64,000 nt of DNA from assembly GCA_964016885.1 (NCBI GenBank), contig OZ024749.1:7874001-7938000 (forward strand). Reading direction: 5' to 3'. The notes beneath the pieces are model-generated. The model worked only from the letters and a program-made list of their open reading frames with translations. It was not told where the DNA came from and searched no databases. The position numbers were made by a program, and so were the translations under genes. Of the stretch, positions 1-64,000 are shown piece after piece. Origin of the DNA: Eledone cirrhosa (Eukaryota). Each line of letters begins with the position of its first letter. Within the stretch, counting starts at the first letter, position 1.

Positions 1-357
1 GTTTATGTAGAGCGTATTTTCTGAATATCGAAAACCAGAGTATAGAGCACTCACCTCATTTCTTATTTAAGGTATCTTGCGTTCCTTGAAATCTGTAAAA
101 AATAAGGTATTCATTATTTCGTATGTTGCTTAAAGTGACTGACGGTGATAGATATGAAAAATGTCATATAACAGCTACCATTTCCCCATCCAAAATATAG
201 CCCTGCAGAAATATTGCCCTGCAAGACACTATCAAAGGTAAAAGTATCTTAACTCTTGATGAAGTCGTTGGGGTACCTTCCGAGACCCTGCATCCCTGGT
301 ACATTTAAAACCTTGCACAGCCTAACTCTCCCCTATTAAGTATATATATATATATAT

Positions 358-567
358 AACGAAGGAAATGTGGTAAGGAACCAGGTGGACCATAACGCAC
401 CAAAGTACTCAATACTTGGGGTAGTAGAGTGGGTAATAGGAACCAGTAAGACCCCGACGGCTGAGCTCAAGCCGTTTCGACGGCTAATTCTGGACCGAAT
501 TCTGGAGTCCAGAATTAGCCGTCGAAACGGCTTGAGCTCAGCCGTCGGGGTCTTACTGGTTCCTATA
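358..567 (-). mobile_element. TA-embedded short element, family A, with fold-back (putative non-autonomous Penelope-like remnant)
   Basis: Flanked by (TA)n. 437-495 is inverted at 506-566. The same sequence recurs at about 28059, 40587, 41508, 43109-43283 and 49286-49446. Confidence 0.7.
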
Positions 568-620
568 TATATATATATATATATACACAGAACGACATCT
601 ATTATGAAATTGATATTATA

Positions 621-690
621 GGGCGGTGGTTGGCAGTATCGGTGGAGCATCGGACACCTTGCTTTGTGGCATAGAGTTATGTACCTTTAT
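621..690 (+). mobile_element. SINE1 5' fragment (tRNA-derived head)
   Basis: Matches the head of full copies (ggcggtgg-tggcagtatcggt). Confidence 0.7.
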
Positions 691-770
691 GTTCATCATC
701 ATCAACATCATCGTCATTAATATGTGTTATTTTCATTGCGTGTTGTTGTCACTACATTACCTAATTGACA

Positions 771-997
771 AGGGTGCTGGTTTGGCAGAATCGGTAGAGC
801 GTCAGAAATTATTATTTTCGGCATATAGTTATGGCGCTTTACGTTCTGAGTTCAGACACTGGCGTGGTTAGCTTTGCTTTTCATCCTTACCAGGTCGATA
901 CAATAAAGCACCAGTGATGCACTGGAGTCTATTAAATCAAATCCACTTTATCCATACATTCCAATTCCTGGCATTGTTCCAAAAGTAGAAACAATTA
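771..997 (+). mobile_element. SINE1, tRNA-derived
   Basis: A-box-like tggcagaatcgg, B-box-like gagttca, central tttcatcctt..gtcgata..aaagcaccag, tail gtagaaacaattatt. Confidence 0.85.
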
Positions 998-1009
998 TTT
1001 TATATTAAT

Positions 1010-1195
1010 TATTTCTACGTTAGGCACAAGTCCAGCAAATACCCAGTGTATTACTGGTACTTTATTTTATCGACCCCGTAAGGATGAAAGGCAAAGCTAA
1101 CCACGGCGGGATTTGAACTCAGAATGGCAAGGGCCGTAACTCTATGCGTCAAAGCATGGCGTGCGACCCTCTACCAATACTGCCAATCCACCGCC
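1010..1195 (-). mobile_element. SINE1 with 16-bp TSD
   Basis: Full copy flanked by the direct repeat attattttatattaat at 994-1009 and 1196-1211. Confidence 0.9.
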
Positions 1196-1544
1196 ATTAT
1201 TTTATATTAATGTTTAATAATCTTCCATCACCTAAAAATCTATTTTTCCGCCCTCATTGTCACATATTTCTGACATATATCTGTAGCTCTCTTTCTCTCC
1301 TGGACAAATATCTTTAATTATAGTTATGGTTGTATGAGTAAATGATGCTGATGTTTTCATAAGATAAAAGAGCGAATAATTGTGAATATCCAGCTATTTC
1401 ATAGCTCGAGGATAACAGTAATGTAATTGTGTTAAAGAATTGTAGTTCAGCTAAAATAGCACCATTCATTCATCTTTTAATCCGCACCTTCGTATTTCTT
1501 CTTCGCTTTATAGTTCTGAGAAGAGCCTAGATTAATATATCGAC

Positions 1545-1763
1545 AGTCGATCGACTTTCGTCAAATCGGACCGAGGAAACACTGTTTCCATTGGTCATTC
1601 CAATTGCTAATACTCTCTATTGGTCGCAACTCCAGGTAGACGGAGCAACGTGAAATAAAGTGTCTTGCTCAAGGACATAACGCATCCCCTACTCCGGGAA
1701 ATCGAACTCACAACCTCACGATTGCGAATCTAATTCTCTAACCACGCAGCCACGTGCCTTCAC
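1545..1763 (-). mobile_element. SINE2, tRNA-derived (V-SINE-like body)
   Basis: Reverse complement of the 45332-45545 copy; B box gagttcgatt; gtccttgagcaagacact motif. Confidence 0.8.
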
Positions 1764-2014
1764 TTATATACAGAGATATATATATATAAAGTTTGGTATG
1801 ACCCTAAACGACATGCGACATGCGGTCTCGAATTGTGCGTACGAAAAGGCTTGCTGGACATACAAGCTGAAACTGCTTGGTTTCTCGGGCGGGATTATAT
1901 CTATCTCAACACACTCACCATCTCAACATTCATTGAGGATTCCCATAATATGTGGTCTCCTCAGTTTCAACGCCGCAGACTCAACCCCCTTTTTCTCTGT
2001 ATATATATATATAT

Positions 2015-2579
2015 GTCTACACAGAGGTATCCACTGTAAGTTGTGGGGTATATTCTGTATGAAGAACTCAATGTAATCCATATGTTGAAAATGTTGTAGG
2101 TTAAGATAAATCTCAGAAAACAATAAAACATTAAAAGGAAAACAGAGTCATGATATAAGTTAAAACAATGAAATAAAAAATCAAGTCATTAGAGATATAC
2201 TTCACTGCTTTACGATCGTTTCTAGATGGTGATAATACAGCTATTGATCTATGTAAGTTTACAAACTAGCGGACAGAGAGAATATTTACTTACATGCATA
2301 TCACCAGCTCTTTTCAAAAGCAATCTTGAAAACAGCTGGTGATATACATGTAAGTAAATATTCTCTCTACCTGATAGTTTGTAAACTTACATAGATCAAT
2401 AACTGAGTATAGATACAATGTATTATCACCATCTAGAAACGATCGTAAAGCAGTGAAGTATATCTCTAATGACTTGATTTTTTTATTTCATTGTTTTAAC
2501 TTATATGATGACTCTGTTTTCCTTTTAATGTTTTATTGTTTTCTGAGATTTATCTTAACCTACAACATTTTCAACATAT
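2015..2579. mobile_element. TA-embedded element, family H, with ~230-bp fold-back arms
   Basis: About 2081-2310 is inverted at 2333-2579. A related copy at 41663-41860 has its own short fold-back. Confidence 0.7.
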
Positions 2580-5500
2580 TCTGGTTTTATAATTTCACAA
2601 AGTTTTACCAATAGAGAGAGAGTCGGTTTCTAACATAGACACAAGACCATCTCATTGGAATTTACACAACATCAACTAGGTAGATATGTATGTATGCATT
2701 CATGTGTAGATATGGATGTTATTGTATGTGTGGATGTGGATGTTTTGAGTTGTATGTGTGCATGTGTATATGCTTTGTATCTGTACATGTGTATATGCAG
2801 TTATTAGATGCAACATTTTTGGAATGTTTTACATATTTTTACTGTTCCATTAATGGATTGTACTTGTAATTTCCTAACTAGTTGTGTTCTTTCTGTTCCT
2901 GTGAAGCCTAGCTTCTCAAGATTTGTATTGAGGCAGTTACTAACATATCCCAGTGCCCCAATAATCACAGGCATAAATCTGAAGGTGTAATCAGGGTGGA
3001 GTATCTGCAGATTTCTCATCAGTTCTGCATAAATATTCTCCTTTTCACTAATCTTTGATATTATATTGGCATCTGCTGGGCAGCTAATTTCCACTACTGT
3101 GCATGTTTTCTTCTCCCTGTCCCATATCATAATATCTGGTCTGTTATGCCTGCATTTTATTGGGGTTTTTACTGGAACATTCCACCAGTACTCTTTCATA
3201 TTATGTACATGGATGTCTTCCACATTGCTGTAGCTTTTAATGTGTTTATTATCGGGGCTATCTTTTTTACGAACTGCATTGTACAGTATTTTGGCCACTA
3301 CATCATGCCTCATAGGTAGATAGTACCGCGATGAAATCTTTGGACAGCTGCTAATGACATGGGTGATATCCTCGATGTTAGTTCTGCAGAGTCTGCACTT
3401 GTTATCACATCTAGGTGTTTTGCCTGCATCCCTATCTCTTTTGTGAATCAGGTAGTTCGTGCTAATCTCCTGTTCTTAGATTGCAAAAGCGTATCCTTCA
3501 AAGTGGGAGCCAATATAGCGGTTGTTGGTCCAAGATAGACTACTTTCCTTATCTATATTACTCTCACTCTGGGGCCTCCTGGCAACATATCCATGCATGA
3601 TTTTTTGCTGATAGGCATGCAGTTTTTCATCCATGGATTCACTGCGATACTGCTGAGCGACATCCCTGGGTGTGAGTTTTTGATTATCACACAGGGAATA
3701 TCTCTCAAGGAGTTCCTTACCAACTCTCATGATCTTATCTGTTTCATGCAGATAGACTAGCTCGAGAAGCGGGCTCCTACGCTTCGAAGTTCATAGATGT
3801 TGTCGGGGAGATATGATGCGACATTCAAATGTTGTCTGGACTGATGTTAGGCCTCTGCCTCCCTGCTTGCGTTTCAAGTAAAGGCGGTCTATGTCAATGT
3901 TGATGTGGAAGTTTCGGGTGTTGTTCAGTATTTTTCGAGTTCCAACATCAACTGCTCGGATTTCGCCTATCGTCCAATTGAGTATTCCAAACGTTGGTGT
4001 TAGGACAGGCACAGCAAACACATTGTGAGCCACTGTTTTGTTTTGCGCAGAGAGTTCCGATGACCAGATCTTTCTTAATCGGGTGTAGTATTCCCTGGTT
4101 ACGCGTTCTTCATTACAGATACCATTATAGGATATGTTCTCATCTATCCCCAGGTATCTGTAACAGTCCTTATCAGATATCGGTGAAACAGTTAGACCAT
4201 TGATGACAATGTTGCTAGATTGGGTTGTTGTTTTTCCCCGCTTTACAGTCATGTATGGGCATTTATCTTGGCCAAACTCCATTCCTATATCCTTTGAGAA
4301 CGTTGTAACCAGGTCAAGATTTTTCTTCATCCCATCCATGTTCTTGGCATAGAGTTTCAGATCGTCCACAAAGAAGTTATGGGTTAGGTTCGTATTTCTG
4401 TCCTCCTGTGAGCCAATGATGTATCCCTTACATTTCTTGTGCAGAAAAGACAAGGGGTTTAATGACAAGATGAACAATATCACAGAGAGACCGTCCTCCT
4501 GAAATATACCCCTGCAATATTTTATTTTATCAGTGAAAATAGAGTCCTCCCTCTCTGTCTTTAACCTTAGGATAGTAGCCCAAGAAGAAGACAGCCTCTC
4601 TATGGCTGTGACATAATGTCTGGGACTTTAGCAAGTTGGAGGGTCTCTATCATCCAAGAGTGGGGAACATAATCGAAAGCTTTCCTGTAGTCCAGCCAGA
4701 CTGTAGTCATATTCCTCCTAAGTTGTCGCACCTCCGACATCGCAGTTTTGTTGATTAGGAGTTGTTCAGCACATCCCCAAACCCTTTTCTTTCCAGCTCC
4801 TTGTTTATCTGTGATGATGTTATTATTTTCACAGTGATCTTGGAGGAATAGGTTCAGGCAGGCTGTATACATCTTATTCATCAGGTTCTGGCATGCAATG
4901 GGTCGGTAGTTTTTTGCCAAGTGGGTATCTTTGTTCTTGGGGACCAGTAACGTTTGTGCTAATGTCAACCATTCTAGTATAAGTGTATCTCCCTTAAGAA
5001 CTTGGTGGTAGAGGTCAGTAAGATACATCCGATAGAATATTAGTTTTTTGTACTAGTAGCCGACAATCATGTCTCTTCCTGGTGTTTTCTTATCTTGGAG
5101 TTTTCCTATCACTGTCTCAAGGGTACCCTCACTTATTTCCTATGTTTTTGTTGTAGTGTAGGAGCAATAGTTCTTTCGGATTTCTCTTAGCCACACTGCA
5201 TCTTGGTTGAAATTCTCCTTTTCACCCCATATTTTTCTCCAAAAGGAATCTTTTTAACACGTTTAGCAAGAGAGATATTTATATATGAGTTAATTTATCT
5301 CTGGAAGATTTCGTTGAGGGAAATTTTCAATTATTTATACTTTTGATTATCATTATCGATAGTATTTTCCACAACAGTCGAGGTAGACTCGGATGGTACA
5401 CGTGGTGTCACATTTATTCGATTATTATTATTATCGATAGTGTTTTCCCCAGCATTCGAGGTAGACTTAGATGGTACAGGTGGTGTCAAGTTTCTTACAG

Positions 5501-5690
5501 GCATAGTTGTTTCAAGGCGCTGTTCGACCTGGCTGCTAGGAAGTCTAGTAGCATGGCGACCTGTAGCACGTGTTGTTGATTCCATGTTTGTTGTGGGGGA
5601 CTTACAATTAATAATATTTATGTTATTTTAACGTTCAACAAACGTCGCTTGTTGGCGTAATTGTTTAAAACTCATAGCGAATGATCTTCA
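2580..5690 (-). pseudogene. Decayed R4/Dong-like non-LTR retrotransposon (RT, CCHC, restriction-like endonuclease)
   Basis: Fragments: NYRPIAC, WLDYRKAFDYVPHSW (4600-5028); FFVDDLKLY, RLYLKRKQGGRGL (3791-4483); RHD..., HNRPDI..VVEISCP..KENIY, PVIIGALG (2804-3313). Broken by stops and frameshifts. 5331-5585 may be the N-terminus after an internal deletion and contains a 78-bp duplication. Confidence 0.88.
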
Positions 5691-5780
5691 AAATATTTTA
5701 ATAAAACAGAGAGTATATTGCCAAATATACTATACATACATATTCATATATATGTGTGTGCGTGTGCGTGTGTGTGTGTG

Positions 5781-5899
5781 TCAGCGTCTGGGATGTAACT
5801 ATAGTTTCGTCTTTGGAAAGAGATATATTACCGATTGTAAGTAGAATTTTAAATATTTAGATTAATAGACAGAGAAATTGTTACATGAATGTATGTAAC
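5781..5899. repeat. ~120-bp dispersed repeat following (GT)n, second copy at ~7251-7360
   Basis: cagcgtctgggatgtaa...tttagatta.tagacagagaaat appears twice. Confidence 0.75.
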
Positions 5900-5921
5900 A
5901 GCAAAGAAAAATAGTACCATA

Positions 5922-6654
5922 CTAGCAGAATGGCCCGGCGTTGCTCGGGATTCTAAACATAGATTGTTTATCCCTCCTTTCTGAAACAGTACAGAGAAGT
6001 ACGGAATACCTCGGCCTCGGGACGGTGTCTACATTTTGTGCTTATAAAAAAAATTCGTCGTAGATTACCAGGGTTTTTTTCCGTGCGAAGAAAATCAATA
6101 CTTTATTGCGAAATAAGTACTTCGGTTTATATTTTGTTATTGTGTATGCAAAAATATCTGTACACGAATATATAATTATATATATATTTATATTAAAATA
6201 AAAGATTAAAGTTTAAGCAAAGAATCGCTGCTTTCACCCTTAACGGGATCTTCTGAAACTAAAAAAAATCAATCTGCGAACGCAGAAGTAAATATTTCTA
6301 AAAACGTTACACGCTATATATATACATATATACACACACACACATATAGCGTCATAATGTCGTAATGCAGACAGCCATACATACAGACAGATATTATAAG
6401 GGCGCAACGTTATATCTATGTATCTATCTAAAAAGAAAGACTAAGAATTATAGAGAGAGATCGCTAAATCGCCTAATGCGGTCCCTAGGGCACTGAAAAT
6501 TTGAAATATGTTTCGCTCAAAACACTCACAGGACCATTAGTATTATATGTGTAAAGTTTGAAAACAATCGGTTGGGTGGTTCTCGAGTTTTAGGGAGTCA
6601 GACACACATACAAGCAGGCAGACAGACAGCCATTCTCTGTTTTAGATATATAGA
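5922..6654 (-). mobile_element. Non-autonomous Helitron (733 bp)
   Basis: On the minus strand: 5' A|TC at 6654, 3' CTAG|T at 5922-5925, subterminal hairpin cccgagcaacgccggg about 12 nt from the 3' end, no TSD. Confidence 0.8.
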
Positions 6655-7037
6655 TAAACATATTTGCATATCTTAAACTTCTAAACGTAGAACAATTGTA
6701 AATCATTCTAAATTAGAGTGTAGTAGAATGTTTCCAGTTTCTCTGACAATTCCTCTGAGAACTGTTGACAGTCGTTACAAAACTGTTTCAAAATGTAAAT
6801 CTTCTTCCTTAGTTGAGAACTTAGAAGACTAAACCAGGAAAATTATGAAATATAGAAATAGAAAAATATATTTACTATATTTTCTGTCATAATTAAACAA
6901 GACAAGGACTTTATAAACTGATCTATGCGGGTTTATATATATATATATAGTGAAAAATTGAACGGGAACAAAACAGAGAGGCAGTACGAACAAAGGTTTA
7001 TTAGTTTCACGCTCTTGAGAGTGGGATGGTGGTGGGG

Positions 7038-7073
7038 AACGACCTTTCGGGCATAAGCCCTTCTTCAGGACAA
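7038..7073 (-). ncRNA. Minimal type I hammerhead ribozyme motif (Penelope-type)
   Basis: Minus strand: gtc CTGAAGA a gggc-ttat-gccc GAA aggt C gtt. Core and stem II are intact; stem I is weak. Lies in a TA-flanked segment at 6949-7152. Confidence 0.65.
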
Positions 7074-7206
7074 AAGTGTGTGGGAAGAGAGTTCCAATGG
7101 TGTGTAGGGGAGTGGGGAGAGACATTTAGAAAAAAGGGGTTGAGAGGAAACGGTATATATATATATAAATATGTGTGTGTGTGTGTGTGTGTGTGTTTCT
7201 GTATAT

Positions 7207-7249
<43 letters not shown>

Positions 7250-7449
7250 CCAGCGTCTGGGATGTAAATACAGTTTCGACTTTGGAAATAAATATATTAC
7301 GGATTGTAGGTAGAGTTTTAAATATTTAGATTAGTAGACAGAGAAATAGTTTCATGTATGTGTATGTATGTATATCTGTATGTGTAACGTCCATTCAAAT
7401 AGTACTTTTTTTCTTGTTGTTTTTCCCCAGTTGTTGACACAATACCTTT

Positions 7450-7745
7450 CTAAGAGAGGGAAACTCTGAAAACAACCTGCGGCTTAGGAAAGCATCCGAT
7501 GATGTTGACCAGTTCTCCTTTTTGTGTAGTATTTTCGATGCTCAGAGAGTGGGATTGGTCGAGGGCAAGGCCTTTCTCCACTTGAAAAACCTTCAAACAA
7601 CAGGTATTGCTTGTTCAGGATCTGTTACAGGTTCGTGCGTCTGGCCGGGATTGGTCGAGTGCAAGGCCTTTCTCCACTTGAAAAACCTTCAAACAACAGG
7701 TATTGCTTGTTCAGGATCTGTTACAGGTTCGTGCGTCTGGCCGTA
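7450..7745 (+). repeat. Interspersed repeat with internal 96-bp tandem duplication; related to ~60115-60300
   Basis: Unit starts at 7551 and 7647. aacctgcggct..ccgatgatgttga..gctcagagagtgggattgg is shared with ~60160-60245. Confidence 0.7.
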
Positions 7746-7849
7746 GCCTAAAAGTGCACCAAACTCCATAATCTGACAAGCGATTGCAATACTCTTAGCA
7801 GAGTTTGCAACCATCATGTATATATCTATGTATCTATTATAAAAGATAT

Positions 7850-8285
7850 GTTTCTTTTATTTGCCACCAGGGCATCAAAAGTGGGACAAGTACAATGGGG
7901 GGAGTTTACAAAACAAGGCGTCCTCAATAAGGAGGAGGCAATAACAATATATAAAAATAAAATAAAATATAACAAAAAATAAAATTTATAACACCATAGG
8001 AGCTCGCTTCTTCCAAAGGAATTGGAAGAGTGCGCGCTCCATTTTGGCGAGCGTTTCCCTTGGGCAAGGCACAACGGTCAGGCGGTAGTAGATGACGGAC
8101 GCTATATAAGTGTTCGCCACCTCCGCCCGACCTTTCAGGGACAGTTTGCACTCGGCCCACTTCTGGGTCAGTGCAAACACCCTGTTCGTCACCTCACCCC
8201 AGTTCTTCTCCACCTGGAGGTCTGGTCCGAACCAGACCCCGAGCAACTTCACCGGGCCCTCCGTCCAGCGCCCGACGACGCCATC
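7850..8285 (-). pseudogene. L1/Tx1-like LINE fragment (post-RT segment joined to a 3' end)
   Basis: KLLGVWFGPDLQVEKNW..LSLKGRAEVAN is nearly identical to 31777-32091; tail gccctggtggcaaataaaagaaac near 7850. Confidence 0.8.
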
Positions 8286-8356
8286 TATTATAAAAGATAG
8301 ATGGACAGATTATTTATGAATAATAAGATAGGTTGAGGGTCATACATTTATATATA

Positions 8357-8640
8357 AGCAGAGGTCATATTTAATTTGTTGGGATTCAACAAGCTTAAAC
8401 ATTTTTATAACTGATATAAAGCACTCAACAGCTTAGTGGAGTAAATATAGAATATATTAATAAATGGAAACTATATTTATAAAACCATAATTATTTTATT
8501 ATATATATTTCAAGGGCGACCAAGGTAAATTATGGTGCGCTTTCATCAGATGAAATACAGATTTGTTTTATAAATAAATATTGACATACCTGGAAAAAAA
8601 GACAACCTCAACGGTTGAAATTCGCTGAATAGGGGAGATA
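8357..8640 (-). mobile_element. TA-associated element, family B (hammerhead-bearing)
   Basis: Near-identical to 18789-19040; carries the hammerhead at 8492-8557. Confidence 0.75.
8492..8557 (-). ncRNA. Type I hammerhead ribozyme, family B copy
   Basis: tatttcat CTGATGA aagcgcacca..tggtcgccctt GAA atatatat A ataaaata; one mismatch each in stems I and II. Confidence 0.7.
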
Positions 8641-8719
8641 ATCGAGGGTGAGTTGGCAAATAAGTGTCGGAAAAATTGAAAAAAACAACGGTTTATTTAA
8701 ATTAAACTGTTGGAAGAAA

Positions 8720-10172
8720 ATAGATGTAATAGGGAGAGAGACAAGATAGAGGTAAAAAGGGGAGAGACAAGATAGATGTAAAAAGGGGAGAGACAAGATA
8801 GATGTAAAAAGGGGAGAGAGACAAGAAAGATGTAAAAAGGGGAGAGACAAGATAGATGTAAAGAGGGGAGAGAGACAAGATAGATGTAAAAAGGGGAGAG
8901 ACAAGATAGATGTAAAAAGGGGAGAGACAAGATAGATGTAAAAAGGGGAGAGAGACAAGATAGATGTAAAAAGGGGAGAGACAAGATAGATGTAAAAAGG
9001 GGAGAGACAAGATAGATGTAAAAGGGGGAGAGACAAGATAGATGTAAAAAGGGGAGAGACAAGATAGATGTAAAAAGGGGAGAGACAAGATAGATGTAAA
9101 AAGGGGAGAGACAAGATAGATGTAAAAAGGGGAGAGAGACAAGATAGATGTAAAAAGGGGAGAGAGACAAGATAGATGTAAAAAGGGGAGAGACAAGATA
9201 GATGTAAAAGGGGGAGAGACAAGATAGATGTAAAAAGGGGAGAGACAAGATAGATGTAAAAAGGGGAGAGAGACAAGATAGATGTAAAAAGGGGAGAGAC
9301 AAGATAGATGTAAAAAGGGGAGAGACAAGATAGATGTAAAAGTGGGAGAGAGACAAGATAGATGTAAAAAGGGGAGAGACAAGATAGATGTAATAGGGAG
9401 AGACAAGATAGATGTAAAAAGGGGAGAGACAAGATAGATGTAAAAAGGGGAGAGAGACAAGATAGATGTAAAAAGGGGAGAGAGACAAGATAGATGTAAA
9501 AAGGGGAGAGAGACAAGATAGATGTAAAAAGGGGAGAGACAAGATAGATGTAAAAAGGGGAGAGACAAGATAGATGTAAAAAGGGGAGAGACAAGATAGA
9601 TGTAAAAAGGGGGGAGAGACACGATATATGTAAAAAGGGGAGAGAGACAAGATAGATGTAAAAAGGGGAGAGACAAGATAGATGTAAAAAGGGGAGAGAG
9701 ACAAGATAGATGTAAAAAGGGGAGAGACAAGATAGATGTAAAAAGGGGAGAGAGACAAGATAGATGTAGAAAGGGGAGAGACAAGATAGATGTAAAAAGG
9801 GGAGAGACAAGATAGATGTAAAAGGGAGAGAGACAAGATAGATGTAATAGGGAGAGAGACAAGATAGATGTAAAAAGGGGAGAGAGACAAGATAGATGTA
9901 AAAAGGGGAGAGACAAGATAGATGTAAAAAGGGGAGAGAGACAAGATAGATGTAAAAAGGGGAGAGACAAGATAGATGTAAAAAGGGGAGAGAGACAAGA
10001 TAGATGTAGAAAGGGGAGAGACAAGATAGATGTAAAAAGGGGAGAGACAAGATAGATGTAAAAAGGGGAGAGAGACAAGATAGATGTAAAAAGGAGAGAG
10101 AGACAACATAGATGTAGAAAGGGGAGAGACAAGATAGATGTAAAAAGGGGAGAGACAAGATAGATGTAAAAA
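8720..10172 (+). repeat. Minisatellite, 26/28-bp unit ggggagag(ag)acaagatagatgtaaaaa
   Basis: Roughly 55 tandem units, purine-rich on the plus strand. Confidence 0.97.
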
Positions 10173-10173
10173 G

Positions 10174-11050
10174 ATGTGGTGGTGGCGGTGGTGGTGGTGG
10201 TGGTGTGAGTGGTGGTGGTGCGGGTGGTGGTGTGGGTGGTGGTGTGGGTGGTGTGGGTGGTGGTGGTGCGGGTGGTGGTGTGGGTGGTGGTGTGGGTGGT
10301 GGTGGTGTGGGTGGTGGTGGTGGTGGTGTGGGTGGTGGTTTGGGTGGTGGTGGTGTGGTGGTAGAGGTGGTAGAGGTGGTGTTGGTGGTGTTGGTGGTAG
10401 AGGTGGTGTTGGTGGTGCTGGCGGTGTCGGTGTTGTTAGCGATGGTGGTGGTAGTGGTGGTAGAGGTGGTGTTGGCGGTGGTGTGGGTGTTGGTGGTGGT
10501 GGTGATGGTAGATGTGGTGTTGGTCGTGGTCATGGTGGTGCTAGTGGTGTTGGTGTCGGTGTTGTTAGCGGTGGCGGTGATGGTGGTGGTGGTGGTGATG
10601 GTAGAGGTGGTGTTGGTGGTGGTGTTGGTGGTTGTAGGGGCGGTGTTGGTGGTGGTAGAGGTGGTGTTCGTGGTGGTGTTGGTGGCGCGTGGGGGGTGTA
10701 GTGCTGGAGATGGTGTTGGTAGAGGTGGTGTTGGTGGTGGTGGTGATGGTGATGGCGATAGTGAGCTGGTGGTGGTGATGGTGGTAGTGGGCTGGTGGTG
10801 GTGATGGCGGTAGTGTGGTGGTGGTGGTGATGGTGGTAGTGGGCTGGTGGTGTTGATGGTGATGGCGGTAGTGGGCTGGTGGTGGTGATGGCGGTAGTGG
10901 GCTGGTGGTGTTGATGCTGATGGTGTGGTGATTATGGTGATGATGTTGATTATGATTGAGAAATATGATGATTGGGATAATGATCATGATGATGATGATG
11001 GTGATGATAATGATGATGATGATGGTAACTATGATGTTGATGATGATTGA
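10174..11050 (+). repeat. (GGT)n grading into (GAT)n low-complexity tract
   Basis: Direct inspection. Confidence 0.95.
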
Positions 11051-11206
11051 GATGAAAGAGAGGATGACATTGGTGATTTAGACGCCATATACAATAACAC
11101 ACATATCTTAGATCTTTCAAAATGGCCGAGTTTGTGTCAACAGGTTGTCTCTATTATTATATAGGTAGAGACTGTTAGTCTGACAAGAAATTTTACTTCA
11201 ATTACG

Positions 11207-11209
11207 TGT

Positions 11210-11302
<93 letters not shown>

Positions 11303-11392
11303 TGTGTGTGTATGTGTGTGTGTGCGTGTATGCGTGTGTGTGTAGTTGTGCATGTATTTATATATTTATATATATATATATATATATATACT
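11207..11392 (+). repeat. (GT)n then (TA)n microsatellite
   Basis: Direct inspection. Confidence 0.95.
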
Positions 11393-11612
11393 ATTAATAA
11401 TGAGTTCAAACCACAGGCAGTCCTTTACAATGAAATAGCTCAAAGAAAAAAGTATTTCCGAGCCGTGTAATACAAGTTAATATAAATTAATATATTTGAT
11501 AAACACAAATACCAACATATCCGTGTTTGTATTGTAAACGACTAAAGTTAGCTAGATTGAAAAATACTAATTATAATAATACAGTTTGCCTGTCTCGATT
11601 TATATATATATA

Positions 11613-11644
<32 letters not shown>

Positions 11645-11682
11645 ATATATATATATATATAATATATATATATATATAATAT

Positions 11683-11714
<32 letters not shown>

Positions 11715-11748
11715 ATATATATATATATAATATATATATATATAATAT

Positions 11749-11905
<157 letters not shown>

Positions 11906-11915
11906 TATATATAAT

Positions 11916-12005
<90 letters not shown>

Positions 12006-12318
12006 ATATATATATATATAATATATAGTATATATATATTATATATATATAATATATATATATATATAATATATATATATATTATATAATATATATATAT
12101 ATATATTATATATATATATATAATATATATATATATATAATATATATATATATATAATATATATATAATATATAATATATATATAATATATAATATATAT
12201 ATATATATATATATAATATATATATATAATATATATATATATATATAATATATATAATATATATATATAATATATATAATATATATATATATATATAATA
12301 TATATATATATAATATAT

Positions 12319-12503
12319 GTAGGAGGTGAGTTTTATTGTAGTACAATAAAGCAATGCAGATATCGGATAAGAAGCACTCTACAGTTTGTGGGACTGGAGT
12401 ATGCATAATATAAGATCAAAAGATGGTTAAAGGAGTTCCATATATTTTATTATGCGCATAATAAAATATGGAACTCCTTTAACCATCTTTTGATCTTATA
12501 TTC
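12319..12503 (-). mobile_element. TA-embedded element, family C, with fold-back; duplicate at 15427-15611
   Basis: Palindrome centred on tgcgca (12455/12456 and 15563/15564); copies are 3108 bp apart. Confidence 0.75.
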
Positions 12504-12560
12504 TATATATAATATATATATATAATATATATATATATAATATTTATATATAATATATAT

Positions 12561-12617
<57 letters not shown>

Positions 12618-12630
12618 ATATATATATATA

Positions 12631-12671
<41 letters not shown>

Positions 12672-13182
12672 TATATATATATAATATATATATATATATA
12701 ATATATATATATATATATAATATATAATATATATATATAATATATATATAATATATATAATATATATATATATAATATATATATATATAATATATATATA
12801 ATATATATATATAATATATAATATATATATATATATAATATATAATATATGTATAATATAATATATATATAATATAATATATATATAATATAATATATAT
12901 ATAATATAATATATAATATATATATATATATAATATATAGATATATAATATATATATATATATATAATATATATATATATAATATATATATATATATAAT
13001 ATATATATAATATATATATATATAATATATATATATATATATAATATATATATAATATATATATATATATAATATATATATATATAATATATATATATAT
13101 ATAATATATATATAATATATATATATATAATATATATATATATATAATATATATATATATATATAATATATATAATATATAT

Positions 13183-13215
<33 letters not shown>

Positions 13216-13289
13216 ATATATATAATATATATATATATATATATAATATATATAATATATATATAATATATATAATATATATATAATAT

Positions 13290-13321
<32 letters not shown>

Positions 13322-13399
13322 ATATATATATAATATATATATATATATAATATATATAATATATATAATATATAATATAATATATATAATATATATATA

Positions 13400-13431
<32 letters not shown>

Positions 13432-13479
13432 ATATATATAATATATATAATATATATATAATATATATAATATATATAT

Positions 13480-13514
<35 letters not shown>

Positions 13515-13580
13515 ATATATATAATATATATAATATAAATATATATATATATATAATATATATAATATATATATATATAT

Positions 13581-13661
<81 letters not shown>

Positions 13662-13709
13662 ATATAATATATATATAATATATATATAATATATATATAT
13701 AATATATAT

Positions 13710-13743
<34 letters not shown>

Positions 13744-13784
13744 ATATATATATAATATATATATATAATATATATAATATATAT

Positions 13785-13827
<43 letters not shown>

Positions 13828-13890
13828 TATATATATAATATATATATATATATATAATATATATATATATATAATATATATATATATATA

Positions 13891-13935
<45 letters not shown>

Positions 13936-14039
13936 TAATATATATATATATATATAATATATAATATATATATAATATATATAATATATATATAATATAT
14001 ATAATATTTATATATATATATAATATATATATATATATA

Positions 14040-14098
<59 letters not shown>

Positions 14099-14101
14099 AA
14101 T

Positions 14102-14136
<35 letters not shown>

Positions 14137-14152
14137 ATATATATATATAAAT

Positions 14153-14187
<35 letters not shown>

Positions 14188-14203
14188 ATATATATATATA
14201 AAT

Positions 14204-14312
<109 letters not shown>

Positions 14313-14397
14313 ATATATATATATATATAATATATATATATATATAATATATATATATATATATAATATATATATATATATAATATATATATATATC

Positions 14398-14475
<78 letters not shown>

Positions 14476-14491
14476 TATATATATAATATAT

Positions 14492-14647
<156 letters not shown>

Positions 14648-14649
14648 AT

Positions 14650-14683
<34 letters not shown>

Positions 14684-14858
14684 ATCTATATATATATAAT
14701 CTATATATATATATATATATATAATATATATAATATATATATATATAATATATATATAATATATATATATATATATCATATATATATAAATATATATATA
14801 TATATAATATATATATATATATATAATATATAAATATATATATATATATAATATATAT

Positions 14859-14915
<57 letters not shown>

Positions 14916-15006
14916 TATAATATATATATATATAATAATATATATATATAATATATATATATATAATATATATATAATATATATATATAATATATATATA
15001 TATAAT

Positions 15007-15094
<88 letters not shown>

Positions 15095-15102
15095 TTATAT
15101 AT

Positions 15103-15149
<47 letters not shown>

Positions 15150-15247
15150 TATATATATATTATATATATACAATATATATATATATATAATATATATATA
15201 TATTATATAATATATATATATATATATTATATATATATATATAATAT

Positions 15248-15278
<31 letters not shown>

Positions 15279-15668
15279 ATATATATATAATATATAATAT
15301 ATATATAATATATAATATATATATATATAAATATATATATATAATATATATATATATATATAAATATATATAATATATATATATAATATATATAATATAT
15401 ATATAATATATATATATATAATATATGTAGGAGGTGAGTTTTATTGTAGTACAATAAAGCAATGCAGATATCGGATAAGAAGCACTCTACAGTTTGTGGG
15501 ACTGGAGTATGCATAATATAAGATCAAAAGATGGTTAAAGGAGTTCCATATATTTTATTATGCGCATAATAAAATATATGGAACTCCTTTAACCATCTTT
15601 TGATCTTATATTATATATATAATATATATATATAATATATATATATAATATTTATATATAATATATAT

Positions 15669-15713
<45 letters not shown>

Positions 15714-16045
15714 TATATATATAATATATATATATATATATAATATATAATATATAATATATATATATAATAATATATAATATATATATATATATATAAT
15801 ATATATATATATATAATATATATATATATATATAATATATATATATAATATATATATATATAATATATATATATATATATAATATATATAATATATATAT
15901 ATATAATATATATATATATAATATATATAATATATATATAATATATAAATATATATAATATATAATATATATAATATACAATATATATAATATATAATAT
16001 ATATAATATATATAATATATAATATATAATATATATAATATATAT

Positions 16046-16077
<32 letters not shown>

Positions 16078-16251
16078 ATATATATATATATATAATATAT
16101 ATAATATATATATATATATATAATATATAATATATATATATAATATATAATATATATATATAATATATAAATATAATATATATATATAATATCTATATAT
16201 ATATATAATATATAATATATAATATATATATATAATATATATATATATAAT

Positions 16252-16285
<34 letters not shown>

Positions 16286-16301
16286 ATATATATTTATATA
16301 T

Positions 16302-16367
<66 letters not shown>

Positions 16368-16444
16368 ATATATATATATATAAATATATATATATATAAA
16401 TATATATATATAAATATATATATATAAATATATAAATATATATT

Positions 16445-16509
<65 letters not shown>

Positions 16510-16526
16510 TATATATATATAATATA

Positions 16527-16576
<50 letters not shown>

Positions 16577-16632
16577 TATATATATAAATATATATATATA
16601 TAAATATATATATATAAATATATATATATATA

Positions 16633-16700
<68 letters not shown>

Positions 16701-17158
16701 GATATATATATATAAATATATATATATAATATATATATATGTATATATATATAATATATATATGTATATATATATATATAAATATATATATATAAATATA
16801 TATATATATAATATATATATGTATATATATATAATATATATATGTATATATATATAATATATATATATATATAATATATATATAATATATATATATATAT
16901 AATATATATATATATAATAAATATATATATATATATATATAATATATATATATATATATAATAAATATATAATAAATATATATATATAATAAATATATAT
17001 ATATAATAAATATATATAATAAATATATATATATATATATATAAACGTTAGAATATGTGTAATAAGGCCAAGACAATGCAGATATGGACATAGAAAAAAG
17101 AATGCAATAGTGAGAGATATTGATGAGAATTCGTCTTTCACCTTGAATTTATTTAAAT

Positions 17159-17197
17159 GTCCTTAATTTTCGAGATAATATCCCTTCTTCGGAGGGA
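17159..17197 (-). ncRNA. Degenerate minimal hammerhead motif
   Basis: cct CCGAAGA a gggat-att-atctc GAA aatt A agg; U4 replaced by C; palindromic stem III. The host island has the inverted 15-mer aaacgttagaatatg. Confidence 0.45.
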
Positions 17198-17298
17198 AGT
17201 AAAAGTCTCAGACCAGCGTCTAAATTTTCAATGAATCCATGCATATTCTAACGTTTATACCTCATTACACAATGCTTCAAGTGAACTATAATCTCCTC

Positions 17299-17346
<48 letters not shown>

Positions 17347-17508
17347 AATATATATATATATATATATAATAAATAAATATATATATATATATAATAAATA
17401 TATATATATATATATAATAAATATATATATATATATATAATAAATATATATATATATATATAATAAATATATATATATATATATAATAAATATATATATA
17501 TATATATA

Positions 17509-17550
<42 letters not shown>

Positions 17551-17588
17551 TAATATATATATATATAATATATATAATATATATATAT

Positions 17589-17621
<33 letters not shown>

Positions 17622-17625
17622 ATAT

Positions 17626-17659
<34 letters not shown>

Positions 17660-17667
17660 ATATATAT

Positions 17668-17701
<34 letters not shown>

Positions 17702-17728
17702 ATATATATATATATATAATATATATAT

Positions 17729-17772
<44 letters not shown>

Positions 17773-18032
17773 TATATATATAATATATATATATATATAT
17801 AATATATATATAAATATATATATAATATATATATAAATATATATATAAATATATATATATATAAATATATATATATATAATATATATATATATATAAATA
17901 TATATAAATATATATAAATATATATAATATATATATATATATAAATATATATATATATAATATATAAATATATAAATATATATATATATAATATATATAT
18001 ATATAAATATATATAATATATATATATATATA

Positions 18033-18074
<42 letters not shown>

Positions 18075-18144
18075 TATATTAATATATTTAGAAACACACA
18101 GATACATGCGGACACACACATATATACATGAATGCATCCGCACC

Positions 18145-18175
<31 letters not shown>

Positions 18176-18923
18176 CTATATATATATATATATAATGTTT
18201 TCTGCCTCGATGTATTTCCATACTTGCACGCACGGTCACACACACCTCTTAATTTGTGTTTGAGACACGTTGGCTCAGAGCTTTTCACCGGAGCGGAAAT
18301 ATTTGTTTTCTAATCTCCTGCCACCACATAAATTTGTAAATCGGTGGCCGACCGGGGGACAGAATTGTATCAGATTCCAGTTGCTAATCACTTTACTGTG
18401 TCGGCCGTCACAAACTGTCATAGCCGGCATGGGCTGGAGTTGAATTCTGTCGATCGATTGGTTATTGATTAGGCGATACCTGCTGATGAAGCTACATGCG
18501 CCGATTATGCATTTTTGCATAATATATGCAGACATGGGATGCAGTGCATCCTACTGCTGCATTAAGTGTGGCCGAAACTTGAGTCCGGAAACTACTAAAG
18601 GCACCCGTTTACGTGTGTTGTATTGAAGCGAATAACTGTTTATACTCTGGGAATGTATTCTACATTGCCTATTGAGTACGCTGAGATACAACAGGTCCTG
18701 GCATTGTTAAAAATGCTGGGTCCGTCAACTCCTCATTATATATATATAAATATAAATATATATATATATACATATATTTATATATATATGCAGAGGTTAT
18801 ATTTAATTTGTTGGGATTCAACAAGCTTAAACATTTTTATAACTGATATAAAGCACTCAACAAGTTAGTGGAGTAAATATACACTATATTAATAAATGGA
18901 AACTATATTTATAAAACCATAAT

Positions 18924-18989
18924 TATTTTATTATATATATTTCAAGTGCAAGTAAGGTAAATTATGGTGCGCTTTCATCAGATAAAATA
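18924..18989 (-). ncRNA. Type I hammerhead ribozyme, family B copy
   Basis: tattttat CTGATGA aagcgca..tgcactt GAA atatatat A ataaaata. Confidence 0.7.
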
Positions 18990-19109
18990 CAGATTTGTTT
19001 TATAAATAAATATTGACATACCTGGAAAAAAGACAACCTCCGCGAATTTCAACCGTTGAGGTTGTCTTTTTTTCCGGGTATGTCAATATTTATTTATAAA
19101 ACAAATCTG

Positions 19110-19175
19110 TATTTTATCTGATGAAAGGGCACCATAATTTACCTTGGTTGCCCTTGAAATATATATAATAAAATA
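19110..19175 (+). ncRNA. Type I hammerhead ribozyme (best copy)
   Basis: Stem I tattttat/ataaaata (8 bp); CTGATGA 19118-19124; stem II aagggc-acca/tggt-t-gccctt; GAA 19156-19158; palindromic stem III atatatat; predicted cleavage after A19167. Confidence 0.85.
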
Positions 19176-19519
19176 ATCATGGTTATATAAATATAGTTTC
19201 CATTTATTAATATAATATATATATATATATATATTTACATAAGTTTGGAGGGTATGTGCATAAACACTTACTCACCGTACTGTATTATTGCAGTATTGTC
19301 TTAGCTCAATGTACGTAGAATTTTACATTGTATATTTTTGAGTGCCATCTACCGTGTCTTCCTCTTGTTGAAGACAATTGTACCTTGGTATTTTGTAGTG
19401 ATGCTTAGTAACCCCAGCATGAACCCCTTTGTTAGCTATCTCCAATCCCCCTATTATTTTTCTGATTGTTCATGTGACTAAGTTATTCTGGAGCTTATAC
19501 TCAACACGGTATTTGTTGA

Positions 19520-19565
19520 GCACTGATGATTCCTGCCTCAAGGTGAGGATGAAACATTGTTAGTG
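19520..19565 (+). ncRNA. Hammerhead-like motif, stem I unclear
   Basis: CTGATGA t tcctgcc-tcaa-ggtgagga t GAA acattgt T agtg. Confidence 0.45.
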
Positions 19566-19607
19566 AATAAAGACTGTTTGAGTATGTAAGCGTTCTTTGG
19601 TTTCTTT

Positions 19608-19670
<63 letters not shown>

Positions 19671-20730
19671 TGATGCTCACACTCATATATGTATATATGT
19701 GTAAGTGGGTTGTTTATATTGTATTCTTTCATTTCCCTATCTATTTTGTATATTCCTACTCTAGTCACTTAGAGAAAGTATTTTGAATCAACTTGCTGCA
19801 AAATACTATTAATTCTGTGACATATGAGGATGGTTTCCTCCACAATTGGAAGCCATACAGCATCTGGCATTGCTGCACAATAGGCTATTCAAAACAACCT
19901 AGTAATTGTTCCTATATTATACTTACAGAGTAGCACAAGATTTAATCATCTGAGAATATAGATATTATGTGTTGTTTGTGTACTGAATATCTCAATAGAC
20001 CATGGCTAAAAATACCTCTTCGAGAATAAAATAGAAATAGGGAGTAAGATTTACAAAGTGATCCAATGGATATTCCTCGCAGTGTAGTCTAAAATAAACC
20101 CACGCTCCCCCCGTTCATCTCGCCAATACTGCAGTTTTGTCTCGTAACAAAACATTGGTGTTTTTTATAATATACATTAACCTATATTCAAGAACTCCAG
20201 ACACTTTATATGACTTCTTTGAAAGTATAAAGAAATGTTCAGCTGTTAGTGAATGAAGGAATCGTCCATTGGCGCACTCACGTGGTATATGTTATACAGA
20301 CACAGACAGACAAACAGACACACACACACAGACACATACATGCACACACATACACACACAAACACACATATATATACACACACACACAGAGGCATACACA
20401 CACACATACATACATACAGACACACACATACGCGCACACAGACACACACATATATATATACATATATAGTGGTTTCTTTATTATTTATTATTATATATAT
20501 ATACTTTAGACAATCCCAATTTGTTTTATTATATATATATCTCGAAGATACAAATTTTATGTATAGCATAAACCGAAACAACGTCCTCTTTAGGACATAT
20601 ACATAATAACATAAATAGAGATGATATACAGTATATATCTTTCGTTTATTACTATTATAAAGTACCAGTAATGTACTGGGTAATTGCTGGCCTTGTGCCA
20701 AAAGAAGAAACAATTATTATAATAATAATA

Positions 20731-20922
20731 AGGGTGGTGGATTTGTAGTATCGGTAGAAGGTCGGACGTCATGCTTTGCAGCATAGAGTTACGCCCTTTA
20801 TGGTCTGAGTTCAAATCCCGCCGAGGTTAACTTTTGCCTTTTATCCTTACGGGGTCGATAAAATAAAGTACCAGTAATGCACTGGGTATTTGCTAGCCTT
20901 GTGCCAAAAGTAGAAACAGTTA
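20731..20922 (+). mobile_element. SINE1 (preceded by a 3' fragment at 20657-20716)
   Basis: Full head, body and tail. Confidence 0.9.
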
Positions 20923-20932
20923 TATATATATA

Positions 20933-21064
20933 TCTAATTTCCTGATGATTTCCTTCGAATGATACAGTTCCATTCTGTAGAAACCATTTCTATATTAAAT
21001 ATTTATACTCTGCTATGTATTGAGTACTTTACTTACTGTGGTTACCTCCGATTCACCCCCACCC

Positions 21065-21066
<2 letters not shown>
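20933..21066 (+). mobile_element. TA-embedded element, family I; inverted relative at 42611-42776
   Basis: CTGATGA t ttc-cttc-gaa t GAT (degenerate core) at 20942-20963; TTGAGTACTT at 21020-21029. Confidence 0.6.
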
Positions 21067-21101
<35 letters not shown>

Positions 21102-21227
21102 AAAAAGTATAACCCGTTTTGACAGCTATTTCTGGACTATATAAGTGCGAAGAACAAACAAACAGAATTTACTTCATTTTTCCTGGCAGTCCAGAGAAAT
21201 TAATTAAATAAATAATCAATAATCAAA

Positions 21228-21411
21228 TAATTGTTTCTACTTTAGGCACAAGGCCAGCAATTACCCAGTGCATTACTGGTACTTTATTTTATCGACCCCG
21301 TAAGGATGAAAGGCAAAGTCAACCTCGGCGGGATTTGAACTCCGATCGTAAAGGGACGTAACTATGCTGGAAAGCATGGCGTTCGACCCTCTACCGATAC
21401 TGCCAATCCAC
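21228..21411 (-). mobile_element. SINE1
   Basis: Reverse complement of the consensus. Confidence 0.9.
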
Positions 21412-22111
21412 AATAATCCGAGCTAAATAGAATTATAGATGTGAAGAAAAAATAGAAAGGTGTTTACCTAATTACATCCCTTAGCCCCGACTGCAGTTTC
21501 GCCTGTGTTGTGTAGCAGGTGTATTTCAATTGCACTTTAGCTACGAGGTCATAAGTTTATAGAGAGATTTCTCAGTAGGACTAGTTTTCTCTAAAGTGAC
21601 CGCCACCAGTAATAGTTTTAAAAGAGGAAAACATCACGTGATTTACGATCAAAACAAAAAGGTGGTGAAGGCTGGACTGATGGCGTGTAATAGCGTTGCT
21701 AGAACGAGCAGTCAATTACAGCCTAAGTTTTACTCATCCTTGCGGGAGTTAGAGGATACACATACATAACTATAAGTAGAAACAAATATATGTGAGTTGT
21801 GTCCACCTTCAATTTGTTTTCGCTCGATGAATGAATGAAATCCGCTAGTCGGCGCTGGCTGACGGCCTTTAAATTCAAAGCCTGTCTTTCAAAATATTTA
21901 TTTATTAACCATACCGTATATATTTAGATATCCGAAATTAACATACATGTATGTATACAGCTACCCCAAAGCTACATTTTAATTCTACTTTTAAGTTGAG
22001 CCAATTTATACAGCTAGCGTGCAAATGAGGCTAATCAGCTTACCTACATAGGCTAAAAAACTATATATTTTCACCTGCTTCAAGTCTCAGACGAGAGCAA
22101 GGAGGAAGGAC

Positions 22112-22148
22112 TGTCCTGATGAGTACAAGAGCTCGAAATTCATAGACA
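22112..22148 (+). ncRNA. Minimal type I hammerhead ribozyme motif
   Basis: tgtc CTGATGA g-tacaagagct-c GAA attcat A gaca; stem I can extend via ggaagg/tcttcc. Confidence 0.7.
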
Positions 22149-22234
22149 ACTATCTTCCGATCATTTTGTTGGAATCTGCCAGACGAAATTAAATTTTAAA
22201 TATATATATATTCTGGCTGGTTCAATCCCTTATT

Positions 22235-22419
22235 ATTGGATTGGCAGAATCGGTAGAGCGTCAGACACCATGTTTTGCAGCATAGAGTTACGGCCCTTTA
22301 TGGTCTGATTTCAAATCCCGCCGATATTAGCTTTGTCTTTCATCCTTACGGAGTCGATAAATAAAGTACCAGTAGTGTACTGCGATAATTGCTGGCCTTG
22401 TGCCAGAAGTAGAAACATT
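22235..22419 (+). mobile_element. SINE1
   Basis: Matches the consensus. Confidence 0.88.
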
Positions 22420-23140
22420 CTTATTGTTGTTGTTGTGTTGTCGTCGTTATTTGCAAGTTGAATAATGTATACTCTGGGTGACAGGGATTTTGTTTTAGGT
22501 TTGTCGTTATAATTGCTGGTCGTTTGAAAGCATTGGAAGAGCAAATGTTTGCAATGGTGAAAATAAAAGTAGACGGAAATGTTACTAACGCCATAGAAAT
22601 ATTACTGTTATGACTGAAAAGGATCTTGAAACAAAATGTTTTAAATACCATATAAAACCGGAATGGAAGCTTCCTGAGCTGAAAAATAACTATCACTTCT
22701 CTCGACTGATAATGATGAATAATGGATTTAGGTGACGCATATAAATTGGATGAACTGGCATTATGTTTTGTATTCATTAAATCAAATAATCTTTACCTTT
22801 TAATCGGTGTATTGAACAAAGGATAGCTACTAATAAATTCATCTGATATATTAACCTACATTGCTGCTTTGGTTTGCAGTACAAAGTATTTTAGTAATCA
22901 AATTAAAAGCGTATGTCGCTACAGCTTTTAACTGCGTTTTTCTTCCTCTAAAACTCTATGTCGTACCTTTTTTATATTTTGTTATATGTTAATTCTGCTA
23001 AAGATAGAGTGTTATGGAAATGTATTTACTAAGGAAAAAAGTGAATATTCTACTTCCCTCTATCACCTCTCTGTTGCTATTTCGAATGAAATAAATATAA
23101 ACCAGAGTTAAACACATTTAAAAGAATCACTCCATATAAT

Positions 23141-23324
23141 AGTTTTTCTACTTTTGGCACAATATTGCCAGCAATTTCTGGTACTTTATTTTATCGGCTC
23201 CGTAAGGATGAAAGACAAAGTTAACATCGGCAGGATTTTAACTCAGAACGTAAAAGGCCATAACTCTATGCTGCAAATAATAGTATCTGACGCTCTACCG
23301 ATTCTGCCAATCCACCGCCCGTAC
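23141..23324 (-). mobile_element. SINE1 with 16-bp TSD
   Basis: aatcactccatataat at 23125-23140 and 23325-23340. Confidence 0.9.
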
Positions 23325-23477
23325 AATCACTCCATATAATGACAACTCATACAATACTCCACACGACCAACGTTCAATAAAGTAACACAACATATATCTA
23401 CATATATCCGATAGCCGCCATTTTACCTCCAACATTACCCGAGGTGTATCCTACATAGCTGCTACTTATTAATAACC

Positions 23478-23690
23478 TTTACTGTAGGCACAAGGCCAGC
23501 AATTTCAGGGGGACGGGAAAATTCAATTAAATCGACTCCAGTGCATTACTGGTACTTTATTTTATCGACCCCGTAAGGATGAAAAGCAAAGCTAAACTCG
23601 GCGGATTTGAACTAGAACGTAAAAGGCCGTAACTCTCTACTGCGAAGCATGGTGTCCGACGCTCTACCGATTCTGCCAATCCACTTCCCT
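23478..23690 (-). mobile_element. SINE1 (longer-body variant)
   Basis: Matches the consensus with an extra segment before the tail. Confidence 0.88.
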
Positions 23691-23863
23691 TATTAATGTG
23701 ACACAAATCATACACAATATACTAAACACAATTACCACGTGACACCGAAGCACGCCATACCTAGCATATACATGCGTATACAAAGTATATATACCTCCTG
23801 ACAAAATATATAATATCTACCATATAACTGCGCATACTACCTATATACACATAACAAAATGAT

Positions 23864-24054
23864 AATTGTTTCTACTTTTGGCACAAGGCCAGCAATTATC
23901 CCAGTACATTACTGCTACTTTATTTTATCGACCCCGTAAGGATGAAAGGCAAAGTTAAACTCGGCGGGATTTGAACTCAGAATGGCAAGGGCCGTAACTC
24001 TATGCGTCAAAGCATGGCGTCCGACCCGCTACCGATACTGCCAATCCACCGCCC
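23864..24054 (-). mobile_element. SINE1
   Basis: Matches the consensus. Confidence 0.9.
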
Positions 24055-24056
24055 TT

Positions 24057-24138
<82 letters not shown>

Positions 24139-24196
24139 ATATTATATATATATATATTATATTATATATATATATATTATATTATATATATTATAT

Positions 24197-24386
24197 TGGC
24201 GGTGGATTGGCAGTATCGGTAGAGGGTCGGACGCCATGTTTTGATGCATAGAGTTACGGCCCTTGCTATTCTGAGTTCAAATCCCGCCGAGGTTAACTTT
24301 GCCTTTCATCCTTACGGGGTCGATAAAATAAAGTACCAGTAATGTACTGGGTAATTTCTGGCCTTGTGCCAATAGTAGAAACAATT
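24197..24386 (+). mobile_element. SINE1
   Basis: Matches the consensus; head-to-head with the previous copy across (TA)n. Confidence 0.9.
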
Positions 24387-24694
24387 ATATATATTATATA
24401 TATATTATATTATATATATTATATTATATATATATTATATTATATATATATATATTATATATATATATATTATATTATATATATATATATTATATTATAT
24501 ATATTATATTATATATATATATATTATATTATAGTATTAGTTATACTATTTATGGTTATGTAAACACAAAACCTTAAGCAGTTGTAAGTATTTTACACAC
24601 ACCCTAAATAGTGGTAGGCAGTAATGTATTACTACCTTATTACCAGTAAGTTAAGTAGCTCAATGTAAAAACATCAGATGATTTACAGAGCAGT

Positions 24695-26698
24695 TATATG
24701 AAATATAAGAATCAAAGAACTGTTCAAAACATTATTGTGCTTACAGCTGTTTCCTCCAAACCGAGGCTTGGATTCTTCGGAGCAATTTATTAATGCATGG
24801 ACAGTTATATGACCTCCTTTTCAGCCGAGAGACATACCAACACATATTCAAACATTGATACATATTCAAACATTGTGGGTCAACATTCATTACAAAATTT
24901 AGAGTGGCAGTACACACTTCGAGATTACATTTATATTAATAGGTACAATCAAAAATCAAAGATATAGGTTAAAGTACAACATGAAGATAAGTGGTTATAT
25001 AGTGCAAATGTTATATGTGTGGCACGCATGTGCGTCTTGTTTATATAGTGTGGCAGAGAGATATGTGTGGTAGAGGCACTTAGGTAGGTAAATAACAGTG
25101 TTAGGTTGGTAGATCTGGTGGCAAAGTCTTTATATGATTGATGTAGTCTGTGTGTGGAGAAATATTATAAGTATTAAAGATAGTGCAAGCATTAAAAGTG
25201 TTATAAGTATTGGAGATGCACAACGCAGGGATGTCAAGTAATTCATGTACTTCGGCATTTTCATGGTCAAGGGAGTGTATATTTCGATTATATGCCTTTC
25301 ACATAATCCACGACAATCCAGTTAGAGATCGTAGTCTGGTGTTCTTTAGTTCGATACAGGAGGTTGTTACGTTTCGAGAGACGCCATTGAATACCGGAAG
25401 TGTGTGTGTGGCTAAGGGGAGTTAATGCATGCGGGGAGGTAACTCTGGGGTTTCTATATCTAGCCATTAAAATGTGTCCCAATATGGACCCTAAATTCTA
25501 TGGTGAGGTGCACCTTCCAAGAGAGACTTTTAAAGCATAAAGTGCACTATCTATAGAGTAGTTTAACTAAATTATGCTGAAGGTGATCATATTATTATTA
25601 AGGTGGATTAACCCATCTTAAGGTGCTACAAATGGAAATTATAGATGATGAGCGAGGATTCTAAATTAATGATCTCTGTGGTTGTAGTCTGCTCATATGA
25701 CCAGACTACAACCACAGAGATCATTAATTTAGAATCCTCGCTCATCATCTATAATTTCCATTTGTAGCACCTTAAGATGGGTTAATCCACCTTAATAATA
25801 ATATGATCACCTTCAGCATAATTTAGTTAAACTACTCTATAGATAGTGCACTTTATGCTTTAAAAGTCTCTCTTGGAAGGTGCACCTCACCATAGAATTT
25901 AGGGTCCATATTGGGACACATTTTAATGGCTAGATATAGAAACCCCAGAGTTACCTCCCCGCATGCATTAACTCCCCTTAGCCACACACACACTTCCGGT
26001 ATTCAATGGCGTCTCTCGAAACGTAACAACCTCCTGTATCGAACTAAAGAACACCAGACTACGATCTCTAACTGGATTGTCGTGGATTATGTGAAAGGCA
26101 TATAATCGAAATATACACTCCCTTGACCATGAAAATGCCGAAGTACATGAATTACTTGACATCCCTGCGTTGTGCATCTCCAATACTTATAACACTTTTA
26201 ATGCTTGCACTATCTTTAATACTTATAATATTTCTCCACACACAGACTACATCAATCATATAAAGACTTTGCCACCAGATCTACCAACCTAACACTCTTA
26301 TTTACCTACCTAAGTGCCTCTACCACACATATCTCTCTGCCACACTATATAAACAAGACGCACATGCGTGCCACACATATAACATTTGCACTATATAACC
26401 ACTTATCTTCATGTTGTACTTTAACCTATATCTTTGATTTTTGATTGTACCTATTAATATAAATGTAATCTCGAAGTGTGTACTGCCACTCTAAATTTTG
26501 TAATGAATGTTGACCCACAATGTTTGAATATGTATCAATGTTTGAATATGTGTTGGTATGTCTCTCGGCTGAAAAGGAGGTCATATAACTGTCCATGCAT
26601 TAATAAATTGCTCCGAAGAATCCAAGCCTCGGTTTGGAGGAAACAGCTGTAAGCACAATAATGTTTTGAACAGTTCTTTGATTCTTATATTTCATATA
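24695..26698. repeat. 2004-bp near-perfect spacerless palindrome (family D)
   Basis: Centre at 25696/25697. Mirrored ORFs 25288-25482(-) and 25911-26105(+) confirm symmetry. I noted two mismatches. Confidence 0.95.
26608..26655 (+). ncRNA. Hammerhead variant in the palindrome arm (mirror copy 24738-24785, minus)
   Basis: tgct CCGAAGA a tccaagc-ctcg-gtttgga g GAA acagctgt A agca; palindromic stem III; U4 replaced by C. Confidence 0.6.
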
Positions 26699-26980
26699 TT
26701 TCATATATTTCATATATTTCATATATTATATTATATATATATATATTATATATACATATATATATTATATATATATATATTATATATATATATATTATAT
26801 ATATATATATTATATTATATATATATATATTATATATATATATATTATATATATATATATTATATATATATATATTATATTATATATATATATATATTAT
26901 ATATATTATATTATATATATATATATATTATATATATATATATTATATATATATATATTATATTATATATATATATATAT

Positions 26981-27014
<34 letters not shown>

Positions 27015-27103
27015 ATATTATATTATATATATATATATATTATATATATATATATATTATATTATATATATTATATTATATTATATATATTATATTATAT
27101 ATA

Positions 27104-27143
<40 letters not shown>

Positions 27144-27194
27144 TATATAATATATATATATATATTAAAATAACAGATGAAAGCAAAGAATCGC

Positions 27195-27237
<43 letters not shown>

Positions 27238-27239
<2 letters not shown>

Positions 27240-27506
27240 GTTATTTGACGCCAGACTCACCCAGTTGCAGACTGCACATTAACATGAGATCAACTCGTGG
27301 TGAGAGTAGGTTATGCCTGGAAGGAAGGTTGACTCGTAAGAACTGCCGATGCCGGCAACCAAAGTGATCGCTTGATAATGTCAACTTATGGACTGGACTT
27401 GATCTTTGCTCTTTGAACTCTGCTGTTGGTGATCGAACTTTCTGGAGAGAGATATCTCATGCTGATGCGCAGTCTGCAACTGCCGGAGTTTAGCGTCAAA
27501 TAAGAT
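27238..27506. mobile_element. MITE-like or fold-back element in (TA)n with ~54-bp imperfect terminal inverted repeats
   Basis: ttatttgacgccagactc..cagttgcagactgc..catgagat versus atctcatg..gcagtctgcaactg..gagtttagcgtcaaataa. Confidence 0.65.
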
Positions 27507-27515
27507 ATATATATT

Positions 27516-27552
<37 letters not shown>

Positions 27553-28249
27553 GTGTGGAGAGGGGGGGGGGAGGATTATTCATATACATATAAATATAAA
27601 TGTATGTGTGTGAGTGTATGTGTAAAGCTGAGTGTTAATATCTATGAAGATATGAAGAAGTATTAAAAAAAAAGTATTAATATAATCGTAGGATCGTATA
27701 TGTTAAGATCTCATTTGATATCTGTCATTCACTGTAGCCTGAGAAATTCAAGATTTTTTTTAATATTATAGTGACAAGCGATATCTAATCTTCCAAACGT
27801 TTTTTACTTGTAAACCATACGCTCTTCAAATGTGCAAATATCTATCATTTTACATATGTAAATCTAATATATTGCCCTACTAATTAATTAGGTATTTATG
27901 AGTATTGACGTTTAGAGTTGCCGGAATTCTCGCTAGGAAAAAAATAAGATAGATGTTATGTAACTTGTAATTAAGTTTAATATGTCTTAATTATGTTACC
28001 GTCTTATGTGACTAATTAGACCGGACATTTCTCCTGTTATATATATATATATATATATAACGAAGGAGGTGTGGTAAGGAACCAGATGGACATAATGCAT
28101 CTGAGTACTCAATACTTAGGGAAAATAGCCGTCGAAACGGCTTCAGCTCTACTGTCGGTGTTAAACATTTTCCTATATATATATACATGTGTGTGTGAGA
28201 GCGTGTGTGAGCGTGTGTGAGCGTGTGTGAACGTGTGTGAGCGCGTGTG

Positions 28250-28319
<70 letters not shown>

Positions 28320-28394
28320 TGTGAGTGTATGGATATCTGCATACATGTTATATACTACGTGTGTATATGTACTTATGCATGCATATATTTGCAT

Positions 28395-28850
28395 ATGAAG
28401 AGAGGGCCGATTCCCCTCCTTCCAGAGGGTCCCTTCAGAAGCAACACTCTCCAACTAATCCGGCTGGACCCGCAAGCGAAACCAGCCAAGCTCATGGATG
28501 TTATCCAGTTTTTCTTCAGGTTCTATTCCTGGGTCTTCTTCCGTTTGGTTTTACCACTAAAATCTGTCCGGCGATTCTCTCCTGAGATATTCTAACCACA
28601 TGCCCATAGTATCGGAGCTGTGATCTCTCACTTCAGAGCATTAGTCATTCTACCTGGAGTGACTTTCAGATCTCTGAGTTACACACTTTATCCAAAGACC
28701 CTTCGTAGGAATGCCATTTAGGCCGCTTGTATTCGCAATTGTATTCTTTCGGTCAATACCCAAGATTCATGATCATGGGTAAGGGTTGACACGAAAACCG
28801 AATTGAAGATAGCGAGTTTTGCTTTTACGCCTACCTCCCATCTGATATCT
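28395..28850 (-). pseudogene. RTE-clade LINE 3' remnant
   Basis: Minus strand reads SQLRYYGHVVRI..KPNGRRPR, typical of an RTE C-terminus. Confidence 0.6.
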
Positions 28851-28988
28851 GAATGAATATTTAATATAATTTTCAGGACGTGAGTTCACAGAAGCAACGT
28901 AAAATTATGTGATTTGCTTAAGAACGCAAAACACAAATGTCTCGAGTAATCGAAACACCCTCCACACTAGGACATGTGCCGGAACATG

Positions 28989-29532
28989 TGATGTTTAGAG
29001 CTGCATTGGAACATCTCGAGGACTCGAACACGTGGCATTGAGATTGGCAGTTGAATAACCTAACCACTGGGAAGCATGTCTTCACAATTGGTGTTTAGGG
29101 TTGCATTGGAATACCTCGAGGAACCAAAACGCGGCATTACCATTGGCAGTGAAACATTCTAACAACTAGGAAACATGCCTTCACAATTGATCTTTAGAGT
29201 CCCCTTGAAATACTTGGAGGGATCGAACACGGGACGTGAAGATTGGCAGACCAGCATTCTAACAACTAGTAAACGTTCCCTGACAACTGATGTTTAGGGC
29301 TCGCTTGATATACCTCGAGGAAACAAAATAAGGCATTAATATTGACAACAACTTATTAATATTGACAGTGTAACAACTTAACAACAAGGAAACATGCCCT
29401 CACAATTGATGTTTAGTGCTGCCTTCAAACACCTTGAGGAACCGAACAGGTGACATTAATATTAACAGTGTAATATTCTAATAACTAGGAAGAATGTCTT
29501 CACATTTGATGTTTAGGGCTGCCTTGAAATAT
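28989..29532 (-). repeat. ~100-bp tandem repeat derived from a tRNA/SINE head
   Basis: Unit starts at 28989, 29089, 29188, 29288, 29407, 29507; minus strand has ccagtggttagg and gttcgagtcc. Confidence 0.75.
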
Positions 29533-29728
29533 CTTCTTAATGTTCCATTTGGAAGATCGAAATCATGAAACTCCATGTAATAATGCTTGAAGTTTTCAGC
29601 AAGAACACAATCTGATAATTCCCTCTATAATTAGAACTATTCAGCGTTCACCCTTCTAGTTTCCCTTGTGATGTGTATATACACACACAGATATATATAT
29701 ATGTATGTATGTATGTATATATACTATA

Positions 29729-29783
<55 letters not shown>

Positions 29784-30281
29784 TTGTATACATACATGTA
29801 TACATAAATACATACGCACATAGTTACATGCGTACATACATATATACATACATATGTATATACACATAAACAGACATACATGCATGCATGCATGCAAACA
29901 TACATACATATATGCATGCATACACATATACATACACACATACAGACACTCATCCATACGTATACACATATAAAGATGCATACATACATATATGCATACA
30001 TACGCACATGCATACATACACGTACATATATACACATACATACATACATATATACACACATATATATATATACATACATTCATACATACATACATACAAA
30101 CATCGTATGTCAACAACCATATTTCAAACATTTTCTAGCCTCATAATCATTTGCGAGATAGGAAAGTTACCTTAATGATATGGGGAGTAGTAGTAGTAGT
30201 AGTACAAAAGCAACAACAACAAAAACTACTACTTCTACTACTGCTACTACTACCACTACTACTACTGATAATAATAATAAT

Positions 30282-30468
30282 AATTGTCTACTTTTGGCAC
30301 AAGGCCAAAAATTATCCAGTACGTTACTGGTACTTTATTTTATCGACCCCGTAAGGATGAACGGCAAAGTTAAACTCGGCGGGATTTGAACTCAGACCGT
30401 AAAGGGACGTAACTATGCTAGAACGCTTGGCGTGTAACCCTCTACCGATACTGCCAATTCAACGCCCT
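30282..30468 (-). mobile_element. SINE1
   Basis: Matches the consensus; (ATT)n tail. Confidence 0.9.
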
Positions 30469-30547
30469 TATAATAATGCTTTCTTTATTAACCACAAGGG
30501 TATACATAAAGTAGACATTAAGGACAGTACAGGACAAAATAATAATG

Positions 30548-33500
30548 GTTTCTTTATTTGGCACAAGGGCTAATACGAAGAAACACATTAGGGACGGCAC
30601 AGAACAGTACAGAACGATACAAAGTGGGTTTTGATGGTGTAAACAGGTTATAACAAAATTGGGCTAGAAATCAAAAAAAATTCAAACAAAAAAAATTCCC
30701 CAAAAAGGGGGAAACCTCCGAGTGTCACTCGTGGCGAAAACCACACAAAAAGGCCACGGCCATTGACCACCAGGGCAAGCGCCCTCTCTCAGTTTTCCCA
30801 CTCCTCAGTCTACAGGCGCATACTCAGAGCGGGCCCGTTCACTCGGACCAGACTCGCCACTTTCACCCACCTTTCAACAAACTTACTAGAAGACAACACT
30901 TGCCTCTCCACCCTGATTTTCCTCTTCAAGTGAAACTCGAAAAAGTTAATCAGGGATTGGCCGAAGAGGAAAGTGTCCGTCTTCCACCCTTTCAACCTTG
31001 TCCACCACACAATCTCTTTCGCCATGGCCACCAGTCAGATGAAAACTGCCTGCCCTTCCCCCTCTTTAAAGGAGGATGGCGGGGCTATCTGCACAGTGGA
31101 CTCAGTTGATAACCGGATCCGTCCTACACGCGACAGCAGCTGTTCGACATAGCCCCACAAGTCAGCAATCCTCGGGCACTGAACGAGTGCGTGGAGCACA
31201 GTTTCGTTGCCCTGCGCGCATCTCGGACAGGCTCGGATGACAACACTTCCGTGCCTGTAGAGCTTATTCCGAACCGGCAACGCTCCCCGGTAGCACTGCT
31301 AGGCCAGGGATTTCTGGAAGTTGTCGATAGGCCCCGGTCTGAAAGTTCTCTTGAAGAGAGCGAACAGCTGATTGTCTTCGACGCCCAGGATCTCCCCGAG
31401 ACCGTCGTCGCTCTTTCCCTCAACTAGCCCTCTATAGAACGCTGAAGTGGATGTTCCACCGATACTAGTGCCCAGCTGGTAGAGGGCGGTGAGCGGTTGG
31501 AGACATTCCAGCTTCCAAGCGCTCTCCCTCGGTCTTTTCCTGATCCAGGACTGCAGCTCCGTCAATGAGACGAGCTGGGGAAAAGCGCGTCTGGCAAACG
31601 GCGACCACACCTGTCAAGGAAGCACCAGAGATGTCGCAGCCTCACCGCATGTTTGCGCATCATCATCCACGGCATGCCCAGTCCTCCACGCAGCGGGTGT
31701 TGACAGCAAATGGATCGTCTGACCATGGGAGCGCGTCCCTTCCACAAAAGGTGGAGAAGAAGGCGCTCAATTTTGGTCAGAGTTGGGCGGGGAAAGTTAC
31801 GACGGTCAGGCGGTAGCAAATGACGGATGAGATGTACGCATTCGCCACCTCCACCCGACCTTTCAGAGACAGCCTGCTCTCGGCCCATTTCTGGGTGAGA
31901 GAGTCCACCCTGCTCGTCACCTCTTTCCAGTTTTTCTCCATCTGGAGGTCCGGACCGAACCAGACCCCAAGCAATTTAACCAGGCCTTCCGTCCAGCGCC
32001 CCACGACGCTGTCGGACGACATACACTTGCCTCTCCAGGTGCCGAGTTGCAAGCGCACCGACTTTTCCTGGTTTATCTTTGCTCCTGTCACCGCTTTCTT
32101 TGAAAGCGGTGCCGAGCATCTGGACGGGTTTGGTGCTCGACACCACCACGGTGACGTCGTCAGCGTAAGCTGACCCGGATCACCCGCTACCCAGTTCTAG
32201 TGGGACGCCCCTTCATCGTCTCCAATTTGTGCAGTAACGAGGGCCAGTAGGTATAAGGGGACGAGAAGGTGCATCCCTCTCGGACTGAGCACATGATGCT
32301 GAAAGGCTGCGACAGGTCACTATTCACCCTCACAATCGAGTAGATGTCGCTGTGCATCGCAGCGATCCAGCCCCTAAAAACGGGCCCGAAGCCGGACGCC
32401 TCGAGGACCGCAGCCAGGTACCGATGGTTGACCCTATCAAATGTTTTAGACTGATCCAAGTTGATCAGGGCTCCACCCGTGCCAGGTTCCTTAACCACCC
32501 CCCTCTATGATGTATCGCATGAGATGGAGGTTGTCGTGGATGGAACTGTCCGGAATGGCGCATATCTGCGCCTCTCCCACCAGATCACCGTGGACCAGCG
32601 CCAATCTCGTTGCTAAAACCTTGACCAAAATCTTAGTTCAGCAGAATTATGGGCCTGAAGTTGTCTATAACGTCCCCCTTGTTCGGGTCTTTTCTCAGCA
32701 GAGCCATCGCTCCCCGGCACACAAAACTGGGAATGCCCCCGTTCTGCTGCCAGTTGCAGTAGACATCTGCATAGAGGTCGCCGAACAAGTCTGGCATATT
32801 CGCATAAAGCTCGTAGGGCAGACTATCCAAACCTGGCGATTTACCCCTCGTGCAGTCAGACATCGCTTCCCGTATTTCATCTGCTGTTATCGGCTTTTCG
32901 CGGCACTGCGCTGCGGTCGTCGAGAGCTGCGGCAGTCCGTCGAGGTATGCAGCGAAGTCCATACTACGATCCGGCCCGCCGCCACTCCCGAACAATTGAG
33001 CAAAGTGCTGTTGAAAAGCCGCACACATCTGCTTGGGTTTGAGCAACATGCGCTCGTTTTGATCAGGCAAAGACGAATTGTGGACTAGTTGCCACGTCGC
33101 GTGCTCCACCACCCGGGCCCATTGAACGGCTTTCGTCCCCTCGTGTCTTAGAACACGCGCTCTAGCTCTGACAACGCAGCCTTCATGCTTTGCGTTGAAG
33201 AATTGGTCGCGTGGCAATCTCGCCGCAAGCACGTCGGTTGCGATGCCTGTCCTAAACGCCTCTTCTAGCTTTCTAACTAACTCTCCCTCTATTCTATTTT
33301 CCTATATCCCTACTCCTTTGCCAAACCTTATCTATTCTACTCTAATAGCCCTTTTCCAGGGTAAACCACCACCTGTTGTTGACGATCGCACCCGTTAACG
33401 CATGATTAATTAATTCGTTAATCTAAGCCTCTCCGAAATCCAAACACAGTAAATCCAAGCACGAAAAGCCACGGCAACCCCTCCCCCGATCCTGGACGGC

Positions 33501-35650
33501 TGGGAGATGCATATACATCGTAGCCGCCGAGGATCAGTGTGAAGGCTCGTGCTTCGGAGATTCTGGTCTCGCTCATGGCCACCACATCTATGTTTAGTGA
33601 TCTGAGGTCGTTGAGCAGGTGGCCCCGCATCCAAGATGACCCCAGGCCACGTACATTTATACTGCCTATTCTAATGTTGGATGAGAAACAGAGTAAGTGA
33701 CAAAGGACCACTTACCTTGATCATGTGGTGAAGGGACAGTAGAACCGTCCCTTTGGCTGGTCATGGGTATTTCCAAGATAATGTCGGTGTATATCCACTT
33801 GGTAACCGACCCTCTGAAGTCTGCAACTGCGTTGGGGAATTTTTGTTTTAAAAGTTTGTAATGTTCTATTTTGATTTCAATTATGTTTATGTTTGTCGGG
33901 AGTGTTCTTGGTGTTGGTGGGGTGTAGTAGCTGTTTTCTGTGATGTATGTGCGCTGCTTTATTTTCCATGTTTATGGCTGTGTACTTTTTGGTGGGAGGG
34001 GCGATTATGTTGCTGTTTTCTTGTTGTTGCTGTTGGGTGGGTGTGTTTTGTTGTGTTTGCGATGTTGGTGTTTTTGGTGATGCTGGTGGTGGTGTGGTTG
34101 TTGTTGGTGGCCATGATTGTGGTGGTGATAGTGATGGTGTTGCTGCAAGTCTCCTTGCAGCCTTTACCCCTCTTTGTCTGCCTTCGCTTTTGGAGGGTAA
34201 AGCTAAGGGTTTGCCACTTCCCTCCCGCCTCACACTCCATGTCGGACCCCGTGGCGTCCGGGAGGGGCATGATCTCCACTGCTGTTGGTGGTGGTAGTGG
34301 AGCCCGCTCCGGCGATTTTGCCGCCGGTGTAGCTACTGCGACTGTTGGTGTTGTCGCCACTGCTGCCGCTGCTTTAGTTGTCCGTGGCCTTGTAGGGATG
34401 CCACGGACGTTACCATCCTACTCACCATGGAAGGGTCTTCTGCCTCTGTTGCCTGCTCTGATCTTGGTAGCAGCGGATCAGGCGTCGGAAGGAGGGGGCC
34501 CCTCTTCTTCGCTGTCTTCTGCGAGCAGAAGGCCCCGAGGTGACCCACAGTGATAGCACTTTGGGCGCCTTCTTTCCACGCTGATAGGGAGTTGAAGCCC
34601 TTCTTCGAGGTCTATGATGTCTGGGATGGCCTCAATGCACTCCTGGTCAGTCTGTATTAGCATTTGCATGCCTATTCCTGACAACTTCCCTCTTCCCATT
34701 CTCTGTATTTGCAGTATGGTGATCTTCTTCTCGATTCCAACCAGTACAGACGCAGCCAGTCAAGGTATGAGCACGTCGGGCGGGACCTGGGTCACTTTGA
34801 CCCTCACAATTTTCTGCCCGCAATAGGAGGGCACCAAGACTATCTCCTCACCCTTTAGGGTTTCCAAAGAGTGAGACTTCGCCTCTTGGTGGGTGGCGAA
34901 AAGTTCGTCTACTGTGGCGTACTTTTTACCTCGGGTGATGTGGGTTTTGCGCGCCCAGCCGCACCCCAAGGCCTTTTGGATTTGAGCCCGCGTGGTTCTC
35001 TCCACCCGATGTGACATTTTGCTTACGGTGCGGTAAGTCACCGTGCGCAGCTGCTGGTCATTGAAGAATCGGGTGGAGGTTTCAGGGAAACTCTGCCGTC
35101 GTTTCTCGACACCATGGTTCTTGCGACTGCCATCTCCTCCTTCGTGACTAGCACTGACTCTATATTTCGGGCCACACCTGCTTAAGAAGTGGCCCATTTT
35201 TCAGCGGCACCATTATTGCTGCCGCTACTGGTCTTGTTGTTTGTGCTGTTGCTACTGCTACAAACGGTGTTGTTGTTGTTGGTGTTGTAGTTGGTTGTGT
35301 TTTTGGTGCCACCGTTGTTATTGTTTTCGGTGTAATTTGTATTGTTGCTGTTGGTGTTGTCGTTGTTTATTTTCTTGTTAGTAGTGTTAATATCGTTGTT
35401 GCATTTGTTGTCATTTTGGTTGACGATGTTATTGTTGTAGTTGGTGTGGTAATATTTTCAAAATTAGTGTTCTCAGTGTTGTCTTTGTTCACGTTGTTTG
35501 TGGTGGTGTCTGTTGTATGAATTTCACTAACCCTCCTCTCAACTTTTACGCCGTTGTCGCACGACAGCCGACATATTGCTGGGGGGCGTGGCTCAGCCAT
35601 GTTTTTTTTTATTTTAATTTTCAAGAGTAATATGTTCAAATGTTGTTCAA
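30548..35650 (-). pseudogene. Decayed near full-length L1/Tx1-clade LINE (ORF1 with zinc knuckle; ORF2 APE-RT-CCHC)
   Basis: ORF1 pieces 33860-35600 (PKCYHCG); APE start IGSINVRGL..DVVAMSET (33418-33711); GKSPGLDSLPYELY, NFRPIILLN, LDQSKTFDRVNH, AYADD at ~32150-32170; CPRC..ETVLHALVQC. Many frameshifts, and most of the APE is deleted. 5' boundary approximate. Confidence 0.88.
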
Positions 35651-35829
35651 ATATTTGGGCCAAAAGGCCTAAATATTATACTTTCCCCTTCACAGGGCCA
35701 AATCCAAGGACTTATATCCCTTACACAACAACAAAAATTTAACAACAAATAATTATAACAGGCAAATAAAGCGACTTACTTTGGGAGCGAGCAAAAGACG
35801 TCCGATTAGTCCAATAATAGACTCACAAT

Positions 35830-36407
35830 AAAGGCAGGAGACATGATGTGATGGGCAGGGTGATCCACTGGCACCTATGCAAAGTAAACAATTTACCACT
35901 TTCTGAGAAGTGGTATGAGCATAAGCCAGAGTCGCTGATAGAAAACGATCAGGTGAAGGTGCTATGGGATTTTAGGATACAGACGGACAAGAAATTAGAA
36001 CACAATAGGTCTGACTTGGTGGTTTTGACAAGGAAAAAAGATCATGCCTGATTGTAGATGTAGCCTATTTGACACGAGAGTGCAAGAAAAGGAGAGGGAG
36101 GACATTAACCGATATCAGGACTTAAAGTGGTTGGTAAATGATATGGAACTGCCATGAAATCAAGGTCGTCCCGATTGCCATAGGCGCACTAGGTACAATA
36201 TCAAAGAGTTTCCAAGGATGGTTAAAGAAGATTAGTCCAGCCCGCTTTTTGGAACACTTCAAAAGGCATACTTGCTGGGAACAGCAAGAACCCTCCGATA
36301 CGTCCTGAATATCTGAGGCTGCAGGTAGTGGCTTGATATTCATTTCAACAAACTTTCCAGTTAAATAACATCAATGACTGAGACTCAAAGAACAATAATA
36401 ATAATAA
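35830..36407 (+). pseudogene. R4/Dong-like 3' fragment (RLE domain, (AAT)n tail)
   Basis: RHDVMGRVIHWHLC..WDFRIQTDKKLEHNRSDLVV..VPIAIGALG; ends in aataataat. Confidence 0.8.
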
Positions 36408-36547
36408 TGGGTTCTTATAGAGGCACAAGGCTAGCAATTGCGGGGGGGGGGGGTCGATTAAATCAACCCCAGTACATTACTGGTACTTTATTTTATCGAC
36501 CCCGTAAGGATGAAAGGCAAAGTTAATCTCGGCGGGATTTGAACTCA
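36408..36547 (-). mobile_element. SINE1, 5'-truncated
   Basis: Body and tail match the consensus. Confidence 0.8.
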
Positions 36548-36639
36548 TGAGAACAACAACAACAACAACAAGAAGATCGAGAAAAAAGAAAGAACGCCAG
36601 AAAAATAGAAAGAAATTACCATAAAACGTGTTGTTCATA

Positions 36640-36910
36640 ATGATGACTATGATGATGACTGATGACTATGGCGATGATGATGATGACTCTGGCGATGATG
36701 ATGACTCTGGCGATGACGATGATTATGATGATGACGATGACTATGGCGATGATGATGATGATGACTATGATGATGATGATGACTATGGCGATGATGATGA
36801 CTATGATGATCATGATGATGATGATGATGACTATGGCGATGATGATGACTATGGCGATGATGATGACTATCATGATGATGACGATGACTATGGCGATGAT
36901 GATGACTATA
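36640..36910 (+). repeat. (GAT)n compound repeat with gactatggc
   Basis: Direct inspection. Confidence 0.9.
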
Positions 36911-36998
36911 TTGAAGAAAAGAAGGAGGAATGTGTTAGGCCATTACCTGTGGAGATAAAGCAGGTGATAGAGAAGGTGTTGTGTGGGGTCCTGCTTGG

Positions 36999-37031
<33 letters not shown>

Positions 37032-37209
37032 GGTGTGTGTGTGGGTGCGTGCGTGCGTGCGTGTGTGTGTGTGTGTGCGTGTGCGTGTGTGCGTGTGTCG
37101 GGGTAAAGCTGCTCGCGTGTGTATCTGTCTGTCCGTATGTATGTATGTGTGTGCACGCGCGCCAGAATGACGGAAGTCCGCGTTGAGAGTAGAGGGGTGG
37201 TGAGGGAGA

Positions 37210-39445
37210 GAGGGGGAAGGAGTTAGGTTGAGGGGGTGGAAGTTAGGTTGAGGGGGAGGGGGAAGTTAGGTTGAGGGGGAGGGGGAAGTTAGGTTGAGGG
37301 GGGAGTTAGGTTGAGGGGGGAAGGAAGTTAGGTTGAGGGGGGAAGGAAGTTAGGTTGAGGGGGGAAGGAGTTAGGTTAAGGGGGGAAGGAAGTTAGGTTG
37401 AGGGGGAGGGGGAAGTTAGGTTGAGGGGGAGTTAGGTTGAGGGGGGAAGGAAGTTAGGTTGAGGGGGGAAGGAAGTTGGTTTGAGGGGGGGAGGAAGTTA
37501 GGTTGAGGGGGAAGTTAGGTTGATGGGGGAAGGAAGTTAGGTTGAGGGGGGCAAGGAAGTTGGTTTGAGGGGGGGAAGGAAGTTAGGTTGAGGGGGGAAG
37601 GAAGTTAGGTTGAGGGGGAAGGAAGTTAGGTTGAGTGGGGGAAGGAAGTTAGGTTGAGGGGGGAAGGAAGTTAGGTTGAGTGGGGAAGGAAGTTAGGTTG
37701 AGTGGGGAAGGAAGTTAGGTTGAGGGGAGGGAAGGAAGTTAGGTTGAGTGGGGAAGGAAGTTAGGTTGAGGGGGGGAAGGAAGTTTGGTTGAGGGGGGAA
37801 GGAAGTTAGGTTGAGGGGGGGAAGGAAGTTAGGTTGAGGGGGGAAGGAAGTTAGGTTGAGGGGGGGAAGGAAGTTAGGTTGAGGGGGGAAGGAAGTTAGG
37901 TTGAGTGGGGAAGGAAGTTAGGTTGAGGGTGGGAAGGAAGTTAGGTTGAGGAGGGAAGGAAGTTAGGTTGAGGGGGGAAGGAAGTTAGGTTGAGGGGGGA
38001 AGGAAGTTAGGTTGAGGGCGGAAGGAAGTTAGGTTGAGTGGGGAAGGAAGTTAGGTTGAGGGTGGGAAGGAAGTTAGGTTGAGGAGGGAAGGAAGTTAGG
38101 TTGAGGGGGGAAGGAAGTTAGGTTGAGGGGGGAAGGAAGTTAGGTTGAGGGGAGGGAAGGAAGTTAGGTTGAGTGGGGGAAGGAAGTTAGGTTGAGGGTG
38201 GGAAGGAAGTTAGGTTGAGGAGGGAAGGAAGTTAGGTTGAGGGGGGAAGGAAGTTAGGTTGAGGGGGGAAGGAAGTTAGGTTGAGGGGAGGGAAGGAAGT
38301 TAGGTTGAGTGGGGGAAGGAAGTTAGGTTGAGGGGGGAAGGAAGTTAGGTTGAGTGGGGAAGGAAGTTAGGTTGAGGGGAGGGAAGGAAGTTAGGTTGAG
38401 GGGGGAAGGAAGTTAGGTTGAGGGGAGGGAAGGAAGTTAGGTTGAGTGGGGGAAGGAAGTTAGGTTGAGGGTGGGAAGGAAGTTAGGTTGAGGAGGGAAG
38501 GAAGTTAGGTTGAGGGGGGAAGGAAGTTAGGTTGAGGGGGGAAGGAAGTTAGGTTGAGGGGGGAAGGAAGTTAGGTTGAGGGGAGGGAAGGAAGTTAGGT
38601 TGAGTGGGGGAAGGAAGTTAGGTTGAGGGGGGAAGGAAGTTAGGTTGAGTGGGGAAGGAAGTTAGGTTGAGGGGAGGGAAGGAAGTTAGGTTGAGGGGGG
38701 AAGGAAGTTAGGTTGAGGGGAGGGAAGGAAGTTAGGTTGAGTGGGGGAAGGAAGTTAGGTTGAGGGGAGGGAAGGAAGTTAGGTTGAGGGGGAAGGAAGT
38801 TAGGTTGAGGGGGGAAGGAATTTAGGTTGAGGGGGAAGGAAGTTAGGTTGAGGGGGGAATTTAGGTGAAGGGGGGAAGGAAGTTAGGTTGAGGGGGGGGG
38901 GGTTAGGTTGAGGGGGGAAGAAAGTTAGGTTGAGGGTGGAAGAAAGTTAGTTGAGGGGAAGAAAGTTAGGTGAGGGGAGAAGAAAGTTAGGTGAGGGGGG
39001 GGAAGGAAGTTAGGTTGAGTGGGGAAGGAAGTTAGGTTGAGGGGGGGAAGGAAATTAGGTTGAGGGGGAAGGAAGTTAGGTTGAGGGGGGAAGGAATTTA
39101 GGTTGAGGGGGAAGGAAGTTAGGTTGAGGGGGGAATTTAGGTGAAGGGGGGAAGGAAGTTAGGTTGAGGGGGGGGGGGGGTTAGGTTGAGGGGGGAAGAA
39201 AGTTAGGTTGAGGGTGGAAGAAAGTTAGTTGAGGGGAAGAAAGTTAGGTGAGGGGAGAAGAAAGTTAGGTGAGGGGGGGGGAGAAAGTTAGGTTGAGGGG
39301 GGAAGAAGTTAGGTTGAGGGGGGAGAAGTTAGGTGAGGAGGAGAAGAAAGTTAGGTGAAGGGGAAGAAAGTTAGGTGAGGAGGAGAAGAAAGTTAGGTGA
39401 AGGGGAAGAAAGTTAGGTGAGGAGGGGGGAGTTCATTTGAGGGGA
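37210..39445 (+). repeat. G-rich minisatellite, ~22-bp unit ggaaggaagttaggttgagggg
   Basis: Roughly 100 units, almost C-free on the plus strand. Confidence 0.97.
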
Positions 39446-39549
39446 GGATAAGTGAGGGTTACATTGTTGAAAGGGGTCTGGTTGTAGATGAAAGGATGTT
39501 ATAGGAAGACTTAACGGGAAGCTGGATGGCTTTTGTTCTGTGTGTATTG

Positions 39550-39659
39550 TACACATACATACATATATATATATTCATGTATATATATATAGAGAGAGAT
39601 ATGTATATATATATATAGATATGTATATATATATATAGATATGTATATATATATATAGG

Positions 39660-39695
<36 letters not shown>

Positions 39696-40104
39696 TATAT
39701 ATATATACATATCTATAAATATATATTTATAGATATGTATATATATATATATGTACACGTGTATAGATATACATATATAGATATGTATATGTACATATAT
39801 ATATACATATATATATATGTATACACATATATATATACATATATTTATATGTATACATATATGCATATACATATATATATATGTATGTATACATATATAC
39901 ATATACATATATGTATACATATATGCATATACATATATATATATATATATGTATGTATACATATATACATATACATATATACATATATATATATATATGT
40001 ATGTATACATATATACATATACATATATACATATATATATATATATGTTTGTATACATATACACATATATATATATATATATATATATGTATACATATAT
40101 ACAT

Positions 40105-40135
<31 letters not shown>

Positions 40136-40488
40136 TACATATATACATATATATATACATATATATATATATGTATACATATATACATATATATATATGT
40201 GTGTTTACATATATACATATACATGTGTGTATATACTTATATACATATACACATGTGTATACATATGTATAGATATGCATATATAGATATCCATATATAG
40301 ATATATGTATATATATACATATACATATATATGTATACATTTACATATATACATATATGTATGCATATATATATATGTGTACATATACGTATACATATAT
40401 GTATATATGTATACATATATACATATATACATATATACATACATATATACATATATACATATACATGTGTGTAGATATACATATGTGG

Positions 40489-40533
<45 letters not shown>

Positions 40534-40587
40534 TAGATATACATATATAGATATAAATGTGGAGATATATATATATAGATATATATA
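39550..40587. repeat. (TA)n/(TACA) compound microsatellite
   Basis: Direct inspection. Confidence 0.95.
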
Positions 40588-40725
40588 ACGAAGGAAATGT
40601 GGTAAGGAACCAGGTGGACCATAACGCACCAAAGTACTCAATACTTAGGTTAGTAGAGTGGGTAATAGGAACGAGTAGGACCCCTATGGCTGAGCTCAGC
40701 CGTCGGGGTCCTACTCGTTCCTATA
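40587..40725 (-). mobile_element. Family A element with short fold-back
   Basis: Hairpin centred on gagctc (~40693-40698). Confidence 0.7.
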
Positions 40726-41457
40726 TATATATATATAGAGAGAGAGATACATATATAGATATACATATGTGAATATATCTCTCTCTATATATATATATGT
40801 ACATATACGTATGTGTATATACGTACATATACATATATATATATATATACATATATATACCAGACCTGAGGGATGCACGGGCTCAGGAGAGCCACAGAGT
40901 AATATGGTGGAACTTCAGTGGTGTGGGAGTGGAGTTGTTGCTCGGGAGTGCTGTGGTCAGTGCCTGTCGTACACTCTGGGGCATCCTTTTGTGAGAGGGG
41001 GGCGGACTCGTGGCGAACTCGGGACGACGCGATAAATGTTTAAGCTAATGTTCAATATCTCATATTAGATCCTTATATTATAAATTCACTTAAGTGATTA
41101 TCGTGTCGTCTTGAGTTCGTTGTGAGTCTCTTTTTTGTGAAAAGATGCCCCGTTCGTGTGAGATGGATGGTGGTTGCAATGTTTTTTGAGCAGCAACTCT
41201 GGTCCCACACTTTTGAAGGTTTGTTATAACATTCTGTGGTTCTTTTGGACTTGCGCATTTTTCACTTCTAGTTTAATATTTTTTTAAGGCAACGCTTGTA
41301 ATAACTAAAGTTAAACACCATATATATTATTAAATTATCGTTGTAATGTAATTAGATTCTGAAGTGGACTAGCTAAAGTGATTAACGTAAATAAAAAGTT
41401 ATGAAAGTATAGTAGATAAACACAGACATACACACACACACACACTCACAATATATA

Positions 41458-41507
<50 letters not shown>

Positions 41508-41510
<3 letters not shown>

Positions 41511-41643
41511 CGAAGGAAATGTGGTAAAGTAGGAAGGAAACGCACCAAAGTACTCAATACTTAGGGTAGTAGAGTGGGTAATAGGAACGAGTAGGACCCC
41601 GACGGCTGAGCTCAAGCCGTTTCGACGGCTAATTCTGGACTCA
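41508..41643 (-). mobile_element. Family A element
   Basis: Between (TA)n tracts; ends at ...ctggactca. Confidence 0.7.
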
Positions 41644-41858
41644 TATATATATATATATATATACAGAGATAAATCCACCAATTAATGGTAGGGTCTAAGC
41701 CGTATGAATAACTCAATGTAATCCGTATGTAGATGTCGTGAAGCAAAGTTTAAAATACAAAATTTCAACGATATAATTCATGGGAAGCAGAGTCAAAATA
41801 ATACAAATAGTGAAAACAATGAAATTAAACAAAATTTCATTGTTTTGACTATTTGTAT

Positions 41859-41886
<28 letters not shown>

Positions 41887-41889
<3 letters not shown>

Positions 41890-42530
41890 CAAAAAGGAAG
41901 TACATCATAATCGAAGCTCTGGTTTCAGCCAAGCTAACGAATGCAGTCAGTCGGTAAGCACTCAAGCCGCTAGGACCAGAGCAACGAAAATAACTGACTC
42001 AGGGAAATTATGACAATACCTGAATCATCTTGTTGATATTATACAATATCTCCGCTAGGTTTCTGTAAATCCGAAATCAACAAAATCCATTTGCAGGGGT
42101 CTGCAAGTTATTGGTTTTGGAAGATAGAACAGTGGAATTTACTTCGTCAACGACTTTTCGTTCTGCCACCCCGGTTTTGAGAACTAGCAGCAAGCACCGC
42201 AACTAGTCACGTGGTTTTCTCGAAGGGAGGTAACCGGGTTTTGGCGGTCAAATTGAAAAATTGAACTAAGGAATTATATCCTTTACACAAACCGGATAAA
42301 AGCTCTCAACTCGATGTTATTAAACAAACATAAACAATTAACCATGCAATAGAATTTTCTAATTAAATTAATCAATTAATCATTAAGTCTAGGAGATAAT
42401 AATTGTTTATACTTTTGGCACAAGGCCAGGGTCTAGGAGATAATAATACAAAAAGGAAGTACAGCATAATCGAAGTTCTGGTTGCAACCAGGCTAACGAA
42501 TACAGTCGGTATGTGCAGTTAAGCACTCAA
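41887..42530 (-). mobile_element. TA-embedded element, family E, with ~80-bp terminal direct repeat
   Basis: atacaaaaaggaagtaca..aagcactcaa at 41887-41965 and 42446-42530. Confidence 0.6.
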
Positions 42531-42578
42531 TATATAAATATATATTCTTTGGATTTTAGTCTTCAAATTTATTATTAT

Positions 42579-42612
<34 letters not shown>

Positions 42613-42924
42613 GTTATTCCGGGTTGAATCGGAGGTAACCACAGTAAGTAAGGTACTCAATACATTGCAGAGTATAAAAGTTTTAATATAGATGAGATTC
42701 TACAGGACTAGAACTGTTTCATTCTTTAGAAATCATCATGAATGAAACAGTTCTAGGCCTGTAGAATCTCATCTATATATATATATATATATATATGTAT
42801 GTAGATTATATTTAATTTGTTGGTTATATTTTTTTCTTGGAAATTTTTCTTAATAAACGTACTGAAAGATTTTAAGGAAAATTTTTGAAAATTCCTCTGA
42901 TGGTAGACGCCAACCGTCATGGTT

Positions 42925-43077
42925 GCATTTTTCAGGGTATGTCAATATTTATGTGTAAAACTAATCTATATTATATTTTATCAGATGAAAGCGCACCATA
43001 ATCTGCCTTGGTGGCCCTTGAAATATGTAAAATGAAATAAATATGGTTTTATAAATATAGTTTCCATTTGTTAATAT

Positions 43078-43082
<5 letters not shown>
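42925..43082 (+). mobile_element. Family B copy with inactivated hammerhead
   Basis: Core reads CAGATGA at 42982-42988 and lacks U16.1. Confidence 0.65.
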
Positions 43083-43108
<26 letters not shown>

Positions 43109-43110
<2 letters not shown>

Positions 43111-43282
43111 GAACCAGTAAGACCCCGACAGCTGAGCTCAAGCCGTTTCGACGGCTAATTCTGGAAACGGCTTGAGCTCAGCTGTCGGGGTCTTACTGGT
43201 TCCTATTACCCACTCTACTACCTCAAGTATTGAGTACTTTGGTGCGTTATGGTCCACCTGGTTCCTTACCACATTTCCTTCG

Positions 43283-43283
<1 letters not shown>
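43109..43283 (+). mobile_element. Family A element with fold-back
   Basis: 43109-43148 is inverted at about 43165-43204. Confidence 0.7.
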
Positions 43284-43374
<91 letters not shown>

Positions 43375-43415
43375 GGTAAGGTTGCTTGGATGCGTCCACT
43401 GATTCTTCGTTTTCC

Positions 43416-43494
<79 letters not shown>

Positions 43495-43604
43495 TATATA
43501 TAATATATATATATATAATATATATATATATATATAATATGTATATATATAATATATATATATATATATAATATATGTATATATAATATATATATATATA
43601 ATAT

Positions 43605-43705
<101 letters not shown>

Positions 43706-43781
43706 AATAATAATATATATATATATATATATAATAATATATATATATATATATATAATATAAATAATAATATATATATAT

Positions 43782-43890
<109 letters not shown>

Positions 43891-44026
43891 TATATAATAT
43901 ATATATATATTTCGTTTCTGAATTTGTTTAGCAAGATTCTTTATCTGAAATCGTGTGTTGAAACCGATATTGTGACCCTCCCAAAGTATAACAATATATA
44001 TATATATATAATATATATATATATAT

Positions 44027-44057
<31 letters not shown>

Positions 44058-44067
44058 ATATATATAT

Positions 44068-44165
<98 letters not shown>

Positions 44166-44239
44166 CAAAGAGAGACAAAGAGAGTGAGAGAGAGAGTGAG
44201 TGTGTGAGAGGCGGAGATGGAAAAATAGATATATACATG

Positions 44240-44285
<46 letters not shown>

Positions 44286-44680
44286 ATGACGGATGAAATA
44301 CGGGTATATAATCAGATTACTGGAGTGATTGAAAGTAAATTTCCTGTTGTAAAGGTAGCAAACTGGATGGCTTCCACAGTGTCGAAATAGATTGGATATT
44401 AGCCAGTTGCAGAGGAGCTTCTCGTGGGATTACAACGAGAGAAGCTAAATACATCCGGGAATAGAATATAGAAGACACTAGAATATATCTGTGTGTGTGT
44501 GTATGTGTGTGTATATATATATATATATACGCGGGGGGGGGTCTGTGTGTGTATGTGTATATATATATATATGTGTGTGTGTGTGTATGTGTATATATAC
44601 ATATATACATAAATATACACATATATATACATATATATATACTTATATATATCTATAATTACATATTTATATATATATAC

Positions 44681-44725
<45 letters not shown>

Positions 44726-44727
44726 TA

Positions 44728-44769
<42 letters not shown>

Positions 44770-44962
44770 TATATTTATATATATACCTATATATATATCT
44801 ATAATTGCATATTTATGTATACAAATCTATAAATAAATACATATATATGTGTGTGTATGTGTGTGTGTGTGTGTGTGTGAATGTATGTGTGTGTGTGTGC
44901 GTGTGTGTGCGTGTGTATGTATGTATGGGACCGTGACTCCTGATATATTCGTATTGGCATAC

Positions 44963-45236
44963 GGCGTTTCTTGGACATTTTAAAGCCTGGCAGAGACCAT
45001 CCATTTCCAGGCCTGAGTACAGCAGATTTCTTCCAGAGAAAGATAGAAACTGAGAGAGGAAATGAGAAAGAGATGTAAAGGAAGAATCAATCCCAGTACA
45101 AGACTGGTACATTTTTTTTATCGACTTCGAAAAGATGAAAGTCAAAGTTGACCTCTACAGGATTTGAAATCCGAGAGCAGAGACCCCGAACGAATCCCGT
45201 CAAACATTCTCTCCGACTTTCTAACGACTCCGACAA
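44963..45236 (-). mobile_element. SINE1-related family with a different 3' end; second copy 47097-47368
   Basis: Shares the atcgac..gatgaa..caaagttgac core; distinct tail gagaaatgag..aagcctggc. Confidence 0.75.
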
Positions 45237-45331
45237 AATATACATATATGTGTGGAGTTGGATGAGGGTATAAATATACATGCATATACCTATATTTATA
45301 TGGATATATTCATTGAGTATATATATATAGA

Positions 45332-45545
45332 GAGGCGTGTGGCTGAGTGGTTAGGGAATTGGATTCGCAATCGTAAGGTTGTGAGTTCGATTCCTGGACC
45401 AGGCGATGCGTTATGTCCTTGAGCAAGACACTTTATTTCACGTTGCTCCTTCTACCTGCAGTTGCGACCGATAGATAGTATTAGCAATTGGAGAGACCAA
45501 CGGAAACATTGTTCCCTCGGTCCGATTTGACGAAAGTCGATCGTT
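45332..45545 (+). mobile_element. SINE2, tRNA-derived
   Basis: A box tggctgagtgg, B box gagttcgattcc. Confidence 0.85.
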
Positions 45546-45606
45546 CCTTTTATATATATAGAGAGAGAGAGTGACAATAGGAAATGTGACTTCCTATTGT
45601 CACTCT

Positions 45607-45835
45607 ATATATACACTCGGCAAACTACAGATGTCTTAAACCTGGAGCACAACCCAACGAGTGACGGAACCCGTTACTGCATCGAGTGCTTCAACCAGCG
45701 TCGCCTCTAGTAACCACAAGTTCCTCGCATAATAACCTATATATATATATATAGTAACAGGTTCCGTCTCTCATTGGGTTGTGCTCCAGCTTTAAGACAT
45801 CTGTAGTTTGCAGAGTGTATATATAGAGTGATATA
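45607..45835. mobile_element. TA-embedded element, family G, with an inverted partial copy across a TA run
   Basis: 45607-45678 is inverted at 45752-45823; TCGAGTGCTT at 45682-45691. Confidence 0.6.
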
Positions 45836-46063
45836 GAGTGCTAACTCATTCATATCGTAGGTCGAATTTGCTTGCACACCGCCAAAGATTCGTTTTACTA
45901 AGCCTCCAATTATATATATATATATATATATAAGTATTAATAAAATAGATGTTCTTTTGATCAATTACATTTTATTATACATATTTCGGATGTACAACGA
46001 CAGTATGTCGTCATCACACAACATTTTTGACATAATCATCGAATATTGTTTAACAACCTAATA

Positions 46064-46108
<45 letters not shown>

Positions 46109-46203
46109 ATTAGGTTGTTAAATGAGTTATATTAGTATCCTAAAAATATATATTTATAATGAAATAAATATGATGCTATAGTGATATATTTTCCATTTAT
46201 TAC

Positions 46204-46255
<52 letters not shown>

Positions 46256-47692
46256 GTTATTATTATATAAATATATATATATATATGATATATTTGTTGT
46301 AGTGAACACAACAGGGAGGTATTCCATTTATTTCCCTTTGTAGCAGTTGTCACGATTTTCGTTGTAAAGTTCCACACATCTCTTAGGAGAAAATGGAAAA
46401 TAGGTAGATTGTTGATTTTAATGCATTTGCCAAGAAGGGATTATAGATTTTAGCAATGAAATGACATGATGTCAAGTGACCATCTTTCACCGGATATTGA
46501 TACAGGTTCCCTGAAAGGCTATCCTGATCGATCGTGATTATACCTTACTCTGATCAGTTTGGGACTCAATACATGCAGGTATGTTAATAATTATAGAATA
46601 TAAACTGTAGTTATTTTTTCTTTCTCTTTTCTTTGATTTTGTCCTGGGTGTGGCGAGGTAAGAAATACAATGGATTATAACCAGAGTATATTAGTAATAT
46701 CGATTTTTCTCAGTCATGAAATTCATACAAAAATTTAAAATATGTAACTATTTATATCTGCAATTTTTGTTTTTTTATTTTTGTTTTTCGTGTCTCATTC
46801 AAACTAATCTTGGATGTCACTCCTAATCAACAATGATTTAGTAACCCCTGTAACCATATTACCGATAATGGTTATAGATTTAAGTGTTCAAGACATTCGC
46901 TTCGCAATCTTGATATGAGGTTCCACGTTCGATCCAAGTGTGTGATATCTTGGACAAGTCTCTTTGCAATAGCGTTAGCATGACGCACGATTTATATATA
47001 CGTATGTATAGAAATTTATACATACATATGTATACGTGTGAGGGGGGGGGGTATGGTCAAATAACGCCTAATAGTCTTGGAGGGGCGTCGTAATAACATA
47101 CGGCCTCTCTTGGCTATTTTAAGCCTGGCGGAGCCCATTTCTCTCCAGGCATGAATACAGCAGATTTAAAGAAAGATAGAAAGTGAGAGAAAGAAAAATG
47201 AGACAAAGATATAGAGGACGAATCGACCCCCAGTATTAGACTGGTATTTCTTTTATCGACCTCGAAAGGATGAACGGCAAAGTTGACTTCGGTGGAATCT
47301 GAACTCCAAGAGAACAGAGCCAGAACGAATACCATAAAGCATTCTATCCGATGTTCTAACGATTCGCCTATATATAATGTGTGAGTGTGAGTGTGTGAGT
47401 TATATATATATATGTGTGTGTGTGAGAGAGAGAATTTGTTTGTGTGTGCATTTGTGTGTATATGTGTGTTATGTATTTCCGTAGAAAAAGTAAGGGAAAG
47501 AAAAGTGCCCTATGTGTAGTACAGAGCTATTTAATTATATGGAAATAAAAAATGTATATATATCTATATATATACAGATATATATACTTTTCTTAACTAC
47601 TTTTCCCATCTTGACGTTATAGTCGCATATATGTTATAGAATGCCGTTAGCTTCTTGCTAAAACAATCTCTATACCTCTCATTTATATTTAT

Positions 47693-47727
<35 letters not shown>

Positions 47728-47753
47728 TAACCAAAGATTAATATGGTTCGTTG

Positions 47754-47795
<42 letters not shown>

Positions 47796-47799
<4 letters not shown>

Positions 47800-48378
47800 T
47801 GACGAAGGACTATTTTTATCATATGTAACCCATGTGCAACCACGCAGTATTCTTTCTTCTCATGTTTTTTATATATATTTACCTCGCTGCGTTTGTCTGT
47901 TTCTCTCTTACTGCTTCCCCTCTCTCTCTGTTTCTCTCACCTTCTTTCGCCCCCTCTGTCAGTTACACTTTCTCTCCACTGGCCACTTCCACTCACTCAC
48001 TCTCTGTTTCCCCCCTTCTCACTTCCTCCCGTTTGGCCTGTATGGGTTCTCTTCTTGCTCACATCTCACTCACGCGGATGGTCTGCATCACGCTCGCTCA
48101 TGAAATCCACCCAGCTTAAGCTGACCGGATAACCATGTTGCTTGTTTTTTCCTATCTTTGCGTTGCTATCAATCCTTCTTCTTTGTTTACTTGTCTCGCC
48201 CGCTTTACGCGATTTACTTGTCCCAATAGCTTTATTTAGCTATTGCTCGCACCAACCGGAGGTATATGATTTTTAAAGCGATGAAATACCAATGAAGGTT
48301 GGAAAATCACTGACGAAGGACTATTTTTATCATATGTAACCCATGTGCAACCACGCAGTATTCTTTCTTCTCATGTTT
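47796..48378 (+). mobile_element. TA-embedded 511-bp monomer plus 72-bp terminal redundancy
   Basis: 47796-47867 is identical to 48307-48378; both begin tcaCTGACGAagg. Confidence 0.7.
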
Positions 48379-48401
48379 ATATATATATATATATATATAT
48401 G

Positions 48402-48491
<90 letters not shown>

Positions 48492-48539
48492 GACGAGCAT
48501 GTTTTGAAACAGTGAGCAGGTTTGAAATAAGAAAATAGA

Positions 48540-49160
48540 ATAGCTTTCACCGTTTTTTTTACTAAAGAAATTTTAGCCTGATAATGGGGTTTAGAATCCT
48601 CAGATAAATACTCATCTGTTTCCATTTATCTGAGGGTTCTAAACCCCATTATCATCCTAAAATTTCTTTAGTCAAAAATACGGTGAAAGATATTATATAT
48701 ATATATATAACCAAAGATTAATATGGTTCGTTGATTATTCAACGAATACAGTTTTACAATAGATTAGAAGCACTCGACAAAAGATTTTCCTGGAGTATTT
48801 AATATTATTCAAAATATTAATAAATGAAAAATATTCTCATAATAAAATATATATTTTAATTATGAGAATATTTTTCATTTATTAATATTTTGAATAATAC
48901 ATATATATATTAATTCAAAATATTAACAAAAATAGACATTCGTGTGATCAAGTATATTTTATTATACATATTTCAGAGGTACTGAGCTATCTTCAACAGT
49001 ACCTCTGAAATATGTATAATAAAATATACTTGATGACACGAATGTCTATTTTTGTTAATATTTTGAATTAATATTAATAACTCCGGAAAACCATACTGTT
49101 GAGTTCTTCCAATCTATTGTAAAACTCATTCTTTGATTTATTCATTGAACCTTGTTTAAC

Positions 49161-49163
<3 letters not shown>
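48540..49163. mobile_element. Cluster of three fold-backs (48540-48692, ~48800-48898, 48910-49072), partly family F
   Basis: Inverted arms seen directly; terminus aaccaaagattaatatggttcg is also at ~47729. Confidence 0.65.
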
Positions 49164-49216
<53 letters not shown>

Positions 49217-49285
49217 GCGGTGCCCCAGCATGGCCTCAGCCGGATGGCTGAAACAGATAAAAGAGAATATATATATGAAAAAGTA

Positions 49286-49444
49286 TGACTCCGAAGGCAG
49301 AGCTCAAGCCGTTTCGACGGCTATTTCTGGACTCCAGAAATAGCCGTCGAAACGGCCTGAGCTCTGCCGTCGGGGTCTACTACCTTAAGTATTGAGTACT
49401 CTGGTGCGTTATGGTCCATCTGGTTCCTTACCACAATTCCTTTG

Positions 49445-49446
<2 letters not shown>
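49286..49446 (+). mobile_element. Family A element with fold-back
   Basis: Centre near 49331 (ctggactccag). Confidence 0.7.
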
Positions 49447-49487
<41 letters not shown>

Positions 49488-49735
49488 CGTATGTGTATAT
49501 GCATGCGTGTGTGCAGTGCATATACGTATATTTGCGAATATATGCACATTTTACGTACACAAGCAAACCCACTTGCGTGTATATTTGTACAAGCACATGT
49601 GTGCAGGTACATATGCATATGTGTGTGTATAACTTTACTAAACTCTATTTTCAGTTATTGTATGCACCCACACCTATCAAGACATTTATTCATGAACCTA
49701 AATCCGAAAACACAACTAATGTCTTCGTTTTATTA

Positions 49736-50145
49736 TTGGTGGATTGTCAGTATCGGTAGAGGGTCGGACGCCATGCTTCGCAGCATAGCGCTACGGCCCT
49801 TTATGGTCTGAGTTCAAATCCCGCCGGGGTTAACTTTGCCTTTCATTCTTACGGGGTCGATAAAATAAAGTACCAGTAATGTACTGAGTTATTGCTGGCC
49901 TTGAGCCAACAGTAGAAACAATTATTGGTGGATTGGCAATATCGGTAGAGGGTCGGATGCAATGTTTTGTAGCATAGAGTTACGACCCTTTATGGTATGA
50001 GTTCAAATCTGGCCGAGGTTAACTTTGCCTTTCATCCTTACGTGGTCGATAAAATAAGGTACCAGTAATGCACTGGGATAATTGCTGTCCTTGTGCCAGC
50101 AATTATCCCAGTGCATTACTGGTACTTTATTTTATAGAAACAATT
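49736..50145 (+). mobile_element. Tandem SINE1 dimer; the second copy has an inverted tail segment
   Basis: Copies at 49736-49925 and 49926-50097; 50097-50135 is the reverse complement of the preceding tail. Confidence 0.88.
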
Positions 50146-50824
50146 ATTACTTTTACTATTATTATTAACTTCAGTATTTTTATCGACAATCATTTCACTA
50201 TTATTAATATCATTTACCATATATGGTAGCTGGAAATTATTTGGTTATTCTAAAAAGAATATTAGTTAATCTACTGATTTTTTCTTAGCATGAATATGAT
50301 TTCATCATGGCAAGAATATGATTTTTCCATAACAAGAATTTGATATTCCCGCTCCAAATAGTGACGTAATTCTCCTTGCATATATTTTGTTCATCTCAAC
50401 AGAACGTCCTAACGAATTACCACCTATGTCTTCCTGTTTTCGAAAGGCCTATTTCGTCGTAATCTTTTCGAAATATTTACTCCACACTTAAGATTTATAG
50501 AGCAGCATTATATTAGCTAAAGCGTCTCTGTTTAAAGATTTTCGCGTATGATATGGGGGTGATTTTGGCTACTCTTTCGGACAAGTAGATGGAGCAATCA
50601 CATACTGATATCTAGATATCTTCGTTGCTGCACAATGAGAGTCTTCCAATGCTGTCAGTATTTATATTATTTCGGATTTTCTCATTTCTCGTTTTTCAAT
50701 TTAATTACCTCCCTTTTGATTGAACTCTCTTTAATATCAACTTTTCCTTTTCTTTTACCATTGCATTCGGGCAATTATTTTCTGACAGTTGCTTTATTGT
50801 TTCTCCTAAAAAGGTAACAGTTAG

Positions 50825-51330
50825 ATTTAATGTTACAATGTGGTCGAACACCCAATATATGTGTATATGAGTGTGCGTCTGTGTGTCAATATGTGTGTGT
50901 GTGTGTGCATGTGTGTGTGCGATGTAATGCTACAATATGGCCGAACACCAAATATATGTGTCTATGTGTGTGTGTGTGTGCATCTGTGTGTGTGTGCGTA
51001 TGTGTGTCAATATGTGTGTGTGTGTGTGTGTGTGCGATTTAATGCTACAATATGGCCGAACACCAAATATATATGTCTATGTGTGTGTGTGTGTGCATCT
51101 GTGTGTGTGTGCGTATGTGTGTCAATATGTGTGTCTGTGTGTGCATGTGTGTGTGTGCGATTTAATGTTATAATATGGCCGAACACCCAATATATGTGTC
51201 TCTGAGTGTGTGTGTGTGTGTACATGTGTGTGTGTGTGTGCGTATGTGTGTCAATGTGGGTGTGTGTGTGTGTGTGCATGTTTGCGTGCGATTTAATGTT
51301 ACAATATGGCCGAACACCCAATATATGTGT
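50825..51330 (+). repeat. ~100-130-bp tandem unit (gatttaatg.tacaatatggccgaacacc + GT-rich spacer), 5 copies
   Basis: Direct inspection; followed by (GTAT)n to ~52050. Confidence 0.85.
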
Positions 51331-52494
51331 GTGTGTGTGTGTGTGTGGGTGCGTGTGTGTGTGTTTGTGGGTGCATGTGTGTGTACGTGTGTATGTGTGT
51401 ACGTATGTACGTGTGTATGTATGTACGTGTGTATGTATGTACGTGTGTATGTGTGTAGATGTGTATAGGTATGTATGTGTGTATGTATATATGTGTATAG
51501 ATATGTGTGTATGTGTGTACAGGTATGTGTGTATGTGTGTATGTATGTATGTGTGTACAGGTATGTGTGTATGTGTGTATGTATGTATATGTGTACGAGT
51601 GTATGTATGCATGTGTGTATATATGTGTGTATGTGTGTATATATATGTATGTGTGTACGTCTGTATGTATGTATGTATGTGTGTATGTATGTGTGTACGT
51701 CTGTATGTATGTATGTGTGTATGTATGTGTGTGTATCTATGTGTGTATGTGTGTACGTGTGTATGTATGTATGTGTGTGGTAGTATTTAACCTTTGTACA
51801 ATGGTAGTGCTATAACGCCGTCGGTGTGTATGTATGTATGTGTGTGTATGTGTGTCTGTGTATGTGTGTATATATATGTATGTATGTATATATGTATGTA
51901 TGTGAGTATGTATGTGTGTATATGTATGTATGTATGTGTGTATGTATGTGAGTATGTATGTATGTATATATGTATGCATGTATGTGTGTATACGTATGTG
52001 TGTACGTGTGTATATGTATGTATATATGTGTGTATGTATGTATGTATGTGGTAGTATTTAACCTCTGTACAATGGTAATGCCATAATGTCGTAGTTTGAA
52101 ATTCTTTCAATTGTTTTTGTTTATTCTCTCTTTTTATTTCCTTTCTTTCTCTCTAATTCTTCCGCCATTTTCTTACCCAGAAATGAAGCTATTTCGATTT
52201 ACTTTAAAGCTGGCATACTCCTCCATTTCTGCTGTTATGTGGAATAAGATACGATAATCATTTATTGATCTCGTAGTTGTTGTTGTTATCACGACCATGA
52301 AGATGATGATGATGATGATGATGATGATAATCTCGGCGATGATGATGATGATGATGATAAGGCGGAGAAGGAGGTGGATAATGATATTGGCTTTACCATA
52401 AGGTCATCTTGTATACAGCAGACCTATGATAAAACACTTCAAACTGAGACCATCCCAGTTCTACGTATCTGTGTATCTCTCTATGGCTAGACGG

Positions 52495-53066
52495 TGGGTA
52501 GGAATGTGGGTAGGTAGGTAGGTGGGTAGTGAGGTAGGTAAGTAGGTAGGTACCTGGGTAGGTAGGTGGGTAGTGCGGTAGGTAGGTAAGTAGGTAGGTA
52601 GCTGGGTAGGTGGTTAGATGGGTAAGTAGGTATGTATGTAAGTAGGTAGGTAGGTAGGTAGGTAGGTAGGTAGGTAGGTAGGTAGGTAGGTAGGTAGGTA
52701 GGTAGGTATGTGGGTAGGTAGGTAGGTGGGTAGTGAGGTAGGTAAGTAGGTAGGTAGCTGGGTAGGTAGGTGGGTAGTGAGGTAGGTAGATAGGTAGGGG
52801 GTAGGTAGGTAGGTAGATAGGTAGGGAGTAGGTAGGTATGTGGGTAGGTATAGTAGGTAGGTAGGTAAGTAGTTAGGTAGGTAATGAGGTAGGTATGGTA
52901 GGTAGGTAAGTGGTTAGGTAGGTAAGGAGGTAGGTAGATAGATAGGGGTTAGGTAGGTAGGTATGTAGGTAGGTAAGTAATTAGGTAGGTAAGGAGGTAG
53001 GTAGATAGGTAGGCGGTAGGTAGGTAGGTATGTAGGTAGGTAGGTAAGTAATTAGGTATGGTAGGG
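52495..53066 (+). repeat. (GGTA)n microsatellite
   Basis: Direct inspection. Confidence 0.95.
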
Positions 53067-53448
53067 ATTGATGAATCAATCTATCTCTATGTAGTATTGC
53101 CAAAAGCTTAAGAAGTTCGGCTGGAAATCAAGACATCCCCAGCTCGACCGCACTGCATGCTATCTTCAGCAAGTGTATATTACCTTGATCGTACGAGGCC
53201 TTATTGGAGTGATTGGATCGACAGAAACTATGCCGAAGTCCATCGATTAAAATGCACTCGTAATTCATACGTTGATGTTTTTCAGGCCTCTACAGAAATC
53301 ATATGATCATCACATCTCTCTAAAGTCAGTACACATTGGCCTGCAGCAGTCACGCATGCGTGTAAAGTTATCATATATTTTTGTCGTCATACATTCGTGT
53401 ACAGGCATCACATATTTGTATATAGCCTAGCCTAACCTCATCCCATCC

Positions 53449-54095
53449 TCATATCTTAGAGTCGAGAATCATGGACTTATAGACCAGCACTCCCCATCTT
53501 TTCCTGTCTGTTGCCATTGTTGTATATTCCATCAAACTCCTTCCTGTCCATTCCTTAATATCATCTGTCCATCTCCTTTTCTGCCCTCCCCAGGCCCTGT
53601 TCCCCTGTATTCGTCCCTCAAGGATGTGGGTAGTCAAATTTTGGACCCTCCTGAAGACATGACCAAAAATACTGAAGTTCCCTCTTCCTTACTGTTTCAA
53701 CCAGCTGTCGATTGATACCAATCGCTTCCAGAGCAGACTCAATTGTTCTGTGAGCTGTCCAGCTAATTCTAAGTGCACACCTATAGCATGACATTTCAAA
53801 TACACTCAGTCGTTTCAAGACCCACAACCATATAGAGCTACTGGCCACACTAATGTTTGGATTACTTTCTTCTTGGTGGCTTTGTAAGAGCTCTATCCTT
53901 CCAAAGGCTGCTGAGTGTGCTCGGGACTGTTGTTATAGTTGCTAGTCTCGCCCTTATTTCCCAGCTTCCCTCTGCCGTCTTCTCAAGTAGTGAACCAAGG
54001 TATTTGTACTTCTCGACTAGTTCAAGCCTGGCATCTTGGTTCCGTATGTTCATTTATTCCTTCTTTCTAGTTGCTGCCATTGTCTTTTCTATGTT
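53449..54095 (-). pseudogene. RTE-clade LINE 3' remnant
   Basis: VEKYKYLGS, RLSVFEMSCYRCALRISWT, LVETVRKRELQYF, ILEGRIQGNR..QKRRWTDDIKEWTG. Confidence 0.8.
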
Positions 54096-54129
54096 TATCT
54101 TCAGACTATATTCCCTCGTGCATTACACA

Positions 54130-54500
54130 TGTATGTATAGTTGTAATATATTTCGGTAACATCTTCACACATATTTACACAGACACCATCTATTTATGTG
54201 CAGTCGTACATTTGTGTATATTCGTTATACATATCTGTACATTCGTCATTCCTTTCTGTGCAGACGTCACACGTTTCTGTATTGTCGTGATATATTTGAG
54301 TGTATTCGTTCTACAAATCTGTACCATCGTCATACATCTTTGTAATTCCCACACCTTTCTGTAGTATAGACGTCATACATTTGTATAGATTCATCATACA
54401 TTTCTGCATATAAGTCATACATTTCACTATAAACGTCATATTTTTCTATATAAGCGTCATATATTTATGTGTAGACATTATATATTTATGTATAGACGTC
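54130..54500 (+). repeat. Degenerate ~21-bp minisatellite (cgtcatacatttctgtataga-like)
   Basis: Direct inspection. Confidence 0.7.
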
Positions 54501-54511
54501 ATTATTTTCCC

Positions 54512-54609
54512 GCCGAGGTTGACTTTACCTTTCATCCTTACGGGGTCGATAAAATAAAGTACCAGTAATGCACTGGGTAATTGCTGGCCTCGTGCCAAAA
54601 GTAGAAACA
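54512..54609 (+). mobile_element. 5'-truncated SINE1 with 11-bp TSD
   Basis: attattttccc at 54501-54511 and 54610-54620. Confidence 0.88.
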
Positions 54610-54620
54610 ATTATTTTCCC

Positions 54621-54895
54621 TTATAATTGCTACGTATTTATGTCCATCGTCTGTTATATATTTTGTGTTGTTGGCATCAATTTTGCTTTCCTTCTCGATG
54701 TCGTTAAGTAAATCATCAGCGATGGCGTGGTGCGTTTCAATTTGCTGGCTTGTTAAAAGACGGTCAGGAACTTGTGTAGCATGTAATTCTGCTTGGTGCG
54801 TTCTGGGGGTTCAAATCTAGGCGCGTTCTGCGAGTAGTTTCAAACGGCAGATTCATATCAGCAATGGCAAGTTCAACTGACACATAAAATCCTGA
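54621..54895 (-). pseudogene. Possible mariner-like transposase remnant
   Basis: Minus strand reads QVPDRLLTSQQIETHHAIADDLLNDIEKES..YITDDG, resembling the mariner WVP..LT..Q...LL....ITGDE region. Weak. Confidence 0.35.
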
Positions 54896-55381
54896 TCAGA
54901 TTTGCTGATCGGTTCATTCCGAGTCCCTATTTTAGTGTGGAGCTGTTACACATTTCTGTACACACGTCATACATTTCAGATTAATATAAGTTTACCAATA
55001 ACCGAGAAAGATATTTCGAAAATGTTGAGAAGGGGGAAAAAAGAGATGGAAAATGAATTATTTTGTGAGACAGCTGAGACAGTTGACAACGATCGCGTGG
55101 AAGGAGGTGAACAACTCCATAATCCGAGAGAAAGCCCAGCTCCCTAGCATGAAGGAGGTATTGGTGTAGAGATAACCCCTCTGACTTAGACATGTTTAAA
55201 CAATGCAGTTTTGTCGGTTACTAACACACGTACACATGCATGAATACTCATACATATATTCACACATACACTCACTCAAACATATACACACACACACACA
55301 CACACATTATTTCGAGATGCATTTGATGTGTGTCTTGAGAGTTAATTTATATACATGTGAGTTTATATATATATGTGAGTT

Positions 55382-55436
<55 letters not shown>

Positions 55437-55542
55437 ACATATGAATGAAAATCAAGATATATCTGGCTGTATATATTCCTAGATATCAACATGAGTATAC
55501 TGAGGTGTGTGTATATATGCATACATCCATACACACGCACAC

Positions 55543-55611
<69 letters not shown>

Positions 55612-55689
55612 TATGTATATATATACATATATATATATGTACATATATGTATATATATAAATATATATATATATGTATATATATATATA

Positions 55690-55805
<116 letters not shown>

Positions 55806-56044
55806 GTGTGTGTTTGTATACACACACACATACACCGCACACATATACACATATATAATATATATATTTAAACTTGCAAATATCTATGTGATGTTAATAC
55901 GACGTTCACCTTATATTTACTTGGGCGAGCTTGTGTCAAAAATTAATCCCCTGGTTCTCTCACATTCATAGCAAATTGATAGATGTTTCCTCCCAGTGTT
56001 TTTAATATTAATAAACAATATATGCTTAAATCGACAAACGTCAG

Positions 56045-58320
56045 ATTATTTATAACAGAGATATAACCTAAATGTGATGATTGAAAAGTAAAGTACACCT
56101 TAGCGTGTTTCGAAACCAGAACTAGAGTTGATACGGCTTCACTTGACAGGATCTTCCTTAGTATATGGGCAGTTCCCATTAGTACTATCTTTTGTATTTC
56201 TCCTATACGCGGGTTTCCTGGGATTTGCGATAAGTAGTCGTTAGACCCCTTAGGTATCATTCCCAGAGCGCCTACAACCACTGGTATTGTTTTAGTTCTC
56301 AATTTCCACATTTTTCCAATTTCTATCTCCAGGTCCTTATACTTGCTCAATTTTTCAAATGTTTTTATAGATACATTCTTGTCTATTGGAACAGACATAT
56401 CAATTAGCAGGCATACCCTCCTTTGAAAGTCCTTCGATATTATATCAGGTCTATTTGCATCTATTTTTCGGTCTGTTTGGATGCTAAAGTTCCACAAGAT
56501 TGAGATGTGATCTTTTTCAAGTATGGGAGGTGGTTGATGCTCCCACCAATTCTTTTGATGGGGCAGGTCAAAATGCTTGCACATTATCCAATGTATGTAT
56601 TGTGCAGCTCTGTCATGCCTGTTTAGGTATTCGGTTGGAGCTATAGGACTGCACATTGAAATTATATGGTCAATGGTCTCTGGTTGTTTTTTGCATACAC
56701 GGCATAATGGGCTGCACCCATTTTTTATTATGTTGGCTTGGTAATTTTTTGTTGGCAGACACTGATCTTGTGCGGATATAATCAGTCCTTCAGTCTCCGA
56801 TTTCAGTCCAGAGGATGCCAACCACTGATGGGTTAAAGTTTTGTCAACATCAGGATTGTTAGCTCGCTCTGGGTATTTTCCATACAGAGGCTTTTCTTGC
56901 CATTTCTTAGCCAGTTTCTGTAGCAGTTCTTTCTTTGCAGTTACTTTTACCTGCTTTGCTTTTTCTGTGTTTTCCATTTCAGCAGTAAATGGGACTTCTG
57001 AAATTTGTAGTCCATTACTGTATCTTTGTGCATCTTTTGTAATGGAATATGATCTTTTGGTGCTTTCGTGTTTCAAAACGAGTTTGATCATCCAATCATG
57101 TGATTCCCTTAGATATGTGGATAATCCAATTGTTGCAGTTTTCAACGCAATGTCTAACTGGATTAACCCACGTCCTCCTTCTTTCCTAGGGAGATATATT
57201 CTATCTATGTCTGCCTTAGGGTGATGCATTCTGTGCATGGTTAAGAATTTTCGGATTTTTGTATCGAGCCTACGGATCTCTGTGCTTGACCAGTTGATGA
57301 CATTGTAACTGTAGGTTACTACTGGTATGGCAAGCGTGTTTATGGCATCGATCCTATTCCTTGCATTCAATTCCGTTCTTAAGATTGCTCTGACTCTGCG
57401 GTAACATTCCTTCCTTATCCTTTCCCTCATTGTCGAGTGCTTGATTCCGTCTCCTTCACAAACACCTAGATATTTGTAAGTTTGTTCTTGATCAAGCTCT
57501 CTTATCACGTTCCCCCGATCAAGATTAATGTCTGAACTCTTCAGCAGCTTTCCTCTGGTGAACGTTGCTTTGGCGCATTTATCCAGTCCAAACTCCATTT
57601 TAATGTCATCACTGAACTGCTTCACAGTGGATAATAGCCCTTGCAATTGTTCAACATTTTTTGCAAGTAGTTTCAGGTCATTCATGTAGAACAGGTGATT
57701 AATGGTTTTGTCATAGACTCTATATCCATGTTTTGTTTCATTGAGCATTTTACTTAATGGTATAAGTGCGATGCAGAATAAAAGCGGTGATAAAGAGTCA
57801 CCCTGAAAATTCCACAATTAATGTTAACTTCTCCAGCTTCCAGTGATTTTGTTTCACTATTCAAAAGGAGTGTCGTTCTCCATGTCCTCATACTGAATGA
57901 CAAAAACCTCCTGATAACGGGGGATATTTTGAAAATCTCTAAACATTTTTCAATCCAACTGTGTGGCAAACTATCAAATGCTTTTTTATAATCTATCCAA
58001 GCAATCGATAGATTTTTGTGTCTATTATGACAATCTTCCAGTATCATTTTGTTAACCAGAAGCTGATCCTTACAGCCATATGAGCCTCGTTTACACCCTT
58101 TCTGCTCAATGGGAAATAGGTCATTTGTTATCAGGTGGTCATATGTGTATTCAGTTAGGACTGATGTTAAAATTTTATACATTGTGGTCAAGCAGGTTAT
58201 CGGTCTGTAATTTTTGGGATTGTTTGTCTCATCATTCTTCGGTAGCAGGAATGTAATGCCGTTAACTAGCCATGATGGTATCTTTTCTGGCTCCTTAACT
58301 ATTTCATTGTAAAGTTGAAA
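56045..58320 (-). pseudogene. 5'-truncated R4/Dong-like retrotransposon, well preserved
   Basis: NYRPITCL, WIDYKKAFDSLPHSW (57754-58191); frameshift in GIFQGDSLSP; FYMND in place of YMDD; RIYLPRKEGGRGL; CRVC..ETIDHIISMC; RHD; NRPDI..LIDMSVP..KLSKY; PVVVGALG. Confidence 0.92.
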
Positions 58321-58468
58321 AGTTTGTTGAAATGAATATCAAGCCACTACCTGCAGCCTCAGATATTCAGGACGTATCGGAGGGTTCTTGCTGTTCCCAG
58401 CAAGCATGCCTTTTGAAGCGTTCCAAAAAGCGTGAAGGGGCCAATTTTCTTTAACCATCCCTGAAAAC
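58321..58468 (-). pseudogene. R4/Dong-like 3' end fragment of the 35830-36407 family
   Basis: Near-identical to 36210-36357 (KACLLGTARTLRYVLNI* plus 3' UTR). Confidence 0.85.
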
Positions 58469-58469
58469 T

Positions 58470-58696
58470 TTTTTCTTTTTTTTTTCTTCTTCTTCTTTTT
58501 CTCTTTCTTCTTCTTCTCTTTCTTCTTCTTCTTCTTTTTCTCTTTCTTCTTTTCTCTTTCTTCTTTTTCTCCTTCTTCTTCTTCTTTTTTTTCTCTTTCT
58601 TCTTCTTCTTCTTCTTCTTCTTCTTCTTCTTCTTCTTCTTCTTCTTCTTCTTCTTCTTCTTCTTCTTCTTCTTCTTCTTCTTCTTCTTCTTCTTCA
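58470..58696 (+). repeat. (CTT)n microsatellite
   Basis: Direct inspection. Confidence 0.95.
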
Positions 58697-58809
58697 TCGC
58701 CCACTTATTCCTGAGATGGTCTTGGGGACAGAGTCCTCAAATACTCCCTCCCTCCAGTGGGTCCTGTCAGAAGAGAAGCAACCACCTCGAATTGATCCCC
58801 AAGCGTGAC

Positions 58810-59030
58810 CAGCCAAGCTCATCATGAAACAGCGCCACCGGTGCTCAAGGCATATAGTAAGCCTAAATGACAGCAGAATCTCTAAACAAGTTTTTGTATG
58901 GCGAACTGTTGCAAGTCAAATGCTTACAGGGCAAACCACACAAGGACTTCAAAGACTTCCTGAAAGATACCTTGAAGAAAGGCAACACCAACACTGAAAC
59001 ATGTGAAGATCTTATAACAGACAGAGCCTA
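58810..59030 (+). pseudogene. RTE-like 3' remnant
   Basis: HIVSLNDSRISKQV/LYGEL..QGKPHKDFKD..KDTLK with frameshifts. Confidence 0.55.
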
Positions 59031-59241
59031 GTGTTGAAATGTCATTGTTACCATTGAGGAATATGAAAAGAAACAGAGTCCTATGCTGAAGTGAAGCACG
59101 TAGCTAAACATATGCGGGATGTTAGTCCGCTCCCAGAACCAGGTTTGAAAGAAAGTTTGGGGAATGCGGATGTGTAGGCATGTCAAGGGCTGAGCTACGA
59201 AGCCATAGCAGATGTTATACGCATGGATATAACCATATACG

Positions 59242-59510
59242 AGAGGATTAGGCTTACAATCGAAAGATTGTGAGTTCAATTCTCGGACCGGGTGATGTGT
59301 TGTTTCCTTGAGCAAACACTTTATTTCACGTTGCTCCAGTTTACTCAGCTGAAAATGAGTACCAGCAATAGCTGGAGGTTTAACCCTGCGATGGACTGGC
59401 GTCCTGTCCAGGGGGGAGTCTTGTACTCTCATTCGCTTCACGCCATAAAACCGGAATAAGCACCGGCCAAATGAGCCTTCTGGGTTAAGACAGACTTTAG
59501 ACTTTTAGAT
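59242..59510 (+). mobile_element. SINE2-related element with V-SINE-like central domain
   Basis: ccttgagcaaacacttt and ccctgcgatggactggcgtcctgtccagggg. Confidence 0.75.
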
Positions 59511-60797
59511 AACGATATACACCTTAATTTTACATGTGACCTCTACACCAAAATATGTCACTCTGCAAGTGGATTAACACAGCGCCATAAACCGTGTCAT
59601 GACAACCAGAATCAAACGGGTTGGAAACTTAACTGCACTGTAACTTAACGAGACTGTAAGTTACTTCCTGGTTTCATGAGACATCTAAGGCGGCATCAGC
59701 GAATGCAACATTGGGAACAAGATTTTGGAGTGGCCGAGTAGGTTTTCCACTATGTATGTATGTATTATGTTGGGTCACTCTTGAGTGCTACTGGTAACAT
59801 GTAACCCAGTACAACCTGTCGCGTGGTCGGGTCATTGGCGACTAAACCGGCAACCCCACCATGTTTACTTGGTAAGGATGGTGATTTTCGACGCCCTGCA
59901 GGACAAAAAACAAAACCTGACAAAGGCCCAACGGCCCTCCAATAATGTGTAAATATATATATATACATGTATGCATGTGTATATATGTATATATGTATAT
60001 GCATGTGTGCATATGAATGTATATGCGCGGGAACATAGAAATAATCGGGTTGGATACACGATCACGCGGTTAAACCACTGGGAGTGAAGGACCCCTAGCC
60101 TTTGTCAGGGCATTCTTCTAGGAGAAGGCAACTCAGGAAACTGGGATAACTCCGACATAAAACCTGCGGCTCAGTAGTTACCGATGATGTTGATCTTTTC
60201 TTCTTTCCGGGTCATAGCTACTGTCGCTCAGAGAGTGGGATTGGCTCAGTGCACAGTCTTTCCTCACTTTAAAAAATATCTTCACGCACAGGCATTGCAC
60301 GATAGAATTAATTAATAATTATTAATAATGGTATATTGTGCAATGGCCATACTCGATAACGAGGGGGCAGCCACCATCTTGGATGTATGTGTGTGTATAC
60401 GTGTGTGAATTTTTACAAGGGGTTTCTGCAATTTCCGTCATCACTGTTCCACTCAGAAGGAATTGTTTAACTTGAGGCTGTTGCAGAAGGCAGTAGTTTG
60501 ATATATAATGCAGTAGAAATGAACATAGAAACAAGATGGCTACCGAGCGAAATACTTAATGATACAGCCATGCTTGTGAAAAAAGAAATATTTTGATCAG
60601 CAGATCTTATTGGAGATATCAATCTACTTCGTTACATTTAGATTCTAAATATCCCCAGAGGGAGTTTTTATCTAGTTATTGCCTGGATAATGTCAGCTAC
60701 TCGAAGCTTTTAACTTCCCTATATTACATATGTGTGATTTTACGGTACATATAGTTATCTTCCTGCCCCCTCTAACTCCTACTTTTTCTCATACGAT

Positions 60798-60852
<55 letters not shown>

Positions 60853-61065
60853 CCCTCTCTCTCTCTTTCTCTCTCCCCTCTCTCCTCTCTCTCTCTCTCT
60901 CTCTTTCACTGTCTTTCTCTCTCTCTTGACACATTCACTGATGCTATTTATCTTCCTTTAAATTTCACTCTCCCCCACTTTCTATACATGGTTACATACA
61001 TACATACACACATATATACATACGTACATACACGCATACATACATATATATACACACACATATAC

Positions 61066-61194
<129 letters not shown>

Positions 61195-61352
61195 ATGCAG
61201 GTGTGAGAGAGGCGGGGAATTACGTGTGTATGTACGATTGTTTATACTTTTCTAACTCGCATTATCACTAGATCCTTTCTCCTCCCTATGTATATAATCA
61301 CCCACATACACACATATACACTTATATACACACACACCCGTATATATATGTA

Positions 61353-61426
<74 letters not shown>

Positions 61427-61482
61427 TGTATATATATATATATATATATAGATGTATATATATATATATAAATATATAGATG

Positions 61483-61515
<33 letters not shown>

Positions 61516-62004
61516 ACATATATTCTACGCTTATATACATAAGCATAGGAAGCCATGATAATTCCTTTGATAAACATAACAAAAACGGAATAGATGATAA
61601 TAGTCAATCTGAGAATTTGAATAAATCTTCGTTTTATGCCGGAGAACTAAGTGATTTTATAGATACTCTTTTACGTAGAGTAGATTTAAAGTATTTCCAA
61701 TTACAAAATCTAACTATAAAACCAAAGCACTTTAAACAAATTTTATTAGCTTATACTGATGTGCAGTTTTTCAGCTAAGCGACAATGACATGTAGGCCAG
61801 ATTAAATTTCTGATTAGTAAACTATAATAGTAGGGGTATCCTCTGTAGACTGAAATTAGAAAATACGTTAATGGGTCTATATGGAACAGAGCAGCCATAA
61901 TGTGATGTGACTGCATTGTCTTAGAAAATAAGGGTTGATGAAACGAAAATTAATCTGTACATATGTGGCTTTTCCAATTATGGGAAGAAGTAAAATAGAA
62001 AGAT

Positions 62005-62048
<44 letters not shown>

Positions 62049-62166
62049 TAGATATATAGATATATAGAGAGAGATAGAGAGAGTGAGTGAGTGCCTGATC
62101 GATAGAGAGAGTGCGATGTAGGTAGATAGATGAATAGATAGGAATACATACATATATATATATGTG

Positions 62167-62231
<65 letters not shown>

Positions 62232-62268
62232 ATATAGAAATGGGCTCTACGGGACTAGAACATACACG

Positions 62269-62364
<96 letters not shown>

Positions 62365-63551
62365 TATAGCTAATCTATCTCTGGTGAGATTTTATTTTAA
62401 GTGGTAGAATACCTGCGACAATTAATTAATTTTATACATTGAAAATAATTAGAACATGACAAAAAACAACATTCTTGAAATCCCATACCTTTATAAAAAT
62501 CAACGGAGACGACCCAGACAGATTACAGATCCACCTTCGCCCCGCTTATTCGAATTTACCCGCTTATTATCCCCCCCCCCCCTATTATTTGGGACCCGAG
62601 ATTATATATTACAGACGTGTCTGGCTATATTTAATAAACAGCAGCACTAATGTAGCATTGTACAGGGTAGAGCCGCATGAGGAATATATGTTTTTCAATA
62701 TCTTAAAGGCACCACCAGTTATAGCAAGTGGAGAAGTCTCCCCGTTGAACATCATTTCAATATTAATACTGAGGCTGAAATAGAGGCCCCGGGTTGGTGA
62801 CTTTCAATATTCAGACGACATCAGCCTCCAGGAGAATGTATTTGAAAGCAGCCCAAAACAACTTGAGACCTTAGGCCTCTATAGCTAAACATGTATGTCT
62901 GTTAATTAACTTGACACTCTGGCCTCTACAGTTAAAGATGTATGTCTGTTAATTAACATAGATAAAACAATCCGGTATATTGCCACAGAACCTTAAATCG
63001 GTGAAGGACACAGTCACCATGCTTCTTAGAAACTTGGATCAGCTAATATTGTGCCCAAATCCTCAATGGATGTAGTAAGAGAGACATAGCATTTATACAT
63101 AGAATGCAGCTAATATCAACAAATGTCCCCTTTTGTTTAAAACGATTGCAATTCTCAGTGAGAGTCGGTCAATTGTATGAAGGTTATTCCAGACTAGAAA
63201 CCTCACACAAATTCTTCATATATGCTAAAATTAAAAAAGTTAACAACATTGTACACACTGAAGATCTGTAAATGTTTTATAATTTTTGTAGAATACATTT
63301 TTCTACTATTTTCTTTATTATATGTGACCTTCTTTTCCGGAAATGGAGTGAGGTGGAGGGCTGGGGAAAATATTTTTCCGGCCTCGGAGATTTCTTCAGT
63401 GCGAATAACAGAGGCAGGAAGGGAGAGGGACACTCGGAATTACAGATAACCATCTCTCAGTCGTTTACATATATATAAAAGCAATCCTTTGATACTGAAA
63501 GATGTTTTTATCCTTTGTCATTTTGTACTGTTGTGGAAAGCGTTTGTAAGC

Positions 63552-63697
63552 TTAATTAATTAAGTGTTCCCCAATTTCCAAATCCACAATTTCAACTAAG
63601 AGTGGCTGTGTTAAAGAACAATCCTGGCCTTCCAAAACATCAAAGTGAATTCCATCAACAAAATCTATCACACGTGGTCCCTGGGGTGTAACCAGAC
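63552..63697 (-). CDS. Possible terminal coding exon of an unidentified gene
   Basis: Acceptor-like tttatag|G at 63697; open frame LVTPQGPRVIDFVDGIHFDVLEGQDCSLTQPLLVEIVDLEIGEHLIN* in non-repetitive DNA. Confidence 0.35.
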
Positions 63698-63944
63698 CTA
63701 TAAACATATCAATGCTAAAATCATTATATATACTGAAGTTCTCTAAATGTTTTATAATTTTCGTAGGAAACATTTTTCTATTCTTTAGATTTTCTAAATA
63801 ATTCTTTTAAAATTATGTTTTGCAATATTTATATACATTTTAACTTCTTTTATTCTAAGGAAAATGGACATTACGACAGATGACTCTAGGTGCGTTATGA
63901 ATAGATTTGCGCACAGTACATATCGGAGTAAAGCTGGTAGGTCG

Positions 63945-64000
<56 letters not shown>

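What the first reader, a model, noticed from the sequence alone, without database searches (positions are those of the whole stretch)
19110..19175. Intact AU-rich type I hammerhead with palindromic stem III
All core residues are present, with an 8-bp stem I and about 10-bp stem II. Stem III is ATATATAT, too short to be stable alone but self-complementary, as expected for hammerheads that act as dimers. It is also the same sequence as the target microsatellite. Four copies show graded decay (8492, 18924, 19110, and dead at 42974). Base pair 10.1-11.1 is A-U rather than the usual G-C.
Basis: partly seen in the sequence, partly recalled or inferred. Interest (0 to 1): 0.75.

Follow-up and report, generated by a model that had tools for sequence, protein, structure and literature searches.

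The report
Hammerhead motif in Penelope-like retroelement
A short mobile repeat found thousands of times beside TA microsatellites in this animal genome carries a hammerhead-ribozyme motif whose catalytic letters stay fixed while its second stem changes by matched pairs across six sub-lineages, so it is likely a self-cutting RNA of the kind already known from Penelope-like retroelements.

Summary
The motif is at 19110-19175 (+) exactly as described. A hammerhead descriptor hits once in the window and in 1 of 200 shuffles. It is not a lone ribozyme or a MITE. It lies in the sense copy of a roughly 200-300-nt retroelement, joined head-to-head to an inverted copy inside (TA)n.

The 3-Gb genome holds six young sub-lineages (A-F). 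One is a 3.8-kb element with terminal repeats and a 661-aa ORF whose model best matches telomerase RT. This is Penelope-like architecture.

Across the lineages:
- The 12 constrained core positions never change and only N7 does.
- Helix II has both-side changes in 5 of 6 pairs, and 0 of 500 shuffles reach the observed covariation.
- Helix I changes only to G-U.

Weaknesses of the hammerhead reading:
- No Rfam hammerhead model matches, even at E<=10.
- The 10.1-11.1 pair is A-U.
- Helices I and III are all A-U.
- Every lineage keeps a C-C mismatch in helix II. The window copy is a rare variant (32 versus 5277 exact matches) that closes it.
- "Graded decay" is wrong: 42974 belongs to another sub-lineage and has private core mutations.

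Cleavage, dimer action and expression are untested. This is a new member of a known kind.

The parts
19110..19175 (+). Hammerhead-type motif of the sense (right) copy. Helix I 19110-19117 with 19168-19175; core CUGAUGA 19118-19124; helix II and loop 19125-19155; G12-A15.1 19156-19159; helix III A15.1-U16.1, U15.2-A16.2 with loop AUAU 19159-19166; predicted cut after A19167.
   Evidence: The cleavage site is predicted, not shown.
19093..19191 (+). Possible distal extension of helix I: tttataaaac 19093-19102 with gttatataaa 19182-19191 (9 of 10 pairs here). It is separated from the proximal 8 bp by an internal loop.
   Evidence: Read. The same two 10-mers are present in lineages A-E and do not vary, so there is no covariation. 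Inferred.
19042..19225 (+). Sense (right) copy of the short retroelement, sub-lineage A.
   Evidence: Its 5' end lies at window-equivalent 19042-19051 in 27 of 28 independent genomic loci. The arm 19068-19225 is 94% complementary to 18874-19031.
18874..19031 (-). Inverted (left) copy, head-to-head with the right copy.
   Evidence: In other loci this partner is cut short at 10 different inner positions.
18924..18989 (-). Hammerhead-type motif of the inverted copy. The core is intact; 6 of 9 helix II pairs remain.
18801..18873 (-). 3' 'tail' extension present only on the inverted copy. The same sequence lies at 8380-8441.
   Evidence: In lineage D the tail runs to ...aaaacttttgca followed by (TA)n.
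18737..18800 (.). TA-rich microsatellite flank (left target).
19226..19241 (.). (TA)n flank (right target).
8380..8628 (-). Another sub-lineage A copy with tail. Its motif is at 8492-8557(-), and helix I has one C-A mismatch (tatttcat).
42921..43089 (+). Sub-lineage B copy. Its motif at 42974-43039 has private core changes: U4 to A, and U16.1 to A.
45968..46025 (-). Degenerate copy related to sub-lineage F, ending in (TA)n.
   Evidence: (31.6 bits).
48955..49026 (.). Head-to-head pair of F-like copies, both cut within helix II. The CUGAUGA half is absent.
   Evidence: (about 32 bits on both strands).

Best explanation
The 66-base motif at 19110-19175 is a type I hammerhead-shaped sequence in the sense copy of a short Penelope-like retroelement that lies head-to-head with a second copy inside a (TA)n microsatellite, and it is predicted, not shown, to cut its own transcript after A19167.

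Shown here:
- The element belongs to a superfamily with at least six young sub-lineages (A-F) in this 3-Gb genome, each with hundreds to thousands of copies.
- One lineage (D) exists as a 3.8-kb unit. It has the motif in both terminal repeats, an upstream inverted 5'-truncated copy, an optional 3' tail, (TA)n at both ends, and a 661-aa ORF whose model is a reverse transcriptase closest to telomerase.
- Another lineage (F) also occurs as a 4 x 176-bp tandem array.
- Across lineages the catalytic letters are fixed, helix II keeps pairing through matched changes, and helix I tolerates only G-U changes.

Inferred:
- The short copies are non-autonomous and are copied by the RT-endonuclease of the long element through target-primed reverse transcription at nicked (TA)n.
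- The inverted partner and the tail are by-products of that mechanism, as described for Penelope-like elements.
- The RNA motif folds around the CUGAUGA/GAAA core and cleaves 3' of A17. Activity is probably weak alone and helped by pairing of two copies through the self-complementary helix III, or by the element's protein. The tandem arrays are where unit-length RNA would be released.
For: 1. Motif and chance. All core letters and three helices are present. The descriptor hits once in the window and in 1 of 200 shuffles.

2. Conservation. Representatives of A-F align with 32 of 66 invariant columns. These include all 12 constrained core positions, and the only core change is N7 (U to A in D). 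Among 126 parsed copies CTGATGA occurs in 118, GAAA in 123 and H17 = A in 126. In 2368 laid contigs of one run, no variant reaches 10% at any core position.

3. Covariation.
- 94.4% of cells are paired, against 39-59% when the partner is slid.
- Helix II has both-side changes in 5 of 6 pairs: A-U/G-C at pairs 1 and 2, G-C/A-U at pairs 3 and 5, C-G/U-A at pair 6.
- 0 of 500 shuffles reach the covariation score or the number of compensated cells.
- Four helix I pairs vary, all to G-U.

4. Pattern of divergence. Between F and A-E, identity is 89-97% in the motif outside helix II, 39-58% in helix II and its loop, and 49-71% in the flanks.

5. Context.
- In 20 of 28 A loci there is an adjacent inverted partner. 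It is full length in 9 and cut at 10 different points in 11.
- L145 shows the inverted copy, a terminal repeat with the motif at 603, the ORF at 1007-2989, a terminal repeat with the motif at 4428, the tail, then (TA)n.
- The ORF model has pLDDT 82.9 and its best PDB match is TERT 3du5_A, E 8.8e-10.
- Its relatives give weak GIY-YIG and RT matches.

6. Literature (passages read).
- Penelope-like elements carry hammerheads in their terminal repeats, prefer (TA)n, and form inverted 5'-truncated partners and tails (PMC8557442; PMC11167929).
- Their hammerheads have a large helix II, sometimes a bulge in it, and a small palindromic helix III (PMC4209133).
- A shrimp example in that paper's supplementary Fig. 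S3 reads AGCC/GGCU, that is A10.1-U11.1.

7. The same genome has canonical Hammerhead_1 matches: 18 over the cut-off of 74 scored. They lie in another short (TA)n-flanked, head-to-head family with the same 2-bp helix III.
Against: - No Rfam hammerhead model matches at gathering score, at E<=10 on 401 nt, or at E<=10 on 86 nt.
- 10.1-11.1 is A-U (A, B, E) or G-U (C, D). It is the usual G-C only in F. PMC4209133 calls G10.1-C11.1 highly conserved.
- All six lineages keep a C-C mismatch at the fourth pair of helix II (44 of 58 distinct variants).
- Helix I and helix III are all A-U or G-U.
- In the short folds, A, C and D give minimum-energy structures that depart from the hammerhead fold. In the longer folds, those for A and C pair the 5' strand of helix I with GAAAUAUA. 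In one search the enforced hammerhead fold is 0.2-4.2 kcal/mol above the minimum at 37 C. Only B, E and F give stems I and II as the minimum.
- In the window the two arms are 94% complementary, so a read-through transcript would prefer a 158-bp hairpin.
- No RNA data could be had.
- Inner ends of truncated partners do not pile up at the predicted cut.
- Published Penelope-like hammerheads cleave poorly in vitro (PMC4209133). One was dispensable for insertion in vitro and left no read ends at its site (PMC11167929).
- Flanking blocks such as atggttttataaatatagtttcc are also invariant in A-E, so conservation alone is not specific to the core.
Confidence: 0.75

Rival explanations
1. The motif descends from a hammerhead but no longer cleaves. 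On this reading the conserved letters and the helix II hairpin, with its C-C mismatch, serve as a binding or initiation site for the element's reverse transcriptase-endonuclease.
For: - The invariant C-C mismatch, the non-G-C 10.1-11.1 pair and the weak A-U helices.
- No Rfam match.
- Alternative minimum-energy folds.
- Published low activity of Penelope-like hammerheads, and a protein-assisted one that is dispensable for insertion in vitro (PMC4209133; PMC11167929).
- No excess of copy ends at the predicted cut.
Against: - The letters that stay fixed are exactly the 12 catalytic-core positions, and the one that varies is N7, the free position. A protein site has no reason to follow that rule.
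- Lineage F restores G10.1-C11.1.
- The tandem 176-bp array is the arrangement in which cleavage is useful.
Confidence: 0.17
2. The element is a foldback or MITE-type DNA transposon with long terminal inverted repeats that targets TA, and the hammerhead likeness is chance in AT-rich DNA.
For: - 158-nt arms that are 94% complementary with a 36-nt spacer.
- TA-rich flanks.
- A genome of 3 Gb would give on the order of 200 chance descriptor hits at the rate.
Against: - The two ends are not equivalent. The sense copy has a fixed 5' end (27 of 28 loci), while the inverted partner is absent in 8 of 28 and cut at 10 different points in 11.
- The tail is on one side only.
- The same terminal sequence bounds a 3.8-kb unit in direct repeat, with a telomerase-like RT ORF.
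- Covariation and core invariance across six lineages.
Confidence: 0.03
3. The motif is a real ribozyme that works as a monomer, so the self-complementary helix III is incidental.
For: - Helix III is 2 bp with a tetraloop. PMC7229834 describes this as the more stable, invertebrate-like form.
- Most copies are solitary or inverted, not tandem.
Against: - Both pairs are A-U.
- The 8-mer stays self-complementary in all six lineages, with G-U in B, E and F.
- Tandem units exist.
Confidence: 0.3

Closest known systems
Hammerheads of Penelope-like elements (minimal and atypical variants; Cervera and de la Pena 2014, PMC4209133)
   Same: - Type I topology.
- Location in the terminal repeats of an RT plus endonuclease retroelement.
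- Large helix II with an irregularity in its middle.
- Two-pair helix III of palindromic sequence.
- Hundreds to thousands of copies with covariation between consensus families.
   Different: - 10.1-11.1 is A-U or G-U in five of six lineages.
- There is no unpaired nucleotide between A9 and 10.1.
- Helix I is longer (8 bp).
- A C-C mismatch is fixed at the fourth pair of helix II.
- Activity is untested.
Metazoan non-LTR retrozymes (Cervera and de la Pena 2020, PMC7229834; Li et al. 2026 preprint 10.64898/2026.07.22.740005)
   Same: - Short (about 170-400 nt), AT-rich, non-coding units with a type I hammerhead that are related to Penelope-like terminal repeats.
- Lineage F forms a 4 x 176-bp tandem array.
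   Different: - The window copy, and most copies sampled, are dispersed singles or head-to-head pairs, not tandem.
- Circular RNA was not testable.
Rfam Hammerhead_1 (RF00163)
   Same: The same core, the same topology and a 2-bp helix III as in the canonical matches found in this very genome.
   Different: - It scores below every reporting threshold tried.
- Helix II is 8-9 bp with a loop of up to 13 nt, against 4 bp with a 6-nt loop in the canonical matches.
Poseidon element PAc of Anolis (Frangieh et al. 2024, PMC11167929)
   Same: An optional 3' tail on a fraction of copies, an AT-rich target, and a hammerhead in the terminal repeat.
   Different: - The tail here is about 75-135 nt rather than 30-40 bp.
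- The ORF does not overlap the motif.
- No biochemical data.
Dimeric hammerheads of newt satellite 2 (Forster et al. 1988, as cited in PMC4209133; paper itself not read)
   Same: A helix III too weak alone whose sequence pairs with a second copy.
   Different: Here it is an 8-nt (UA)4-type stretch, and the repeat is mostly not tandem.

Membership tests
Hammerhead ribozyme, type I | Core C3 U4 G5 A6 N7 G8 A9 ... G12 A13 A14, A15.1-U16.1, H17 not G | tested here: met
   Invariant in lineages A-F except N7.
Hammerhead ribozyme, type I | Three helices around the core, with helix I open-ended | tested here: met
   Helix I is 100% paired. Helix II shows covariation. Helix III has 2 invariant pairs.
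Hammerhead ribozyme, type I | G10.1-C11.1 pair (highly conserved, not absolute) | tested here: not met
   A-U in the window copy and in A, B and E. G-U in C and D. G-C only in F.
Hammerhead ribozyme, type I | Match to a curated covariance model (Rfam hammerhead families) | tested here: not met
   No hammerhead family listed.
Hammerhead ribozyme, type I | Tertiary contact between helix I and helix II | not testable with these tools
   Only an internal loop and a distal helix can be drawn.
Hammerhead ribozyme, type I | Mg2+-dependent self-cleavage 3' of H17 | not testable with these tools
   No RNA run is listed. The runs that were laid are contigs.
Penelope-like element | ORF with a telomerase-like reverse transcriptase | tested here: met
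   - L145 ORF of 661 aa, with YRDD invariant in 32 relatives.
- Model pLDDT 82.9; best PDB match is TERT 3du5_A, E 8.8e-10.
- Pfam and PDB sequence searches found nothing.
Penelope-like element | GIY-YIG endonuclease domain | tested here: inconclusive
   - C-terminal IIY...YVG...R...H read by eye.
- PF01541 matches 2 of 32 relatives, best E 0.0055.
- Atlas look-alike clusters carry PF01541 in 26-38% of members.
- No fold search of the domain alone was made.
Penelope-like element | Pseudo-LTRs, an upstream inverted 5'-truncated copy and an optional tail | tested here: met
   L145, 28 A loci, tails.
Penelope-like element | Insertion bias for microsatellites such as (TA)n | tested here: met
   (TA)n at the ends in the window and in loci of A-F.
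Metazoan non-LTR retrozyme | Tandem repeats of 150-450 bp, each with a type I hammerhead | tested here: not met
   The window copy is an inverted pair. The feature is met only by lineage F at L159, 4 x 176 bp.
Metazoan non-LTR retrozyme | Expression as small circular RNA | not testable with these tools
MITE / foldback DNA transposon | Two equivalent terminal inverted repeats with fixed ends | tested here: not met
   variable inner truncation of one arm only. The tail is on one side only.

The most novel reading that the evidence does not exclude
This family defines a separate hammerhead subclass. Helix II has a fixed C-C mismatch at 10.4-11.4 and a purine-U pair at 10.1-11.1, and these make the ribozyme inert on its own. 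It would be switched on only by the element's own telomerase-like RT-endonuclease, or by pairing of two copies through the (UA)n-like helix III. The mismatch would be the protein's handle, coupling RNA processing to retrotransposition.
Probability: 0.12. Interest if true: 0.6.

Novelty: new member of a known kind. Interest (0 to 1): 0.4.

Why it matters
- Curated covariance models miss a hammerhead-type family with several thousand copies. Exact 25-mers of its two halves occur 3756 and 5277 times. Ribozyme censuses based on Rfam therefore undercount such genomes.
- One genome holds an autonomous element, short dependants, inverted pairs and a tandem array that all share one motif. That is a compact natural series for asking what Penelope-like hammerheads are for, which is still an open question.
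- The fixed C-C mismatch and the natural rare variant that closes it offer a ready-made structure-function comparison.
- In kind, however, this is what is already known from Penelope-like elements and retrozymes.

Tried and rejected
- **Rfam.** I searched at gathering score over the window and at E<=10 on 401 nt and 86 nt. No hammerhead family was listed. The listed weak matches (snoRNA, miRNA and sRNA families) reflect the long hairpin and AT-richness, and I set them aside.
- **RNA evidence.** No RNA holder is listed. The three runs laid are contigs of unknown kind, so no starts or ends could be read.
- **Does the cut RNA end (...GAAAUAUAUAUA) prime on the (TA)n target?** Copies that run from helix III straight into (TA)n number 31, against 3756 with the normal junction. 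The idea is not supported.
- **Do copies begin at the predicted cut?** Eight 5'-truncated copies seen and eleven truncated partners end at scattered points, none exactly at the site.
- **The 661-aa ORF.** Pfam, PADLOC and PDB sequence searches gave nothing for the ORF itself. Identity rests on the fold search and on weak matches of relatives.
- **Earlier notes of this scan.** Nothing was found by place or by sequence.
- **Lineage E at N7.** I first took E to have N7 = C from one copy. The majority (27 of 33) has U, so only D varies at N7 at lineage level.
- **Host organism.** The best named relatives of the ORF are from the cephalopod Argonauta hians, at 41-45% identity. This is only a weak hint to the host group.
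- **Print search.** A search of papers for hammerhead ribozyme with cephalopod, octopus and retrotransposon listed no paper on such a motif there. I made no other print search for this exact family.

Full report
**Observation.** The stretch 19110-19175 (+) reads tattttat CTGATGA aagggcacc-ataatttacctt-ggttgccctt GAAA tatatat a ataaaata. This gives:
- an 8-bp all-A-U helix I
- the full CUGAUGA / GAAA core
- a helix II of 6 bp, a 1-nt bulge and 3 bp
- A15.1-U16.1 and U15.2-A16.2 closing a four-base loop, with the 8-mer AUAUAUAU self-complementary
- A at position 17

A descriptor requiring helices of at least 5, 4 and 2 contiguous pairs finds this one site in the window. It finds any site in 1 of 200 dinucleotide-preserving shuffles. 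At that rate a 3-Gb genome would still yield a couple of hundred chance hits, so the motif alone proves little.

**Curated models do not see it.** Rfam 15 gives no match at gathering score in the window. No hammerhead family is listed at E<=10 on 401 nt or on 86 nt. The same genome does contain canonical Hammerhead_1 matches. Of 74 scored candidates, 18 lie over the 34-bit cut-off, at 34.4-37.8 bits. They read CCTGATGAGTCC-taaata-GGACGAAAC-att-GTC and lie in another short repeat that ends in (TA)n and occurs head-to-head. Even canonical copies barely pass. A motif with a 9-bp helix II, a 12-nt loop and A-U next to the core would be expected to fall well below.

**What the motif sits in.**
- It lies in the right arm of a 352-bp inverted pair: arms 18874-19031 and 19068-19225, 158 nt, 94% complementary, 36 nt apart. 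A mirror motif lies at 18924-18989 (-). Further copies are at 8442-8628 (-) and 42921-43089 (+).
- The window is G000:C9:7874001-7938000 of a 3.0-Gb assembly, and the arm has at least 1169 first-look candidates at 96-97% identity.
- In 28 independent loci the sense copy starts at window-equivalent 19042-19051 in 27.
- An adjacent inverted partner is present in 20 of 28. It is full length in 9 and cut short at 10 different inner positions in 11 (18836 to 19012). Eight have none, counting one locus with only TA-rich similarity (first seen).
- An extra 3' tail (18801-18873) is present on one side only.
- Both outer ends abut (TA)n.

This is not how a MITE with equivalent terminal repeats behaves. 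It is what is described for Penelope-like elements (PLEs). From passages of PMC8557442, these have a strong bias for (TA)n, an inverted 5'-truncated copy next to the 5' end, an optional tail at one end, and hammerheads in the pseudo-LTRs. PMC11167929 explains the tail by internal initiation of reverse transcription.

**Sub-lineages.** Searching the genome with diverged copies met by chance in the fetched loci gave six young lineages.

| Lineage | Search call | First-look candidates | Identity |
|---|---|---|---|
| A | 6 | >=1169 | 96-97% |
| B | 27 | >=1090 | 96-98% |
| C | 32 | >=1658 | 97-98% |
| D | 38 | >=1167 | 41 listed copies at 100% |
| E | 39 | >=583 | 99% |
| F | 60 | >=340 | 98-100% |

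Their majority motifs are:
- A: tattttat CTGATGA aagcgcacc..ggt[t/c]gccctt GAAA tatatat a ataaaata
- B: the same with bulge g, then tatgtat a atgaaata
- C: CTGATGA g[g/a]gcgtacc-aaagtttt-ggtaccctt GAAA tatatat a atagaata
- D: tattttgt CTGAAGA gggcatacc..gatatccct GAAA tatatat a atgaaata
- E: tattttgt CTGATGA aagcacacc..ggtgtcctt GAAA tatgtat a ataaaata
- F: tattttgt CTGATGA ggacgtac-tgtt-gtacctcc GAAA tatgtat a ataaaatg

The 42974 copy of the window belongs to B. In that alignment 35 of 37 arms read CTGATGA, so the window copy's CAGATGA is private. The copies are therefore not a decay series.

**Comparative test.**
- Ten representatives, all real copies, align with 32 of 66 invariant columns. 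All 12 constrained core positions are among them, and the only core change is at N7, the position that may be any base.
- On the hammerhead structure 94.4% of cells are standard pairs, against 39-59% with the 3' partner slid by 1-3 columns.
- Helix II has changes on both sides in 5 of 6 pairs.
- Helix I varies at 4 of 8 pairs, always to G-U.
- 0 of 500 shuffles reach the observed covariation score or number of compensated cells.
- The shuffle control ignores relatedness, and with about six lineages the number of independent events is small. Even so, pairs 1, 2, 3, 5 and 6 change in different lineage combinations.
- Between F and the others, identity is 89-97% in the motif outside helix II, 39-58% in helix II and its loop, 49-60% in the 5' flank and 64-71% in the 3' flank.
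- In 126 parsed copies CTGATGA occurs in 118, GAAA in 123 and A17 in 126.
- In 2368 contigs of one public run laid at 80% likeness, no variant reaches 10% at any core position. The listed variable places fall in helix II, its loop, the stretch just upstream of helix I, and one position in the 3' strand of helix I.
- A second organism's run holds three contigs with the C-type motif.

**An odd, conserved flaw.** The fourth pair of helix II is C-C in all six lineages, in 44 of 58 distinct helix II variants. The window copy carries G at 19128, which closes it. Only 3 of 46 aligned arms do so. Genome-wide the exact 25-mer with G occurs 32 times and with C 5277 times. The 10.1-11.1 pair is A-U (A, B, E), G-U (C, D) or G-C (F). 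PMC4209133 calls G10.1-C11.1 highly conserved. Its supplementary Fig. S3, as extracted, nonetheless lists a shrimp PLE hammerhead with AGCC/GGCU.

**The autonomous partner.** Several D copies lie 0.8-4.5 kb apart. Locus L145 reads, in order:
- (TA)n
- an inverted truncated copy, with the motif on the minus strand at 121
- a terminal repeat with the motif at 603
- an ORF at 1007-2989
- a terminal repeat with the motif at 4428
- a tail ending ...aaaacttttgca
- (TA)n

Evidence on the 661-aa ORF:
- It has no Pfam, PADLOC or PDB sequence match.
- It has 158 relatives at E<=0.001, and the best named ones are Argonauta hians hypothetical proteins.
- YRDD and a C-terminal C-x-C...C-P...C / Y-x-G...R...H pattern are invariant among 32 aligned relatives.
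- Two relatives match RT models at E about 2e-4 to 5e-4.
- Two of 32 relatives match GIY-YIG at best E 0.0055.
- Atlas look-alike clusters carry GIY-YIG in 26-38% of members.
- Its AlphaFold model (pLDDT 82.9) is closest to the telomerase catalytic subunit 3du5_A (E 8.8e-10), followed by other reverse transcriptases.

The RT is therefore shown at fold level and the endonuclease is only indicated. Lineage F also forms a 4 x 176-bp direct tandem array (L159). This is the arrangement of metazoan non-LTR retrozymes (PMC7229834; preprint 10.64898/2026.07.22.740005, abstract and section 14).

**Mechanism, with its status.**
- Shown: the motif, its context and its conservation pattern.
- Inferred: short copies are copied by the long element's enzyme at nicked (TA)n.
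- Inferred: the RNA folds as a type I hammerhead and cuts after A17.
- Inferred: activity is weak alone and is helped by a second copy or by protein.

Folding energies neither help nor hurt much.
- For the 55-66-nt motifs, the enforced hammerhead fold lies 0.2-4.2 kcal/mol above the minimum at 37 C.
- Stems I and II are the minimum-energy fold for B, E and F.
- In the longer folds, A and C prefer pairing of the 5' strand of helix I with GAAAUAUA.
- The enforced fold includes the C-C position, so those figures are rough.

Helix III stays self-complementary in all lineages, but in B, E and F it reads UAUGUAU. Identity with the (TA)n target is therefore not conserved. Copies running from helix III directly into (TA)n are rare, 31 against 3756. 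Truncation points do not cluster at the predicted cut. I found nothing that ties cleavage to integration. This agrees with the report that a PLE hammerhead was dispensable for insertion in vitro (PMC11167929).

**Verdict.** The hammerhead reading is supported by comparative evidence but not by any direct evidence of cleavage. The element is a Penelope-like retroelement and not a lone ribozyme or a MITE. In kind it matches the PLE hammerheads described in 2014 (large, irregular helix II and a small palindromic helix III), so I file it as a new member of a known kind. What is unusual is its invisibility to Rfam, the purine-U pair next to the core and the fixed C-C mismatch.

Noticed in passing
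window 11601-18087: A 6.5-kb (TA)n array (3410 copies, 81% matches). Further (TA)n arrays lie at 24061, 26694, 43284, 44558, 48378 and 55550. This is abundant target sequence for (TA)n-seeking elements.
   Followed up: no
window 8720-10173 and 10176-10930: A 26-bp satellite (54.5 copies) followed by a (GTG)n-like array. Both begin about 90 nt inward of the inner end of the 8442-8628 copy. Whether they belong to a longer element is unknown.
   Followed up: no
window 37212-39427: A 22-bp tandem repeat, 101 copies, 88% matches.
   Followed up: no
window 55943-58338 (-) and 2804-5052 (-): Long open frames with reverse-transcriptase-like sequence of the LINE sort (624 aa plus 194 aa; 223, 278 and 150 aa). 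They are unrelated to the element studied.
   Followed up: no
window 49732-50098: A 189-bp unit repeated 1.9 times. Its consensus contains a tRNA-like T-arm stretch (GAGTTCAAATCCCGCCGAGG), so it is possibly a tRNA-derived SINE.
   Followed up: no
L031-L042 (for example G000:C3:10277077-10277121): A second, unrelated short repeat family with a canonical Hammerhead_1 match (34-38 bits). It is also (TA)n-flanked and head-to-head.
   Followed up: partly
L159 1003-1710 (G000:C27:7480863-7481515): Four direct tandem units of 176 bp of lineage F, each with the motif. The arrangement is retrozyme-like.
   Followed up: partly
all lineages; window 19128 with 19152: The fourth pair of helix II is a C-C mismatch in every lineage. 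No explanation was found.
   Followed up: partly
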